DNA from: Bacillota bacterium
Lineage (GTDB): Bacteria > Bacillota > Bacilli > Bu12
Direction of reading: 5' to 3'
DNA: 64,000 nt
Assembly (NCBI GenBank): GCA_014896485.1
Contig: JADBKH010000002.1
Location: forward strand, 11,327 to 75,326
Shown: in pieces, positions 1 through 64,000 of the stretch
Layout: each line of letters opens with the position of its first letter
Numbering within the stretch: position 1 is the first letter of the stretch
Position numbers and translations under genes: made by a program
The notes under the pieces: model-generated
Databases searched by the model: none
Told to the model about the DNA's origin: nothing
What the model saw: only the letters and a program-made list of their open reading frames with translations

Positions 1-825
1 TCCCGCCCCTGCACGTAGCGCTCCTTGCGCAGCCAGCACAGCTGCGCCACTGTAGCGCAAGGAGCCTGCCAGGATCAGCACACGCCCCAATTCACCCTTG
101 TGAGCGGAGCGCCGATAAGGATGGAGGTATGCCGCCAGCTGATGCGCCGAAGGCATCTGCAACAAGTAGGAAGGCGCATAGGCCTGGCGGGGAAAAGGAA
201 TGGGCGCAACCCACAGCTCGCCCGTCATGTCACTGCCCGGAGGGAGGAGATGGCCCAGCTTGAGCGTCCCCATCGCCAACGTGCTGTCTGCAGCAAATGC
301 CGTATCCGCGATCTGGCCGGTCGTCGCATCGATGCCGGTAGGTAAATCGACCGCCAAGCGAATCGCGCGCTGTCGATTGGCCATCTCCACCAAACGGCGA
401 TAGGAAGGCCGAAGCCCGGGGCGTGCACCACTGCCGAGCAACGCGTCGACCAACAGATCTTGCGCTTCAAAAAGCGCGTCGATGTCCCCTTCATCCAGGG
501 CTTCCGTTTCAACGCACTGCGCGCCACTGGCCACAGCCGCACGGCACAATCCGGCTGCCAACGGTTCCAACCCTTCTTGGGGCTGTGCCAATACGAGGGT
601 GATGGCCCGATCCCAAGCAGCCAGATAGCGGGCCGCCGCCAACGCATCGGCCGCATTGTTGCCCTTGCCACACAATACCCCAACCGACGCTTTTCGTTTC
701 GTCAAAGCAGCCACCCGACAAGCCAGCTGAAACCCGGCCGCTTCCACCAATGCCGCTTCCGGCACGCCGAGGGATTGCGCCTGTCGATCCAACCGTGCTG
801 CCTCTTGAGCGCTAAGTACGATCAC
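1..825 (-). CDS. nnr: Bifunctional NAD(P)H-hydrate repair enzyme Nnr (YjeF-N epimerase plus start of the ADP-dependent dehydratase); 3' end lies beyond the window
   Basis: Own translation of the minus strand from GTG at 823-825 gives VIVLSAQEAARLDRQAQSLGVPEAALVEAAGFQLA...GKGNNAADALAAARYL...HKGELGRVLILAGS. The frame is open to position 1. It is absent from the ORF track because it runs off the edge. The start overlaps the acpS stop by 14 nt. Confidence 0.8.
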   Translation of the reverse strand, partial: MIVLSAQEAARLDRQAQSLGVPEAALVEAAGFQLACRVAALTKRKASVGVLCGKGNNAADALAAARYLAAWDRAITLVLAQPQEGLEPLAAGLCRAAVASGAQCVETEALDEGDIDALFEAQDLLVDALLGSGARPGLRPSYRRLVEMANRQRAIRLAVDLPTGIDATTGQIADTAFAADSTLAMGTLKLGHLLPPGSDMTGELWVAPIPFPRQAYAPSYLLQMPSAHQLAAYLHPYRRSAHKGELGRVLILAGSLRYSGAAVLAAQGALRAGAG

Positions 826-1249
826 CGCGAACCACCTCCCGAATCGCCTGCAAGATCGCCCGTTCGTCTGCCGGTGGCTCTCCCTCTCCAGCCGCTACGG
901 CCACGGCATAGGCGCGTTCATGGGAGAGGCTGATGGTCCAGTGGCGTATCCCCCGCAGTGCCGCGACCTTTGCTGCTGTTTTGTACAACTGCAGTGCAGG
1001 AGCACCGGAAGGTGACTTTTCCACCGAGACTTCTCGCCAACCGACGCCGTAAAAACCGGTACCCAACGCTTTCACGACGGCCTCCTTGGCAGCCCATCGC
1101 CCGGCCAAGTAAACCGCAGGATTGCGGCGCGGCAAACGCGACTGTTCCACCTCCGTCAAAATGCGCCGCACCAAGCGCTCCCCCTGACGTTCCAAAAGAC
1201 GTTGCATGCGCTCAATCTCTACGACATCGACTCCCAAGCCTAGGATCAC
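812..1249 (-). CDS. acpS: Holo-[acyl-carrier-protein] synthase (4'-phosphopantetheinyl transferase)
   Basis: ILGLGVDVVEIERM...AGRWAAKEAVVKALGTG...ISLSHERAYAVAVA is a typical AcpS core. GTG start at 1249 follows GGGGGA. The track ORF 812..1594 is over-extended at its N-terminus. Confidence 0.85.
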   Translation of the reverse strand: MILGLGVDVVEIERMQRLLERQGERLVRRILTEVEQSRLPRRNPAVYLAGRWAAKEAVVKALGTGFYGVGWREVSVEKSPSGAPALQLYKTAAKVAALRGIRHWTISLSHERAYAVAVAAGEGEPPADERAILQAIREVVRGDRT

Positions 1250-1416
1250 ACCTATCCCCCACTTCTCGGACACTGTAACACCTGCGGTGCCCTGCGCCAA
1301 AGGATGGTCCAACTGGTCTACTTTGCAAGCCTCAAAAGAGCGAAGTATAGTGGATTGGAGGAGAATGGGATTGTAAAGGAAGCGCAAAGTAAGCAGCAGA
1401 AGAATGGAGGGAGATC

Positions 1417-1878
1417 GTGAAACAGTTCGCGCGTTGGGGAGTCGCATTGGGCTTGCTCGTGGCCTTGCCGCTTGGGCTGGCTGCCTGTGGGGGTGGTGCG
1501 ACGAACAATGCCACACAAAATCAGACAAGCACCACCCAGACACAGCCGAGTACGCCCACACAACAGACGACACCTGTCCCACAACAGGCGACACCCCCTA
1601 CCACACAACAGCAGCCGGCAAGTCAGCAAACCACTGCGAAGGGTGATCCGGCGGCAGGCAAGCAACTCTACGCGCAACAATGTGCTTCCTGCCATGGAGC
1701 CAATGCGGAGGGAATGACCGGCCCCAACCTCAAAGATGGCACGGTGATCAAGAACTACCCAACGCAAGCGCAATTGTCCGCCTACATCAAGGCAAATATG
1801 CCCCTTGGAAATCCGACTTTGACCCAGAAACAAGCCGACGACGTCACGGCTTACATCTACCAGCTCAACGGCAAGTAA
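1417..1878 (+). CDS. Membrane-anchored lipoprotein cytochrome c (c551-like) with a Q/T/P-rich linker
   Basis: Signal peptide with lipobox LAAC. Single heme motif CASCH followed by a distal Met region (ANMPLG). GTG start follows GGAGGGAG. Confidence 0.85.
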   Translation: MKQFARWGVALGLLVALPLGLAACGGGATNNATQNQTSTTQTQPSTPTQQTTPVPQQATPPTTQQQPASQQTTAKGDPAAGKQLYAQQCASCHGANAEGMTGPNLKDGTVIKNYPTQAQLSAYIKANMPLGNPTLTQKQADDVTAYIYQLNGK

Positions 1879-1904
1879 CCCTGAGAAAAAAACAGGCAAA
1901 CGAT

Positions 1905-1934
1905 GGGAGGTGTGCAAAGCCGCCTCCCTTTTTT
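1905..1934. terminator. Bidirectional intrinsic terminator between cytochrome c (+) and the PBP gene (-)
   Basis: GGGAGG-N12-CCTCCC hairpin followed by TTTTTT on the plus strand. A T-rich tract also follows on the minus strand. Confidence 0.7.
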
Positions 1935-1946
1935 GTGGCTGGAGGG

Positions 1947-3857
1947 CTAATGTCTTTGCGTTGCTGACGAGGGTTGATCCGGAGCAACACCGAGGTACGG
2001 CAATGCATAAGAAAGAATCTCCTTGGCCAAGGGAGCAGCCACTTCGCCCGAGAGCTGGCCAGGTGCAAGCTGTGGCCGATCTACAGCCAAAAAGAGGACG
2101 ACTTTGGGATCAGAAGCCGGGGCAAAGCCCAAAAAAGAAAGGACGTACTGATTGCCGGGCAAATAGCCCCTTCCATTGGGATTGGGGACCTGTGCCGTAC
2201 CGGTCTTGCCCGCCACACTGTAGCCGGGGATCGATGCAGCTGTCGCGGTCCCATGCTCATCGGAGACTACCCCCTGCATCGCCTGACGGACCAAAGCGGC
2301 CGTTTGCGCCGAGACGACACGGCGCACCACACTGCGCGCATGCAACGTTGTCACCTGACCAGTCTGTGGATCGATCGCATCTGCCACGACGTAAGGACGT
2401 AGCAGCAGCCCCCCGTTGGCGATGGCACAGGCTGCCATCACCTGTTGGATGGGTGTGACGCTGATTCCCTGTCCAAAGGCCGTCGTCGCCGCCTCGACCG
2501 GTTGAATGTGCGCCGGATCAAAAAGCTGGCCGCTTTGTTCCCCAGGAAGATCGATCCCTGTCCTTTGGCCAAACCCAAAGCGATCGATATAGCGGTAGAG
2601 GGTTTGCACCCCCATCTTTTGCTGTAGCCAGACAAAGCCCGGGTTGGAAGATTGTTCAAAAAGCTGTTCGACCGTCATCATTCGTGGTTTCGGGTTCCAG
2701 TCGTGGATCGTGCGCCCCTGCACAACGATATACCCCTTGTCGAAATAAGTGTCATTCAGCGTTACCGCATGCGTGTCGAGCGCTGCCGCCAACGTGACCA
2801 TCTTGAACGTCGATCCCGGCTCAAAGGCAGACCAGATCGCCAGATTGTCATTGCGCACGTTGGTGGGCGATTTCCCCGGCTGATTGGGATCAAATGCAGG
2901 CCGATCGGCCATGGCCAAGATGGCCCCTGTCTGGGGATCGGCCAAGATGGCCGTAGCATCTTGCGGGTGGTAGGTGGCCACTGCCTGGTCCAAAACGCTT
3001 TCGACCTTCTGTTGTAAGGAGAGATCGATGGTCAAGCGAAGGTTTTCTCCACTCTTTGGTGCAACGGTCTGCTGCTGTGTATGTGCGAGGGGATTTCCAG
3101 CCGCATCTTCAGCCACCATCGCTTGGCCAGCCCTCCCCGTTAACAAGGTATCGTACGCACTCTCGATGCCGGCTAATCCGCGACCGTCGATGTCGGTAAA
3201 ACCAAGAACATCGGCAGCCAGGAGGTGGTTGGGATAGTCACGTTTCTCTTCGGCGACAAAATCGAGCCCGTCGATGTGCAGTGCCTTGATCTGCCGTACC
3301 TGTTCTTCACTCAATTGGCGGGCTTGCGCTCCCAAATAGACGGCCTTGTGAGTGCGGTCTTGGAAATAGGGAAGCAGCTGCTCCGCAGAAGTCTGTAAGA
3401 TGGGAGCCAATTGCTGGGCCACCCGTTGGGGGTCCGTGATCTGGGCCGGCTCGGCGATCAGCGTCTCGGCGGGCACAGAGAGTGCCAGCGTCTCCCCGCT
3501 GCGATCGAGGATTTCGCCACGTACTGGAGAAGAAAGGCGTTGCGTATACCATTGTTGTTGTGCAAGGGCTGCATAGGTACCTGCCTTGCCGATCTGTATC
3601 TGCGCCCCGCGGACGATCAGGCTGACCAACACGGCCGTAAGCACCGTCCCCAAGGTGATCAGCCTTCTGGAAGAGATGTGAGAGGGCCGTCTCTGAGTGC
3701 GCGGCGGTCGTGGTGGTTGCCCACCCCCTGAGCCCCTCCGCCGTGGCTCCTCCCGTTGGCCGGCATCTAGCGGAACGACTTTGGCCCGAGAACCGCTTTT
3801 GTCCGGGACCTTGTTCGGATGCAACGGACGCTGGGGATGATAAGGCGTGGACACCAC
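1947..3857 (-). CDS. Class B penicillin-binding protein (PBP2/FtsI/SpoVD-type transpeptidase)
   Basis: PBP dimerisation domain plus transpeptidase motifs (STFK, SSN, KTGTA). One TM helix follows a ~70-aa Pro/Arg-rich cytoplasmic tail. GTG start follows AAGGAGAG. Confidence 0.9.
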   Translation of the reverse strand: MVSTPYHPQRPLHPNKVPDKSGSRAKVVPLDAGQREEPRRRGSGGGQPPRPPRTQRRPSHISSRRLITLGTVLTAVLVSLIVRGAQIQIGKAGTYAALAQQQWYTQRLSSPVRGEILDRSGETLALSVPAETLIAEPAQITDPQRVAQQLAPILQTSAEQLLPYFQDRTHKAVYLGAQARQLSEEQVRQIKALHIDGLDFVAEEKRDYPNHLLAADVLGFTDIDGRGLAGIESAYDTLLTGRAGQAMVAEDAAGNPLAHTQQQTVAPKSGENLRLTIDLSLQQKVESVLDQAVATYHPQDATAILADPQTGAILAMADRPAFDPNQPGKSPTNVRNDNLAIWSAFEPGSTFKMVTLAAALDTHAVTLNDTYFDKGYIVVQGRTIHDWNPKPRMMTVEQLFEQSSNPGFVWLQQKMGVQTLYRYIDRFGFGQRTGIDLPGEQSGQLFDPAHIQPVEAATTAFGQGISVTPIQQVMAACAIANGGLLLRPYVVADAIDPQTGQVTTLHARSVVRRVVSAQTAALVRQAMQGVVSDEHGTATAASIPGYSVAGKTGTAQVPNPNGRGYLPGNQYVLSFLGFAPASDPKVVLFLAVDRPQLAPGQLSGEVAAPLAKEILSYALPYLGVAPDQPSSATQRH

Positions 3858-4117
3858 ACGCTCTCCTTTCTCTGCCCGTCTTGGTGCCTCGAGTGTAACG
3901 AATCAGCCAACCTCTTGGAAAGGGATCGATCGATCCGAGCGCATAACCTCGTAAGGTCGTTCTTGCACAACAAAATATGCTGATCTCTCTGCTTTTCGGC
4001 GGATAATGCTACACGGTGGACCTTTACGGTGGCTGACGTTGGTTGTCATTTCGCTCATTGCGATCCAGTATGGCTGTGTTTTCATCGAGGTGGCAGTCTG
4101 TCAAAGGAGTATCCTGA

Positions 4118-6268
4118 GTGGCAATACATTTCTCCGCATGGGCGGATGAAGGAAAGCTCGTCATCTATCTCACTGTCTTGCCAGATCCGGGTACCCATCG
4201 CGTTTTGGTGCGTGCCGCTCAACAGTTGCAAGCCCAAGGTCGCGACGTATGGCTGGCCCTCGACACGTTCGATCCAGCGGTTATCTTAACACACCATCCC
4301 GACGTCGTCGTCGTCGGCGATTTGGCACACCGTAACGGCCCAGGCAGCTACCGTGCGGCACGCTACCTCGAAATCCAGCGCCTGTTGGAAGCTGGCATTA
4401 ACGTCGTGACAGATGTCGATGCCTTGCATATCGCAGCTTTCCAGGAGCAATTGGAACGCTTAACCGGAAATCGCATGCGACACGCAGTACCCGATTCGAT
4501 TTTGGCCGATGCGGATCAGCTCTTTTTCTATGATCTTCCTTCTGAAGTGATCGCAAAAAAACTTCGTGGTGAATCCCCGCTCTTTCTTGTCAATGAGGAG
4601 GGAAGCGATACCCATTCCCTGCCTTTGACTGCAAAGGCCATCGCCACCTTGCGTGCCTTGGCCATGCGCACTGTAGCCGGCTATGCACAAAAGAGTGGGG
4701 AAAAATCGCCCGTGATGGTCACAGGCGCGACGGTACAAGAAAAAATCCTCGTCTGCCTCGGCCACCCAAAGCGCAGCAATCTGTTGTTGGAATGTGGCCG
4801 CCGCATGGCCCTCAGGACAGCAGGTGAGCTTTACGCGTTGATGGTGCTCCCTGAAACTGCTGACAATCTGTCGGATACCGACCTGCGTCGTTTACAACAA
4901 ACACGCGCTCAGCTCCAACCGGGAGAAACCCTACTGACCGAACCGGCACGAGGACGCACCCTCGGTCGCGTCATCGCCGATGTGGTCAAACGTGAGGGAA
5001 TCACCCAGGTGATCGTCGGCCAACCTGAGCACGGCAAGACCTTGCGCCACTCGCCAGTGCCATATCTGGTTCGTTCCTTAAGGGATGTGGACATGCGCAT
5101 CGTCGGTTGGCAACGGCATTCCCAACCCCCACAACCCCCGCAGACGGCCCCTACCGTCCAGCGTCCATCCGGCAAGCTGATCCTCTATGCCGGCGTGGCC
5201 CAGGGCGATACAGTCCTGAGGTACATGTTGGAGGATGCAAAGCGTTGGTCAAGCGAGGGTTTGCAGATCTGCACCGCTCCGATGTATCGTACAGGATCTG
5301 CCCTCTCTGCGTTCGCCGCGTGCTTTTCGCAGATGTCTGCCGTGGCAGTCAGAGAGGATCCTACGGCTCAGGAGAAGGGATGGATCGACGAGGCGGCAGC
5401 CACTGCACATCCTCCCGATGCTGTCCTAATCGACATGTTGCCGCACCAAGAAGAGCCGTCGGAGGCAATGACAGCACGTTACGAGCAAGTTATCCACCTG
5501 CTTGATCAAGGTGTCAATGTGGTCGCCGCCGTCTCACTTGCCCAATTGGCCAGCATCTCCGGCGACGTGGACACGTTGGCCCACATGTGCGCGAACAACC
5601 CCATCCCAGACTGGTTGGTGGCACGCGCCCAGGAGATGAAGGTGATCGACGCTCCCTTACAGGAGTGGCTGGAAACAACGGAGAAGGGTGCTGATCAGCT
5701 TCCAACACCAGAGGAGCAGCCGGCTGGATGGGCTGCGCTTCGGCAGATCGCGCTCCAACGCGCCTCTGAGTTTGCGGCATCTGCAGATGCGGCTTTGGAT
5801 CAAGCCACAGACACCGACGAAAAGACGCTGGTCTGTATCAGTGAAGAGATGCTCGATGAAGGACCGCGCCTGTTGCGTCGCGGATACCGCATCAGTACAC
5901 GCAAAGGGTTGAAGATGCACGTCCTCGTTGGCGTACACAAACCCTTGAACCAGATCGATGCCGAAAAGGGCGAGGCGCTCCAGCATCTGCGCAGTTTGGC
6001 TGTCAATCTGGGAGCGACTTTTGAAGTGCAGCAGGCGACTGGAGGCGGTTGCGACCAGCTCTTCGTTCACGCAGCTTGTCAGCAAGGGGTCACGCAGATT
6101 GTTTTGAGCCACGCCGCTGCGCAGGGACACTGGTTGCGCCATACCATCGCCGATGCGCTATTGGCTGGTGCCGACTTTGCCGATCTCCATCTCGTAGCCG
6201 GCCTGCCGCAACCGACCCCACAGCCCGTCGAGGAGCCGGTTCTCACAACCCTCCGTCTTTCCACCTAG
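4118..6268 (+). CDS. Soluble tandem [KdpD N-terminal domain + Usp domain] x2 protein with degenerate P-loops
   Basis: There are two modules. Each starts with GKL(V/I)(I/L)Y and aligns to the KdpD sensor N-domain (GDLAHRNGPGS...LEAGINVVTDVDALH). Each is followed by a Usp-like block (KILVCLG...ITQVIVGQP). Walker A GxxGxGKT is replaced by LPDPGTH in module 1 and AQGDT in module 2. No TM or kinase domain. Confidence 0.7.
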   Translation: MAIHFSAWADEGKLVIYLTVLPDPGTHRVLVRAAQQLQAQGRDVWLALDTFDPAVILTHHPDVVVVGDLAHRNGPGSYRAARYLEIQRLLEAGINVVTDVDALHIAAFQEQLERLTGNRMRHAVPDSILADADQLFFYDLPSEVIAKKLRGESPLFLVNEEGSDTHSLPLTAKAIATLRALAMRTVAGYAQKSGEKSPVMVTGATVQEKILVCLGHPKRSNLLLECGRRMALRTAGELYALMVLPETADNLSDTDLRRLQQTRAQLQPGETLLTEPARGRTLGRVIADVVKREGITQVIVGQPEHGKTLRHSPVPYLVRSLRDVDMRIVGWQRHSQPPQPPQTAPTVQRPSGKLILYAGVAQGDTVLRYMLEDAKRWSSEGLQICTAPMYRTGSALSAFAACFSQMSAVAVREDPTAQEKGWIDEAAATAHPPDAVLIDMLPHQEEPSEAMTARYEQVIHLLDQGVNVVAAVSLAQLASISGDVDTLAHMCANNPIPDWLVARAQEMKVIDAPLQEWLETTEKGADQLPTPEEQPAGWAALRQIALQRASEFAASADAALDQATDTDEKTLVCISEEMLDEGPRLLRRGYRISTRKGLKMHVLVGVHKPLNQIDAEKGEALQHLRSLAVNLGATFEVQQATGGGCDQLFVHAACQQGVTQIVLSHAAAQGHWLRHTIADALLAGADFADLHLVAGLPQPTPQPVEEPVLTTLRLST

Positions 6269-6341
6269 CCCATCTGGAGGATTGGGCTTTCCCAGCGTAC
6301 CGATTACCATAGTGCAAAAGGTACCCTGGGGTGAGTGGCCA

Positions 6342-7817
6342 ATGGATGGAATAACGGCTCCTCTTTTAAACGAGGCCTTGGCAAACGAACTCTTAGACAG
6401 AATGAGCGATGCCGTCATCCTTCTTGATGGCGAGCAACGCGTTCGTTACATCAACCTGGCGGCAGAACGCCTGATGGGTTGGGAGCCTGGAGAATGTGTA
6501 GGGCAGGCGTGTCCGCAGATCTTGCGTTGTCAAGATGTGCATGGACAACGCTTGTCCAATTGCTTGGGGACCGCTTGTCTCTTGAAAGGTCTCCCTTTGC
6601 CTTGTGATACGCTCTATATCCGCGATCGGTTTGATCGCATCGTTCCTGTTTCGATCAGCCATACCCCCCTTCCCGATGCTTTCCCAGAGACCGGCGGCGG
6701 TGTGCTCATGGTGCTCCGCGATCTGACACTGCCCATGCAGGAGGAAGAAGAGCTGCGGCAGGCCAACCGACGGCTGCTGCGCTTGGCGGCACAGCGTCGG
6801 CGACGTGCCCGACAACTCCAGCAACTGGCCATGCTGTTGGCGCAACGCCCTGACCTTCCCTTTCCAACCGATGAAGTGCTGGCCATTATTCTCCGACTGC
6901 TCGAAGCGACGTCGGTCTCTTGGAAACTCGTGGAGACGCTGTCTGGCCTCAAAGAAAGCGGTCTACCTCCTTCCGCCAAAGAGGAGCGCAAATCGCAAAA
7001 GGATACAGCGGTGCAAAGCAATGACGCCGTACCGCTGGGACGTTCCGATCCACCCTTTGGGGTGCTGCAAGTCACGTACCCGCAGCCACTGACAACCGAT
7101 GACGAACGTCGCCCCTTGCTGCGACAGGTCGGCTACATGCTCTCGCTCGCCCTGGAGGATCGCCTGGGCTTTATCCGCTTACAGCGCCTTGCCGTTCTGC
7201 AGGAACGACAGCGCATCTCTCGTGAAATGCACGATTCCGCAGCGCAAACGATCGCTTTTGCACAGATGCGCTTGGGGCAGCTCCGCCGCTCTGCCGTAGA
7301 GACGCCCGAAGCATCAGCCCGGGTATTGGGTGAGATCGATGACGCCCTGCAAGAGACGTTGTTGGAGATGCAACGTGTCGCAAAGCAACGTCCTCCCCAT
7401 CGCGAAGATGCACAGCGCACCCGTCTCTCTGCCATCCTCCACACGCTGCACCAGCACGCGCAACGTATGGGGATAAGACTGGACATCGATGAAGTGAGCA
7501 AACAACTGGCTGGTCAACTCTTTTTGCTGCCAGGAGCCAGCTTCGAACTCGTGCCCCTTTTGCAGGAAGCGCTGGCCAACGTCAAAAAACATGCTGGGAC
7601 CGAAGAAGCACATCTGAGCCTTCGCCGGGAAGCCGATCACTGCCGCTTGACCCTCAAAGATGACGGCACCGGCTTTGATCCTACCAAGCAATCGGCGGGC
7701 CACTTTGGTTTGCACACCATGCAGGAGCGGGCCGATAAGTTGGGGGCTGCGCTGACCATCGAAAGTACCCAGGGAAAAGGCACACGTGTCGTCCTTCGAC
7801 TACCGGTCACCGAATGA
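6342..7817 (+). CDS. Cytoplasmic sensor histidine kinase: Cys-rich PAS, coiled coil, GAF-like, HisKA_3, HATPase_c (NarL-partner type)
   Basis: PAS (AVILLDGEQRVRYINLAAERLMGW). H-box ERQRISREMHDSAAQ (HisKA_3). N/G boxes (EALANVKKHA, DDGTGFD, GHFGLHTMQERA). No TM segment. ATG at 6342 follows GGGGTGAG; the track start at 6282 is an alternative. Confidence 0.85.
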   Translation: MDGITAPLLNEALANELLDRMSDAVILLDGEQRVRYINLAAERLMGWEPGECVGQACPQILRCQDVHGQRLSNCLGTACLLKGLPLPCDTLYIRDRFDRIVPVSISHTPLPDAFPETGGGVLMVLRDLTLPMQEEEELRQANRRLLRLAAQRRRRARQLQQLAMLLAQRPDLPFPTDEVLAIILRLLEATSVSWKLVETLSGLKESGLPPSAKEERKSQKDTAVQSNDAVPLGRSDPPFGVLQVTYPQPLTTDDERRPLLRQVGYMLSLALEDRLGFIRLQRLAVLQERQRISREMHDSAAQTIAFAQMRLGQLRRSAVETPEASARVLGEIDDALQETLLEMQRVAKQRPPHREDAQRTRLSAILHTLHQHAQRMGIRLDIDEVSKQLAGQLFLLPGASFELVPLLQEALANVKKHAGTEEAHLSLRREADHCRLTLKDDGTGFDPTKQSAGHFGLHTMQERADKLGAALTIESTQGKGTRVVLRLPVTE

Positions 7818-7829
7818 ACGCATAACGGC

Positions 7830-9380
7830 TTACAGGAGATCTTTTTGGCCTTCAAGGCGTGCAATCAGCAAAGGCAGCTGCTGTTCCAACTGGCTCATCT
7901 CCGCTTGCAGCCGGCTGAGATCAAGGGACTCCTGCGCATCTTGTCTGGTCGACGAGAATGCCCTGCTGGAGGTTGGAGTCACCCAGGCAGGTGGTAATCC
8001 CAAAAGTGTCGCAGCCTGAGGCGTCAAGGCGATCAGATCGTCTCTGGAAAGCGTTGCGATGCGCGCTTTGCCCAACGCCCGCATCGCAATCACCATCTCA
8101 TCGACGCTCGACAGTAGAAACGCAGCCAATGCCTCAGCTGCCCTGTCCATCTGCAAGTTTTCTTTGCGCCATCCGCTCTCCCACAACAGTTCCAAAGGCG
8201 TAAAGCGCGGGACCAGCTGAGACAGTTGGGGGTGTGCCAATGCGAACAGGGGCCCCGTGCCCATCACGACCCCTTCTGCCCCCAGGGCCATCGCTTTGAG
8301 CGCCTCCTCCGGCGTCAGCAGGCCGCCTGCAGTGATCAAGGTGACCCGACCGCGCAGGTGGTGCGTTTCCCAAAACGCGGCTGCCCGCTGTAAGGCAAAG
8401 ATCGTCGGCAAACCCACCGTGTCCGACAGCAACGGCGGTGCGCCAGAGGTCGCCCCGGTGTTTCCGTCGATGGTGACGACATCGACTCCGCTTTCGACCA
8501 CCCAACGCAGATCGGCCTCCAGATCGTCCGAAGCAGGCAGTTTGATGCCAATCGGAACCCCACCGCTTTGTTCGCGCAAAAAAGCGACCAGCTCGGGCAA
8601 CGCTTGAGGCAGCGGCCAGTCATGAAAGCCTGCCTGAACCTCGATGAACCGGGCCGATTCAGCTCTTAAGTCAGCCCGTGTCTGCTCCGAAAGATTATCT
8701 GTGGACATGCGGTGTCCAGCCGCAGCCCAAGCGCCATGCCCCACTTGAATCTCCACCATCGAAGCTTGACGTACTGCGATCAAATCCTGGCCCCACTGGG
8801 TCCGTCCAAACTGCACGATCATCCGGGAACAGGCGTGCCGCTGCTCGGGCAGAAAAGGTCCAAGGCCGCCATTGACGGCCGTCCCTGCCTGTTCGGCACC
8901 TTTGGCCAGCGCTATTGCGGCCGGTTTGGAGATTGCCACACCATAGCCCATCGCCCCCAACAAAAGTGGGATCTGCAGGACCAATGGCTTTTGGGCCTTC
9001 GGCCCCAAGACCAACTGTGTCTCTACTTTCGCATCGTAGGCCAAAGGTCGCCGCCACAAGACAGCGGGGTCGAACGCGATCTCATCCAGAAGGGCCAACG
9101 GACGGCTAGAACCCATTGGCCGCTGTACGACCGATCCTCCTTCGGCACGTAGCTCGTTTTCCACCAGCCGCTGCATACCGCTCCGGCGTAAGACGTTGGC
9201 CATCTCTGCAGGATTGTGCGCATAAGTTGAAGAGAAAAGTCGTTTTAAAAAAGGCCGTATCCAAAGGCCAACCAGTTCAAAGAAGATTTCCGATCGACCC
9301 AATGACAGGCGGAGGAAGCCGAAAAGTACGATAAGCCCGAGCAAACTTCCGACGCAAGCGGAAAACACAAGCACATTCAT
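7830..9380 (-). CDS. Membrane-anchored FMN-binding glutamate-synthase-domain protein (YerD-like), paralogue B, with a C-terminal coiled-coil tail
   Basis: N-terminal TM helix. GltS FMN (TIM-barrel) domain blocks: LLLGAMGYGVAIS, GIKLPAS, VVTIDGNTGATSGAPP, AGGLLTPEEALKAMALGAEGVVMGTG. The start overlaps the stop of paralogue A by 4 nt (ATGA). Confidence 0.8.
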   Translation of the reverse strand: MNVLVFSACVGSLLGLIVLFGFLRLSLGRSEIFFELVGLWIRPFLKRLFSSTYAHNPAEMANVLRRSGMQRLVENELRAEGGSVVQRPMGSSRPLALLDEIAFDPAVLWRRPLAYDAKVETQLVLGPKAQKPLVLQIPLLLGAMGYGVAISKPAAIALAKGAEQAGTAVNGGLGPFLPEQRHACSRMIVQFGRTQWGQDLIAVRQASMVEIQVGHGAWAAAGHRMSTDNLSEQTRADLRAESARFIEVQAGFHDWPLPQALPELVAFLREQSGGVPIGIKLPASDDLEADLRWVVESGVDVVTIDGNTGATSGAPPLLSDTVGLPTIFALQRAAAFWETHHLRGRVTLITAGGLLTPEEALKAMALGAEGVVMGTGPLFALAHPQLSQLVPRFTPLELLWESGWRKENLQMDRAAEALAAFLLSSVDEMVIAMRALGKARIATLSRDDLIALTPQAATLLGLPPAWVTPTSSRAFSSTRQDAQESLDLSRLQAEMSQLEQQLPLLIARLEGQKDLL

Positions 9381-10855
9381 GACGCCGTTCCCCTTTCAGG
9401 AGACGCCGTCCACGCAGGGCGCAACTGCGTGCGCTTTGCCCAGGATGTATCGAGTGCGACCAGGTCAGCGCGATCGATCGCCTGCAAGGCGTGTTTGCCC
9501 ATGGATCGTGCCGCCACTTTCATCTCCTCGTTGGCCGCCTGCAGAAAGTTGGTCACCGCGTGGGCGGCCCGATCGACATCCAACTGTGCCGCATGACTGC
9601 CTTGCGCATAGAGCAGCTCCGTCGGTGGCATCTGTGGCAGCAGATCGGGCAGCTGCGGATGGGCCAAAGCCAACAGTGCCGCCGTACCAATGGCGACCAC
9701 ATCCGCGCCCAGGGCGAGCGCCTTGAGAAAATCTTCCGGCGTCAGCAGGCCACCGGAAACAACCAGCGTGACCCGCCCGCGCCACTGGTACTGCTCCCAC
9801 AGCCGCTGTGCACGCAACAGCGCATCGATCAGCGGCAAACCAAACGCATCTTCCATCAACGGTGGCGCACTGACAATGCCCGCCCGCCCGGCATCGAGCG
9901 TCACAAAATCGGCACCGCTGCGGACCACATGCAGCAGCTCCTCCTCGAGGTGCTGCGAAGCCGGCAATTTCACACCAACCGGTACGCCGTTCCCCTGTTC
10001 TTTGAGGGTTCCAAGAAGATCGTCTAGTCCTTGCGGCAGCTGCCATCGAGAGAAGTCTGTCGGTATCACCACCGGATCTTCGGCCCCAAGCCCCATCGCC
10101 CGTCGCGCAGCAGCACCTACCTGCTCCGATGGGATCTCATAGCCGTAAGCGCCCCAGGCCCCTGTGCCGAGTTGCACTTCAATGGCATCGGCCCCACGGA
10201 TCCGATCCGCCCCTTGCGTCCACGGCGGACGACCCACCTGCACCATCAGACGCGCAGCAACCTGGCGCTCTTCGGGCAAAAGCGGACCCAGCCCCGAATT
10301 GCTCGCTGTACCTGCCGTCGAAGCACCCTTGGCCAAGGCGATGCGTGCAGGACGGGAGAGGGCAACACCGTAACCCATCCCGCTGATGTAGACCGGCAGT
10401 TCAAGGGTCAAAGGGCGCGCGCTGAGGGGGCCTACGATCACGCTGCTGTCGATCGGAGCGTCGACCGGCAACGGTCGCCGGTCCAAGACCGCTGCAGCGA
10501 AAGCGATCTTTTGAAAACCGAGTGGCTGGTGCGGCGTACCTATCGGCCGCTCGATAGTATGACCATCCGAAGCAGCCCGCAATTCCGTCTCCAAGATCCG
10601 CTGCCAGCCACTTCGGCGAAGCACATGGATCATTTCGAAGCGGTTGTGCTCATAGGGTGCCCGTGTGAGATGACGGGCCACTCCTCGAAGCGGTCCACGC
10701 AACAGCATCATCGACCATCCGGGCAAAAGCATTGGAAGTGCAAAAAAGAGGGCACTGCCGATCAGTACCCCCGCCATGCTGCCAAGTAGGAGAACGATCG
10801 AGATCTGCATGGGCGTAGTTTGCTTCCATTGGCAAGCTTTCACACATCCGCCCAT
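9377..10855 (-). CDS. Membrane-anchored FMN-binding glutamate-synthase-domain protein (YerD-like), paralogue A
   Basis: Same architecture as 7830..9380 and roughly 50 percent identical by eye (ISGMGYGVALS, GVKLPAS, FVTLDAGRAGIVSAPP, SGGLLTPEDFLKALALGADVVAIGTA). Begins 12-57 nt after the nrdB stop, depending on the start chosen (10855 or ATG 10810). Confidence 0.8.
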   Translation of the reverse strand: MGGCVKACQWKQTTPMQISIVLLLGSMAGVLIGSALFFALPMLLPGWSMMLLRGPLRGVARHLTRAPYEHNRFEMIHVLRRSGWQRILETELRAASDGHTIERPIGTPHQPLGFQKIAFAAAVLDRRPLPVDAPIDSSVIVGPLSARPLTLELPVYISGMGYGVALSRPARIALAKGASTAGTASNSGLGPLLPEERQVAARLMVQVGRPPWTQGADRIRGADAIEVQLGTGAWGAYGYEIPSEQVGAAARRAMGLGAEDPVVIPTDFSRWQLPQGLDDLLGTLKEQGNGVPVGVKLPASQHLEEELLHVVRSGADFVTLDAGRAGIVSAPPLMEDAFGLPLIDALLRAQRLWEQYQWRGRVTLVVSGGLLTPEDFLKALALGADVVAIGTAALLALAHPQLPDLLPQMPPTELLYAQGSHAAQLDVDRAAHAVTNFLQAANEEMKVAARSMGKHALQAIDRADLVALDTSWAKRTQLRPAWTASPERGTAS

Positions 10856-10867
10856 CGGAAACAGCCG

Positions 10868-11902
10868 CTACAACTCTCCCCACTGTGGCCCGCTCGCTTT
10901 GGCATAATTGAGCACACGCTGCTCGAAAAAGTCGACTTTTTGCTCGTTGAGGTTGGCAAAACGCGTCAGCCATGGCAGCGGATGTTCCATCTGCTGCGGA
11001 AAAAGTGGCGACAATCCCAGCCGATGCAGCCGGTCATTGGCCAGATAGCGCACATATGCCGCCACTGTTTCTGCGGTCAAGCCAGCGATCCCCTCGCCGA
11101 GCACGTGCGCGCTCCAGGTGGTCTCATGCTCGACTGCAGCTGCCGCCATCTGGCGCAGGTTCTCCTGCATTTCTGGCGTAAACAGCTGTGGCTCTTCCCG
11201 AAACAACTCCCGCAAGATGTTTTGGAAAAGCACCAAGTGGATCCGTTCGTCGCGGTTGATGTATTGGATGATGGAGACTGTTCCGCCCATCTTGCCCCTG
11301 CGCCCCAAGCCGTAGAAGAAAGCAAAGCCACTGTAGAAGTAGAGACCTTCCAACAGGAAGTTGGCCATCAGCGTATGCACCAAGTTTTCTTCTGTCGGCT
11401 GTACGACAAACTGCTGGTATTGGTCGGTAATCAAGCGGTTTCGAGTGAGGAGAAGCGGATCGTCCCGCCACAAGTTGTAGATGGCATCGCGGCGTGCTTG
11501 CGGAACGACTGAGTCGACGATATAGGCGTAGCTTTGGGCGTGCACCGCTTCCTGAAAATCCTGTACCGCCAAGACCAGGTTGACTTCGGGGGCTGTGATG
11601 ACGGCACTGATATTGGGAAGGTTGTGCACCTGTAGGCTGTCCATGAAGATGACAAACGAGAGCACCCGATCATAGGCGGTCCGCTCCGCTTCGGTCAATT
11701 GCTCGTATTGCAGGGCATCGTGGGTTAGGCTGATCTCTTCGGGAATCCAAAAGTTTTGCATCATGGTGCGGTAGAGGCGATAGGCCCAGGCATACTTCAC
11801 GTTGTTGAGTTCGATCAGGTTGGTCGGATGCCCATGGATCATCCGTCGCCGCTGCGCATCACGTTCTCCCTGTTCGTTAAAAAGCGGCTTTTTCTCCAGC
11901 AT
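10868..11902 (-). CDS. nrdB: Class I ribonucleotide reductase beta (R2) subunit
   Basis: NFWIPEEISL. Metal/radical motifs are D (FMDSLQV), EAVHAQSY (E-x-x-H-x-x-x-Y), LLEG and RDERIH. ATG at 11902 follows AGGGGGTG; the track start at 11935 is over-extended. Confidence 0.9.
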   Translation of the reverse strand: MLEKKPLFNEQGERDAQRRRMIHGHPTNLIELNNVKYAWAYRLYRTMMQNFWIPEEISLTHDALQYEQLTEAERTAYDRVLSFVIFMDSLQVHNLPNISAVITAPEVNLVLAVQDFQEAVHAQSYAYIVDSVVPQARRDAIYNLWRDDPLLLTRNRLITDQYQQFVVQPTEENLVHTLMANFLLEGLYFYSGFAFFYGLGRRGKMGGTVSIIQYINRDERIHLVLFQNILRELFREEPQLFTPEMQENLRQMAAAAVEHETTWSAHVLGEGIAGLTAETVAAYVRYLANDRLHRLGLSPLFPQQMEHPLPWLTRFANLNEQKVDFFEQRVLNYAKASGPQWGEL

Positions 11903-11958
11903 CGCACACCCCCTGTTGGTACTTCGCGCACGCATCCTTCGTCACCATCCGTCAGGGC

Positions 11959-14250
11959 CTATCCCGCACAGCTTTCGCAGCTGTCGTCAACAGTCAGGCT
12001 TTGACTGCGCAAGTAGTAGACGGTCTTGAGCCCCTCTTGCCAAGCCAACTGGTACAGCTCGAGCAACGTCTGAGCGGAAATCTGTGGGGTGACATAGAGA
12101 TTGATCGACTGCGATTGATCGAGATGACGCTGCCGCACGGCAGCGGCGCGGATCGACCAGCGCTGATCGATCTGGTGCGCCGGCTTGTACAGCCAAAAAT
12201 TTTCGGGGGAAAGACCCGGAGCGACCTGAGGCAACACCTCTCCTTTCTTCTCTTCGAGATAGAAACGCGCGAAAATCGGATCGACAGAGGCGGTGGTCCC
12301 GGCGATCACCGAGATGGAGGAGGTTGGTGCCACAGCGAGCAGGTAGCCGTTGCGCAATCCAAATTGCCGTACATGCGCTCGCAGCGATTGCCAGCGCGCA
12401 TCGACATAGCCATGGCGTTCAAAGTAAGCACCGCTCTGCCACTCGCTGCCCCCAAAAAGGGGATAAGAGCCACGCGCTTTTGCCAGATCACAGGAAGCGT
12501 CGATCGCCTCGAAAGCAAGTTGAGCAAAGAGCCGTTCGGCCTCCTGCAGGTGCGCCTCTGACTCCCAGGGAATGCCGCGCTGGGCCAAATACTGGTGGTA
12601 GCCCATCACCCCCAGCCCCACCGCTCGATAGCGTTGTGCCGTCAGTTTCGCTTGGGGAAGGGGATACGCATTGAGATCGATCACATTGTCGAGCATGCGT
12701 ACCGCGACCTTTACCACGTGCGAGAGCGCCTGTGGATCCGTGATTTTGCCCAGGTTGATCGAAGCCAAGTTGCAGACCACAAAATCTCCTGAAGCAAGCC
12801 GCGTGGTAATGGTCCCCTCTACTGAGGCTTGTGTCCCGATCTCCCGTGTCGGCGAGGTATTCTGCGCAATCTCGGTGCACAGGTTGCTCGCATAGATCTG
12901 CCCGGCGTGTTTGTTCGGATTGTCACGCTGTACGGTATCCCGGAAGAAGAGAAACGGTGTTCCCGTCTCGTAGGCGCTTTTAAGGAGGGCTTTCATCAAG
13001 TCGATGGCAGGCAACACCCGCCGAGGCAAGTTGGGCGCGGCGATGCAACGTCGATAATGGGCTTCGAACGCTTCGCCAAAAAACATCTCCAACGACCAGC
13101 CAAATCGCCGGCGAACCTCGTCGGGATCAAACAGGTACCAATCGCCCCGTTCGGCAACCGTGCGCATGAACAGATCGGGGATGGCCACACTGGTAAAGAC
13201 GTCATGGGCTTTCAACCGTGGATCCCCGTTGTTGGTCTTCAGCTCCAAAAACGCCTCGATGTCGGGATGCCAGATATCCAGCGTGACCGTCACTGCCCCC
13301 TTGCGCATGCCCAACTGATCGACTGCAATTGTCGTCTCATCGAAGCAGCGCACCCAAGGCACGACACCCGCCGCAACGCCTTGCTGCCCTCGGATCGCTG
13401 CCCCGCGCCCCCGTACACTGCCCAGATAGATACCCATACCGCCACCGTTTTTGGAGACCTGCGCAAAGGCAGCATTGCTGCGGTAGATCGACGCCAAGTC
13501 ATCTTCAACGGCATCGATAAAGCAAGAGGCCAGCTGGGCACGCGGACGCCTGGCGTTGGCCAACGTCGGTGTCGCCGGCAGCAGGCAGAGGGTGCTCATG
13601 ACATCGTAGAAGCGTTTCGCCCACAAAACGCGGTCCTGCTCGTGCAGGGCCAAGTAAGCAGCCACCCCCATCCACGCTTCTTGGGGGAGCTCCCAGGCTT
13701 TACCTGCTGGGTCGTGGATCAGGTAGCGATCGGCCAAAGTATGCAGACCTGCGTAGGTAAAGAGCCGGTCGCGTTCGGGTACCATGGCCTGCCCCAACGC
13801 TATCAGCTCCTCGGGCGAATAGGTCTGCAGGATCACGGGATGATAGCATCCTGCAGCTGTCCATGCTTGGACATGCGTCAAGAAATCGCCATAACCGCGC
13901 CTTCCGCCGCGAAGGGGGGCTGCTTCACAGAAGAGTGCTTCCAAAAAAAGGCGGGCGGCCCAAAACGTCCATTGCGGCTGATCGACCGACGTCCGCTCAG
14001 CAGCGACCTGGGCCAATGCCCGCCACAGCGCTGCCTCGTCGTCATTCGGCAAAAACAAGGCTCTGGCATCGGACAGCAACGCCTTGCAATCTTCTGCCGT
14101 ACATTCCGGCAGTTGTGCGTGGATCGCCTGGAGCCAGGCCTCCTGTAGGCTACGTGAATCTTTTGCGTCCAAAGAGGAGCTAAGGGGTAAAAGAGGACGT
14201 GAAGAGATACTGGCGGTGGCGTTTTCACCGCGGATCTCGATGGTGGACAC
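11959..14250 (-). CDS. nrdA: Class I ribonucleotide reductase alpha (R1) subunit, without an ATP-cone
   Basis: Long R1 homology (NLCTEI, C-terminal CESC redox pair). GTG at 14250 follows GAGGAGGG, directly downstream of the riboswitch. The N-terminus carries no ATP-cone motif (NrdE-like length). Confidence 0.9.
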   Translation of the reverse strand: MSTIEIRGENATASISSRPLLPLSSSLDAKDSRSLQEAWLQAIHAQLPECTAEDCKALLSDARALFLPNDDEAALWRALAQVAAERTSVDQPQWTFWAARLFLEALFCEAAPLRGGRRGYGDFLTHVQAWTAAGCYHPVILQTYSPEELIALGQAMVPERDRLFTYAGLHTLADRYLIHDPAGKAWELPQEAWMGVAAYLALHEQDRVLWAKRFYDVMSTLCLLPATPTLANARRPRAQLASCFIDAVEDDLASIYRSNAAFAQVSKNGGGMGIYLGSVRGRGAAIRGQQGVAAGVVPWVRCFDETTIAVDQLGMRKGAVTVTLDIWHPDIEAFLELKTNNGDPRLKAHDVFTSVAIPDLFMRTVAERGDWYLFDPDEVRRRFGWSLEMFFGEAFEAHYRRCIAAPNLPRRVLPAIDLMKALLKSAYETGTPFLFFRDTVQRDNPNKHAGQIYASNLCTEIAQNTSPTREIGTQASVEGTITTRLASGDFVVCNLASINLGKITDPQALSHVVKVAVRMLDNVIDLNAYPLPQAKLTAQRYRAVGLGVMGYHQYLAQRGIPWESEAHLQEAERLFAQLAFEAIDASCDLAKARGSYPLFGGSEWQSGAYFERHGYVDARWQSLRAHVRQFGLRNGYLLAVAPTSSISVIAGTTASVDPIFARFYLEEKKGEVLPQVAPGLSPENFWLYKPAHQIDQRWSIRAAAVRQRHLDQSQSINLYVTPQISAQTLLELYQLAWQEGLKTVYYLRSQSLTVDDSCESCAG

Positions 14251-14283
14251 GGTTTTCCCTCCTCGGGGTCTACGTGCACGCAC

Positions 14284-14450
14284 GGGCAGGTCTTCGGACT
14301 TCGGTTCCTCCTCAGAAGACGCCTTCCCAAAGCATCGCTTCAGTGGCTGCCAAGCGCTTGCCGCTTGCCTTCCTCGTCCCCGTCACCGCAGCGGGACTGT
14401 GCCGGATTCTCACCGGCTTCCCTGTTGGGCCCATCCTTTTTGGGCACCCG
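14284..14450 (-). promoter_or_regulatory. Cobalamin (adenosylcobalamin/B12) riboswitch in the nrdA leader
   Basis: The minus-strand RNA reads GGGUGCCC...AACAGGGAAGCCGGUGAGAAUCCGGCACAGUCCCGCUGCGGUGA...GCCACUG-N12-GGGAAGGC...AGUCCGAAGACCUGCC. These match the conserved core, the GCCACUG/GGGAAGGC junction and the B12 box of the cobalamin riboswitch family. Confidence 0.85.
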
Positions 14451-14454
14451 CGCG

Positions 14455-14501
14455 CCACTAGATATTGTGGTTTTTTGCAAGCATGGCACTAGATACAGGA
14501 G
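14455..14501 (-). promoter_or_regulatory. Tandem NrdR boxes (operators of the RNR repressor NrdR)
   Basis: Box 1 (14455..14470) reads CCACAATATCTAGTGG on the minus strand and is near-palindromic, about 12/16 to the acaCwAtATaTwGtgt consensus. Box 2 (14486..14501) reads CTCCTGTATCTAGTGC, with only the right half conserved. The start-to-start distance of 31 bp is the usual tandem NrdR spacing. Confidence 0.6.
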
Positions 14502-14508
14502 TTGTCAA
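14480..14508 (-). promoter_or_regulatory. Putative sigma-A promoter of the nrd operon
   Basis: On the minus strand: perfect -35 TTGACA (14503..14508), 17-nt spacer, then a weak -10 CATGCT preceded by TGC (extended -10-like). NrdR box 2 overlaps the spacer. Confidence 0.4.
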
Positions 14509-15714
14509 GACCATTGGATATACCCCGGGCGACTTCTTGCGACGGAAAAAACGCAGTCTCCTCCTTTCCGAGTGCGCTGATCAAGTCGGTCAAAAGCTCA
14601 GAACGACGGGAGAGCGAAGCGATCTCGATCCACTCGTCCAGGGTATGCGCTGCTCCTCCACAAGCGCCCATGCCATCCAAGGTAGGCGCAAAAAGAGCTG
14701 TAAAATTCCCATCCGCCCCCCCCTTCAACTGCAACCCCTTGCAAGTGTTCACCCCGCGCAACGGCCACTGCTTCTGCGCATGCGAACAATTGACGGTCGC
14801 GTAAAGAAGGCTGCCATACCGGTCGATTTACCCCACCTTCGACTTGCAGACGGGCACGTGGATCGGTCGGCTTCAGACAATGAAGGGCGGTCATGACGCG
14901 ATCAACCTCGTCTTGGGAGGCCAAGCGAAGATCAACCCATGCATCGGATTGGGCCGCGATCGTGTTGACCGTCGTTCCCCCACTGATCTGTCCCACGTTG
15001 ATCAACGTACCTCTCTCCGGGGCAGCCAAAGCGACCAATTCGCAGATCAATTGTGCCAACTGGTGAATCGCTGAAACGCCCTGGGCAGCATCGTTGCCGG
15101 CATGAGCTGCGATACCGTCGACATGCAAGTGAACACGCCCCACGCCACGCCGCCCCAACTTGAGCGCACCCTTTTCTGTCGCACCTTCCATCACCAGCAC
15201 AGCGCGGGCTTGTCGTGCCGATGCTTCGATCAGCCCGCGATTCTCTTTGCTACCGATCTCTTCATCTGCAGTGATGAGCAACTGCATCGGTGGCGGCCAT
15301 CGCTGGGGAAGTGACAATTACCTGTTTAAGGGCCTCCATCGCCATCACCAGACCCGATTTATCATCGAAAACCCCCGGCCCAAACGCACGCCGATCCTTT
15401 ATCCGCCACGGTGCCAGTTTGAGACTGCCGAGCGGGTGTACGGTATCCAAATGGGCCAGCAGCAGGATGGGACGATCCGCCGGAGAACCGTACAGATACG
15501 AGAGGGTATCGCCGACAGACTGCCGAGAAATGCGGGTGAGTTGCCCACCCCACCGCTCGGCAAACCCCTGCAGCGTACGTTGCACCTCGTCAACCAGACG
15601 ATCGGTAGCCTACTTATCGGTACTGGGGCGCTCGATCTTCGCCCAAGAAGCCAGTTGTGCAAGCATCTGCGTTGTTTTCTCCCCATCATCTACGAGCATC
15701 TGTCCTTTGCTCAT
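14489..15714 (-). pseudogene. Disrupted M20-family metallopeptidase (carboxypeptidase G2 / N-acyl-L-amino-acid amidohydrolase-like)
   Basis: The homology is split over three frames (track ORFs 15262..15585, 14598..15317, 14489..14761). There is also an in-frame TAG at 15610..15612, inside the expected ...IERPSTDK*ATDRLVDEV region. Family motifs are present: LLLAHLDTVHP, GVFDDKSG, ITADEEIGS, GGADGNFTA, TLDGMGACGGAAHTLDE. Confidence 0.8.
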
Positions 15715-15735
15715 CCCCTTCCCTCGAATGTTTCT

Positions 15736-16611
15736 CTATGCACCCCGATGTTCAAACAAATACTGTCGCAACCGAGGCTCTCCCGCAACTGGCAGCAGTG
15801 CCACTGCCTGCATACCACCTGCGAACAGGCAAGACATTGCTTCCCGCAATGCCATGCGCCAGGCCAGCGCAACAGAAGGTGAGTGTGCCCGTATCTCATC
15901 AATGTCTGTGCAGACTAAGACGCCTATGCGATTCGCCTGTAGCATTTGTTGTTCTATCCATTGGACATCGGATTGGCAAGGTAGTGGGAAGATACGGGTA
16001 TCAACATCGAAAGCCTGAGGTAACTCCACAGCATCAAGGGGGTTGGGTGCTGTTGTGGGAACTTCACGCAACTCCGTTTGTGGAACGACATGCCAAGAAA
16101 CGATCATCCGATCCGAAAGAAGTCCTTGGTTGGCTGGATCGTGACGCTGACCGTAGAGATCCTTGACATACTCAATACCCACTGCGCCCAGTTTGTTGAG
16201 ATTGAGATGCGCATTGCGCGCCCGCAAGGGATCAAAGCTCCACCGGATTTCGGTGTAGCCATTCTCCAATACCCATTGGTACTGCACCCGCCTCAACTGT
16301 TCGCCAATACCCCGATCTCGCAGTTTGGGATCTACGGCCAGCCGTTGTGACCACAGGTAGACCGCATCTTTCTTGCGGCCGGGAAAAGCATACGAAAGGC
16401 CGACCGGTCTGTCCCGAATGAAAGCCGCCAGTACCAGTCCACCGTTGTGCACTGCAGCAGTCATCTGGCTGGCAGGAACGCGCTCCTCACTGCCCCACGC
16501 TTCTTCCTGAAGGCGCTGCAAGGCCTCCATCTGCTCGGCACCTTGGAGCTCAACGATCTCGATCTCTGCCACCGTCTGCCGAATCGTGATGCGGTGACGC
16601 GTATCGATCAT
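15736..16611 (-). CDS. GNAT-family N-acyltransferase with an additional C-terminal domain
   Basis: Acyl-CoA-binding motif QRLAVDPKLRDRGIGEQL. The ATG at 16611 overlaps the ilvE TGA (ATGA coupling). The track start at 16653 is less likely. Confidence 0.7.
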   Translation of the reverse strand: MIDTRHRITIRQTVAEIEIVELQGAEQMEALQRLQEEAWGSEERVPASQMTAAVHNGGLVLAAFIRDRPVGLSYAFPGRKKDAVYLWSQRLAVDPKLRDRGIGEQLRRVQYQWVLENGYTEIRWSFDPLRARNAHLNLNKLGAVGIEYVKDLYGQRHDPANQGLLSDRMIVSWHVVPQTELREVPTTAPNPLDAVELPQAFDVDTRIFPLPCQSDVQWIEQQMLQANRIGVLVCTDIDEIRAHSPSVALAWRMALREAMSCLFAGGMQAVALLPVAGEPRLRQYLFEHRGA

Positions 16612-17558
16612 ACTATCGCCGCCTTGGCCACTTTGTAGCAAGGTGTCAGCCAAGAAAAATACTCCTTGCGCTTACCATGAATGACGTCGCTATACAAATG
16701 CTGCAATTTGGAAGTCAGTGAGCCAATCGTACCGTCACCGATCGATCGCTCGTCAATCTCGATGACTGGCGTGATCTCTGCACCACTGCCGGTCAAAAAG
16801 ACCTCATCCGCCACGTACAGCTCCGTGCGATCGACGGCGCGTTGTTCCACCTCCCTCCCCCACTCTTGCGCGACCAACTCGATGACTGTGCGGCGTGTGA
16901 TACCTTCCAGAATGTTCTGATCGGCGGAAGGAGTAATCAGTTTCCCGTCTTTGACCAAAAAGAGGTTTTCACCGCTTCCTTCGGCCACCTTCCCGGCAGC
17001 ATTGAGAAAGATGCACTCGTCGTAGCCACGCTCCACCGCCTCGGTCTTGGCCAAGGCTGAATTGATGTAGATACCGGTGATCTTGGCCCGAGCCGGGGCC
17101 ATATTGTCGTCGACCCGACGCCAAGACGAAATCGCGCAACGAATGCCTGTCTTCACATCCATGTAGCGCCCCATCGGGTTGACCGAAATGGCGTAACCAT
17201 CTTCTAAAGCAGTCATCACCAACGCTTTGGAGGTGATCTGTTCACTTGCCTTATAAGCCAACGGACGCATATGGACATCCTCGCGAAAACCGTTGCGGCG
17301 GACTACCTCACAGGCAATATCGACAAGCTCGCTGACGGTATAGGGGATGCGCATTCGGGCAATCTTGGCTGAGCGCAACTGTCGCTCAAAATGTTCCTGC
17401 AATCGAAAGAGGTAGAGCTCTTCTTCTTCATCGTTCCAATAGCCGCGGATTCCCTCGAACACGCCCATCCCCCTTCCGGCCAACGCCGAATCAACGTTGA
17501 CTACAGCTTGCGTGTGGGGCAGGTACGCGCCGTTTTGAAAATAAATCAGATCTGCCAA
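16608..17558 (-). CDS. ilvE: Branched-chain-amino-acid aminotransferase (PLP fold type IV)
   Basis: GVFEGIRGY, RPL(A)Y, AKITGIYINSALAKTEA, ENLFLVKDGKLITP, GITRRTVIEL, EVFLTGSGAEITPV. TTG at 17558 is preceded by AAGGAGGAG. The track start at 17738 is over-extended into the upstream gene. Confidence 0.9.
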   Translation of the reverse strand: MADLIYFQNGAYLPHTQAVVNVDSALAGRGMGVFEGIRGYWNDEEEELYLFRLQEHFERQLRSAKIARMRIPYTVSELVDIACEVVRRNGFREDVHMRPLAYKASEQITSKALVMTALEDGYAISVNPMGRYMDVKTGIRCAISSWRRVDDNMAPARAKITGIYINSALAKTEAVERGYDECIFLNAAGKVAEGSGENLFLVKDGKLITPSADQNILEGITRRTVIELVAQEWGREVEQRAVDRTELYVADEVFLTGSGAEITPVIEIDERSIGDGTIGSLTSKLQHLYSDVIHGKRKEYFSWLTPCYKVAKAAIV

Positions 17559-17574
17559 GGAAATCTCCTCCTTT

Positions 17575-18357
17575 TCAAGTGGCCAATGCCAGCGTCGAAG
17601 CTGGTCGGCTTCGGTAAAGATCACGCAATTTTTCCTCACTGACTTCACGTTTCTGAGCGGCATCGAGATCGACCAGAACCCGTCCCCTCTCCATGGCGAC
17701 CAGGCGGTCTCCATACGCCAACGCATACGGGATCTCATGGGTAACCATTAACGCCGTCAAATGCTCTTCGCGAATCAAGGACTCGGTGAGCGCCATCACG
17801 CGATCGGCCGTCTCCGGATCGAGATTGGCCACATGTTCATCGAGTAGGAGCAGTTTGGGATGGGTGAGCGTCGCCATCAGTACGCTCAGGCTCTGCCGCT
17901 GACCGCTAGAGAGTTGTTCCATAGGCCGGTCCAAATGAGCTTCCAGGCCCAATCCCAAGCGAGCAACCTGATCACGAATGTGTTTTCGCTCCTCTGCTTT
18001 CAAATACCATCCCAAGCCATGGAACTCACCTCTACGTAAGGCCACAGCAAAATTTTCTGCAACCGTCAGATTCCCACAGGTGCTTTCAGCAGCATTGGCA
18101 AATACACGAGCGATCCAGCGCGCCCGACGGACCTCCGACCAATGCGTCACTTCTTTTCCTGCGATGCAGATGCGACCACTCGTCGGTACTAACGTACCAG
18201 CAAGAACATTGAGCAGGGTGGACTTACCCGCGCCATTGTTGCCCACGACGGTCACAAAGCACCCTTCGGGTATGGAGAGACTCACCTGATCCAACGCCTG
18301 CAAGGTGGAACCGTCGCCGTAATGAAAGCGCACACTGATCTGCTCCAGCTCAACCAT
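17575..18357 (-). CDS. ABC transporter ATP-binding protein
   Basis: Walker A GNNGAGKST, signature LSSGQRQ, Walker B LLLLDEH. The ATG at 18357 overlaps the permease stop by 8 nt. Confidence 0.9.
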   Translation of the reverse strand: MVELEQISVRFHYGDGSTLQALDQVSLSIPEGCFVTVVGNNGAGKSTLLNVLAGTLVPTSGRICIAGKEVTHWSEVRRARWIARVFANAAESTCGNLTVAENFAVALRRGEFHGLGWYLKAEERKHIRDQVARLGLGLEAHLDRPMEQLSSGQRQSLSVLMATLTHPKLLLLDEHVANLDPETADRVMALTESLIREEHLTALMVTHEIPYALAYGDRLVAMERGRVLVDLDAAQKREVSEEKLRDLYRSRPASTLALAT

Positions 18358-19294
18358 GTTCGCGCATCCCCTCTTCTGCTGGACTGACCACCTCAGGGAC
18401 CTGTGGGCGTGAAACGACAGCGCGGGAAAGCCGTCGACCAGCTTGACGCAACCGAGAGACACCTGAAGAGAGCAGAATGGCAACGACCAAGATCACTCCC
18501 GTGACAAGCTTAAGATCTTGAGCCGGCAACCCAGAACGCAGCGCAAGCACCAACACGGTCTCGTAAAGTACCGACCCGATCAGAGTACCGAGCAGCCCTC
18601 CCAGCACGCCGCGGTGGAAGAAAAGCTCCCCCAACAGGATCGCTGAAGCACCAATGATAAGGCTTCCAACCCCCATATTGACGTCCGCATAGCCCTGCAC
18701 CTGTGCTTGAAGCGCTCCCCCACAAGCAGCTAGTGCTTCGCTGATCATCGCACCGATCAAAAGTGTCCATCGGGTATTCACGCCGAAGGAACGGCTCATG
18801 CGCGTGTTCTTGCCCGCGGCACGCATGGCCAAGCCAAAGCGGGTGTGCAGAAAGAAGAACAAGAGGCACCCCACAACGATTGAAAGACCAGCCAAGATCG
18901 CAATTTCGGCGATGTCGCTCCCTGTCAAGGAGCCAAAGATGGAGGGCGCTCCGAGTAGATTGACAGTCGAACCTCCTAGAATATGGAGATTGACGCTATA
19001 CAGGGAGGTCAATGTAATGAGTGTGGCCAACAATACCGGAATGCGAAGCCACAGATGCAGGCCAATCGCTATCGCCGATCCAGCAGCACCGCACAGCGCG
19101 GCAGCCAATAGGCCTACCCAGGGCGAACCCCCATGAAGGGTGATCAACGCCGCTACCCCGGCTCCGGTGGTAAAGAGGGCGTCGACAGCCAAGTCAAACT
19201 CACCCAATACGCGCAACATCAACCAGACACCAGTCGCCAAAAAGAAGACGGGCAAGGCGGATAGAAAGATGTTCGTCGTAATATCGATTGCCAA
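18350..19294 (-). CDS. ABC transporter permease (branched-chain/BMP-type fold, partner of an ABC_sub_bind protein)
   Basis: Polytopic hydrophobic protein, about 8-9 TM. TTG start follows GGGGGTG. Confidence 0.8.
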   Translation of the reverse strand: MAIDITTNIFLSALPVFFLATGVWLMLRVLGEFDLAVDALFTTGAGVAALITLHGGSPWVGLLAAALCGAAGSAIAIGLHLWLRIPVLLATLITLTSLYSVNLHILGGSTVNLLGAPSIFGSLTGSDIAEIAILAGLSIVVGCLLFFFLHTRFGLAMRAAGKNTRMSRSFGVNTRWTLLIGAMISEALAACGGALQAQVQGYADVNMGVGSLIIGASAILLGELFFHRGVLGGLLGTLIGSVLYETVLVLALRSGLPAQDLKLVTGVILVVAILLSSGVSRLRQAGRRLSRAVVSRPQVPEVVSPAEEGMREHG

Positions 19295-19352
19295 TCCGTA
19301 TCACCCCCTGACTACCAAAAGCGTATTTGTCTCTAGATTTTCCTCATTGTTA

Positions 19353-20432
19353 TTACTTTTTTTCGAACACCTTCACCTGCGACTGCAGCTGCGTCGGCAG
19401 TGTGATGCCGAGCCTTTGTTGAGTCGTTGGGTTGATCTCCATCGTGAAATGGTCCATTCCGCGCACTGGACGATCCCCTGGCTTTTGACCACCGAGGATA
19501 GCAGCAGCGTCCTCCCCGGACATCCGTCCGAGCGTGGAATAATCAACACCGAGGGTCATCAACTGACCGTCCACCTCTGGATCGCCGGTCGTCGAGAAGT
19601 ACGGGATCTTTCCGCGAAGTGCTACCGCGGCAATGGCCGGGTTGCCATCCACCACCTGAGCATCGGGACCAATGATGATACAATCCACGCGCCCTGAAAG
19701 GGATCGGGCGGCGTTTTGCACCTCGCCTGCGTTGGCAATGGAAGCATCGACAAATTGCAATCCCTTTTGTGCCACTGCTTTTTGCAAGTCGTCGTGGAAG
19801 ACCTGGCCATTTTGATTGGAAGGATCGTAGATGGTACCAATTCGCTTGGCGTTCGGAAGGATTTGCAAGACCACGTCGAGCGTCTTGGAGGGTGGAATCC
19901 AATCCGTCGTTCCGGTAGCGTTCTTCCCTGGATGTTCGAGGCTTTCTGCCACTCCAGAACCGACGGGATCGCCCATTGCTCCAAAAACTATGGGGATCGT
20001 CGATGACTCTTTGGCGACAGCAATCACAGCCGGTGTACCGACGGCGAAGATCAGATCCGGGTGACTTTCCACAATTTGTCGGGCGATGGTCGGAATCAGA
20101 TTGCTTTGCCCTTGCGCATCGTACGTCTTAAAGGTGACCTTGTCGGGGCCATAGCCTTGTTCCTCCAAGCCTTTTTTGAAATTGTCTGTAATCAGAGTAA
20201 GAAGGTCCAGATCTGACATTTGAAAGATCGCAACCTGTTTGGAATTTCCATTTCCAGTAGAGGCCGTGGCTGCTTGAGTCGGTGAAGAAGCTGGAGAAGT
20301 ATTCTTCACATTCCCATTTCCAGCAGACGAACTACCACATGCGGTCAACAGAGAAACCATCAACAGAGTGAGTAACGAAAATCCAGCCGGTTTCAAGCGA
20401 ACACCCTGTCGTCTTTTCGACTTTGGTCGCAT
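19353..20432 (-). CDS. ABC transporter substrate-binding lipoprotein (ABC_sub_bind / TrpX-like family)
   Basis: Lipobox LLTACGSS with an S/T/N-rich linker. Periplasmic-binding fold blocks: IFAVGTPAVIA, VFGAMGDP, ATGTTD. First gene of the 20432..14489 operon. Confidence 0.75.
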   Translation of the reverse strand: MRPKSKRRQGVRLKPAGFSLLTLLMVSLLTACGSSSAGNGNVKNTSPASSPTQAATASTGNGNSKQVAIFQMSDLDLLTLITDNFKKGLEEQGYGPDKVTFKTYDAQGQSNLIPTIARQIVESHPDLIFAVGTPAVIAVAKESSTIPIVFGAMGDPVGSGVAESLEHPGKNATGTTDWIPPSKTLDVVLQILPNAKRIGTIYDPSNQNGQVFHDDLQKAVAQKGLQFVDASIANAGEVQNAARSLSGRVDCIIIGPDAQVVDGNPAIAAVALRGKIPYFSTTGDPEVDGQLMTLGVDYSTLGRMSGEDAAAILGGQKPGDRPVRGMDHFTMEINPTTQQRLGITLPTQLQSQVKVFEKK

Positions 20433-20471
20433 CCATTACCCCCGTCTATGTCATTATAGATAACACATAGC

Positions 20472-20500
20472 AGTGTAACGATGTGGGTACATTGTGTCAA
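20472..20500 (-). promoter_or_regulatory. Putative sigma-A promoter of the ABC-ilvE-GNAT-M20 operon
   Basis: Minus strand: TTGACA, 17 nt, TACACT. It lies about 40 nt upstream of the SBP RBS. Confidence 0.55.
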
Positions 20501-20619
20501 TATTTCTTACTGTATTTCGCGCGAAGAGACTGTTATCTTGTAACTAGTGTCATTTTATATTACATTTCAGTGCGCGGAATCGCTCATAAAAACCAGAGGA
20601 AGAAGAAAGAGGGACATCA

Positions 20620-21449
20620 ATGCGCATTGATGCGGTAGAGCTCTATCGTTTACGGATGGATCTCGTTTCGCCCTTTCAAACGAGTTTCGTCATTCAGACT
20701 TTTCGGGATCCCATTATCGTGTGTGTAGAATCGGAGGGCATGCGCGGTTATGGTGAAGTCTCTACACTGCCTTGGCCGCTGTACAACGAAGAGGCGACTC
20801 CGACAGCCTGGCTGGTCCTGACCAACTACCTGATTCCAGATTTATTGGGAAAGGACTTTGAAACGCCGATCGAAGTCGCTGAGAAATTGCGACATTGGCG
20901 GGGCCAGGCGATGGCCAAAGCTGCGCTGGAAAATGCCTTCTTTCAGAACTGGATGCCTATGATCTGATGATGATTGAGCAGCCCCTGGACGAAGATGACC
21001 TGGTGGACCATGCCAAGCTGCAACGGACTCTGCACACGCCAATCTGCTTAGACGAAAGCATCCGGCATGTTGAGGACGCACGTAAAGCGGTGGAACTGGG
21101 TTCTTGTCGCATCATCAATGTGAAGGTAGCGCGGGTTGGTGGATTGACGCAGGTTCGCAAGATCGAGGCTTTTTGTCGTACACATCATGTTCCGTTGTGG
21201 TGTGGCGGAATGCTGGAAACCGGTATCGGCCGCGCCATCAACTTGGCGCTGACCACACTACCCGGCTTTACTCTGCCCGAAGACACCTCAGCCAGCAGTC
21301 GTTACTTTCACCAGGACATCGTTGATCCACCGGCCGTTCTGCATAACGATGGCACCATCGATGTGCCCCAAGGGCCAGGGATTGGTGTCAACGTCTTGAT
21401 CGACCGTATTCAAACCTTGGCTACCGACCACCAGCGCTTCGAAGCGTAA
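20620..21449 (+). pseudogene. N-succinylamino-acid racemase / o-succinylbenzoate synthase (enolase superfamily) with an internal deletion and frame change
   Basis: The N-terminal capping domain (MRIDAVELYRLRMDLVSPFQTSF...AMAKAALENAFF) joins directly to LDAYDLMMIEQPLDEDD...ICLDES...GGMLETGIGRA in another frame at about 20940. Roughly 95 aa are missing, including the KxK catalytic motif and the first metal-ligand Asp. The total of 276 codons compares with about 370 expected. Confidence 0.8.
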
Positions 21450-21468
21450 CCTGTGGAAGTGTGAGGAC

Positions 21469-23125
21469 TCAAGGCGAGCCAACTCGTGGTACAAGATGGC
21501 CATGCCACAGCTTCCAAACAGGGGCACCAAAGCGTTCGATGAAACGGCGATCGTGGGAGACGGCCACCACCCCTGGAAAGTTCGCCAATGCGCGTTCAAA
21601 CGCCTCCAATACTGGAAAACTGACGTAATTGGTCGGCTCATCCAAAAGCAAGAGGTTGGCACCTGTGGCCATGAGTTTGGCAATCATGAGCTTCCGCTGT
21701 TGCCCTGGGCTGAGGGCACAAACAGGAAGCCGAAATTCCGAAAACGTAAACAGCTGATACGACAGCAACAGCTCCTCACAGGCTTTCCGTGAACCGGACA
21801 AGTCGGACCGGAAAAAGTCGAAGAGCGTCTCCTGTGGATCAGCGCATACAAAGCACTGCTGCAGATAGCCGACCACGGTATGGGCGGGGCGAAAAAGGGC
21901 GCCCTCTGTCGAAGCGCGTCTCGCTGCAAGGAGGTCCAACAAGGCGGTTTTCCCCGATCCATTTGGCCCTACGAGCAGCATGCGCTCCCCCTGTCTCAGC
22001 GTGAATCGGACGTCGCTGAACAAGGGGCGTTTTTGTCCGTCCGGTCCTTCTATCCCATAGGCCAGATCTGTGACCGCGATCGCTACGGTGTGATGCGGCT
22101 TAGCAGGAGCAAAAGCGGGGGTAAAGGTCATCGGTTGCGGAGGGCGGGGCACAGGATGGGCCAAAATGCGATTGAGCTCGACTTGGGCCACTTTGACCTT
22201 ATGGCCGATGGTAGCCTCGACTTTCGCCCCATGGTGTTTGTAGGCCAACTTGTCGATTCGCTTCTGCCACTCGCTGGCGCAACAGGTGAATCTGTTCCTG
22301 CTGTTCTTCAAATTTCTTCCCCCAGGATCTTCGCCGCAACCGCTTTTCTTCGAGATAAGCGTCATAATTGCCCAAAAAGCTTCGAATGTGGTGATCAGAC
22401 TCGTCTATTTCAAGAATCCGTGTGACCGTACGATTTAAAAAGAGGCGATCATGCGAAGCTACCAGGATTGTTTTAGGAGTTGCAGCGAGATAGTGCTCCA
22501 ACCACTCCAATACCGCAAGATCCAAATGGTTGGTCGGTTCGTCTAAGAGCAGGAGATCAGGAGACTGGAGGAGCACTGCGGCAAGCCCGAGCCGCACTTG
22601 TTCGCCACCAGAGAGGGTGGCCATCGGCCGATCCTGCGGAATGTCGGAAAGACCCAACCCCTGCAGGACAGCTTCGGTGCGCGCAGTACGTTCGTATCCA
22701 CCACGCTGCTCGAATCTCGTAGCCAGCTCCCCATAACGGACCATCGCCTGCTCCAACTGCTGGGCAGCATCCGGGGAATTGCGCGACGTTGAGGACCATT
22801 TGGCCATCGTTGCTGCCAAATCCCCCATCTGACGCTCCATCTCCAGCAACTCTCTTTGCGCAGAGGCCAACCAACCGTCGACTGTCTGCATTTCGACGGG
22901 CTGAAAGTCTTGAGGAAGATAGGCTACACGCACATGCGGCGTGACGTAGAGGGCACCGTTGGGATCGGCAGGACTTAAAGCAGCGTTGGCCAACATTTTC
23001 ATCAAGGCCGATTTACCGCTTCCATTGGCACCGACCAAACCCACCCGGTTGGTTTCGACCAGTACGAAATGAACCGTCTTAGAATGGCGCAAATAGACCC
23101 ATGGCGGTGGCGATGGTAAGGACAC
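21469..23125 (-). pseudogene. ABC-F family ATPase (two ABC domains) interrupted by a 1-nt frameshift in the inter-domain linker
   Basis: Domain 1 has GANGSGKS, LSGGEQVR and LLLLDEPTNHLD. Domain 2 has GPNGSGKT, LSPGQQRK and LLLLDEPTNY. The frames switch at about 22262-22275 (...LLRQRVA / SEWQKRIDKL...). Confidence 0.7.
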
Positions 23126-23158
23126 GGCCCCTATGCTGGGATATCCGTGACGATCACC

Positions 23159-23629
23159 CTATCGCGGCGAGAGTGCGACGGCTTCGACAGGAAGGCTACT
23201 GGCGACTTCAATGAGGGTGTACGGATAGGTGATGACCTGCGTCGTCAGTGTATCTGGTGCAGGTTTGTGTTCGCGGTAGGTGACACGGATGCGATCCTGT
23301 AGGGCGACGACATCGACCACTTCGACGCTATAGCCGCCGGTACGGCGTTGACCGAGGGCAATCAGCACCCACTGTCGGCCGTCCTCTGTGGGTCGGGTAG
23401 AGACCCCAGTGTGGCGAGAGGCCTGTCCAACCCAAGCCTGTAACGTCTCTGGAACGGTAGGAACCACCTGCCAAGCAACATCTCGGCCTGATACTGCTTC
23501 CCCATCCGAAGGACCAGCCTGGGAAGTAGATGGCGATGTCGCCTGCTGTACAGGTGACTCTCCTGCACAACCTGCCAAAAGCAGACCAAACAGCACCAAT
23601 AGCATCCCTCTTTCCCTTATCCATCGCAT
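23159..23629 (-). CDS. PrcB-domain lipoprotein (protease complex subunit PrcB family)
   Basis: Signal peptide LLLAGC. Motif GQRRTGGYSVEVV, typical of the PrcB_C domain. ATG at 23629; the track start at 23860 is over-extended. Confidence 0.65.
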   Translation of the reverse strand: MRWIRERGMLLVLFGLLLAGCAGESPVQQATSPSTSQAGPSDGEAVSGRDVAWQVVPTVPETLQAWVGQASRHTGVSTRPTEDGRQWVLIALGQRRTGGYSVEVVDVVALQDRIRVTYREHKPAPDTLTTQVITYPYTLIEVASSLPVEAVALSPR

Positions 23630-23787
23630 CGGACGGTTCACCCCTACAGCTCCGATCGAATTGAACCTCGCGCTTGTCCCAAACAACCAAAGCGCGTTGG
23701 TGTACCGCTTCTCTTGCACTCCCCTCAGGGTAACGCGTACTGTAGGGTTTGTACACGAAAGGATAAAGTGAAAAGGAGGAGGATGCC

Positions 23788-24585
23788 GTGGATTTGCAGC
23801 TGAAGGGTAAGAAAGCCCTGGTTTTGGGGGGCAGCCATGGTTTCGGTCGTGCTGTCGCACTACGCCTGGGCCAAGAAGGCGCCCAATGCGCCATTGTCAG
23901 CCGCCATGAAGAGTCTATTCGCCAAGCTGCACAACAACTCCAGGAGCAGACAGGAGCAACCTATTTTCCCCTGGTAGGCGATACCACCGATGCTGCGTCC
24001 ATCCGCCAGGTTGTCGATCAAGCAGCCCAACAGCTCGGCGGGTTGGAAATTCTCGTCAACAGTGCTGCCCGGCCGAGCGGCGATCTACCCGAAGATTTCG
24101 AGCATGTCGATGAAGCACTCATCCTCCACGATTTTGAAGAAAAATTCCTGGGTACCCTGCGCGCGGCCCGAGCTGCAGCGCGGTACATGCAGCAAGCCGG
24201 ATGGGGGCGAATCGTCACTGTCGGGGGATTGACCGCTCGAACGGCAGGCAGCGTCAGTGCAGGGGCACGCAATGCGGCCCTGGTTCACCTCACCCGCACC
24301 ATGGCAAGTGCCTTGGGCCGTTACAACATCACCGCCAACGTCGTCCACCCCTCTACCTCGGTCACCGAGACGCTGCGCGAGCGACTCGCCCGGGGTGCGG
24401 CAGCCACAGGCGAATCGGTCGATGCACTCATCGAAACCGCCGCCAGGCAGAATGCGCTGGGTCGGCTCATCACTGCAGACGAGATTGCCGACGTCATCCT
24501 CTTTCTCTGTTCTCCCCGCTCCGTCGCCATCACGGGGGAGTCGATCTCCGTCGGCGGTGGAACAGGCACAGGCGTCTACTACTGA
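23788..24585 (+). CDS. SDR-family oxidoreductase (FabG-like)
   Basis: GGSHGFGRA Rossmann motif, NSAA, and a YxxxK-like region. GTG start follows AAAGGAGGAGG. Confidence 0.85.
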   Translation: MDLQLKGKKALVLGGSHGFGRAVALRLGQEGAQCAIVSRHEESIRQAAQQLQEQTGATYFPLVGDTTDAASIRQVVDQAAQQLGGLEILVNSAARPSGDLPEDFEHVDEALILHDFEEKFLGTLRAARAAARYMQQAGWGRIVTVGGLTARTAGSVSAGARNAALVHLTRTMASALGRYNITANVVHPSTSVTETLRERLARGAAATGESVDALIETAARQNALGRLITADEIADVILFLCSPRSVAITGESISVGGGTGTGVYY

Positions 24586-24600
24586 TTCTGGCCTTCCCAT

Positions 24601-25107
24601 TCAGACAATGCGCCAAACAAAAAGCCCGATCATCACGATGGCCAGCAGTACCTTGCTGGCCATGCCCATGATCAGCCCTACCACGGCCCACAACCCTGCT
24701 TGCGCCGCCTCATCCAAGCGCGCACGTACCACCAACGCAGCGATGAAAGTGCCCAACGCCGTTCCGACAAAGAGTCCCCAAGGTGGAAAAACGAGCGCAC
24801 CGGCCAACCCGCCCACCGCAGCTCCCAACGACGACCAACGGGAGATCCGGCGGCGCAACACAGGATCGGTGACCGTGCTATGGCGTGCTCCGAGTGCACC
24901 GGCGAGAAAATCGATAGACATGGCCAACACGGCTACCCCTAACTCGACATAGAGTGGCCAGCCTCCTACCTGTTGCCATCCAGCCAGGATGCCGTAAAGC
25001 AAGTAGCCTCCCAGCACTAAGGGAATGTCTGGAAGTACACGCAAGAAGATACCCAGAAAACCGGTAAGCATCAGCAAAGAGGAGAGAACCGTCGCAGCAA
25101 TCGTCAT
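24601..25107 (-). CDS. DUF456 family membrane protein
   Basis: Four hydrophobic segments with Gly-rich repeats (GAxxGALxG), typical of DUF456. Confidence 0.6.
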   Translation of the reverse strand: MTIAATVLSSLLMLTGFLGIFLRVLPDIPLVLGGYLLYGILAGWQQVGGWPLYVELGVAVLAMSIDFLAGALGARHSTVTDPVLRRRISRWSSLGAAVGGLAGALVFPPWGLFVGTALGTFIAALVVRARLDEAAQAGLWAVVGLIMGMASKVLLAIVMIGLFVWRIV

Positions 25108-25166
25108 ACCAGCACTTTGCCGAAAGACAAGCGATCATGCAAGTATCGTTTTCTATTCGCACTCCT

Positions 25167-26642
25167 TTACGGGAGCATGGCCGGTCCGCCCACCCGATCC
25201 ATTCGGAAGAGATGCCGCAACCGTTCAATCTGTTGCCGGTCGGTCAAGATGAGCAGGTGATCGCCGGCATGCAACTGCGTCGCTCCTCGTGGCACCACAA
25301 CCCCATCTTCCCGGATGATGGCGTAGCAGAGCGTATTGGGCGGAAAAGGAAGGTCGACCATCTCTTTCTCGGCCCAAGGGGACCCTTCGGTCAGCTCAAC
25401 CGGCAAGACGATGGCACTCTCTCGTGTCAACCGCACCAATTCGAGCAGTTCTTCTGTAGGCTGCGGTTCAATCAACCCAAGACGATGGGCCAGAGGCGCA
25501 ACGGTCAATCCCTGCAGCAGCGTGGAGAGCAGGACCACGAAAAAAACGGCATCGAAAACGCGATCGGCATGGGGTACACCGGCAGTCGAAGACATCAGCG
25601 CCAAGATGATCGGCACGGCACCACGCAGACCCGCCCAAGAGAGAAAGAGGCGTTCCGACAGTACAAAGCGCTGCCCAACTGTGGAAAAAAAGACAGCAGC
25701 AGGACGTGCCAAAAAAACGGCGGCCAGTGCCAGCAGGAGCCCAGGAAGTGCAATCTGCAGCAGCTGCTGAGGACGCGCAAACAGGCCGAGTACCACAAAG
25801 ACGAGAATCTGCATCGTCCAGGCCAAACCCTCATGAAAGCGCAGGATCGAGTGACGGTGTTCCATCCGCCGATTGCCCATGGTCACTGCCGTGACATAGA
25901 CGGCCAAAAGCCCACTGCCATGCACCAGCTGCGCCACGGCATAGCTGAGCAGGGCACAGGAGAGGGCCAGGACCGGGTAAAGACCACCTGTATTTAAGCG
26001 AATGTGCTGGTTTAAAAACGAAGCGCCGTAACCCAGCCCCACGCCCACAGCGGCACCGACCACCATCTGTAACAGGAAACGGCCGATCGCGGCGCCGATC
26101 TGTCCGGCACCGATCGTGGTCCCGGTGGTGATCCAGCTGATCAGCGTCAGTGTAAGAAAGACCGCCATCGGATCGTTGGTACCGGATTCGACTTCCAGAA
26201 CATCGACCAAACGCCGGCGCAAGGCGGTACCCCCCAAGAGCGCAAAGACCGCGGCAGCATCGGTGGAACTGACCGCCACGCCGACCAAAGCCGCTTCCAA
26301 CGGGGCCATATCGAGCAGGTACCAGGTCAGCAAACCGAGGATCGCGGCACTCACCAAGACGCCAACCGTCGCCAATAAAAGCGAGGAAACTGCTACTTGA
26401 TGCAGACGGTGCAACGGGGTGTGCAGCCCACCCTCAAAGAGAATGATGATCAGGGCACCAACCCCGACGGCTTCTGCGACAGGTTCTGAAATGCCTGGCA
26501 GCAAGTGCAACATCTGCGGACCGAGTAACCACCCAGCCACGACGAAACCAACCAAGGAGGGAAAACCGATGGTGCCGGAAGCACGTTCAATGAGTACTCC
26601 GAGCAGGAGCACCACCGCCAGCACCAACAGAAACATCTCCAT
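25167..26642 (-). CDS. nhaP2: K+/H+ (cation:proton) antiporter, CPA1 NhaP2/CvrA type, with a C-terminal TrkA-C domain
   Basis: Na_H_Exchanger core (ESGTNDPMAVFLT) plus a C-terminal RCK_C block (GDHLLILTDRQQIERL). Confidence 0.85.
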   Translation of the reverse strand: MEMFLLVLAVVLLLGVLIERASGTIGFPSLVGFVVAGWLLGPQMLHLLPGISEPVAEAVGVGALIIILFEGGLHTPLHRLHQVAVSSLLLATVGVLVSAAILGLLTWYLLDMAPLEAALVGVAVSSTDAAAVFALLGGTALRRRLVDVLEVESGTNDPMAVFLTLTLISWITTGTTIGAGQIGAAIGRFLLQMVVGAAVGVGLGYGASFLNQHIRLNTGGLYPVLALSCALLSYAVAQLVHGSGLLAVYVTAVTMGNRRMEHRHSILRFHEGLAWTMQILVFVVLGLFARPQQLLQIALPGLLLALAAVFLARPAAVFFSTVGQRFVLSERLFLSWAGLRGAVPIILALMSSTAGVPHADRVFDAVFFVVLLSTLLQGLTVAPLAHRLGLIEPQPTEELLELVRLTRESAIVLPVELTEGSPWAEKEMVDLPFPPNTLCYAIIREDGVVVPRGATQLHAGDHLLILTDRQQIERLRHLFRMDRVGGPAMLP

Positions 26643-26745
26643 GGTTCGGCCTCCTCATGCTGTGATAAAGAAAGCGATCGATATCCCCCTGACGGCTAGG
26701 GGAAACAGAAAGAAGAGGACGACAGATCTCCCTCGTTTAGAACGC

Positions 26746-27714
26746 TCAGATTTTGCGGAACTGCACGTTGGTTACCGCATGCGCTGGCCCTTTTTGAAGG
26801 ATCAGCGTGGCCCGGAATCGCGTTGGTGCGATGTTTTCCGTCAGATTCGGTTCGTTGATGTTCTTCCAGATTTGCCGGGCCACTTCCACCGCTTCCTCGC
26901 GGGAAAGTGTTGCGTAACGATGAAAATAAGAGGCCGTATCCTGAAACGCCGTCTCACGCAACACCAGGAAGCGCTCGACATACCATCGCTCGATTGCCCG
27001 GATATCGGCATCGACATAGATGGAAAAATCGAAGAAATCGGAGACAAACAGCTGGGGGGTGTTCCGACCTTTCGATCGGGAACTCGTCTGAAGCACGTTG
27101 AGTCCTTCCACAATGACGATGTCCGGTTGCCGGATAACCTGAAATTCTCCAGGAACAATGTCATACGTCAAATGAGAGTAGACCGGTACCAGGACCTCGG
27201 GATTGCCCGATTTCAACTCCTCCATAAAGGCGAGCAGGTGACGCAGATCATAGCTTTCCGGGAATCCCTTGCGGGCCATCAATCCTCTTTTCTCCAATAC
27301 CTGGTTGGGGTAGAGAAACCCATCGGTGGTGACGATGTCGACTTTGGGATGGTTCGGCCAACGAGAGAGCAGGGCCTGCAAGATGCGCGCCGTCGTCGAT
27401 TTCCCTACAGCTACACTTCCCGCCATGCCGATAATGTAGGGCACTTTCTCCGGCTTTCTTCCTAAAAAGGTATTCCGTGCTTCATACAGATCCTGAACGG
27501 CCTTGACATGCAGGTTGAGCAGTCGGGAAAGGGGGAGATAAACTTCTTCGACCTCACGAAGGTCGATTTGTTCATTGATCCCGCGCAGCTTGGCCAGCTC
27601 TTCAGCAGAGAGCGTCAACGGCGTGGCGTCCCGCAATCGGCTCCATTCGGCACGTTCAAAATTGACGTAAGGTGAAAAAATGGGTTGTGCAGCATGCTCG
27701 GCGCGACTCACCAA
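26746..27714 (-). CDS. coaA: Type I pantothenate kinase
   Basis: Near-collinear with enterobacterial CoaA: [50 protein letters not shown] at 27714 follows GGGGGAG; the track start at 27744 is possible. Confidence 0.92.
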
Positions 27715-27758
27715 CCGTTTCTCCCCCTCTCTGTCGTTCGACAATTGATCGAACGCAT

Positions 27759-28955
27759 CTATCCCTTTTCTTCAGATGCTGAGACCCAATGCCGCGTCTC
27801 CTGCCCCGCTGAATGGGTGCTTAGGACAATGGGGATGATGAAGGACAACAGCACCAAAGAAAGCAGGGTGCCACTGGCCATCGCCCACCACGTACCAAAT
27901 CCATCTGCCAAAAAGCCCATGATCAGCGGCAGCAAAAGGGCACCGATGCCCCCTACGCCAACGAGACTTCCGGTTACGGTTCCCGAGAATTTCCCGATCT
28001 CTGTGTTGACCAGTGCCTGCATGGTTGGAAAGATAGCGCTGCTGGCGTAGCCCAACAGGCCGAAACAGACCAATGCCCCCAAAGGGTTTGCCAAAAATAG
28101 CAATCCGACCGCACAGACAAAGAACCCCGTTGTCGTTGCAAACAACCAACGCTTTTCCAAGTGAGGATGCAGTAAAAGACCGGCTGCCAGTCTACCGAGT
28201 GACTGCGCCATCCAAAACACAGAGATGGCCGCTGTAGCGATTGCTGGCGAACTGTTTCGACTCTCCTGCAGAAAAGTCGCCCCCCAACCGGTAAAGCCGG
28301 TCTCTAGGCCGACATACAGGAAGAAGGCGACAGCGTAGCGCAGGTAGATCGGGCTGGTCAGCAGCTGTTGGAGACTACGCAGGGAGACTTGCGTGGTCTC
28401 CTTAGAAACCCGATCGGCCTGCTGAACTGGAAAGAGCCCAGCAAACGCAAAAGCCAGCAGTGCTGCAATGGCAAACCCAAAGCGTAGCCACAAGGTCTCC
28501 GTGACCACTGGGCTGAACAGCCAGGGCCCGCACAAGGCACCCACGCCAAAAAAGACGTTCATCAAGCTCAACCAGCGAGCCCGATGTCCCCCTGCAGCGT
28601 CGGAGATCACCGCAGCGGTCAACCCATCGATGGTGGCAAAACCCATTCCATAGAGGAAGAGGGCCACTCGCACGATCCACAATGACGGCGCCCCAGCGAA
28701 AACGGCCAACCCCACGCCCAACAGCACTCCGGCGAAACGCAACACGCGGCCCTTGCCAAAGCGGTCACCCAGTACCCCGCCCACAAAGACACCAAGGATA
28801 TCTCCGGCAGCGAAAAAGCTGAAGAGGGCCCCGGCGTTGGTATGGTTCAGCCCAAAGCGTGCACTCAGCCCGGGTAGCGCCGGGCCGAGCAAACTGTTGA
28901 CCAAGCCGATCACAACAAAGCCAAAACAGGCTGTTGTCAATAGATGACGGTTCAC
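27759..28955 (-). CDS. MFS transporter
   Basis: 12-TM profile. Motif A-like [15 protein letters not shown] start follows GGAGG. Confidence 0.8.
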
Positions 28956-28989
28956 CTACGATTCCTCCGCCATTGAGGGTAGCACGTCT

Positions 28990-30376
28990 TTAGCGTTGAT
29001 CTCCAATCTCTGTCGGAATCTGGCGTACCTCTCCGTAATCGTGCCCCTCCCGGCGGCCCAAAACGATGGAGACCCCATAGAGAAGTGTGCCGACCGCCGC
29101 CCACGCAAGCAACAGCCACCAAACCTGGGCCACCGTCTTGTAACACATCCACCCCATCGTCCCCGCCGCGATGACTGCCGCTGCAATCAAAATGGCCGGA
29201 TGTGGACGCAATCGCGCGGAGTGGTAGAGCGTGGGATTGACAAACGGCAACAAGGCCAACGTGATCGTATGCACGATATACAGCAGCATCATGGCGACCA
29301 ATGCGGCATTTAACATGAATAGAAAACTCTGGGTCCACAGCAGCACCAACCCGATGAAAAGCCCTGTAATCAGTGCGATATCCGGTGTATGAAAACGCGG
29401 CTGGATATGCGCAAGCACTTTGGGCCCCACCCGATCTTCTGCAAAGGTCATCAACATCCGCGCCGGAGCAAGCATATTTCCGGCTACCGAGGTGACGAAA
29501 GCAAAGAGGAAGCCGACCGTTACCAGCAAGCTGGCAGATGCCGGCAGATACTGGCGGACCACCATCACCATCGGAGCAGAGGCATTGGCCAGCTGTGCTG
29601 TCGGCACGTTGCCGACGGCCACCAGCGCCATCAGTCCATAGATGATTACGGCAGAGCCTACGCCGATGAGAAAGATGCGGGGCAGTGTTTTCTCCGGCTC
29701 GGTCGTCTCTCCTGCTTGCTGCGCCAAGGCTTCAAACCCCAAGTAAGAGAAGAAAAGGTTAAACACCGAGAAAAACCTGGGCTCGTGTGGAAACGGATGA
29801 AATGTGCAACAAATGGAAAGGCCCGGGATGAAAAACCGCAATGGAGAGCAAGAGCAGCCCGGTCATGCCCGTCTGCACCCAGCCGTAAACGCGCACGCCA
29901 ATGAAGTGGATCACGAAAAAGAGCAGCAAGATGCCGGTTGCTGACCACAGTGGGGAAATCGAAGGCAAGAGGGTCGCAAGATATTGCCCAAATGAAAGAG
30001 CGATGGCATTGGTCGAGCAGATATAGGCCGCCCACTGCAACCACATCACCAAAAAGCCCGGATAATAGTGGCCAAAAGTTCGGCTAATGTGCAGGTACGC
30101 ACCCCCCGGGCGCTGACCCAATGGCGTGCTGGTGAAAACCGCATACCCCAGTGCAGAGGCGAGGATAACCGGCAACAACGCCACATAGGCAAGGGGAGCC
30201 GATGGCCCGGTCCCCTTTGCGGCAAGAGCCATCACCGTAAAAATGCCAGAGCCGATCATCACACCCAGCAACGTGCTGTATCCTTGCAGCCAACCCAAGG
30301 TGCGAACGAGAAGTCGACTCCCCTCCGCAGACTGTACCAGTTGTGCGCCTCCCGCCGTGGTTGACCCATCTCTCAC
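28990..30376 (-). pseudogene. APC-family amino-acid permease split by a frameshift at a T5/A5 homopolymer
   Basis: The N-terminal half (29759..30376) and C-terminal half (28990..29841) are both APC-like. The frames meet at ...LSIAVF / FIPGLS..., within GGTTTTTCATCC (about 29829-29835). Confidence 0.7.
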
Positions 30377-30440
30377 GCTCGCGTAACTCCTCTCTTCTCT
30401 GTTTTTTGCTCATTTCTCTAATATTTTAGCAAACACACAG

Positions 30441-30475
30441 AAAGCCGCGCAAGCCACGTGCGCTTGTGCGGCTTC
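30441..30475 (-). terminator. Intrinsic terminator downstream of the cupin gene
   Basis: 13-bp stem, GAAGCCGCACAAGC/GCTTGCGCGGCTT with one wobble, followed by TTTCTGTGTGTTT on the minus strand. Confidence 0.6.
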
Positions 30476-30517
30476 ACTCAATACGATGCGCTCAGCCACC
30501 TGTCACAAAGCTCTGGA

Positions 30518-30949
30518 TTACGTCGGCCAGCTCAACGGGGTATCGAGGTGGACCCCATCACTGCCCGTCCACGTCTTCAGCCCATCTTGCTGGGCTTGAA
30601 CGCAGAGATAGTAAAGAGGTTGTGAACCGGTATTGCGCAGTGCCCGTGCGCCTTCCGGCGCGACACGGACGGCCGTCCCTTCCATCACCTCGATCACTTC
30701 GCCATCGACCTGCATTTGGCCCTGCCCCTTGAGGAATAGGTAGAGCTCCTCGTTGTTGGTGTGCTTGTGTAAGTAAGGAGAAGCGCTGCCTGGGGCCATT
30801 TTGTTGAGGGAGACCTCCATGCCCGTCAATTTGAGTGCATCTTTAATGAAGACTTTGGCATATTTGTTCTGTTGATCCAATGCTTCAAAAGGGCCGAAAT
30901 TGGCTGCAGTGAAGTGCGTTCCCTCTTTGGTTACAGCTGAAGCTGCCAT
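30518..30949 (-). CDS. Cupin-domain protein
   Basis: Cupin motifs HKHTNNEELYLFLKG and GTAVRVAPEGARALRN. ATG at 30949 follows GGAGGTGGAGG. Confidence 0.75.
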   Translation of the reverse strand: MAASAVTKEGTHFTAANFGPFEALDQQNKYAKVFIKDALKLTGMEVSLNKMAPGSASPYLHKHTNNEELYLFLKGQGQMQVDGEVIEVMEGTAVRVAPEGARALRNTGSQPLYYLCVQAQQDGLKTWTGSDGVHLDTPLSWPT

Positions 30950-31034
30950 ATTCCTCCACCTCCACGCTTCATTTTGATGGGTACCCATCCAGCTTGTCAA
31001 TACGCTGGGTCAAACGTGATAAACTGGAAACACT

Positions 31035-34000
31035 ATGGGGCTTGCGAGTGAAACGTGGATTGCTCAAGGATACCAACCTACTGCGGTGCAACAGGATGCC
31101 TGGCGAGCAATCGCTTCCCATCAACATACGCTTGTTGTCTCTCCCACCGGAACGGGTAAGACGTTGGCTGCCCTGATGCCGGTGCTCGATGCCTGGATGA
31201 AAGAAGGTTTCACCGCCAATCCCAAAGGCGTCTACCTGCTGTGGGTGACCCCGCTGCGTGCGCTCAACAACGATCTGGCCACACACCTCCACGAGTGGAT
31301 CGAGCGGATCGGTACCCCCTGGACAACACAGGGCCGTCCTTTACCTCGTGTCGGCATGCGCACGGGGGATACCCCAGCTGCCATACGTCGCAAGATGCAG
31401 CAAGATCCGCCAGAGATCTTACTGACCACGCCCGAATCGCTCTACCTGTTGCTCACCGCTGCTTCTGGCCGACAGATGTTGCGCACAACGCGTTTCGTTG
31501 TCGTTGACGAACTCCATCAATTGTTGCCTGACAAACGTGGTGCCCACATGACCCTCAGCCTCGAGCGTCTCGAGGCACTCGCAACGTATACACCGGTGCG
31601 GATCGGTCTCTCTGCCACCCTTGCTGATCCGTCACAGGCAGCCTACTTTCTGGGCGGTCAGGATCCATCAGGTCAACCGCGGCCGGTCACTCTCGTCGCT
31701 CCCGTGCAGCGCAAGCACTACCGGCTCTCTGTCCACCTGCCTGATCCTGCAGAAGACCAGCCCTTGCCCAAGGCGGACAACGGCCACAAGCAAGCAGACC
31801 AACGCCTCTACGAATGTATTGCCGCAACCTTGACCCCCTGGATACGCCACCAGCAGCGGACCCTGATCTTTGTACGCAACCGCCGACTGACCGAGCGACT
31901 CTCCCAACAGATCAACCGTGTTGCAGGCACCTCCCTTTGCGTGCCGCACCACGGCAGCCTTTCCAAAGAGGTTCGACAACATGCCGAACAAACCTTTGCA
32001 GCCGGTCAACGCCCAGCGCTGATCGCCACAGCGTCGATGGAGCTGGGCATCGACATCCCCGCGATCGATTCCGTCATCCATTTCGAATCTCCCTGGAGCG
32101 TCACTGCCGCGCTGCAGCGCTTCGGCCGTGCCGGGCACAGCTTGGGGGATACAAGTCAAGGACGTATCCTCGTCAAACACCCGGCCGAGTTGGTCGAGGC
32201 ACTGGCTGTCGCCCAATTGGCCACAGCACAGCAAATGGAGTCGGTCCACTGGACACAAAACGCCTTGGACGTGCTGGCACAACAGATCATCGCCGCAGTG
32301 GTCGCAGCGGAAGAACCCGTTGATCCGGACTGCCTCTACACGCTGTTGCGTCAAGCAGCACCCTATGCGCACTTGCCCAAAGCGACGTATCTACGGCTTT
32401 TGGCCATGCTGTTGGGCCATTTTCCCTTCGCACCGGCCCGGCTTCTTGAAACGCCCGGGACACACCGGCTGGAAGCTGCACCAGGGGCGCGGCTTGCTGC
32501 CTTGATCGGCGGCGGTGCCATCTTTCATGACGAAGAGATCCCCGTCTTCCACGACCGCTACCATGTTCCCATCGGGACGGTCCAAGAGCAGTTCGTTTTG
32601 GAGTCAAACCTGGGGGACAGCTTTGTCTTGGGCAACCAAGCTTGGCGGATTACAGCAATCGCATCAGACGGTCTCTATGTCGTCGAAGCAGGAGGCAGTG
32701 GCGGCCGCTTTCCCTTCTGGTATGCGGACGGACCCGGACGTAGCCTATTGATCGGCCAACGTGTCGGCCGACTCTGGCGCCTGCTGGAGAGCCGTTGGCA
32801 ACGTCATGGCAAGCAGGGATGCCTCCGACTGCTCAAGCGTCGCTTCGGCCTCGCCAATCGCGACGCCCAGGCTTTGGTCGACGAAATCAGCCAGCGCATC
32901 GACCAACAAGGTGTTCTGGCTACCGATCGGCGCATCTTGGTGGAGTGCTATCGCGACATTGCCGGTGCACAGCGTCTGCTTTTGCACTCCTCGTTTGGAC
33001 TGCGCTTCAACCGCACCTGGGCAACAGCCCTGCGGGCGGCTTTTGAGGCACGGTGTGGCCAAACCGTTGAATACTACGTGCAGGATGACGGAGTGCTCTT
33101 CGTCTTCCCAGAGTGGCAGCCGGCATATCTGGAGGCGGTTGGAGATGTCGATGCCCAGCGTTTGATGACTTGGTTGCAGCAGGGGATCGCCCGGACCCCG
33201 GCAATCGGCTGGCACTTTCGCGAGGCGGCAACCCTAGCTTTGATCCTCCCCGTCGCAGACCGGCGCCGCCATACGCCGATCTGGCTGCGCCAATGGCGTG
33301 CCCAGCAGCTCTTCGAAGAAGCCTCAACCGACCCCACTTTTCCATTGATCGAAGAGTCTTGGCGAAGCACGCTGGACCAGCAGTTTGACGTACCGGCCGT
33401 AGTCTCCCTTTTGCAGCGTATCGCCAGCGGACAAGCGAAGATTACTTTCATTCACCCCACAAAACCATCCGCATTGGCCCGCCAATTTGAATACAGCTAC
33501 ACAATGGCCCGCGCTTATGGGGACGATACCCCGACACTTTTTACACAGGAAGCGCTGCGGCGGCAAGCGGCCCAGCTCCAGTCGGCAGGAGAGAGGGAGG
33601 TGCACATCGATCCGGCCGTTCAAAAAGGTTTCGAGCATCCCCTCGTCCAGACCCCCGCCCAGCTTTGGCGGCTACTCAAAACGCGGGGCGAGCATCCGAT
33701 CACGGCACTCTCAGGGTATCGCCGTTTTTTGACTGATCTCGAGCACCAGGGCCGCATCACACGCATTCGACGTGGCGGGAGGGTATGGGTACTGTGCAGC
33801 GATGAGGCGCAAACTTTCCTCCGCTTGCCGCAGAGCACGGCCGATGATCCGGCTGCTTATCATCTTGCCCGGCGCTTTGTCTCGGCAACGCTTTCTCCGA
33901 CCCCCCAAGCGCTCGCCGAACGCCTCGGCTGGTCCTTTCAGCAGACAGAAGTGCTGTGGTCCCGCCTGGTTAAAGAAAAGCTCTTATTCCAGCAAGGAGA

Positions 34001-35342
34001 CGGCAGCTGGATCAGCGTACCGCTGCAGAATCGTCTGGTGCGCCTCTCCCGGGCACGTGCACTGCCCAGCCTGCAGCTTTCTGTGGGTGACGTCAACCGA
34101 CAACTGTGGCAGCGCCAATACGTCGGCGCCATACGCGGGTCCAACCCGCCCTCTGTCGAAACGGTACTCCGACGCTTCCAGGGACTTTTTCTTCCATGGA
34201 CCCTGTGGATGAATCAACTCTTGCCAGCACGTATAGGCCCTGTTACCGCAGAGCAAATCGATCGCCTCTGTCTGCAGGGCCAGTTGCACTGGGTGGCCCG
34301 CCGGCGGACGTCTCGCACCCCCTTGGAGGTTGCTTTCTTTTTCCGCGACCAGCCAGAGCTGCTTTGGCCTTACGCTCCCACCTCTCCCTCCGAAGGACAG
34401 AACCCCCTGATTGCAGTCCTCCAGCACAAAGGTGCCTGCTTTATGGCGGAACTAACAGAAGCGCTGGATAGCTCAGAAAGTGAGACACGTGCTGCCATCG
34501 CTGCAGCTGTAGAAGCGGGACAGATCGCCAACGACCAGTTCTCCGCACTGGCTGCCCTCGAGCCTTCCAAACCACACGGTGCAAGAAGATCCCGCTCGTC
34601 GTCATCCGCTTCACGCCGGAAGATCGTCGGTCAGTCGGTCAGCGTCGGAAGATGGTATGCATTGCCTCACCCCCAGGCGCTGCATACCTCACGAGAGGCC
34701 TCCCTATTGGGCTGGGCGAAGCTGTTGCTCGATCGTTACGGGATCGTGACGCGTCCTTTGGTCGAAGCTGAAGAAGCTCCCTTTTCGTGGCGCGCATTGT
34801 CAGCGGCTTTTCGTGCCCTGGAAGAAAGCCAAGGCGTCGTGCGCGGCTTTTTCATCGAAGGGATGGGTGAGCTACAGTATGCGCTCCCGTCAGCGCTTCA
34901 ACCGCACGATCGAACCGCCGATCGTCGCACCCGCAGCGCTCCTTCTTTGGATGAACCGCTTCTGCTCTCAGCCAAAGACCCGGCGGCATGGACCGCAGCT
35001 TTGGAAAGCGCCCAAGGACGTGCTTTTGCCATGTTGCCGAGGCGCAGCGAAAATGCCGTGGGCTTTTGGCATGCAGAAGCGGTGCTCGCTGCCCAAAGCT
35101 ACGGACATGCCCTCTCCGTGCCCACAACACTGCCCGATGCCGTCTGGACAGCGCTACTGCGTCAGCTGTTCACCTTCGCCCAGCAGGCCGGCCACAGAAA
35201 GCTGCGCATCGCCACGATCAATGGCCAGAAAGCCGTTGCCACACCTTACCGAGCCTGGTTGACCTCCTTCGGTTTTGAATCCGAAGAAGGCGCGATGGTG
35301 CTATGGCCCAGTCACGCTCAAGTACTCTTTGTCAATGGATAG
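31035..35342 (+). CDS. lhr: Lhr-type large ATP-dependent DEAH-box helicase (1435 aa)
   Basis: Motifs I SPTGTGKT, II VVDELH, III SAT and VI QRFGRAGH. These are followed by the Lhr-specific WH/domain 4 and a ~600-aa C-terminal extension. Confidence 0.9.
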   Translation: MGLASETWIAQGYQPTAVQQDAWRAIASHQHTLVVSPTGTGKTLAALMPVLDAWMKEGFTANPKGVYLLWVTPLRALNNDLATHLHEWIERIGTPWTTQGRPLPRVGMRTGDTPAAIRRKMQQDPPEILLTTPESLYLLLTAASGRQMLRTTRFVVVDELHQLLPDKRGAHMTLSLERLEALATYTPVRIGLSATLADPSQAAYFLGGQDPSGQPRPVTLVAPVQRKHYRLSVHLPDPAEDQPLPKADNGHKQADQRLYECIAATLTPWIRHQQRTLIFVRNRRLTERLSQQINRVAGTSLCVPHHGSLSKEVRQHAEQTFAAGQRPALIATASMELGIDIPAIDSVIHFESPWSVTAALQRFGRAGHSLGDTSQGRILVKHPAELVEALAVAQLATAQQMESVHWTQNALDVLAQQIIAAVVAAEEPVDPDCLYTLLRQAAPYAHLPKATYLRLLAMLLGHFPFAPARLLETPGTHRLEAAPGARLAALIGGGAIFHDEEIPVFHDRYHVPIGTVQEQFVLESNLGDSFVLGNQAWRITAIASDGLYVVEAGGSGGRFPFWYADGPGRSLLIGQRVGRLWRLLESRWQRHGKQGCLRLLKRRFGLANRDAQALVDEISQRIDQQGVLATDRRILVECYRDIAGAQRLLLHSSFGLRFNRTWATALRAAFEARCGQTVEYYVQDDGVLFVFPEWQPAYLEAVGDVDAQRLMTWLQQGIARTPAIGWHFREAATLALILPVADRRRHTPIWLRQWRAQQLFEEASTDPTFPLIEESWRSTLDQQFDVPAVVSLLQRIASGQAKITFIHPTKPSALARQFEYSYTMARAYGDDTPTLFTQEALRRQAAQLQSAGEREVHIDPAVQKGFEHPLVQTPAQLWRLLKTRGEHPITALSGYRRFLTDLEHQGRITRIRRGGRVWVLCSDEAQTFLRLPQSTADDPAAYHLARRFVSATLSPTPQALAERLGWSFQQTEVLWSRLVKEKLLFQQGDGSWISVPLQNRLVRLSRARALPSLQLSVGDVNRQLWQRQYVGAIRGSNPPSVETVLRRFQGLFLPWTLWMNQLLPARIGPVTAEQIDRLCLQGQLHWVARRRTSRTPLEVAFFFRDQPELLWPYAPTSPSEGQNPLIAVLQHKGACFMAELTEALDSSESETRAAIAAAVEAGQIANDQFSALAALEPSKPHGARRSRSSSSASRRKIVGQSVSVGRWYALPHPQALHTSREASLLGWAKLLLDRYGIVTRPLVEAEEAPFSWRALSAAFRALEESQGVVRGFFIEGMGELQYALPSALQPHDRTADRRTRSAPSLDEPLLLSAKDPAAWTAALESAQGRAFAMLPRRSENAVGFWHAEAVLAAQSYGHALSVPTTLPDAVWTALLRQLFTFAQQAGHRKLRIATINGQKAVATPYRAWLTSFGFESEEGAMVLWPSHAQVLFVNG

Positions 35343-36046
35343 CCGCAGGCAGCACGTGTAGCTTCGTCGAGCAGACGCGCTTCGCTCTCTCGCCGCTGTT
35401 GCACGGTGATCCCCAACTTTGCCCATACCTCTGCTGGCCCCGGCACGCGATCGTGGGCCGGCGTCTGCTCCAATAGATGGCCCAGGGCAGCACCACCATC
35501 GCCCACTCCTGAGACGCCGAAGGCCACATGGCGCAGTTCTTCTTCCTTCAGCTTTATCAAGACACCCTGCAAGGAGGTGTTCTCAAACCGCTTGGCCAAC
35601 AGGTCATAGCACACCCCTCGCCCCATCGCCTCTGCAGTGAGCAGTGCCGCTGCCTGCACCTCTTCCTCAGGCAAGACGAGCGGTTGCGCCTGCCAGAAAA
35701 CGTCGGCACGCCCGTCTCCTGCCGGCGATGCAGCTGAAAGCAGCCGCCAAAGCACTTCAACATGCCGCGCTTCGTCGAGCATCATCGAAGCCAAAAAGAG
35801 CTCTGGTGTGGGTTTACCCGCTTGCAAAAACCGAGGCAGCAGGGTTGCAACCTGGAGAACGCTCCCTTGCTCAGCACAAAGTAAAGGAGAGAGCACATCG
35901 ACGATGAGCCGCTGGGTTGAACCATCTACACCCGTAAAAGGGGCCTCACCGATCAAAGTGATGCTCTTCCATTGATTTGCAATTGCGTCTTGGTAAAGCT
36001 GCAGTGCAGGATCATCGTCGGCAATCACTGGATTCAGTCGGATCAT
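35318..36046 (-). CDS. Ferritin-like di-iron-carboxylate protein of unknown function
   Basis: Two E-x-x-H motifs about 100 aa apart (LDEARH, EEELRH) in a predicted helical protein. The 3' end overlaps the lhr 3' end by 25 nt. Confidence 0.55.
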   Translation of the reverse strand: MIRLNPVIADDDPALQLYQDAIANQWKSITLIGEAPFTGVDGSTQRLIVDVLSPLLCAEQGSVLQVATLLPRFLQAGKPTPELFLASMMLDEARHVEVLWRLLSAASPAGDGRADVFWQAQPLVLPEEEVQAAALLTAEAMGRGVCYDLLAKRFENTSLQGVLIKLKEEELRHVAFGVSGVGDGGAALGHLLEQTPAHDRVPGPAEVWAKLGITVQQRRESEARLLDEATRAACGYPLTKST

Positions 36047-36165
36047 CGGTCATCTCCCCAAAGGTTCTCTCCCTTTGGAGTACCACCACAAGGTCCGTGA
36101 GACCATAGCCGTTTCTGCCCATTCTCAAAGGTCCGAAAGATCCCAACCGTAGGGGTCGAGTGGTG

Positions 36166-36750
36166 TCAGCGCGGTTGAGCGAGCAGACAATAATGCTCGA
36201 ACGCCTGCTGCTGCTGGATGAACCATTGAAAACCGGTCGCTTCCAGCAGGACCGTCACCTGCTCGAGATCCAAACGCTCTGAAAGCGGAGGGCCAAGGCT
36301 ACCACTGCCCTGAGGCGAAAATTCTGCAATGAGCAGCTTTCCATCTGGCCGCAAGCGTTCACGGACGTTTCGTAAGAATTGCTCAGGGTGATCGAGATGA
36401 TGCAACACATCGGTGATCGTGACAATATCGGCTAAAGGCACCTCCTGCAGCGGCTGCTGGGCATCTTTTGCAACGATCTGTACATTGTGGATTCCTTCTT
36501 CTTCCAAGGTGCGCCGGAGGTAGGCAACGGCTTTTGGAGAAGCTTCGACCGCGTAGACCCACCCATCCGGCGCTACGCGCCGGGCGTAAAGCCTCACAAA
36601 CCACCCCGGACCCGAACCGATATCGACAACCGTCTGTCCACCGCGCATATGGGTCAACCCCATCCAACTTTCTGCCAATGCTGTGCGCTCGCGCTGATGG
36701 CGCTCCATTTTAGACCAGTCGGCATCGGCAAAATCCTCTCGATGTGACAT
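36166..36750 (-). CDS. Class I SAM-dependent methyltransferase
   Basis: Motif I VVDIGSGPGWF, post-I AVEASP, motif II-like ITDVLHH. Confidence 0.8.
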   Translation of the reverse strand: MSHREDFADADWSKMERHQRERTALAESWMGLTHMRGGQTVVDIGSGPGWFVRLYARRVAPDGWVYAVEASPKAVAYLRRTLEEEGIHNVQIVAKDAQQPLQEVPLADIVTITDVLHHLDHPEQFLRNVRERLRPDGKLLIAEFSPQGSGSLGPPLSERLDLEQVTVLLEATGFQWFIQQQQAFEHYCLLAQPR

Positions 36751-36794
36751 ACAACCCTCTTTCCGCTTGTGGAATGTGATCTACAATAAAGCAC

Positions 36795-37544
36795 ATGAGA
36801 GAACCGTGGCATTCCGATCGTCAGGAAGGAACGTATAGGCTCGTCCCGCCTTCTTTTTATAACCGCCCAGCCCTTGAGTTGGCCCCCTGCTTGCTCGGAA
36901 GCTTGTTGGTTCATGAGACAACGGAGGGCATCACAGCAGGCATTGTCGTCGAAACGGAAGCTTACGCCGGGCCAGAAGACCGTGCAGCCCACTCTTTCGC
37001 CGACCGTCGCAGTGAACGCACCGCCATCATGTACGACACTCCAGGAAAAGCCTATATCTTTGCCATCTACGGCATGTATTGGTGTTGCAATGTCGTGGCT
37101 GGTCCGGGAAGAAAGCCCGAAGCTGTGCTCATCCGAGCGCTACAACCCACCGAAGGTATCGATTTGATGCGGGCACGCCGCTCCCATCGCGCACAGCTCC
37201 ACAGCATTGCCACAAAACCCCCTGAAGAAAGTGCTTCTTCTCCTTTGGCGAAAACCCGAACACTTTCCGATCAGCAGCTCACCTCCGGACCCGGGCGGCT
37301 TTGCCAGGCGATGGGCATCGATCAGCAGTGCTATGGGCTTGCCTTCTTTGATCCTGCTTCTCCTCTGCATCTCTATGCCCCTCAAGAGTCCCTTTCTTCA
37401 GCTGCGATTGCAACCGGTCCGCGCATTGGCATCGCCTATGCCGGAGCGTGGGCCACGAAGCCCTGGCGTTTCTGGATCAAGGGAAATCCTTACGTCAGTG
37501 CCAGTAAGGCGCCTGCGTCAAAACTTGGGCACCTGTCTCCGTGA
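36795..37544 (+). CDS. mpg: DNA-3-methyladenine glycosylase (Mpg/AAG family) with a ~35-aa internal insertion
   Basis: LLG..LV, GIVVETEAYAGPEDRAAHS, GKAYIFAIYGMYWCCNVV, AVLIRALQP, GPGRLCQAMGI, PWRFWIKGNPYVS. Confidence 0.88.
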   Translation: MREPWHSDRQEGTYRLVPPSFYNRPALELAPCLLGSLLVHETTEGITAGIVVETEAYAGPEDRAAHSFADRRSERTAIMYDTPGKAYIFAIYGMYWCCNVVAGPGRKPEAVLIRALQPTEGIDLMRARRSHRAQLHSIATKPPEESASSPLAKTRTLSDQQLTSGPGRLCQAMGIDQQCYGLAFFDPASPLHLYAPQESLSSAAIATGPRIGIAYAGAWATKPWRFWIKGNPYVSASKAPASKLGHLSP

Positions 37545-38634
37545 CCAGGAAGTCATCTTCGATGCGCACGCCAAAACGCCCAGGGAGATAGATCCCTGGT
37601 TCGACTGTCACGACATCCCCCGCTTGCAGGGGATCCGCATTTCCCGCCACCAAGTAGGGAGGTTCATGAATGTCAATCCCCAAGCCGTGGCCCAATCGGT
37701 GTGTAAAAGCTTCTCCAAAACCCGCCTGCACAATCACTTGCCGGGCAATGCGATCGACGTGTTCACCGCTGATTCCTGCACGCAATGCGGCTCTGCCGGC
37801 TTGCTGCGCAGCTCGTACAGTCTCGTAGACCTGCCGTTGTAGGGCATCCGCTTCACCGACAAAGACCGTCCGCGTGATATCTGAGGCATATCCCTTGTAG
37901 AGAGCGCCGATATCCAAAACGACGGCATCCCCTGCCTGCGCGACCCGTTCGCCCGTTTCGCCGTGAGGCAAGGCTGCATCTGGACCAAAGAGGACGGTCG
38001 TCGCAAACGAGGGACCTTCTGCGCCTGCGTCGATCATCGCCACCTCAATCACGTGCGCGATGAAACGTTCGGTAACGCCTGGCTTGAGTGCGGCAATGCC
38101 TGCTGCAATACCCTGATCGGCGATTCGTGCCGCTTCCTGGATGCGCGCCACCTCCGCCGCCTCCTTGCTGCGCCGCAGCGTGGTGATCAGCGGGGTTACA
38201 TCCGCAGCAACAACCTGGCTCAGCCGGGCTTGTAAGGCTTCCCAATTTGCCAGGGTAAAAAGGTGTTTTTCGACGCCCAAAACCCTCAGGCCAGAGGCAT
38301 GCAGCCATTGTGCTACCAATTGCCAGGGATTTTCTCCATCTGCCACCGCAAGGATCTCGGCCACACCTGTGGTTTTGGCATGTTCAGCTTCTAGGGTGGG
38401 AACCAAGAGCGCTTCGCGACCACTTGCCTCTAGGAGCAGGGCAATCGTGCGTTCGTAGGCATGTGGCCGCCATCCAGTCAGGTAAAAGAGATTTGCGGGG
38501 GCAAGCACGACAGCCCCTTGTATGGCCGCACGTTGCAGGGCAGCTGACAACTTCTTCCGACGTGATGCGTATTGAATGAATAACGTAATTGCAAAAACTC
38601 CTCTACGGACGATAGTGCCCGTATTTTCGCGCAT
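37495..38634 (-). CDS. M24-family Xaa-Pro dipeptidase/aminopeptidase
   Basis: Creatinase-like N-domain plus the pita-bread fold: VVLDIGALYKGYASDITRT, HRLGHGLGIDIHEPP, EPGIY, RIEDD. The start is uncertain because the RBS at 38634 is poor. The 3' end overlaps mpg by 50 nt. Confidence 0.85.
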   Translation of the reverse strand: MRENTGTIVRRGVFAITLFIQYASRRKKLSAALQRAAIQGAVVLAPANLFYLTGWRPHAYERTIALLLEASGREALLVPTLEAEHAKTTGVAEILAVADGENPWQLVAQWLHASGLRVLGVEKHLFTLANWEALQARLSQVVAADVTPLITTLRRSKEAAEVARIQEAARIADQGIAAGIAALKPGVTERFIAHVIEVAMIDAGAEGPSFATTVLFGPDAALPHGETGERVAQAGDAVVLDIGALYKGYASDITRTVFVGEADALQRQVYETVRAAQQAGRAALRAGISGEHVDRIARQVIVQAGFGEAFTHRLGHGLGIDIHEPPYLVAGNADPLQAGDVVTVEPGIYLPGRFGVRIEDDFLVTETGAQVLTQAPYWH

Positions 38635-38735
38635 TTCGTAGAAAAGTGCAAAGAGGTTAACAGAAATTCACATGAAATCCGTTTTTTTGTTCTACCCAAA
38701 ATTGTTACACTGTTCCAGAGGCAGGAGGTGTTCGC

Positions 38736-39416
38736 ATGAACGTGCTCCTTCTGGGGACCCCTTCCCAAGTGGGACCGTACTTTACCAACGCAATGCGTGC
38801 CGAAGAGATGCACGTCATTCAGCCGGATGAGGTGGCGGAAGGCGTGCGCATGGTCCAGGAAACACCACCAGAAATTGTTATTGCTGCAACGTTGCAACCT
38901 GAACCGGACGGATTTGCCGTCTGCCGCCGGTTACGCCGCGCAGGCATCGATGTGCCAGTGCTGATCCTGACCACACTGCCCGATACGATCAGCCGCCGCC
39001 GCACCAAGCGCGTTGCCGGGAACGCCTATTTGCAATTGCCTTGTACGGCAGAACAATTCATCGAGGCTGTTCTCCTCACTGCCACCAACGGCAAAACCTC
39101 CTGGCAAGTCGGGGAGCTGACCGTCGACATTGCACGCCACCGCGTCTACAACCAGAGTGAAGCGGTTGCCTTGGCGGCCACAGAGTTCGCGCTGCTCGCA
39201 TACATGGTACGGCACACCGGCCAGGTTCTCTCACGCGAACAGTTGTTACGCCGAGTTTGGGGCGAAGAGACGACGACGGAGACCAAAGAAGTCGATGTTT
39301 ATGTGCATTACCTGCGGCAAAAATTGGGCCAATCCAAGCAGAATAATTTCTTGCAGAGCGTACGTGGCAAGGGCTATCGTCTGTTGCCGCTGCGTTCGTT
39401 GACCGTAACCGGGTAA
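38736..39416 (+). CDS. Atypical OmpR/PhoB-family response regulator with a degenerate, probably phosphorylation-independent receiver
   Basis: The C-terminal winged helix is canonical (TEFALLAYMVRHTGQVLSREQLL..VW...VDVYVHYLRQKL...VRGKGYRL). The receiver lacks the acidic pocket (VLLLGTP instead of DD), the phospho-acceptor Asp (IVIAATLQPEPDG) and the conserved Lys (AYLQLPC). Confidence 0.8.
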   Translation: MNVLLLGTPSQVGPYFTNAMRAEEMHVIQPDEVAEGVRMVQETPPEIVIAATLQPEPDGFAVCRRLRRAGIDVPVLILTTLPDTISRRRTKRVAGNAYLQLPCTAEQFIEAVLLTATNGKTSWQVGELTVDIARHRVYNQSEAVALAATEFALLAYMVRHTGQVLSREQLLRRVWGEETTTETKEVDVYVHYLRQKLGQSKQNNFLQSVRGKGYRLLPLRSLTVTG

Positions 39417-40318
39417 TCCTGGGACCAATCGATGGCATGCCACGGCAGCCCAGCAACGCCGATACACGTGTCAGCTGCCCCGTAATAGACCAGCAGCCGA
39501 TCCGGTAGGGCCGCGGCGCCGCAAGAAAAGACGACATTTGGCACGAGTCCCTGACACTCCCACGGGAGCCTGGGGAAAAAGATCGGGCGGTCGAGACGCA
39601 CCAACACTCGACCCGGGTCTTCTTTATCAAGCAATGCAGCTCCAAGGCGATAGACCCGCTGCCGATCGACGGCATGATAAAGGAGCAACCACCCTTCTGG
39701 CAATGGAAGGGGTGGACCTGCAATGCCGATACGGACCGATTCCCATCCTTCTCCACGCGGCGTCATCACCATGCGGTGATGCTCCCAATGAAGGCCATCC
39801 GACGAGTCACAGATCCAAATCGAAGGCTCGCGGCGATGAAAAAGGTAGTACCGACCGCCAATACGGGCCGGCAGCAGTGCACCGTCCTTGTTCGTCTCAT
39901 CGAGCAGGATGCGCCGGTGCTCCCAGTGCAGCAGATCGACGGAATCGGCAATTGCCAATCGCCAGTCTCCTGGTCCGCGCCCTCCAAAAGCCGTATAGAC
40001 CATGTAGAAACGCCCGTCCAAAAAGGTCACCCGTGGATCTTCAACCCCGCGGGCCTCTTGTGGCAGCACGCCTTCAAAGACAGGGGCATCGCTTCGGGTG
40101 AAGTGGATCCCGTCTGTACTGCTCGCATAGCCGATGCAGGAACGATAGGCTGTCGGATGGCCGTACTCCGTAAAAGGCAGGTCGGCTGCCCGATACAACA
40201 GGACAATCCGATCCTCTTGTTGTGCAACGCCGGGATTGAATACAGCGGCTGCTTCCCACGGATGTTGGGGTCGTGGGCCGAGGATGGGCCGTTCACAGAG
40301 CCTTACCAGGTGAAACAT
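39374..40318 (-). CDS. GH130-family glycoside phosphorylase/hydrolase (DUF377 beta-propeller)
   Basis: PWEAAAVFNPG, GVEDPRVT, GRFYMVYTAF, NKDGALLP, YYLFHR, YYGAADT. ATG at 40318 follows CAGGGGGAA. Confidence 0.85.
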   Translation of the reverse strand: MFHLVRLCERPILGPRPQHPWEAAAVFNPGVAQQEDRIVLLYRAADLPFTEYGHPTAYRSCIGYASSTDGIHFTRSDAPVFEGVLPQEARGVEDPRVTFLDGRFYMVYTAFGGRGPGDWRLAIADSVDLLHWEHRRILLDETNKDGALLPARIGGRYYLFHRREPSIWICDSSDGLHWEHHRMVMTPRGEGWESVRIGIAGPPLPLPEGWLLLYHAVDRQRVYRLGAALLDKEDPGRVLVRLDRPIFFPRLPWECQGLVPNVVFSCGAAALPDRLLVYYGAADTCIGVAGLPWHAIDWSQDYPVTVNERSGNRR

Positions 40319-40391
40319 GACCATTCCCCCTGCTGCCAACCTGTGCAGCCAGCGGAAAAAGGTGCCTGACCACCTCTCGATCTATTTCGAT

Positions 40392-40420
40392 TCTGTAAAA
40401 CTTCTGTAACCGGTCTGTAA
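40392..40420. repeat. Three direct TCTGTAA repeats with exact 11-bp phasing (minus-strand reading: ATTACA / GTTACA / TTTACA)
   Basis: The copies lie at 40392..40398, 40403..40409 and 40414..40420, in the GH130/LCP divergent intergenic region. Confidence 0.9.
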
Positions 40421-40470
40421 TGAAACAGGGGTACGCTACATCGTGAACCCCCTTTTCCAGAAAAGTGATT

Positions 40471-40497
40471 GAGCGCACTACGGTGCGCTCCTTTTTG
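40471..40497 (+). terminator. Canonical intrinsic-terminator-like hairpin on the plus strand inside the GH130/LCP intergenic region
   Basis: GAGCGCAC-UACG-GUGCGCUC (8-bp GC-rich stem, UNCG tetraloop) followed by CUUUUUG. No annotated plus-strand gene ends here. Confidence 0.6.
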
Positions 40498-40639
40498 CTG
40501 TCGACAAGCATCTCCTTCCAGAAAAAGCGTTGGCCATTGTGGGACAGATGCGCTAGGATAGAGTGAATTCTCACAGATTCGACACGATTTTGCATCTTTT
40601 GCCGGATAGGCTCGACCGTTGACGCGTAGGAGGAAAACC

Positions 40640-41965
40640 ATGTCCACGCTGCCGCCACGCAGCCAACATCATCAACACTTCTGGTCCTTTCCGTGGCACT
40701 GGCCACAGATCCTCATTGTCGCTTTGGTCGCTGTCTTTGCCACAGCGGCAGGGGCAGCAGGGTTGGTGTTCAGCAAACTCAACCAGACCCTAGGCACCTC
40801 GCAACATCATGCCAGCGTTGGGGATGTCGTCGGCAGTGCTTTTGCACAGGCAAAGCCGCAACAAACTTTTCTGCTGATGGGCACCGATCGCGCCAGTTCC
40901 GGCTTTGGAACCACTTATCTGCAAGGGGGACGTAGCGATACCCTGATCTTGGCCAAGCTCGACTTGCCCACCAAGACCGTCACACTCGTCACGATCCCAC
41001 GCGATACCGCCGTCGTGCTCGATGGACATGGGCTGCAAAAGATCAACGCGGCCGCTTTGCTGGGCGGTCCCACGTACGCGGTGCAGACCGTCCAGCGGCT
41101 GACCGGTGTCACAGCAGATCATTATGTAGAAGTCGACTTCAATGGCTTTGAAAACGTGATCGACGCGATGGGGGGCATCGATATTCGCGTCGATCATGCG
41201 CTCATCGACGATCGCACCGGAAAAACCGCCTTTCAGCCCGGAGTGCACCATATGGACGGCAAAACCGCCCTTGCCTATGTCCGCTTTCGGCATGACAAGG
41301 ACAGTGATGAAGGACGAGCCTTACGTCAACGCGAGTTTCTCGAAGTCGTCGCGCAAAAGGTGCTCTCCCCCACTGGATTGGTTCACCTGCCCCAGTTACT
41401 GGATGTAGCCCAGCAGAACATGACCACAGACGCTACACTCAGCGATTTGCTTCCCCTCGCCCGTCAAATCGGGTCGGCCAGCGCGCTTCAATTCGTGCAA
41501 AAGAGTATCCCGGGCGTCAATGCGTATATCGACCAGATTTGGTATTTTTTGGTCGACGTTCCGAAGACCCAAGCGCTCTTTGATGCGCTTTACCCTGGCC
41601 CGGCGCATACCGTCGATCCAACCCTCGTTCCACCGCAGTGGCGGGCATCTGCTGCAACGCAGCAAGAAATGGCGGGCCCTGGAAACGGAGAAATACAGAC
41701 CAACGCCCCTGCCGCCGAGACAGGTGCAAGCGTCCCCACCCCACCGTCCCATTCCAACCCAACACAACCTCGCACACCGGCAACCGCTCTCCCACTGGTT
41801 CAAAGCATCCCTGTGTCGCAGCAAGCTGCATCAAGCCCAGCCCTACAGACGGGGAAGAAGCCCATTGTGCAACAGGTGCAACCCCCTCTTCCCCAACAGG
41901 TCGCGCCCCCACCTCTTCCTATCCCCCCTGCTCCTGCTGGGCAGCAGTCGCTGAGTTCCCCTTGA
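40640..41965 (+). CDS. LytR-CpsA-Psr (LCP) family cell-wall polymer ligase with a ~110-aa P/Q-rich C-terminal tail
   Basis: N-terminal TM. FLLMGTDRA...GRSDTLILAKLD...TLVTIPRDT...KINAA...TADHYVEVDF. ATG at 40640 follows AGGAGGAAAACC. Confidence 0.88.
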   Translation: MSTLPPRSQHHQHFWSFPWHWPQILIVALVAVFATAAGAAGLVFSKLNQTLGTSQHHASVGDVVGSAFAQAKPQQTFLLMGTDRASSGFGTTYLQGGRSDTLILAKLDLPTKTVTLVTIPRDTAVVLDGHGLQKINAAALLGGPTYAVQTVQRLTGVTADHYVEVDFNGFENVIDAMGGIDIRVDHALIDDRTGKTAFQPGVHHMDGKTALAYVRFRHDKDSDEGRALRQREFLEVVAQKVLSPTGLVHLPQLLDVAQQNMTTDATLSDLLPLARQIGSASALQFVQKSIPGVNAYIDQIWYFLVDVPKTQALFDALYPGPAHTVDPTLVPPQWRASAATQQEMAGPGNGEIQTNAPAAETGASVPTPPSHSNPTQPRTPATALPLVQSIPVSQQAASSPALQTGKKPIVQQVQPPLPQQVAPPPLPIPPAPAGQQSLSSP

Positions 41966-41977
41966 TCGGCCAAGCAA

Positions 41978-43570
41978 CTAGAGTGCCAAGGGCCCGGACG
42001 TGACATCCACCGTGATTACAGTCGGTTTTGTGGCCTGAAAAGCCTGAGACAGTGCAGCATCCAGAGTCGCTGCGGAGTCGGCAAAGACGGCGTCGGCGCC
42101 ATACGCCTTGGCCAGTCCAACGATATCGATACCGGGGAGATCAAGCCCCGGGATCTCGCCGGGTTGGCCTTGATAGAGCATGGCCGCAAAGCCCTTGAGG
42201 ATGTTGTATTCGGCATTACGCAGCACGAGCACGACGATCGGCAGCTGTTGCTGTGCAGCGGTATAGAGGGCCTGCACGGTATACTGCAGCGAACCATCGC
42301 CGACCACTGCTACCACTGGACGGGTTAGATCGGCCAATTTGATCCCGATCGCTGCTGGCACGCCGAATCCCAGACCACCGCTGGCCGCAGTATAGTAACT
42401 GCCAGGTTGATGGGGTCTTAGGTAACGTGCAAAGACGGCGCTGTTAGAGATCGCCTCATCGACCATCACGCACCCCTCGGGCATTGCCTCGGCCAAGCGC
42501 TGTGCCACAAAGGCAGGATCAAACGGCGCACCTGGCTGTGGCTGGGAGACAGCGGGTGGCGGTTCGACTGCCACACGGATCGAGGGACGCTGGGAGACCG
42601 CTTCGCCCAATACAGCCAAACCCGCCTTGATGTCACCGAGCACAGCGCGTCCGCCGACCGCTGTAGCAATGGCATGCGGATCGTCGGTCAGCAGGAGCAA
42701 CTGCGTCTTAGGAGGCAGCACGGGACCGGGAAGATAGGGATAGTAGCGAAAGACGGGGGCGCCTGCTGCCAAGACAACATCATAGGAAGCCAATTGTTGG
42801 GAGACAGCAGCCATCGCTGGTGCAAGGCTTCCCTTGTATTGCGGGTGATTGCGCGGAAAGCCGTTTCGCGCACCTACGGCATCGGAAAAAACATCGGCGC
42901 CGAGTCGTTCGGCCAGGGCGACTGCTTCCTGCCAAGCCCTGCTCCGATCGACCCCTGACCCGAAGACCAATGCCGGGTGTGCACTTGCGTTGAGAGCGGC
43001 TGCAAACGCCTCCACGGCCTCTGGAGCGGGATGGGGAGTTAGCACAACATCGCGATGGCCCACAGGGGTCGCCGGCTGATCCCAAAAATCCATCGGTATT
43101 GCCAGGAAGACCGGCCCCTGGGGCGGTGTCATCGCCGTCAACCAAGCCCGCTCAAACAGGAAGGGCAGCTCATCCGCACAGACCGCTTGAAACGCCTCCT
43201 TGACATAAGGCCTGGCGATACCTACCAGATCACCCGAAAGCAGCGGATCATAGCGGAGTTGCCGGGTATCCTGTTGCCCAGCGGTCACGATCAACGGACT
43301 GCGGTTCTCATAGGCGGTGACAAGCTGTCCCACTGCGTTGCCCAAGCCGGGAGCTGTATGGAGGTTGACCAACGCCGCACACCCCGAAGCCTGGGCATAG
43401 GCGTCGGCCATCGCCACCACACTCGCCTCTTGCAACGCCAAGACATATCGCATCTGTTTGGGAAACGCATACAAGAAGGGCAGCTCCGTCGATCCAGGAT
43501 TGCCAAAAACCGTTGTCATTCCCGCTTCGCGCATCCATTGAAAAACCGCTTCCCGTGCATTCATGTTCAC
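41978..43570 (-). CDS. mdlC: Thiamine-diphosphate-dependent benzoylformate decarboxylase-like enzyme
   Basis: Collinear with Pseudomonas MdlC as I recall it: TVFGNPGSTELPFL, YVLALQEA, TAGQQ, GPVFLAIPMDFWD, GGLGFGVPAAIG, GDGSLQY. Confidence 0.8.
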   Translation of the reverse strand: MNMNAREAVFQWMREAGMTTVFGNPGSTELPFLYAFPKQMRYVLALQEASVVAMADAYAQASGCAALVNLHTAPGLGNAVGQLVTAYENRSPLIVTAGQQDTRQLRYDPLLSGDLVGIARPYVKEAFQAVCADELPFLFERAWLTAMTPPQGPVFLAIPMDFWDQPATPVGHRDVVLTPHPAPEAVEAFAAALNASAHPALVFGSGVDRSRAWQEAVALAERLGADVFSDAVGARNGFPRNHPQYKGSLAPAMAAVSQQLASYDVVLAAGAPVFRYYPYLPGPVLPPKTQLLLLTDDPHAIATAVGGRAVLGDIKAGLAVLGEAVSQRPSIRVAVEPPPAVSQPQPGAPFDPAFVAQRLAEAMPEGCVMVDEAISNSAVFARYLRPHQPGSYYTAASGGLGFGVPAAIGIKLADLTRPVVAVVGDGSLQYTVQALYTAAQQQLPIVVLVLRNAEYNILKGFAAMLYQGQPGEIPGLDLPGIDIVGLAKAYGADAVFADSAATLDAALSQAFQATKPTVITVDVTSGPLAL

Positions 43571-44535
43571 CGTCTCCCTTCGACGACCACATCGATCAGC
43601 GGTTGACCCGCAATAAACCGCAAGAGGTTTTTGACGGCCTGTTGGGAGATTCGGGTCGTGGCCTCCGCGGTCACGCCGGCACCATGGGGCGTAAGCAAAA
43701 GATGGGGCAGACGACGCAGCGGCGCATCTGCTGGCAACAGCTCCTCTTCAAAGACATCGATCGCTGCTCCCGCCAACGGCCCCTCCTGTAGTACGATTGC
43801 GAGCGCTTTCTCGTCGATCAACTCGGCACGCGCGGTATTGATGAGAAAAGAACCGGGCTTCATGCGTCGCAGGCGTTCCAAGTCAAAGAGGTGAAAGTTC
43901 TCCGAAGTCAACGGCGTGTGCAGGGTGACGAAATCCGCGGTCTCAACCAGTTGATCCAAACCGACGCGCATCACGCCAAGCGATTCCTCTTTTTCTTTTG
44001 AAAGAGGAACCACATCGTGATAGATCAATCGCAGATCGAAGGGCGCCAGCCGTTTGGCCACTTCCTGGCCAATGCGTCCCATTCCGACGATGCCGACGGT
44101 CTTGCCGGCCACCTCATGGGCCCGCTGCATCCACACCGGCAACGGCCAATCCCCCTGGACCATCGCCAGATGCGCCGCTACCAAGTCACGCGAAAGCGCC
44201 AGCAGCGCCAGAACAGTATGCTCTGCGACAGAGATTGTGTTGGCGCCGGTCACATTCGCTACCCAGATCCCCTGTTCTTTTGCCGCCTGCAAATCTACGT
44301 GATCCACTCCGACACCAGCTACCTGGATCAAACGCAGCTGGGGGGCTTGTTCGAGCATCTCACGTGTGACCGCATAGAAAGTCGTGGACAGAAGCAATGA
44401 CGCATCGGCCAAGTGCTGTCGCGCCGCCTCCGGCGTCTCCGCAAAGACCACCTCGTGTCCCGCAAACGCACGTTGCAGGGCAAGGTTTGGTTCACCCTGA
44501 TCAGCCCCTGGTGGAAGCATGGCCAGCAGTTTCAC
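43567..44535 (-). CDS. D-isomer-specific 2-hydroxyacid dehydrogenase (NAD-binding)
   Basis: GKTVGIVGMGRIGQEVAKRL, HTPLT, RAELID, TPHGAG. The stop overlaps the decarboxylase start by 4 nt. Confidence 0.88.
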   Translation of the reverse strand: MKLLAMLPPGADQGEPNLALQRAFAGHEVVFAETPEAARQHLADASLLLSTTFYAVTREMLEQAPQLRLIQVAGVGVDHVDLQAAKEQGIWVANVTGANTISVAEHTVLALLALSRDLVAAHLAMVQGDWPLPVWMQRAHEVAGKTVGIVGMGRIGQEVAKRLAPFDLRLIYHDVVPLSKEKEESLGVMRVGLDQLVETADFVTLHTPLTSENFHLFDLERLRRMKPGSFLINTARAELIDEKALAIVLQEGPLAGAAIDVFEEELLPADAPLRRLPHLLLTPHGAGVTAEATTRISQQAVKNLLRFIAGQPLIDVVVEGRR

Positions 44536-44557
44536 ATCAAAAACCCCCTCTTACCGC

Positions 44558-44977
44558 TCAGAGGAGAAAAGAGATGCCGTAGGACGAGGCGATCAGGCCG
44601 CCCCCCGATACGAGTGTGGAGAGATCGAGGGCAAAAGCCGGGTCGACCACAATGCGATCGGCGGAACGGCCGATATGGCGCGGAAACAGGATCTGTCGAT
44701 TGATGATGAAATAAGCAGCAACCAGCACGATGCCGACCACGAAGGACCAGTTGGCTAACCCGAACACAAAACCTTGTGGATTCCGCCAGACCAACGCCAA
44801 AAGTGCCGAAGCGGCCCATCCACCCGCAAAGACCATCCCCGCCGTTTTAGGGGGTAGTGTGCGCATCTTCTTGCGGCGCTGCGCCAGCTGCTCTGGGGTC
44901 AGTGTCGGTGCCGGCTCTCCCTGTGGACGTTCCTCCTGCCCGCGGATCCCGCGTCCTCCCCTTCCCAGGTCAGTCAA
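44558..44977 (-). CDS. Small membrane protein of unknown function (basic N-tail, 2 TM)
   Basis: Coding potential rests on position within the operon and two clear hydrophobic helices. No recognisable motif. TTG start follows GAAGGGGA. Confidence 0.45.
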   Translation of the reverse strand: MTDLGRGGRGIRGQEERPQGEPAPTLTPEQLAQRRKKMRTLPPKTAGMVFAGGWAASALLALVWRNPQGFVFGLANWSFVVGIVLVAAYFIINRQILFPRHIGRSADRIVVDPAFALDLSTLVSGGGLIASSYGISFLL

Positions 44978-45056
44978 CCGTCAGCATCCCCTTCTTGCTC
45001 TATCGACGTGTGTAGTATAACGCTTTTCGCTCGTAAATCCGTTGTTTCCCCTGCCG

Positions 45057-46031
45057 TCATGCGGCAGTTGAACGAGCAGCATGAAGGTGACAGGCAACCT
45101 GCCGTTGCGGGGCAACCTCTATCAGAGGAGGATCGACCTGACTGCAGATGTCCATCGCAAACGGACAGCGCGTACGAAAGCGGCACCCACTGGGCAAATC
45201 GATCGGACTGGGCACCTCCCCCTGTACCACCACGCGCGGGCGGGTGCGCGTCACCTTGGGATCGGGCAGGGGTGCGGCAGAGAGCAACGCCTGGGTATAG
45301 GGATGCAGCGGCTCGCTATAAAGCTGGTCAGTCGGAGCGATCTCGACCAATGCCCCCAGGTACATCACCCCGACATGGGTGGAGATATGCTTGACCATCG
45401 ACAGATCGTGTGCAATGAAAAGATAGGTCAGCCCCATCTCCTGCTGCAGGCGCTCCAACAAATTGACGATCTGGGCCTGAATGGAGACATCCAGTGCGGA
45501 GATCGGCTCATCGGCCACAATCAGCTCTGGCTGCACAGCCAAAGCACGGGCGATGCCAATGCGCTGTCGCTGCCCTCCTGAAAACTCATGTGGAAAGCGA
45601 CTCGCATGCTCCGGATTGAGTCCCACCGCCCGAAGCAACGCTTGTACGCGTTCCTGTCGCTCTTTTGGGGTACCCATGTGGTGAATCTGCATCCCTTCGG
45701 CAATGGTGTCTCCCACCGTCATCCGCGGGTCGAGCGAGGCCAACGGATCTTGAAAGATCATCTGCACCCGCCGGCGAAACCGGCGCAAGGCGCTGCCGTG
45801 CAAACTGTGAACCTCTTCACCGTCAAACAGTACCCGCCCTGCACTCGGCTGGTAGAGGCGCACGATGGTCCGACCCGTCGTCGACTTCCCACAACCGGAC
45901 TCCCCCACCAAACCAAGTGTTTCGCCCCGTTCAATCGTAAAACTGACACCGTCGACAGCACGCAACTGCCGGCCACCCCGGGCCGGAAAAGTCTTCTTGA
46001 GTTCCTGGACCTCAAGCAGCGGTCTTGCCAC
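45057..46031 (-). CDS. oppF: Oligopeptide/dipeptide ABC transporter ATP-binding protein (OppF-type)
   Basis: [26 protein letters not shown], and the C-terminal oligo_HPY region with Cys motif ([14 protein letters not shown]). Confidence 0.9.
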
Positions 46032-46100
46032 CGCGTCTCCTCCCTTGTTGGGTTGCTTTCCAAATCTCCTGGCCTACCCTGTCCCACGCCCAACAATGCC

Positions 46101-47180
46101 TTACTGGGGCGGCGCACTCCTCGGTTGCAGGGAGAGGTCTTCCTGTGAAACGGCAGCCTCCCCTTCCGCCCAAGGTCGCCGTAACCCTGCCGGTGCAGCG
46201 GGATCGTTGAGCCAGCAGCGTACGCTGTGTCCTTCTGTTTCCACCTGCTGCTCAATTGGCGGCATCTGTCGACAAATGCGCAAGGCATAGCGGCAGCGGG
46301 GTGCAAATGCACAACCTGACGGAGGATCGAGCAGATCCGGCGGTGTCCCCTCAATCGGTTCCAAAGCACCTTGACGCATCCGATCCAAGCGTGGCACTGA
46401 GCGCAACAGGCCCCACGTGTACGGATGACGTGGCGCATAAAAGAGCGGCTCCAACGGAGCTTGCTCGATCACCTCACCGGCGTACATGACCACAACGCGA
46501 TCGGCCACTTCGGCAACGACCCCGAGATCATGGGTGATCAGCAATACAGCTGCCCCCGTCTCTTTTTGCAGGCGTTTGAGCAAGGCCAGAATTTGCGCCT
46601 GAACGGTCACGTCCAGCGCGGTGGTCGGCTCATCGGCAATCAGCAGCTTCGGCCGGCAAGCCAAAGCCAACGCAATCATCGCCCGTTGACGCATCCCTCC
46701 TGAAAATTGGTGGGGATACTGGTGGGCCCGCTGCACCGCGTCGGGAATGCCGACCAGCTGCAGCATCTCTACGGCGCGTTGCCACGCCTGCTTGCGGGTC
46801 ACCGACTCATGCAACGTGACGACTTCGGCGATCTGACTGCCTACTGTCGCAGTCGGATTGAGCGCAGAGATGGGATCTTGAAAGACGACGGTGATCTGCT
46901 CCCCGCGTACCTGCTGCATCTCCCGTTCAGAGAGCTTGAGCAAATCCCGACCTTCAAACAAAATCTGGCCACCGGTCACTTCTGCAGGAGGGGTCGGCAA
47001 AAGTCGCAAGATCGTCTGGGCAGTGACGCTCTTCCCACAGCCGGATTCACCCACCACTGCAAGCATCTCTCCCGGTGCAATGGCAAAACTGACCCCGCGT
47101 ACCGCTTGGACGAGCCCGGCATACGTGTGAAAGACCACCTGTAAATCACGCACTTCCAATAAAGGAGCTCCAGCCACCAA
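46101..47180 (-). CDS. oppD: Oligopeptide/dipeptide ABC transporter ATP-binding protein (OppD-type)
   Basis: [40 protein letters not shown]. The start is 47180 or GTG 47177, after AAGGAGGAAG. Confidence 0.9.
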   Translation of the reverse strand: MVAGAPLLEVRDLQVVFHTYAGLVQAVRGVSFAIAPGEMLAVVGESGCGKSVTAQTILRLLPTPPAEVTGGQILFEGRDLLKLSEREMQQVRGEQITVVFQDPISALNPTATVGSQIAEVVTLHESVTRKQAWQRAVEMLQLVGIPDAVQRAHQYPHQFSGGMRQRAMIALALACRPKLLIADEPTTALDVTVQAQILALLKRLQKETGAAVLLITHDLGVVAEVADRVVVMYAGEVIEQAPLEPLFYAPRHPYTWGLLRSVPRLDRMRQGALEPIEGTPPDLLDPPSGCAFAPRCRYALRICRQMPPIEQQVETEGHSVRCWLNDPAAPAGLRRPWAEGEAAVSQEDLSLQPRSAPPQ

Positions 47181-47256
47181 CTTCCTCCTTTAAGGCCACG
47201 TTCCATCGCTTCGATCAGAGTCCCCGCCTATGGTCCGTCCAGCACCCCCTGGCAGA

Positions 47257-48183
47257 TTACTGGCGCAAGCGCGGATCCAGGGCATCCCGCAGACCATCGC
47301 CCAGCAGATTGAATGCCAAAATCGTGATGCTGATCAGGATCGCTGGAAAGAGCAACTGCCAGGGATATTGCATCAGCTGTAGCCGTCCCTCACTGACCAG
47401 CGAACCCCAGCTGGCCACCGGCGGCTGCACGCCCAATCCCACAAAGCTCAAAAAAGCCTCGGTAAAGATGGCGTCTGGAATCAACAGCGTCAAGTTGATG
47501 ATGATCTGGCTCATTGTGTTGGGGATCAGGTGACGGAAGATCAGCGCCGCCGGACTTGCGCCCAGTGTCTCGGCAGCCAGCACGAACTCTTGATTGCGCA
47601 ATTGCAAAATTTGTCCACGCACGACACGGGCCATACCCATCCATCCGGTCAAGGCGAAGGCAACCACGATGGGCATCACCCCAGAACCTAGGACCAACAT
47701 CAACAAAATGACGACGATCATGAAGGGGATCCCATAGAGGATCTCCACGATGCGCATCATGATATTGTCGACCATCCCACCAAAAAAGGCTGCAATCCCC
47801 CCGTAGATCACGCCAATCGCCAAGCTCAAGACGGCAGCGATTAGGCCGATCTCCAGCGAGATGCGGCCGCCGACCCAGACACGCACAAAGAGATCGCGGC
47901 CAAGCCGATCGGTGCCGAACCAGTGCTGTGCCGATGGCGGCTGGTTATGTGCGCTTAAATCGATATGATCGAAGGTGAACGGGCGCAGATAAGGTGCAAA
48001 AAGTACACCCAACACCATCAGCGCCAGGATCACCAAGGCTCCCAAAGCAACGCGATTGCGGCGGAAACGCCGCCAGGCATCTGCCCAATAGCTGAGAGGA
48101 GGAGTGGCAATGGCCTCTCGTGCAGCCACATCAGGGCCGACCCACTCAAACGCCTCAGGAGGCAAATCGTGACGGAGAATCAT
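47257..48183 (-). CDS. oppC: Oligopeptide ABC transporter permease (OppC-type)
   Basis: BPD_transp_1 fold with the N-terminal OppC_N segment and EAA-like loop; ends with DALDPRLRQ. Confidence 0.9.
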   Translation of the reverse strand: MILRHDLPPEAFEWVGPDVAAREAIATPPLSYWADAWRRFRRNRVALGALVILALMVLGVLFAPYLRPFTFDHIDLSAHNQPPSAQHWFGTDRLGRDLFVRVWVGGRISLEIGLIAAVLSLAIGVIYGGIAAFFGGMVDNIMMRIVEILYGIPFMIVVILLMLVLGSGVMPIVVAFALTGWMGMARVVRGQILQLRNQEFVLAAETLGASPAALIFRHLIPNTMSQIIINLTLLIPDAIFTEAFLSFVGLGVQPPVASWGSLVSEGRLQLMQYPWQLLFPAILISITILAFNLLGDGLRDALDPRLRQ

Positions 48184-49109
48184 GCTTCACGCCTCCCCAC
48201 GCGAATCCGCGGATCGATCCAGCTATAGGCCACGTCGACCAAAAAGAGCAAAAAGACCAAAAGCGCAGCAAAAAAGAGTGTCACACCCATGATCATCGTA
48301 TAGTCGTCGTCCTCCACGCTGGTGACGAAGTATTGGCCCATGCCAGGTACATTGAAGATCTGCTCGACGACCATCACCCCGGTGACCACCGCTGCGATCA
48401 TCGGCCCCAAAATCGTCACCACCGGCAAGATGGCATTGCGGATCATGTGGCGCCAGACAACAGCCGGCATGGACAATCCCTTTGCTCGTGCCGTCTTGAT
48501 ATACTCCTGCCCGGTTACCTCTATCATCGAGGCGCGCATCATGCGAGCAATCTGCGCCATCGGGCTGGCAGCCAAGGCCAGCGCAGGCAAAACCGTATAG
48601 GCGATCCCACCCCATCCGGAGATGGGCAACCACTGCCACCGAAAGCCAATGAAGTACTGCAGCAACGCGGCAATCACGAAGTTCGGAACCGAGATCCCCA
48701 AGACGGCGATGACCATTGCCACACGATCTGTCACGGTATCCCGCTGGACTGCAGCCACAATTCCCAGCGCCAGACCGACCACCACGGCAAAGGCGATCGC
48801 TTCAAATCCAATGGTAAACGATGGTCCGAAAGTCGTCGCAATGATCTCGTTCACCGTTCGCCCCTGGTATTTGTATGAAACGCCCAAATCACCGTGGATC
48901 AGATTGCTCAAATAGTCCAAATATTGTACAGGTAGGGGTTGATCCAGCCCGTACTTGGCCTTGATGTTCTGCAAGATGACCGGATCGAGGATCTTCGATG
49001 TCGTAAACGGATCGCCGGGAATCATATGCATCAAGAAAAAAGTGAGCGATGCGATCACCCACAGGGTGATCACCATATACAGCAGGCGACGCAGCACATA
49101 GCCGACCAA
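48180..49109 (-). CDS. oppB: Oligopeptide ABC transporter permease (OppB-type)
   Basis: MVGYVLRRLLYMVITLWVIASLTFFLM..PGDP is a typical OppB N-terminus, and it has the EAA loop (YIKTARAKGL). 4-nt overlap with oppC. Confidence 0.9.
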   Translation of the reverse strand: MVGYVLRRLLYMVITLWVIASLTFFLMHMIPGDPFTTSKILDPVILQNIKAKYGLDQPLPVQYLDYLSNLIHGDLGVSYKYQGRTVNEIIATTFGPSFTIGFEAIAFAVVVGLALGIVAAVQRDTVTDRVAMVIAVLGISVPNFVIAALLQYFIGFRWQWLPISGWGGIAYTVLPALALAASPMAQIARMMRASMIEVTGQEYIKTARAKGLSMPAVVWRHMIRNAILPVVTILGPMIAAVVTGVMVVEQIFNVPGMGQYFVTSVEDDDYTMIMGVTLFFAALLVFLLFLVDVAYSWIDPRIRVGRREA

Positions 49110-49197
49110 TGTCGATCACTCCAACCCTTGCAAACCGTTTATTGGAACAACAGCGGGAGGGCCACAAACGCCCTCCCGCTGTTGTGACAACGAGCTA

Positions 49198-50934
49198 TCA
49201 GGGCTGCACAGACGCCCAGGTAAAATCGACATCGCCACCGACAGTAAGCCATGCCAAATCCTTGACGTAGTTGCGCACCGCATGGGGAACCTGTGGATAC
49301 CATTCCGGAATGATCGGCATCTCGTCCATCAAGATCTTCTCGGCTTGTCCCATATCCTCCATGCGCTTTTGGGTATCGGCCGTTGTCTTGGCATCCTTCA
49401 CCAGCGCATCATATTGCGGATTGCTCCAATTGGTGTAGTTGTTGCCACCGTTGGTAACGAACATATCGATGAAGGTCATGGGATCATTATAATCTCCGTA
49501 CCAATCGATGTAGCCCACTTGTTGCTGCCGCTTGCTCAGGGTATCAAGGTGGACTTTCCACTCATCTTGTTGGAGGTTGACGGAAATGCCCAGATTCTCC
49601 TGCCACATGGCTTGAATGGCTTCCGAAACCGGCTTGGCGTTGGGCCGGTTCGGATACAGAAGTGTGACCTTTACGTCGCTGGGGTTAGAGATACCTAGAT
49701 CCTGCATCCCCTTCTGCAGCTCTTGCTTGGCCTGTGTCGCATCAAAGACCGGGAAGTATCCCAACACCTGTTTGCCGTTATCGTTGATGGCGTACTGACG
49801 ATCGCCATATTCTTCGCGGAAACTCTTGTCAGGTGAGCTGCCTGGCATACCTGGTGGCACCAATGCAGTAGCAGGCAGTGCCGTCTTGATGATGCCAGAG
49901 ATCAGCTGCTGGCGATCGATGGCCATCGCCAATGCCTTGCGAATGTGAACATCTTTCAACACCGGATCCTGGACGTTGAGCGCCAGGTAGTAGGTCGCTG
50001 CCGTCGGGGTGGTTACCATATCGGGGCTACCCTGGAATTGGCTGATGTTCTCCGCTGGAATCTGGTCCAAAGCGTCGAGCTGACCGCTGAGATACTCCTG
50101 CACTTCTGTCGAGGTGTCTGCAATGATTGGCATATCAATTTCGTCGAGCTTGACCTTCGAAGCATTCCAATAGCTGGGGTTCTTCTTCATCACCAACTTG
50201 GCATTGTGTTGCCATTCTGTCAGCGTGAAAGGACCATCGTAAACAGCCTTATCGGGAGCACTGAAATACTGATCCCCGTATTTGGAAACGATGTCCTCAC
50301 GGGCCGGCATGTAGGTTCCAAAAGCCATCAAGCCCAAAAAGTAGGGTGTCGGTGCTTCCAGGGTAACGACCAAGGTGTGCGGATCTTTCACCTGGATGCC
50401 GAGATCGGTGGCCTTGGCTTTACCTTCATTGAAGGCTTGTCCATTTTTGATGTAATAAAGCTGATAGGCATAATCAGAGGCTGTCTTGGGATCGAGGGCG
50501 CGCGTCCATGCGTACTTGAAATCGTCTGCTGTGATCGCTTTGCCATCGGACCACTTGGCGTCACGAAGATGAAACGTGTACGTCAATCCATCCGAGGAGA
50601 TCTCATACTTATCGGCGATGCCATAGGTCGGCTTGCCGTCTGGGCCAACGCGCATGAGACCTTCCATAACCGCATTGATGACATTAAAAGAAACCAAATC
50701 GGTCGACTTCTGCGGGTCCAACTGGGGCGGATCGGTCTGGATGCCGAAACGTAACACGCCTGCCTTGGCAGAGACGGGCAAGTGGGCAGCCTGTTGGGTC
50801 TGCGTGCCAGAAGGCGCATTGCCCGATGGCGTGTTGTTGGTTGTTGATCCACCGCCACAACCGGCAAGCAAGCCGGCGAGAATCGCTGCCGACCCGACGC
50901 CCATGAGTGCCGAGCGAAAACGCTTGACGAACAA
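49198..50934 (-). CDS. oppA: Family 5 peptide-binding lipoprotein (OppA-type)
   Basis: Lipobox LLAGCGGGS and an SBP_bac_5 core. TTG at 50934 follows GAAGGGGGT; the track start at 51006 is over-extended. Confidence 0.88.
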   Translation of the reverse strand: MFVKRFRSALMGVGSAAILAGLLAGCGGGSTTNNTPSGNAPSGTQTQQAAHLPVSAKAGVLRFGIQTDPPQLDPQKSTDLVSFNVINAVMEGLMRVGPDGKPTYGIADKYEISSDGLTYTFHLRDAKWSDGKAITADDFKYAWTRALDPKTASDYAYQLYYIKNGQAFNEGKAKATDLGIQVKDPHTLVVTLEAPTPYFLGLMAFGTYMPAREDIVSKYGDQYFSAPDKAVYDGPFTLTEWQHNAKLVMKKNPSYWNASKVKLDEIDMPIIADTSTEVQEYLSGQLDALDQIPAENISQFQGSPDMVTTPTAATYYLALNVQDPVLKDVHIRKALAMAIDRQQLISGIIKTALPATALVPPGMPGSSPDKSFREEYGDRQYAINDNGKQVLGYFPVFDATQAKQELQKGMQDLGISNPSDVKVTLLYPNRPNAKPVSEAIQAMWQENLGISVNLQQDEWKVHLDTLSKRQQQVGYIDWYGDYNDPMTFIDMFVTNGGNNYTNWSNPQYDALVKDAKTTADTQKRMEDMGQAEKILMDEMPIIPEWYPQVPHAVRNYVKDLAWLTVGGDVDFTWASVQP

Positions 50935-51065
50935 ATCGTACCCCCTTCGCTTGCTCTTCTTCTCTCTTCTCTTGCGGCCAAGTCCCCATGACCGGTACGC
51001 CTGCACTTTGGTGTCACGTTCAACACCAAATGACAGCTACAAAACATTTCGAAAGGATTGGACAT

Positions 51066-51094
51066 GTTATAACAGGATCATGCGCTCCCGTCAA
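51066..51094 (-). promoter_or_regulatory. Putative sigma-A promoter of the opp operon
   Basis: Minus strand: TTGACG, 17 nt, TATAAC. It leaves a ~125-nt leader containing the hairpin TTTGGTGT-N8-ACACCAAA. Confidence 0.55.
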
Positions 51095-51235
51095 TATGAC
51101 AAAAGGTGGCAGCATTTTGCTTACAACAAGCAGAGCGGTCACCTGTCCGCGTGTCTCTCGGGGCACAGCCAACTGCGGCGGCGTGCGGATACCGACCAAG
51201 TTCTGGGTGAAGCTGTGCTACAGGCAAAGTCGACC

Positions 51236-51649
51236 CTACTGGTGACGGCCACCGCCGATGCGGGCAATGGCCTCGATTTCGACAGGCGCCCCTTTGGGCA
51301 GTGCCGCCACCTGTACCGTGGAACGTGCAGGCAGCGGTTCTCGCAACAGGGCCCCGTAGGCCTGGTTGACGCGGTCAAAAAGGGCCAGATCTGTCACAAA
51401 GATCGTCGTCTTGACCACGTCCCCAAGGGCAGCTCCTGCCGCCTGTAAGATCGCTTCGATGTTGTGGAGAATCTGCGTCACTTGTGTCTCAATCGGCCCG
51501 TCTACCAGCTGTCCGCTTTCCGGATCGATTGGCAGTTGGCCAGAGACAAAGAGCCATTCTCCTGCCTGTATCGCCTGGTTGTAAGGACCAATCGCAGCGG
51601 GTGCTTTTGGGGTACGGACAGCTTCATTGGTTGTCGACCAGGAATCCAC
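51236..51649 (-). CDS. ridA: RidA/YjgF-family reactive enamine/imine deaminase
   Basis: APAAIGPYNQAI, LFVSGQLPIDP, KTTIFV, ARSTVQVAALPKGAPVEIEAIA. Confidence 0.9.
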   Translation of the reverse strand: MDSWSTTNEAVRTPKAPAAIGPYNQAIQAGEWLFVSGQLPIDPESGQLVDGPIETQVTQILHNIEAILQAAGAALGDVVKTTIFVTDLALFDRVNQAYGALLREPLPARSTVQVAALPKGAPVEIEAIARIGGGRHQ

Positions 51650-51673
51650 GGATGGCTCACTCCTTCTGTGCGT

Positions 51674-53014
51674 TTATTGCGCTGCGATGGGAACGTCGTC
51701 AAGCAAGGCCCAAGGCAACGTGGCACGGCCCAGGGAACGCTCGCTGGAAAGCGCAACCAAGCAGTGCGGCAAGTCGCGAAACAGGTTGAGAGAGAAGACC
51801 GCATCGGTCACCCGGGCCACAGGCTCCCCATGCTCCACCCAAAAGCCGAAAGCGATCGTGCCCCCCACTTGCCCAGCGTATGGGTTACCTGCCCATGCCC
51901 CCATCAGCGCGCAGATGTACAAGCCCTTTTCGATGCCTGCAAGCAAATCCTGCATTGGCTGCTCTCCTGCTTCGACCACGATATTGCTCGGTCCGGCAGT
52001 CGGCTGATCCCCTCGCCAGGCCGATCCGGTCGGGGCCATCTGCAGCTCCACTGCGCTCTCACGATCGAGCAAAAACGAAGAAAGCTTGCCGGCCGTAATG
52101 AGTGGATTGCGCTGGGTAGGAGTTCCTTCGTCATCAAAAGGAGCCGAAGCAACGCCATAGGGTAGCGTCGGATCATCGACGAGTGTCAGCTTCTCACTGG
52201 TGATCAGGCTGCCAAACTGATCTTTTCGAAAGCGGCTCACTCCCTGGCGGACTGCACGCCCATTGAGCGATTGAACAAACGGCATCATTAGATTGGCAAA
52301 AGCCGCCGGATGGAGCAGCACCGGATAACGGCTCGCTGTTGGGCGTCGGGTACGCTGTGCCACCTGTGCCAGTTTCGCCAGACGGTCAGCCATCTGCCGC
52401 AGATGCGGCTGTACCTCCGCTGCCCGCCCGAATTCCTCTCCATCGTATCCGGTGAAAATGTTGGTCTCTTTGGCCGAGCTGATCTCCACCATCACTCCGG
52501 CCGAGCCGGAGGTATAGCTGCCCGAAAATCCACTGCTGTTGGCCAACGCGACGTGATCGGTCGAAACGACCAATTCTGTACCGGCCTGCAGCTCCTCCCC
52601 TGCCTGGCGCAGGCGACGGATCGCATCCTCTCCCAGTGCGACCAACTGCTCTGGGGTCAGTGCGTCCAAAGCTAGATCGTGGGTCTCTACCTGTGGCAGC
52701 GGTGCCGCTGGGGGCAGATCAAGATCGCCAGGGTTGGCCGAACGTGCGATTTCGATGGCTCGTCCAGCGAGATCTTCAGGCGCCTCTCCCCACGAACCAG
52801 TCGCCACACCGACACGTCCGTCGATGGCAACACGAAGTACCACTGCAGCACTGCGTTTGTGCTGAATACTTTCCAAGCGGTTGTAAGCGAAAGAAACAGG
52901 CAGCTCCTCGGAAGCGGTCCAGTAAGCGTCGGCCTTGCTGGCCCCCAAACGTCGTGCTGCTTCGACAAAAGCCTCTGCCGGAACGAACTGCTTTCGCTGC
53001 TGTCCACCGGCCAT
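51674..53014 (-). CDS. pmbA: TldE/PmbA-family metalloprotease subunit
   Basis: PmbA_TldD family blocks (GFSGSYTSG..., GNPYAGQVGG). The ATG at 53014 shares its A with the tldD TGA. The track start at 53122 is over-extended. Confidence 0.85.
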   Translation of the reverse strand: MAGGQQRKQFVPAEAFVEAARRLGASKADAYWTASEELPVSFAYNRLESIQHKRSAAVVLRVAIDGRVGVATGSWGEAPEDLAGRAIEIARSANPGDLDLPPAAPLPQVETHDLALDALTPEQLVALGEDAIRRLRQAGEELQAGTELVVSTDHVALANSSGFSGSYTSGSAGVMVEISSAKETNIFTGYDGEEFGRAAEVQPHLRQMADRLAKLAQVAQRTRRPTASRYPVLLHPAAFANLMMPFVQSLNGRAVRQGVSRFRKDQFGSLITSEKLTLVDDPTLPYGVASAPFDDEGTPTQRNPLITAGKLSSFLLDRESAVELQMAPTGSAWRGDQPTAGPSNIVVEAGEQPMQDLLAGIEKGLYICALMGAWAGNPYAGQVGGTIAFGFWVEHGEPVARVTDAVFSLNLFRDLPHCLVALSSERSLGRATLPWALLDDVPIAAQ

Positions 53015-54432
53015 CACTGAGCACCCCCTACCAGCAGGTTTTGGATGCGGATGTGCGGTGCCCCTTGCGCAACCGGCAAGGGAACCTGTCCTCCCTTGCC
53101 ACAGCCGCCGCCAGATTCGCACTGCGTCTGATCCGAACCAATGGCATCGATGTTTTGCAACGTCTCAAAGAGATTTCCGGAAAGGGTAGCATTTTTCAGG
53201 GGTTCGGCTAACTTGCCGTTTTTGATGCGGTAGGCAGAGGTAGCTCGGAAGGTAAAGTTGCCATGGGTGGTCTCTCCCCCATAGGCACCTTTGGCGTAAA
53301 TCCCGTCTTGGACATCGGCAAAGAGATCTGCGGGTGGCGTCGTACCTGCCTCAATGCAGGTATTGCGCATGCGGACAATCGGCGGATAGCGCCAGTTGAT
53401 CGCCCGAGCATTGCCCGTCGGTCGTTCGCCCAGCTTACCGGCCGTCTCCCGGGAGTGCAGGCGCCCCACCAGAACCCCTTCGCGCAGCAGATAAGTCTTC
53501 TGAGTAGGTACACCCTCGTCATCGTACTTGAGGTAGGCACGGGAGCCAACATCGAGCCCAGAATCATAAATGTTGAGTATCGGACGGCCGAAACGCTTGC
53601 CCAACTGCATCGTCTCCAGCAGATTGGCATCGCCGGCCACATTGTCGCCCTCAGAGAGATGGCCGAACGCCTCGTGAACAAAAACACCGGCCAACACCGG
53701 ATCGAGGATCACCGTATAGGGTCGTCCCTGTACCTCCTGTGCATCCAACAAGGTGACCGCACGCTGGGCAGCATCCTCCACCTGAGCCTCTAACCCACGA
53801 AGAACATCAAAAGATCCTGTGCTCCCAAAGGAGACAAAATCTTGTTGTGTATCCCCGTCGCGGGTAGCGATGGCACCCAGGTTGCCACCCAAGTCCACCT
53901 TTTCCTGCTCAATCGCTGTACCTTCAGAATTGACGAAGGTGACGCGCACCCAGGCGTCGGTATAATGCACTTGGCTGGAGGTCACGCCCACTGTGGAGAG
54001 GATGCGCTCATTGTAGGCGGCCAACAGCTCTTTTTTCTCCTGTACCGAGACACTACGGGGATCTTCGCCAGTCAGCAACAAAGGCACCTGCTCGACGACA
54101 GGTGCCACTTCGGCCAGCGTCACCTGTTCAGTGGCATACCGATTGGCGAGGTTTGCCTGCTCTACAGCAGAGGCAATGGCAGCATCGAGTTCTTCCAAAT
54201 CATAAAAGGAGACAAAGCCCCAACCATCCCCCACCAGCACGCGCACATTGCCACCGGCACTCTTGCCAGCCGTCAGCCGCTCCAGCTTCGGCCCTCGAAA
54301 CGAGATCGCTGTCGACTGCCGCTCTTCCACCCGTATTTCCATGTACCGAACGTCATTGCGCCGACATTTTTGCCGTAGTGCTTCGGTCAACCCCTGCATG
54401 CCCTGCTGCCCCCCATCGCTCCAATGTGCCAT
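53014..54432 (-). CDS. tldD: TldD-family metalloprotease subunit
   Basis: HExxxH zinc motif (VHEAFGHLSEGD), GNARA, and the C-terminal GxC...GKGGQ block. Start ATG at 54432, or 54399. Confidence 0.88.
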   Translation of the reverse strand: MAHWSDGGQQGMQGLTEALRQKCRRNDVRYMEIRVEERQSTAISFRGPKLERLTAGKSAGGNVRVLVGDGWGFVSFYDLEELDAAIASAVEQANLANRYATEQVTLAEVAPVVEQVPLLLTGEDPRSVSVQEKKELLAAYNERILSTVGVTSSQVHYTDAWVRVTFVNSEGTAIEQEKVDLGGNLGAIATRDGDTQQDFVSFGSTGSFDVLRGLEAQVEDAAQRAVTLLDAQEVQGRPYTVILDPVLAGVFVHEAFGHLSEGDNVAGDANLLETMQLGKRFGRPILNIYDSGLDVGSRAYLKYDDEGVPTQKTYLLREGVLVGRLHSRETAGKLGERPTGNARAINWRYPPIVRMRNTCIEAGTTPPADLFADVQDGIYAKGAYGGETTHGNFTFRATSAYRIKNGKLAEPLKNATLSGNLFETLQNIDAIGSDQTQCESGGGCGKGGQVPLPVAQGAPHIRIQNLLVGGAQ

Positions 54433-54508
54433 ACAGCAGCCCGATCTGTGATGCGCTCTATTGTACCGCGTACGAGGGGACTGCCAAAATCCACCTCCGC
54501 ACGGCTGC

Positions 54509-55840
54509 CTAGCCGTCCTGTTCAGGTACCTGCAAGGTCTGGCTCTCGGTTGGCAGTCCGTTTTCATGACGCAGCAGATCGGGTACGAGGAGCAAGGCAG
54601 CTGCGCAGACAAGTAAGGCAACCAGCGCGGCACCAGTGAAAATCCATGGCAGGGGGAAACGATCGGCGAGCACCCCGCCCATCATCTGGCCGATGGGTGT
54701 CAATGCCATGGAGAGCGTCGTGAAAGCGCCGAAGACACGGCCCATCATGGCTAACGGCACCATCCACTGGACCAGCGTCACGACGGTGGCATTGACACTG
54801 GCATTGAAGAATCCCATTACCACAAGCAGCGCAACGTTGACCCCAAGCTGCATACTCCACGCAATGGGAGCGAGCGCGAGCAATTGCAGCATGATTCCAA
54901 CGATCAAGATCTTGGGAGAAGGCTGCACCTTAATCAACCCGAGCAAGAGACCGCCAAGCATCGCACCACTGGAAAACCCGGCCTGCAGCCAGCCAAGACT
55001 CTGTGGACCTGCCTGGACAACCTGTTGCGCCAGGACAGGCAACAGGACGATGGCCGCCGTAAAGAGGAGGTTCAAGACGCTGGCCAACACCAATAGGCTG
55101 ACAATGGGTCGTCTTCCAGCGATCCAGCGCAGTCCGTCCTTGAGTTCGGCAAGAAAAGGGGCCTTCTGCACGTTGACACCTCGCGGGCCTTGCGAAGTTT
55201 CCTTTCGCCCGGGAGCAGTCCCTCCGCTCAAGTGAGCAGACGCCAAGCTGCCCATCGACAGAAAGCCCAGCGCTGAAATGCCGTAACTGAAGGCGTCCAC
55301 AGCCGTTGCGGCAAATACTCCTAAGCCCGCCACCAACAGCCCGCCCAGCGCTGGGCCAAGAACGCGTCCGAGGTTTTGGGTCATCCAGATCAGGCCGTTT
55401 GCCTGTGGCAACTGTTCCACAGGAACGACTTGCGGCCAGAGCGAAGAGAGGGTCGGCTCAAAAAGGGCCAGGCCTGCTGCATCGAGTACCAACGCAAAAT
55501 AGACAATGGGAACGGTGGCCTGCTCCGTCAGAAGGGCCACGGTCAAACCAAGCATCACCAGTCCGCGGACGACCTCAAGTGCGGCCAAATAACGCCGGCG
55601 TTCCACCCGATCGGCGATCACCCCGGCGGGCAAGGAGAGGAGGACCATCGTCAAAACCGCCATAGCATCGGCACCGGCCATCAGCGTAGCCGATCCCGTC
55701 TTTTGCAGCACCCACCAGCTGACGGCGACCGTTGAAGCGCCTGAACCGGTGAGTGAAAGCAGATTGGCGATCCAGACGATCAGAAAGCGCCGATTGTGCC
55801 ACAACGTTGGAAACGCTTGTGACAAAGCGTCTTCTTCCAC
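54509..55840 (-). CDS. MFS transporter (MFS_3 / EntS-like)
   Basis: 12-TM profile and N-terminal FRxLWxxxxxSxxG-like motif (NRRFLIVWIANLLSLTGSG). GTG at 55840 lies 11 nt after the upstream ATPase stop. Confidence 0.8.
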   Translation of the reverse strand: MEEDALSQAFPTLWHNRRFLIVWIANLLSLTGSGASTVAVSWWVLQKTGSATLMAGADAMAVLTMVLLSLPAGVIADRVERRRYLAALEVVRGLVMLGLTVALLTEQATVPIVYFALVLDAAGLALFEPTLSSLWPQVVPVEQLPQANGLIWMTQNLGRVLGPALGGLLVAGLGVFAATAVDAFSYGISALGFLSMGSLASAHLSGGTAPGRKETSQGPRGVNVQKAPFLAELKDGLRWIAGRRPIVSLLVLASVLNLLFTAAIVLLPVLAQQVVQAGPQSLGWLQAGFSSGAMLGGLLLGLIKVQPSPKILIVGIMLQLLALAPIAWSMQLGVNVALLVVMGFFNASVNATVVTLVQWMVPLAMMGRVFGAFTTLSMALTPIGQMMGGVLADRFPLPWIFTGAALVALLVCAAALLLVPDLLRHENGLPTESQTLQVPEQDG

Positions 55841-55851
55841 CCTCTTCCCCC

Positions 55852-56907
55852 CTACGCCACATCTCCCATGGGAAAGTGGCAGGCCACCCAATGTCCGGCG
55901 CTGATCTCTCGCATCTGCGGCTCCTCTTCACGGCAACGCTGCTGCGCAAAGGGACAACGGGTGTGGAAACGGCAGCCCTGTGGCGGATGGGCCGGGGAAG
56001 GCACCTCCCCTTGCAGCACGATCCGTTCCCGCTTGCGGTGCGGGTTGGGCACCGGCATGGCAGAGAGCAACGCGGCAGTGTAGGGATGGGCAGCATGTCC
56101 AAAAATCTCGTCTGTTTCGGCAATTTCAGCCAGTTTGCCCAAGTACATCACACCGACACGATCAGAGATATGGCGGACGACATTCAATCCATGGGCGATA
56201 AACAGGTAGGTCAGCCCCAGCTCGTCCTGCAGGTCGGAGAGCAGGTTGATCACCTGCGATTGGACCGAGACATCCAGTGCCGAGACCGCCTCGTCCGCCA
56301 CGATGAACTTGGGGTTAAGCGCCAAGGCCCGGGCGATGCCAACCCGCTGCCGCTGCCCCCCCGAGAATTCGTGGGGATAATGGTTGCGACGTGACGGATC
56401 CAGCCCTACCAGGCGCATCAACTCGGCCACCCGTTCCTCTATTTCTCGGCCTTTGGCAACGCCATGGACCACAAGAGGTTCAGCGATGATATCACCAATG
56501 GTAAAGCGTGGATTGAGAGAGCCAAACGGGTCCTGGAAGATGATCTGCATCTGTTGGCGCATCTTGCGCATCTGTCTGGGCCGCAGACGGGTTAGGTCGA
56601 CGCCATCAAAGCGCACGATCCCTGCCGTTGGCTCCTGCAAACGCAGAATGACCCGTCCCAACGTCGATTTGCCACAGCCTGACTCGCCGACCAGCCCAAA
56701 GGTCTCGCCCTGCCGGATATCGAAGGTGACGTCATCGACCGCACGTACCGAACCGACCGCATGGGAGAAAAACCCCCCACGGATGGGAAAGTACTTCTTG
56801 AGATGCTCGACTTCGACCAAGGTCTTCTGTTCCTGCAAACGGTTCTCGTCTCGTCTGTCCTCCTGTGCGCTGTCTCCAGCAATCACCCGAACCTGTGGGG
56901 TACTCAT
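55852..56907 (-). CDS. Peptide ABC transporter ATP-binding protein (DppF/OppF-type), second system
   Basis: [40 protein letters not shown]. The ATG at 56907 is in ATGA overlap with the upstream gene. Confidence 0.9.
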
Positions 56908-57953
56908 GACGCACCTCCCTTCGTGGCCGCTGTCTCTTGCTCGTTTTGTGTGGCTTGTCCTTGATCGGTTGCGGCGGCAGCAACCTGCTCCGCATGCCAG
57001 CAGGCCACCCGATGGCCACGGACCTCGCGAAGCAACGGTTCCTCTTGCCGACACTGCTGTGTGGCAAACGGACAACGGGGATGGAAGCGACAACCGCTGG
57101 GCAGGTGGGCCAGGCTTGGGATCGACCCTTCGATCGAGTGCAGTCGACCCCCCCGTTCGCCTTCCAGTCCGGGAATCGAGGCCAACAGCCCCTGGGTGTA
57201 GGGGTGCTCAGGCAGATCGAAGATATCGTTGACACCGCCCTCTTCCATTACCCGGCCGGCGTACATCACCACCACCCGATCGGCCATCTCTGCTGCAACA
57301 CCCATGTCATGGGTGATCAGCAGGATCGCCATATGGAAGCGCTGTTTCAAATCGCGGAGCAAATCCAAAATTTGTGCCTGAATGGTCACGTCAAGGGCCG
57401 TAGTTGGCTCATCGGCGATGAGCAACTTGGGGTTGCAGGCAAGGGCCATGGCGATCATCACCCGCTGTCGCATCCCTCCCGAAAGCTCGTGGGGATACTG
57501 GCGCACGCGAATTTGCGGCTCGGGTATGCCAACGAGGGCCAGCATTTCTTCCGCCCGTTTCCAAGCCTGTTCCTTGTTCACATGTTCGTGCAACATCACG
57601 GCCTCAGCGATTTGGTCACCGATCGAAAAGACCGGATTGAGGGCGGTCATCGGCTCCTGGAAGATCATCGCAATCTGGCCCCCGCGGATGCGCCGCATCT
57701 CCTCCTGCGATTTTTCGGTCAACTCTTGGCCCTCGAAGCGGATCTTACCGTTTAAAATGAGGCCGTTTTCCATCTCCACCAAGCGCATGATGGAGAGGGC
57801 GGTGACCGATTTGCCGGAACCGGATTCACCGACGACGCAGACCGTCTCCCCCTCGCCGATCGTCAGCGAGACATCGTCTACCGCGATGAGCAACCCAGCA
57901 TCGGTGGCAAAACCGGTGGTCAGGTGCTCGATTTCAAGAAGCGGTCGCGCCAT
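56904..57953 (-). CDS. Peptide ABC transporter ATP-binding protein (DppD/OppD-type), second system
   Basis: [51 protein letters not shown]. Confidence 0.9.
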
Positions 57954-58873
57954 TGGGCAATCCTCCTTTTGGGAATATGGGCCTTCTGTCGGGGATCGAG
58001 GGCATCCCGGATGCCATCACCGATAAAGTTGACCGAGAGCACCACCAAGAAGATACACACCCCCGGATAGACCGCCAGCATCGGATTGGTCAACATATAC
58101 TCCTGTGCATTGTTGAGCATCTGGCCCCAAGAGGTTTGAGGAGGTTGTACGCCCAAGCCCAAAAAGGAGAGTGCTGACTCGGTGAGGATGGCCCCTCCCA
58201 CCATTAGGGTGGCATTGACGATGATCGGGGCTGTAGCGTTGCGCAACAGGTGATTGAACATGATGCGCACACTCGACGCTCCTGCTGCTTTGGCAGCTTC
58301 GACGTACTGCATCTCACGCAATTGCAAAAACTCGCCGCGTACCAGCCGAGCGACTCCCATCCAGCTGGTCAAAACGAGAATGAGGATCATCAGGTAGAAA
58401 GAGGCGCCAAAAATGGCCAGCACCAAGATGTTGATAAAGAGAGCAGGCAGCGAGAGCATCACGTCAATGATGCGCATCAACACGGTATCGAGCCAACCAC
58501 CAAAGTAACCAGCGACTGCACCGACGATGCAGCCGATCAACACGGATCCGATCGCCACCAACACACCGACCAGCATGGAAACGCGGCTACCATACAAAAT
58601 TCTCGTAAAGATGTCGCGTCCAGAGTCATCGGTCCCCAGCAAATGCTGCCAGGACGGTGGTGCATCGCTGTTGAACAGGTCGATCGAAGCAGGATTGTAG
58701 GGCGCAATCCATGGTGCAAGGATTGCCAGAATGGCAAAGATCACAAAGACAACCAGCCCACCCATCGCCAGCGGATTCCTGCGGAAGCGACGCCAGGCTG
58801 CCCGCATCAAGCTCTCGGGCCGTTCGGGGAGGGTCGGTTCAGGCACCGGCATCTGACCCGTTTGTGCGATCAA
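57920..58873 (-). CDS. Peptide ABC transporter permease (DppC-type), second system
   Basis: OppC_N plus BPD_transp_1 fold. It has a 22-aa tail beyond the usual DALDPR end, which overlaps the next gene by 34 nt. Confidence 0.88.
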   Translation of the reverse strand: MIAQTGQMPVPEPTLPERPESLMRAAWRRFRRNPLAMGGLVVFVIFAILAILAPWIAPYNPASIDLFNSDAPPSWQHLLGTDDSGRDIFTRILYGSRVSMLVGVLVAIGSVLIGCIVGAVAGYFGGWLDTVLMRIIDVMLSLPALFINILVLAIFGASFYLMILILVLTSWMGVARLVRGEFLQLREMQYVEAAKAAGASSVRIMFNHLLRNATAPIIVNATLMVGGAILTESALSFLGLGVQPPQTSWGQMLNNAQEYMLTNPMLAVYPGVCIFLVVLSVNFIGDGIRDALDPRQKAHIPKRRIAQWRDRFLKSST

Positions 58874-59841
58874 GTGGTTTCACCTTCCTTTTCGCCGAGG
58901 CGTACACGCGGATCGACGACGGCATAAAGCAGGTCAGCGATCAGGTTGCCGGCCACCACCACGATGGCCGTGATCACCGTGATGGCCATGAGCACATTGT
59001 ACTCCCGTGCAGTGGCTTCGCTGACGAAGAGGCGCCCCATTCCCGGCCAATTGAAGACCGTCTCGGTCAGCGCGGCCCCAGCGACCACAATCGGCAGATC
59101 AAGCCCCAAAATCGTGATAATCGGGATCAACGCATTACGCAGTGCGTGGCGAAAGATAACTTTTGACTCTGGAACTCCCTTTGCCCGTGCCGTGCGAATG
59201 TAATCTTGTCCCAAAACCTCCAACATGCTGGAACGGCTGTATTTTACGTATCCTGCTAAAAATCCGATCACCAGGGTGACAACTGGTAGAACCAGATGGC
59301 GGGCCAGATCGGCCAGGTTCCCCTCTTGGCCACGGCTCCACATATCAGAAAGGGGAAGCCACCCCAACCGCATCGCAAAGATCTGCTGCAGCATCAGCCC
59401 CAACCAAAAGGCTGGTAGTGCAAAGCCCGCATAGGAGATAACCGTTGCGACGGTATCCGAAATCCCGTACTCGCGTGTGCTGTTGTAGATTCCCCAGGGA
59501 ATGGCGATCAGCAGTGTGACGACCCAAGCGATCCCCATCAAGATGATGGTATTGAGCAGCGTAGGCCAAACGAGGCTCCCCACAGGGATTCCATTTTTGA
59601 AGGTACTCCCGAAATCCCCGTGGAGCATGCGCCACAACCAATCCAAATATTGGATTGGCAACGGCCGATCGAGGCCGAGATTGTGCGCTTGGATATATTG
59701 TGCCTGCGGGGAAAGCCCGGGGGCCAAAAAGATACTGGTCGGTCCACCTGGCGCGGCATGAATCAATAAAAAGGTGGCAATTGTCACCAAAAAGAGAACC
59801 AGCACCGATTGCAGCACGCGCCGGAGAATGTACGCACTCAC
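58870..59841 (-). CDS. Peptide ABC transporter permease (DppB-type), second system
   Basis: MSAYILRRVLQSVLVLFLVTIATFLLIHAAPGGP N-terminus and EAA loop YIRTARAKGV. Confidence 0.9.
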   Translation of the reverse strand: MSAYILRRVLQSVLVLFLVTIATFLLIHAAPGGPTSIFLAPGLSPQAQYIQAHNLGLDRPLPIQYLDWLWRMLHGDFGSTFKNGIPVGSLVWPTLLNTIILMGIAWVVTLLIAIPWGIYNSTREYGISDTVATVISYAGFALPAFWLGLMLQQIFAMRLGWLPLSDMWSRGQEGNLADLARHLVLPVVTLVIGFLAGYVKYSRSSMLEVLGQDYIRTARAKGVPESKVIFRHALRNALIPIITILGLDLPIVVAGAALTETVFNWPGMGRLFVSEATAREYNVLMAITVITAIVVVAGNLIADLLYAVVDPRVRLGEKEGETT

Positions 59842-59961
59842 GTTTCACCCTCTTTAAACGACCATTCTGCACCAAGGCGTACCACAAGGAGAGAGGAAGG
59901 TACGGTGGCCCGCACCTTCCCCATCAGTCTAACGCGCTCGCTCATCCAGTGACACTGCGAT

Positions 59962-61689
59962 TTATTGGGAGACCCACCAAACTTGATCGTGATAGAGGTA
60001 GCCACCCGGCAGCGTCGGTTCAGGAGCATCTTGCTGGCTCCAATGAACACGCTTGGTGTACCCATTGATAATATTCTGCTGGTACAGGAAGACGTAGGGC
60101 AGATCGTTGGAAAGAATCTTGTTGATCTGGGCATAAATCTGCTTGCGTTGATTCTGATCGAGCGTATGGTAAGCCTGTGGCCAAAGGGCATCGGCCTCTT
60201 TGTTGACGTACCAACCGCTGTTTTGCCCATTGGGCGGAAAGCCCACTTTCGACGAGAAGATCGACTCCATGTCGGGGTCAATGCTGTTTTGCCAGCCGAG
60301 TAGGATGGCCTGATACTTGCCTGGATTGATGTTGTTGTTGATCCAGGAAGCGAAATCAACGCCCTGGATATCGACCTTGATGCCCACCTGCTTCAATTCA
60401 TCTTGAATGATCGAAGCCAACTGTTCACGGCGGACGTTGCCGGTATTGTATTGGAGCGTAAATTCGAAGGGATGGCCATTCTTCTGCAAAATGCCGTCAG
60501 AGCCCATTTTCCAACCATCATCAGCCAAGAACTGCTTGGCTTTCGCTGGATCGTAGGGCCAGTTGGTTCCATTGTTGGTGCTCGCCCAGTTGCCCGTCAA
60601 TTCATAGGGCCCATTGATAAGCCGCCCGTTGCCCTTCAATGCCTGATCAACGATCGCTTTCCGATTTAACGCCATCGCGATCGCCTGACGGGTCTTTAGA
60701 CCAGCAAAAGGACTCTGGTTCCCAAAACTGGGGAAATTGCTGCCTTTGAAATTGAATCCGAGATAATCCCATGCTGGCCCGGGCTCATTGCTGATGTTCA
60801 GGTTTGAAGCATTTTGGACGGTCGGCAACGCAGGAATGGGAATACCTGTCATCACATCGACATCACCATTTTTGAGTGCCTGTACCTCTGTATTTTGATC
60901 GGCGTAAACCTTGTAAATCCAGGTGTCGATATGCGGCTTAGGTCCCCAATAATTGGGATTACGATCCAGTTCGAGCTGCTGCTTTTGCGTCCAGCTCTTC
61001 CAAATGTACGGACCATTGGTCACCGTCTTGGTCGGATCGTTGCCAAACGGATTTTTCTGCAGGTCTGCCGCCTTGACATTGCTCAACAAGTGCTTGGGCA
61101 AAACAAAGTTCGAAGCCAAAATATTTCTCTGGAAGCGTGCATCGACTTCTTTGGTATGGATGACGACCGTTTGCGGGTCTTGGGCGACAGCATCCTTGAA
61201 TGTATTCATGTAGGATTGATAGGGTGAGCCGACATCGGGATTGGCCAGCATGGTCAACCCAAAGACCACGTCATCGGCGGTCAACGGTTGCCCATCCGAC
61301 CACTTCAGATTGGGCTTAAGCTTGATCGTGTAGGTCAACCCGTCTGAAGAGATCTGCAGCGGCTGCGCTGCCAGCGACCAATCATCAACCACCAGGTTGC
61401 CCTGCCGATCCACATCGTAAATATTGGACCAGATCAGACCAGCCGGGTCACTTGAAGCCGTATCGGAAATGAAGATGGGGTCAAATGTTGCAATATCCGA
61501 CGTCGTCCCCAATGTGATCGTCCCGCCGTCTTGCGGTTGCCCAGTCGTTTGCTGGGTCTGGCTGGTTGGAGTGTTGCCCGATGGTGTGTTGTTGGTATTG
61601 GACCCACCGCCACAGCCTGCCAACAGACCCGCGAGGATGGCCGCCGATCCCATCCCCATGAGCGCCGTGCGAAAGCGCTTTGCCACCAA
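59962..61689 (-). CDS. Family 5 peptide/nickel-binding lipoprotein, second system
   Basis: Lipobox LLAGCGGGS and an SBP_bac_5 core. TTG start follows AAGGGGGAAGAGG. Confidence 0.88.
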   Translation of the reverse strand: MVAKRFRTALMGMGSAAILAGLLAGCGGGSNTNNTPSGNTPTSQTQQTTGQPQDGGTITLGTTSDIATFDPIFISDTASSDPAGLIWSNIYDVDRQGNLVVDDWSLAAQPLQISSDGLTYTIKLKPNLKWSDGQPLTADDVVFGLTMLANPDVGSPYQSYMNTFKDAVAQDPQTVVIHTKEVDARFQRNILASNFVLPKHLLSNVKAADLQKNPFGNDPTKTVTNGPYIWKSWTQKQQLELDRNPNYWGPKPHIDTWIYKVYADQNTEVQALKNGDVDVMTGIPIPALPTVQNASNLNISNEPGPAWDYLGFNFKGSNFPSFGNQSPFAGLKTRQAIAMALNRKAIVDQALKGNGRLINGPYELTGNWASTNNGTNWPYDPAKAKQFLADDGWKMGSDGILQKNGHPFEFTLQYNTGNVRREQLASIIQDELKQVGIKVDIQGVDFASWINNNINPGKYQAILLGWQNSIDPDMESIFSSKVGFPPNGQNSGWYVNKEADALWPQAYHTLDQNQRKQIYAQINKILSNDLPYVFLYQQNIINGYTKRVHWSQQDAPEPTLPGGYLYHDQVWWVSQ

Positions 61690-61726
61690 CCTCTTCCCCC
61701 TTCTATGTCCTTTCGGAATTGACGAC

Positions 61727-61756
61727 AGTATAGCGAAAAAAAGCGATGCATGTCAC
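61727..61756 (-). promoter_or_regulatory. Putative sigma-A promoter of the second peptide-transport operon
   Basis: Minus strand: GTGACA, 18 nt, TATACT. It lies about 35 nt upstream of the SBP start. Confidence 0.5.
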
Positions 61757-61931
61757 TGAAAAAGGCTAACGGATGTTGCAATGTAACACTAAATGTTCGC
61801 TTTTTTCGCGCTGCGCTTTATCCATCTCTTTTACCACCTTTATGGATGCTCGTGCAAGGTAGTACAGCAAAGCGCCATCGCGTCGATGCATTCATGGCCG
61901 AATGAACTCGACCGATGAATTTGAGGGTCTA

Positions 61932-61960
61932 TTGCAGATGATACTAGTTTCGTTTATACT
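61932..61960 (+). promoter_or_regulatory. Putative sigma-A promoter of the fur-family/ZIP operon
   Basis: TTGCAG, 17 nt, TATACT. It lies about 30 nt upstream of the regulator start. Confidence 0.55.
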
Positions 61961-61992
61961 GAAGCGCGCAAGGATCGAAAGGGCGGATCGCC

Positions 61993-62451
61993 ATGCAATT
62001 GGAAGAAGCATTGGCTGTGCTACAGCATCACCATTGGAAACGGACGCCCCAGCGCCAAAGGGTGCTCGAGCTTTTGGCGACAGCGGAACAGCCGCTCTCT
62101 GCCCACGATATCGTGCGGGAAATGCGCCCCTTTTATCCAGATATCTCCGCCGAGACAATCTACCGCACCCTGCATCAGCTGGCAAGCTACAACATCATCG
62201 TTCCGATCCACCTACACAGTCCCGGGGGGGAACGCTACGAATGGAGCCAGACCCACCATCACCATCAGATCTGCCTCCATTGTGGCCAGATCGCCTGCCT
62301 ACCAGCATGCTCGATCGAAGCTACCCCTGCAGAAAACGGCTTTTTTGTAACCCAGCATGTCCTGGAAGAGTACGGCTATTGCGCTGCTTGCCAAACGCAA
62401 CGCTCCTCGTCGGAACAAAAACAAAAAAGAGAGGAAGAGCGGTTTTTATGA
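61993..62451 (+). CDS. Fur-family metalloregulator (Zur-like by context)
   Basis: KRTPQRQRVLELL...LSAHDI winged helix, His-rich HHHHQICLHCG (CxxC) and a C-terminal CAAC pair. Translationally coupled (ATGA) to a ZIP transporter. Confidence 0.8.
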   Translation: MQLEEALAVLQHHHWKRTPQRQRVLELLATAEQPLSAHDIVREMRPFYPDISAETIYRTLHQLASYNIIVPIHLHSPGGERYEWSQTHHHHQICLHCGQIACLPACSIEATPAENGFFVTQHVLEEYGYCAACQTQRSSSEQKQKREEERFL

Positions 62452-63248
62452 CGGTCGGGTTGATTCTCTCTATACTCGCCTCCCTTGCCAACCTTCTCGG
62501 TGGATGGATCGCTTCCAGGCTGCGTGAGGGCAATACGCTGTTCCGCATCCTGCTGCCTGCCGCAGCTGGTTTGCTTTTGGCAGCAGCACTGACCGATGTG
62601 CTTCCAGAAGCCATCGCCACCACGGAATGGGCCGGGGCAACGGCCTTGGCAGCTTATGTGGTGCTCTACGGGGCAGAGAGCTTGTTGACGCGTTCTGCAC
62701 ATATGACAAGCAGCGATCCGGTCGTCGCAGCAGCTGTGGCAAGCGAAGCCCCGCACCGCTTTGTGCAGCCTGTCGAGCCAAACGAACCCCAGATTACGCG
62801 GGAAGCAGCGTATATCGCAACGCTGGGACTTTCCATCCATTCCTTTTTCGACGGGGTTGCCTTGCTCTCTGCGTTTCGCGGGGGGATGGGGGCTGGCATT
62901 TTGCTGGTCATCGCCATGGTGCTGCACACGCTGCCGGTTGGGGTCTCGTTGGGTTCGCTCACCCGCGCCGCCCATTTGGGAAGACGCTCCGCCATTTTTT
63001 ATCCCGGGCTGCTCACTCTCATGACGATCCTCGGCAGTCTGCTTATCTTTTGGACAGCCAATGTAAGTGAGCAATGGACGAGTCTGCTCGTCGGTGCATC
63101 TGCAGGCACCCTGCTTTACATTGGAGCGACCGACATCATCCCGCGCTCCAAACAAGAGACCGGCGTCGCCTCATTGCGTTGGGTCATGGTGGGGGCAGCA
63201 TTCTTTATGGGTTCTCTTCTTTTGATGCACCAGGCGGGGTTGGGCTAA
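62448..63248 (+). CDS. zupT: ZIP-family divalent metal (zinc) transporter, ZupT-like
   Basis: Eight-TM pattern with the HSFFDG and HxxPxG (LHTLPVGVSLG) signature helices. The track ORF 61902..63248 is over-extended upstream of the ATG at 62448. Confidence 0.85.
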   Translation: MTVGLILSILASLANLLGGWIASRLREGNTLFRILLPAAAGLLLAAALTDVLPEAIATTEWAGATALAAYVVLYGAESLLTRSAHMTSSDPVVAAAVASEAPHRFVQPVEPNEPQITREAAYIATLGLSIHSFFDGVALLSAFRGGMGAGILLVIAMVLHTLPVGVSLGSLTRAAHLGRRSAIFYPGLLTLMTILGSLLIFWTANVSEQWTSLLVGASAGTLLYIGATDIIPRSKQETGVASLRWVMVGAAFFMGSLLLMHQAGLG

Positions 63249-63489
63249 GTGGTTCTCCAAAGATACGGGCGGCGTCACGCCGGCGCAGGGCCATGCGGAC
63301 ATCGTGAACTTCGACTTCAATCGGTCCCCGCGCCGGCATTTGCCGCACAACGTGCACGGTTACCCCAGGTAAAAAACCCAAGCTGTAGAGGCGGCGTCGA
63401 AATACCGGTTCTCCTTGGATGGCGGTAATGTGCAACCCTTCTCCCGGCCTGAGTTGTTCCAACGAGCAGAGAGGTCGCTCTTCCCTCAT
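63205..63489 (-). CDS. feoA: FeoA-family protein
   Basis: SH3-like FeoA motif: LRPGEGLHITAI...RLYSLGFLPGVTVHVVRQMPARGPIEVEV. Confidence 0.85.
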   Translation of the reverse strand: MREERPLCSLEQLRPGEGLHITAIQGEPVFRRRLYSLGFLPGVTVHVVRQMPARGPIEVEVHDVRMALRRRDAARIFGEPLSPTPPGASKEENP

Positions 63490-63791
63490 GCGCGTCCTTG
63501 TACCATCGCAAGCGCTCGCTGCGCTTGCGCACGCTCTTGAGCCGTGCGCAAACGATAACGAACCAATCGGGGAATCGTCGCCTCACAGGGCTTACGGAAG
63601 GGACAGCCATGGCAGGCCTGATCCCCAGTCACACAGTGTTGGGCTTGTACCTCGCGGACGAGATACCCCATCCTTTCCAGCTGCGCCAAACCGTCCCGTA
63701 CCTGTTGTGGAACGAGACCCAACCGCTGCGCCAATTCCTCTGCAGTCTCTCCAGGATGTTCTGCCAGGGCCTTACGCAATTGCTGCAACAT
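63486..63791 (-). CDS. FeoC-like winged-helix protein with a Cys cluster
   Basis: HTH-like TAEELAQRLGLVPQQVRDGLAQLERMGYLV followed by C-x7-C-x2-C-x5-C. Lies between feoB and feoA, with a 4-nt overlap onto feoA. Confidence 0.6.
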   Translation of the reverse strand: MLQQLRKALAEHPGETAEELAQRLGLVPQQVRDGLAQLERMGYLVREVQAQHCVTGDQACHGCPFRKPCEATIPRLVRYRLRTAQERAQAQRALAMVQGRA

Positions 63792-63827
63792 CGCTCTGGG
63801 CCCCCTCCCCGTTTGTTTTCTCTGGAC

Positions 63828-64000
63828 TCACATCGCAAAGCCGAGCAGTAACCCGATGCGCTCGATCACAAAACCAACCGTAAAGGCGACCACGATATTG
63901 AAGACGATGCCGACCGCGGTCCATTTCCAGCTGTTGGTCTCTCGACGCATCTGTACGACCGTAGACAGACAGGGTACATAAAGCATATAGACGACGAGAA
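63828..64000 (-). CDS. feoB: Ferrous iron transporter FeoB, C-terminal fragment (5' part beyond the window)
   Basis: Own translation gives ...LVVYMLYVPCLSTVVQMRRETNSWKWTAVGIVFNIVVAFTVGFVIERIGLLLGFAM*, the conserved YxPC gate-motif end of FeoB. Confidence 0.8.
   Translation of the reverse strand, partial: LVVYMLYVPCLSTVVQMRRETNSWKWTAVGIVFNIVVAFTVGFVIERIGLLLGFAM

Follow-up and report, generated by a model that had tools for sequence, protein, structure and literature searches.

A class Ia ribonucleotide reductase operon with a cobalamin riboswitch, putative NrdR boxes, and a lineage-specific, probably co-transcribed pair of flavoprotein genes

The nrdAB unit and its regulatory leader

On the minus strand of the window (the whole 64-kb stretch of DNA analysed here), a cobalamin riboswitch and NrdR boxes are followed, in this order, by nrdA, nrdB, and two genes, designated A and B, for YerD-like proteins with the FMN domain of glutamate synthase (GltS) (Table 1). 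The identities (by Pfam) and coordinates of these four genes, placed on one strand in the preliminary description, were confirmed together with their spacing: the gap is 56 nt between nrdA and nrdB, and 57 nt between nrdB and A when counted from the conserved ATG of A at 10810 (12 nt from a non-conserved ATG at 10855), and the start of B falls on the stop codon of A in a 4-nt ATGA overlap, as also in the relative L004. There is no room for an ORF of the size of nrdI or nrdH between the four genes, in agreement with the earlier statement that neither lies in the operon, from which yfaE is also absent. The promoter scan gave no promoter-like match in the gaps. The intervals had been described as free of hairpin/T-run terminators; a terminator-like hairpin was found a short distance inside A.

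Table 1. Features of the nrd operon and its leader in the window
Feature	Position	Strand	Basis
-35-like hexamer TTGACA	14504..14509	-	Read from sequence; sole promoter-like element upstream of leader
NrdR box 1, weak, CTCCTGTATCTAGTGC	14486..14501	-	10/16 matches to ACACWATATATWGTGT, manual count
NrdR box 2, CCACAATATCTAGTGG	14455..14470	-	13/16 matches
Cobalamin riboswitch aptamer	14268..14466	-	RF00174, 104.1 bits, E 5.7e-25
nrdA, class I RNR alpha, 763 aa	11959..14250	-	PF02867 E 4e-158, PF00317
nrdB, class I RNR beta, 344 aa, Asp/Tyr type	10868..11902	-	PF00268; NF007184 462 bits
Terminator-like hairpin and T-run	10741..10772	-	Terminator scan; 5' end of A, membrane-helix codons
Gene A, YerD-like GltS-FMN paralogue	9377..10810 (ORF to 10855)	-	PF01645 E 4e-44, 151.7 bits
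Gene B, YerD-like GltS-FMN paralogue	7830..9380	-	PF01645 E 4e-42, 145 bits

Within an ORF spanning 11959–14283, nrdA starts at a GTG (14250) that lies behind the ribosome-binding site GAGGAGGG and is conserved in L004. Its product consists of the Ribonuc_red_lgN and Ribonuc_red_lgC domains and scores 583 bits against TIGR02506 (cutoff, 341). An ATP-cone is not recognisable in NrdA (no match to PF03477 at E ≤ 0.001 in the Pfam profile search), whereas NrdA of the relatives L086 and L087 has one, and the alignment to L087 NrdA begins only at residue 65. The NrdE-like label given earlier holds for the missing cone only, and assignment to class Ib (NrdE/NrdF with NrdI) was rejected, the class Ib models scoring below their cutoffs (TIGR04170, 365 against 750; TIGR04171, 147 against 355) and nrdI being absent.

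The NF007184 score of NrdB exceeds the cutoff of 310, and its homologues are 344–345 aa long. The best PDB match is 7agj (659 bits) for NrdA and 6zjk (383 bits) for NrdB, with 7ail at 355 bits; 6zjk is the class Ia RNR of Clostridium botulinum, and 7ail and 7agj are from Aquifex aeolicus. The Asp, Glu/His, Tyr, Glu, and Glu/His ligand motifs of NrdB, among them FMDSLQ, QEAVHAQSY, LEG, and RDERIH, align with those of 6zjk, so that the complete set of ligands plus tyrosine read previously was recovered. A Tyr/Asp pairing rule for tyrosyl-radical beta subunits has been described (PMC8463856). Judged from its sequence, nrdAB is a canonical class Ia-type unit.

Upstream of nrdA, the -35-like hexamer is paired with CATGCT (14481–14486), a poor -10 match, and the pair was not called by the promoter scan. 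For an NrdR operator we required two partially palindromic 16-bp boxes with a 15–16-bp linker in a promoter region. Box 1 overlaps the promoter spacer and the -10 region, and a canonical linker of 15 bp separates it from box 2, which is the sole site with at most three mismatches in the window and is identical in L004 at 15 of 16 bases, the 3'-terminal G being replaced by A. The linker length fits the site definition in PMC13584703, and site geometry is described in PMC13584703 and PMC12051234. A search of the window with a reference sequence did not find an nrdR gene. The aptamer match spans positions 1–189 of the 189 in the RF00174 model (gathering score, 31.5), and the riboswitch is conserved in L004. 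With regard to the promoter, tandem NrdR boxes, and riboswitch proposed for this leader, the riboswitch and box 2 are well supported, but box 1 is weak and the -10 element poor.

The ribosome-binding site of nrdA sits 5–12 nt past the aptamer, and the terminator scan gave no minus-strand match in 14268–14200. Because no intrinsic terminator follows the aptamer, the riboswitch probably acts on the initiation of nrdA translation; in the presence of cobamide it would shut down nrdA, probably by hiding the ribosome-binding site, and a B12-dependent reductase encoded elsewhere would take over from the class I enzyme, while NrdR would add dATP/ATP-dependent repression. The nrdAB of L087, which has the nearest NrdB (61%) outside the clade described below, is plainly bicistronic and also has RF00174 upstream, and by this comparison the association of the riboswitch with nrdAB is ancestral. 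Published work already describes B12 riboswitches on nrdAB; the leader is thus part of the nrdAB unit and is of a type already known for such operons.

Two paralogues with a glutamate synthase-type FMN barrel

The products of A and B (roughly 480–516 aa) are 44% identical to each other and are sisters in the family tree. The proposed family was verified by PF01645, which both match far above the gathering cutoff of 20.4 bits; identification as the glutamate synthase large subunit was rejected, as only the FMN domain is present (NF008730, 36–41 bits against a cutoff of 1047). No Cys occurs in the region of A or B aligned to the 3Fe–4S cluster cysteines of GltS. The likely start of A is the ATG at 10810, which is conserved in L004 and L085, the sequence upstream of it not being conserved; the ribosome-binding site of A is weak. 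Each protein has one N-terminal hydrophobic (membrane) helix, with the hydropathy peak of A at residues 14–34. In the AlphaFold2 model of B (pLDDT, 81), the membrane helix is followed by an FMN TIM barrel and a long C-terminal helix (residues 469–515), and the top Foldseek matches of this model are the GltS FMN domains 7mfm and 1ofd (probability, 1.00), followed by glycolate oxidase. The fold is the FMN TIM barrel of the GltS/alpha-hydroxy-acid oxidase type.

The residues of the FMN-barrel core are kept in both proteins. Of the 65 family-conserved residues, A lacks 6 and B lacks 7 (about 90% kept), and their dN/dS values of 0.13 and 0.11, respectively, indicate purifying selection. An active/degenerate heteromer, as suggested earlier from a deviation of both paralogues from GGTGA(S/A)P, is not supported by these values. 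The motifs on which that suggestion was based are indeed present (DAGRAGIVSAPP in A and DGNTGATSGAPP in B), but the consensus of the A/B subfamily differs from the canonical GGTGASP. On these sequence grounds, both A and B are genuine and functional genes. For Bacillus subtilis YerD, the protein that gives the family its name, the sole experimental context found is the SigB general-stress regulon (PMC7522486).

Linkage, expression, and possible role of the A/B pair

The four-gene layout is kept in L004 and L085, two metagenomic relatives with about 88–93% amino-acid identity, and all four genes are under purifying selection, dS being ~0.5 between the window and L004. A new accessory system for RNR had been proposed in the preliminary description, with conservation of the linkage as its own test. 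The proposal failed it: the linkage recurs in these two relatives but in none of the loci surveyed beyond the clade. Neither nrdA nor nrdB was found within 10 kb of YerD-like homologues at any of 79 genome loci, and no GltS-FMN gene was found near the closest NrdB relatives at any of 82 loci, 65 of which have at least 1.5 kb of downstream sequence. No recurring gene was detected downstream of nrdB among the surveyed NrdB loci, and no recurring neighbour among those of YerD-like genes. YerD-like homologues mostly stand alone (a co-directional upstream gene lies within 100 nt in only 9/71); paired NrdR boxes were not found ahead of those elsewhere, and a cobalamin riboswitch precedes the YerD-like gene at 0 of the 79 loci, where the two riboswitches present are those of btuF-like genes. 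In other Bacillota, neighbouring YerD-like paralogues have evolved independently, with no RNR nearby. The loss of conservation is measured at long range only, because the databases hold no genomes of intermediate distance, identity stepping from 93% to 61% for NrdB and from 89% to 41% for B. The nrdAB–A–B linkage is limited to one narrow clade consisting of L004, L085, and the window.

The A/B pair is lineage-specific and, as its arrangement suggests, probably co-transcribed with nrdAB. Since the layout has persisted over dS ~0.5, co-expression is likely and could be selected. A role of A and B in ribonucleotide reduction is possible but unsupported; with modest confidence, we favour the reading that their presence in the operon is a recent gene-order event, which makes them operon passengers and does not speak for a function dedicated to ribonucleotide reduction. 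Points against this reading are the tight packing of the four genes (a 57-nt gap and then a 4-nt overlap) with no recognisable internal promoter, the persistence of the layout, the need for flavin-dependent reduction in class Ia R2 maintenance, and the lack of yfaE, nrdI, and nrdH in the operon. As passengers, A and B would stem from the duplication of a YerD-like gene within this lineage, would depend mainly on transcripts reading through from the nrd promoter, and would be coupled in translation via the ATGA overlap. Both are probably expressed below the level of nrdAB, given the weak ribosome-binding site of A and the hairpin/T-run within its first 60 nt. Most likely, the two proteins would assemble into a hetero-oligomeric flavoenzyme anchored on the cytoplasmic side of the membrane, which may oxidise or reduce a small substrate of the 2-oxo, imino, or hydroxy acid type, possibly in electron exchange with the quinone pool.

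The hairpin inside A (10772–10748) has a 10-bp stem and a 5-nt loop followed by TTTTTT, and lies 96 nt past the nrdB stop codon, 38 nt into A. We give a low though appreciable probability to the reading that nrdAB is bicistronic and ends at this site, A and B being expressed by low read-through or from an unrecognised start and not meaningfully co-regulated by B12 and NrdR. This is the strongest terminator-like site of the region and is fully conserved in L004 and L085; moreover, related nrdAB operons are bicistronic, and the riboswitch appears to act on the translation of nrdA rather than on transcription. However, the hairpin is downstream of the A start codon, in conserved coding sequence for the membrane helix, and no promoter is visible for A. 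Its predicted fold (-19.7 kcal/mol) gives a z of only -1.8, and the terminator-like matches in the region (8) equal the shuffled expectation (7.6). The 32-nt run invariant against L004 in which it lies is not unusual, there being 15 invariant runs of at least 32 nt in the operon, and the T-run needs no special explanation because TTT is the preferred Phe codon in the window. The hairpin could act as an attenuator or be no more than coding sequence.

It is improbable, in our estimate, that A and B together constitute a membrane-tethered flavoprotein module reserved for class Ia RNR in a YfaE/Fre-like role, giving the extra electron for diferric-tyrosyl assembly or re-reducing met-R2, or alternatively providing R1 or R2 with oxidant or reductant, and co-repressed with nrdAB because they are needed only while the B12-independent enzyme works. 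Such a module would be consistent with the operon-like packing behind a single leader, with the layout shared by L004 and L085 under purifying selection, with the lack of yfaE, nrdI, and nrdH, and with the FMN-barrel core retained in both paralogues; flavin-dependent reduction is a known need in class Ia R2 maintenance, and reduced class Ia–c clusters likely need a dedicated reductase (PMC8463856). Against it, surveys from both sides found the linkage at none of 79 + 82 independent loci, homologues elsewhere are under neither NrdR nor B12 control, and the closest nrdAB relatives are plain bicistronic operons. Furthermore, the fold is that of a substrate-converting TIM barrel and not of a flavodoxin or ferredoxin, A combines a weak translation start with an internal terminator-like hairpin, and B. 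subtilis YerD is a general-stress protein. The claim that A/B is a membrane-tethered FMN reductase replacing YfaE/Fre- or NrdH-type helpers in this lineage, passing electrons from quinol or NAD(P)H to NrdB cofactor assembly or re-reduction or to NrdA re-reduction, and co-repressed with nrdAB by B12 and NrdR since only the class Ia enzyme requires it, appears decidedly doubtful. B12 riboswitches often repress genes for B12-independent isozymes, and A/B lie downstream of one, but their being a B12-independent substitute for a cobamide-dependent reaction (cf. metE and metH), independent of RNR, is very improbable, as no YerD-like gene lies behind such a riboswitch at the 79 homologous loci, the riboswitch is ancestral to nrdAB, and no FMN TIM-barrel enzyme of this kind is known to stand in for a B12-dependent reaction.

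Altogether, a local gene-order accident is more likely than a new reductase helper system, because the pairing occurs in one narrow lineage only, and the locus serves as a case of gene order hinting at function without backing from wider comparison. If the pair did serve the reductase, it would be a class I RNR maintenance system of a new kind and would provide the first function for the widespread uncharacterised YerD-like FMN proteins of Bacillota, whose repeated duplication into adjacent pairs points to hetero-oligomers.

Comparison with known systems

The best structural match of A/B is the FMN domain of GltS alpha (1ea0, 1ofd, 7mfm; E 2e-16), with which they share the TIM barrel and the FMN-phosphate-binding GGL...GAD motifs; the amidotransferase, central, and beta-helix domains of GltS alpha and the Cys of its 3Fe–4S region are absent from A/B. 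With the stand-alone YerD-like 'FMN-binding glutamate synthase family proteins' of Bacillota, they share the PF01645 domain, 35–43% identity, the N-terminal region, and the family-invariant residues, and some members of that family likewise have an N-terminal membrane helix or occur as adjacent paralogue pairs. In contrast to those mostly solitary genes with variable neighbours, A and B stand at the distal end of an nrd operon, and B has the extra C-terminal helix.

A redox gene beside class I RNR genes is, by analogy, reminiscent of Escherichia coli nrdAB–yfaE, in which YfaE is a 2Fe–2S ferredoxin maintaining the diferric-tyrosyl cofactor, and of class Ib nrdI, encoding a flavodoxin-like activase; this resemblance lies behind the accessory role proposed earlier. 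However, YfaE is an 84-aa ferredoxin and NrdI a roughly 140-aa flavodoxin, both RNR-linked across many lineages, whereas A/B are far longer membrane-tethered FMN TIM barrels linked to RNR in one clade only. As B is a TIM barrel and the linkage is absent from the 79 + 82 loci, assignment of A/B as an NrdI-, YfaE-, or NrdH-type accessory was rejected.

The class Ia RNRs 6zjk, 7ail, and 7agj are the best solved relatives of the reductase and conserve its Asp, Glu/His, and Tyr motifs, but in the NrdA of the window the nucleotide-binding portion of the N-terminal cone is missing. The operon as a whole corresponds most closely to the B12-riboswitch class Ia nrdAB operons of the Streptomyces and Propionibacterium types and of L087, in which nrdA precedes nrdB, a cobalamin riboswitch lies in the nrdA leader, and a pair of 16-bp NrdR boxes, separated by 15 bp, overlaps the promoter (PMC13584703). 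It differs from them in the degenerate box 1, in the loss from NrdA of the recognisable ATP-cone kept by relatives, and in the two membrane-anchored FMN cistrons added after nrdB. The locus is a clean example of a B12-riboswitch and NrdR class Ia operon from an unsampled Bacillota lineage, being a known type of operon with a lineage-specific flavoprotein appendage that is probably co-transcribed.

Architecture of the nrdAB operon and its surroundings

The operon layout given in the preliminary description is sound, three minor points aside. The gaps of 56, 57 and −4 nt claimed there between nrdA, nrdB and the two GltS-FMN-domain paralogues, A and B, were reproduced from the most likely start assigned to each gene. 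The region 5' of the ATG of gene A carries an 11-nt indel and many changes relative to its relatives. In the leader, NrdR-type box 2 was the sole site of its match quality in a consensus scan of the 64-kb window, and it is separated from box 1 by a linker of 15 bp, a length described for NrdR sites in PMC13584703 and PMC12051234.

Features of the operon, its leader and the convergent sensor genes (window positions)
Feature	Position	Strand	Remarks
KdpD-like non-kinase sensor (716 aa), followed at once by PAS/HisKA_3 histidine kinase	4118-7817	plus	
Operon including leader	14510 to 7830	minus	order: -35-like hexamer, NrdR boxes, riboswitch, nrdA, nrdB, A, B
TTGACA, -35-like hexamer	14504-14509	minus	
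NrdR-type box 1	14486-14501	minus	10/16 to consensus (our count)
NrdR-type box 2, CCACAATATCTAGTGG	14455-14470	minus	13/16 to consensus ACACWATATATWGTGT
Cobalamin riboswitch, full-length	14268-14466	minus	104 bits; gathering score 31.5
nrdA start, GTG	14250	minus	ribosome-binding site GAGGAGGG kept in one relative
nrdB start, ATG	11902	minus	homologue length 344-345 aa
Gene A start, ATG	10810	minus	codon kept in relatives
Gene B start, ATG	9380	minus	ATGA overlap with stop codon of A

NrdA contains the all-alpha and barrel domains, and a Pfam scan detected no ATP-cone in it; its alignment to L087, whose NrdB is the most similar one outside the window's clade, begins only at residue 65. NrdA of the nearest relatives does carry an ATP-cone, which, judged by sequence comparison, has decayed in the window's lineage. 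NrdB exceeds the NF007184 cutoff (462 versus 310 bits) with its Asp, Glu/His, Tyr, Glu and Glu/His motifs all intact, and shares the Tyr/Asp pairing of classes Ia and Ib (PMC8463856). Its nearest homologs, at about 60% identity, are from Paenibacillus, Alicyclobacillus and Effusibacillus; the nearest solved structures are 6zjk, followed by 7ail, for NrdB, and 7agj for NrdA. Domain and motif content, together with class Ib models scoring far under cutoff for both subunits, mark the predicted enzyme as a class Ia-type RNR. The earlier label "NrdE-like" thus holds for the absent ATP-cone, and otherwise fails on the class Ib scores.

The sensor genes are convergent with B, the kinase stop codon lying 12 nt from that of B on the opposite strand, a spacing that leaves no room for an intergenic terminator of either unit; a penicillin-binding protein is also encoded in the flank (Pfam). 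On the 5' side of the operon are an apparently frameshifted M20 peptidase, a GNAT acetyltransferase, a class IV aminotransferase and ABC transporters. The peptidase (14598-15585, minus) appears to be split into an ORF with the Peptidase_M20 N-terminus (15262-15585) and one with the M20_dimer domain (14598-15317), which would make it a pseudogene unless the assembly is in error here. By Pfam, 34 further flanking ORFs encode ordinary proteins (transporters, peptidases, sensor kinases and an Lhr helicase among them), and no RNR or B12 gene is in the set. No second RNR, nrdR, nrdI or nrdH was found in the window, a weak negative from a search with three small reference sequences.

The paralogues A and B

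The suggested membership of A and B in PF01645 was confirmed by profile (E about 1e-43 for both), while on the true glutamate synthase model they reach only 36-41 bits against a cutoff of 1047. The two proteins are 44% identical, each begins with one hydrophobic helix, and neither has a cysteine in the stretch matching the 3Fe-4S cysteines of GltS. An AlphaFold2 model of B (pLDDT 81) shows an FMN TIM barrel with long N- and C-terminal helices, and a Foldseek search with it returned GltS FMN domains at the top, then glycolate oxidase, flavocytochrome b2 and type 2 IPP isomerase. By this fold, the substrate would be a small 2-oxo, imino or hydroxy acid, and the proteins may be coupled to quinone. 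The C-terminal helix of B (residues 469-515; window 7830-7980, minus), predicted to run unbroken over about 45 residues, is also present in the orthologue of the metagenomic relative L004 and absent from A; some other family members have C-terminal tails unrelated to it. The name YerD-like follows the preliminary label, and B. subtilis YerD is presumed to be a homolog. The sole experimental context that we found for YerD itself is the SigB stress regulon (PMC7522486), and our literature search yielded no account of an nrd operon with PF01645 or YerD-type proteins.

A and B had also been proposed to form an active/degenerate pair, based on deviation from a GGTGASP motif. A is indeed the more deviant, lacking a Gly that 82 of 86 relatives keep; GGTGASP, however, is the GltS sequence, the family consensus at this position being DGAEA(A/G)T. 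Over the 65 columns that are at least 90% conserved among 84 family members, A departs at 6 and B at 7 (other members: mean 2.3, maximum 9), and the proposal was rejected on this count. Both genes are under purifying selection (dN/dS 0.13 for A and 0.11 for B), so that nothing points to one active and one degenerate partner. Neighbour joining places A and B as sisters and thus indicates that they arose by duplication within the window's lineage.

Distribution of the linkage and of YerD-like genes

The same layout was found in two relatives only, the Logan contigs L004 and L085, which have an identical NrdB protein. The four proteins of the window and L004 are 88-93% identical (dS about 0.5), and beyond this clade identity falls steeply (B, 41%; NrdB, 61%). 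The linkage, the conservation of which in related genomes had been set earlier as a condition of the accessory reading, was absent beyond the clade from both surveys that we made. From the flavoprotein side, 79 loci at 35-43% identity, with flanks of up to 10 kb per side, were taken from species-representative genomes, a set that does not include the window's source genome; apart from two MAGs labelled Deltaproteobacteria/Desulfobacteria and one "uncultured bacterium", all carry a Bacillota annotation, and none of the 79 has nrdA or nrdB. From the RNR side, the survey took in L087, L086 (Effusibacillus consociatus JBHSHC010000157) and 80 metagenome loci, all with an NrdB relative of 48-61% identity; 65 of the loci offer at least 1.5 kb 3' of nrdB. 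None of them contained a GltS-FMN homologue, and no gene recurred 3' of nrdB. In L087 a cobalamin riboswitch precedes a plain nrdAB pair, from which it follows that the leader is that of nrdAB, with the flavoprotein pair as the add-on.

The L087 pair is followed by a 116-aa ORF (3972-4322, plus) without a Pfam match, whose tail is a Gly/Tyr-rich repeat (GYGYPGYGYGY). In L086 (1-17038), where the nrdA call is only 380 aa long, nrdAB lies directly 3' of a riboswitch-led btuF/FecCD/ABC operon and 5' of a riboswitch-led cbi cluster, with three RF00174 matches in 17 kb.

Neither type of control proved common to the YerD-like genes. A scan of 1.29 Mb of their loci with the NrdR consensus found no paired boxes 5' of any such gene, and one weak single match in L022; palindromes with 0 or 1 mismatch (8614-8629 and 13710-13725 in L082, 13759-13774 in L077) adjoin unrelated genes, one spoVAD-like and the other a zinc-ribbon ORF of 139 aa, with no RNR gene within 10 kb. 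Shared NrdR control was rejected for want of paired boxes. With a covariance model of six riboswitches, cobalamin riboswitches were found at L053 and L073 only, each attached to another gene, and B12 control of the family was likewise rejected.

YerD-like genes are usually alone, with a co-directional upstream gene within 100 nt in only 9 of 71 cases. Clustering of 748 neighbouring ORFs revealed no recurrent neighbour, no cluster occurring in more than 10 of 76 loci. The M20 peptidase cluster looked promising because such a gene precedes the nrd leader in the window, but its members, in 8 loci, are 2.5-5 kb away and never adjoin the YerD-like gene. Adjoining FMN paralogue pairs occur in nine loci (L006, L007, L009, L012, L024, L026, L035, L037 and L052; around 10000-12750 in most), represent several independent duplications in Bacillota by neighbour joining, and have no RNR nearby; such recurrence hints that YerD-like proteins work as hetero-oligomers.

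Expression of the pair and its possible relation to RNR

No promoter-like site was detected by scanning the gaps from nrdA to B, the sole match lying inside nrdB at chance level. The strongest terminator-like site of the region (10772-10748; a 10-bp stem followed by TTTTTT) lies within gene A, at 38 nt from its start codon and 96 nt from the nrdB stop, and may be an attenuator, or merely membrane-helix codons. Its strength and its identity in L004 and L085 favour the former; conservation was rejected as proof of a terminator, however, since a 32-nt invariant run is unexceptional (15 runs of at least 32 nt in the operon alignment), and Phe codon bias was rejected as a sign of selection on the T-run since TTT is the preferred Phe codon in the window anyway. 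The fold z-score is −1.8, and the total of terminator-like sites equals the shuffled expectation. A and B are probably transcribed along with nrdAB, at a lower level. Scanning found no terminator belonging to the riboswitch, which probably acts on nrdA translation, so that its effect on A and B would be indirect.

A dedicated role of A and B in RNR function, as in the accessory system proposed earlier, is possible, the one piece of evidence for it being their adjacency to nrdAB within one clade; the functional reading is unsupported. Flavin-dependent reduction of R2 has precedent. R2 reduction likely needs a dedicated reductase (PMC8463856). The explanation with the best support is that a lineage-specific pair of genes for membrane-tethered FMN oxidoreductases has become attached to a class Ia operon of a known type, controlled by B12 and NrdR.
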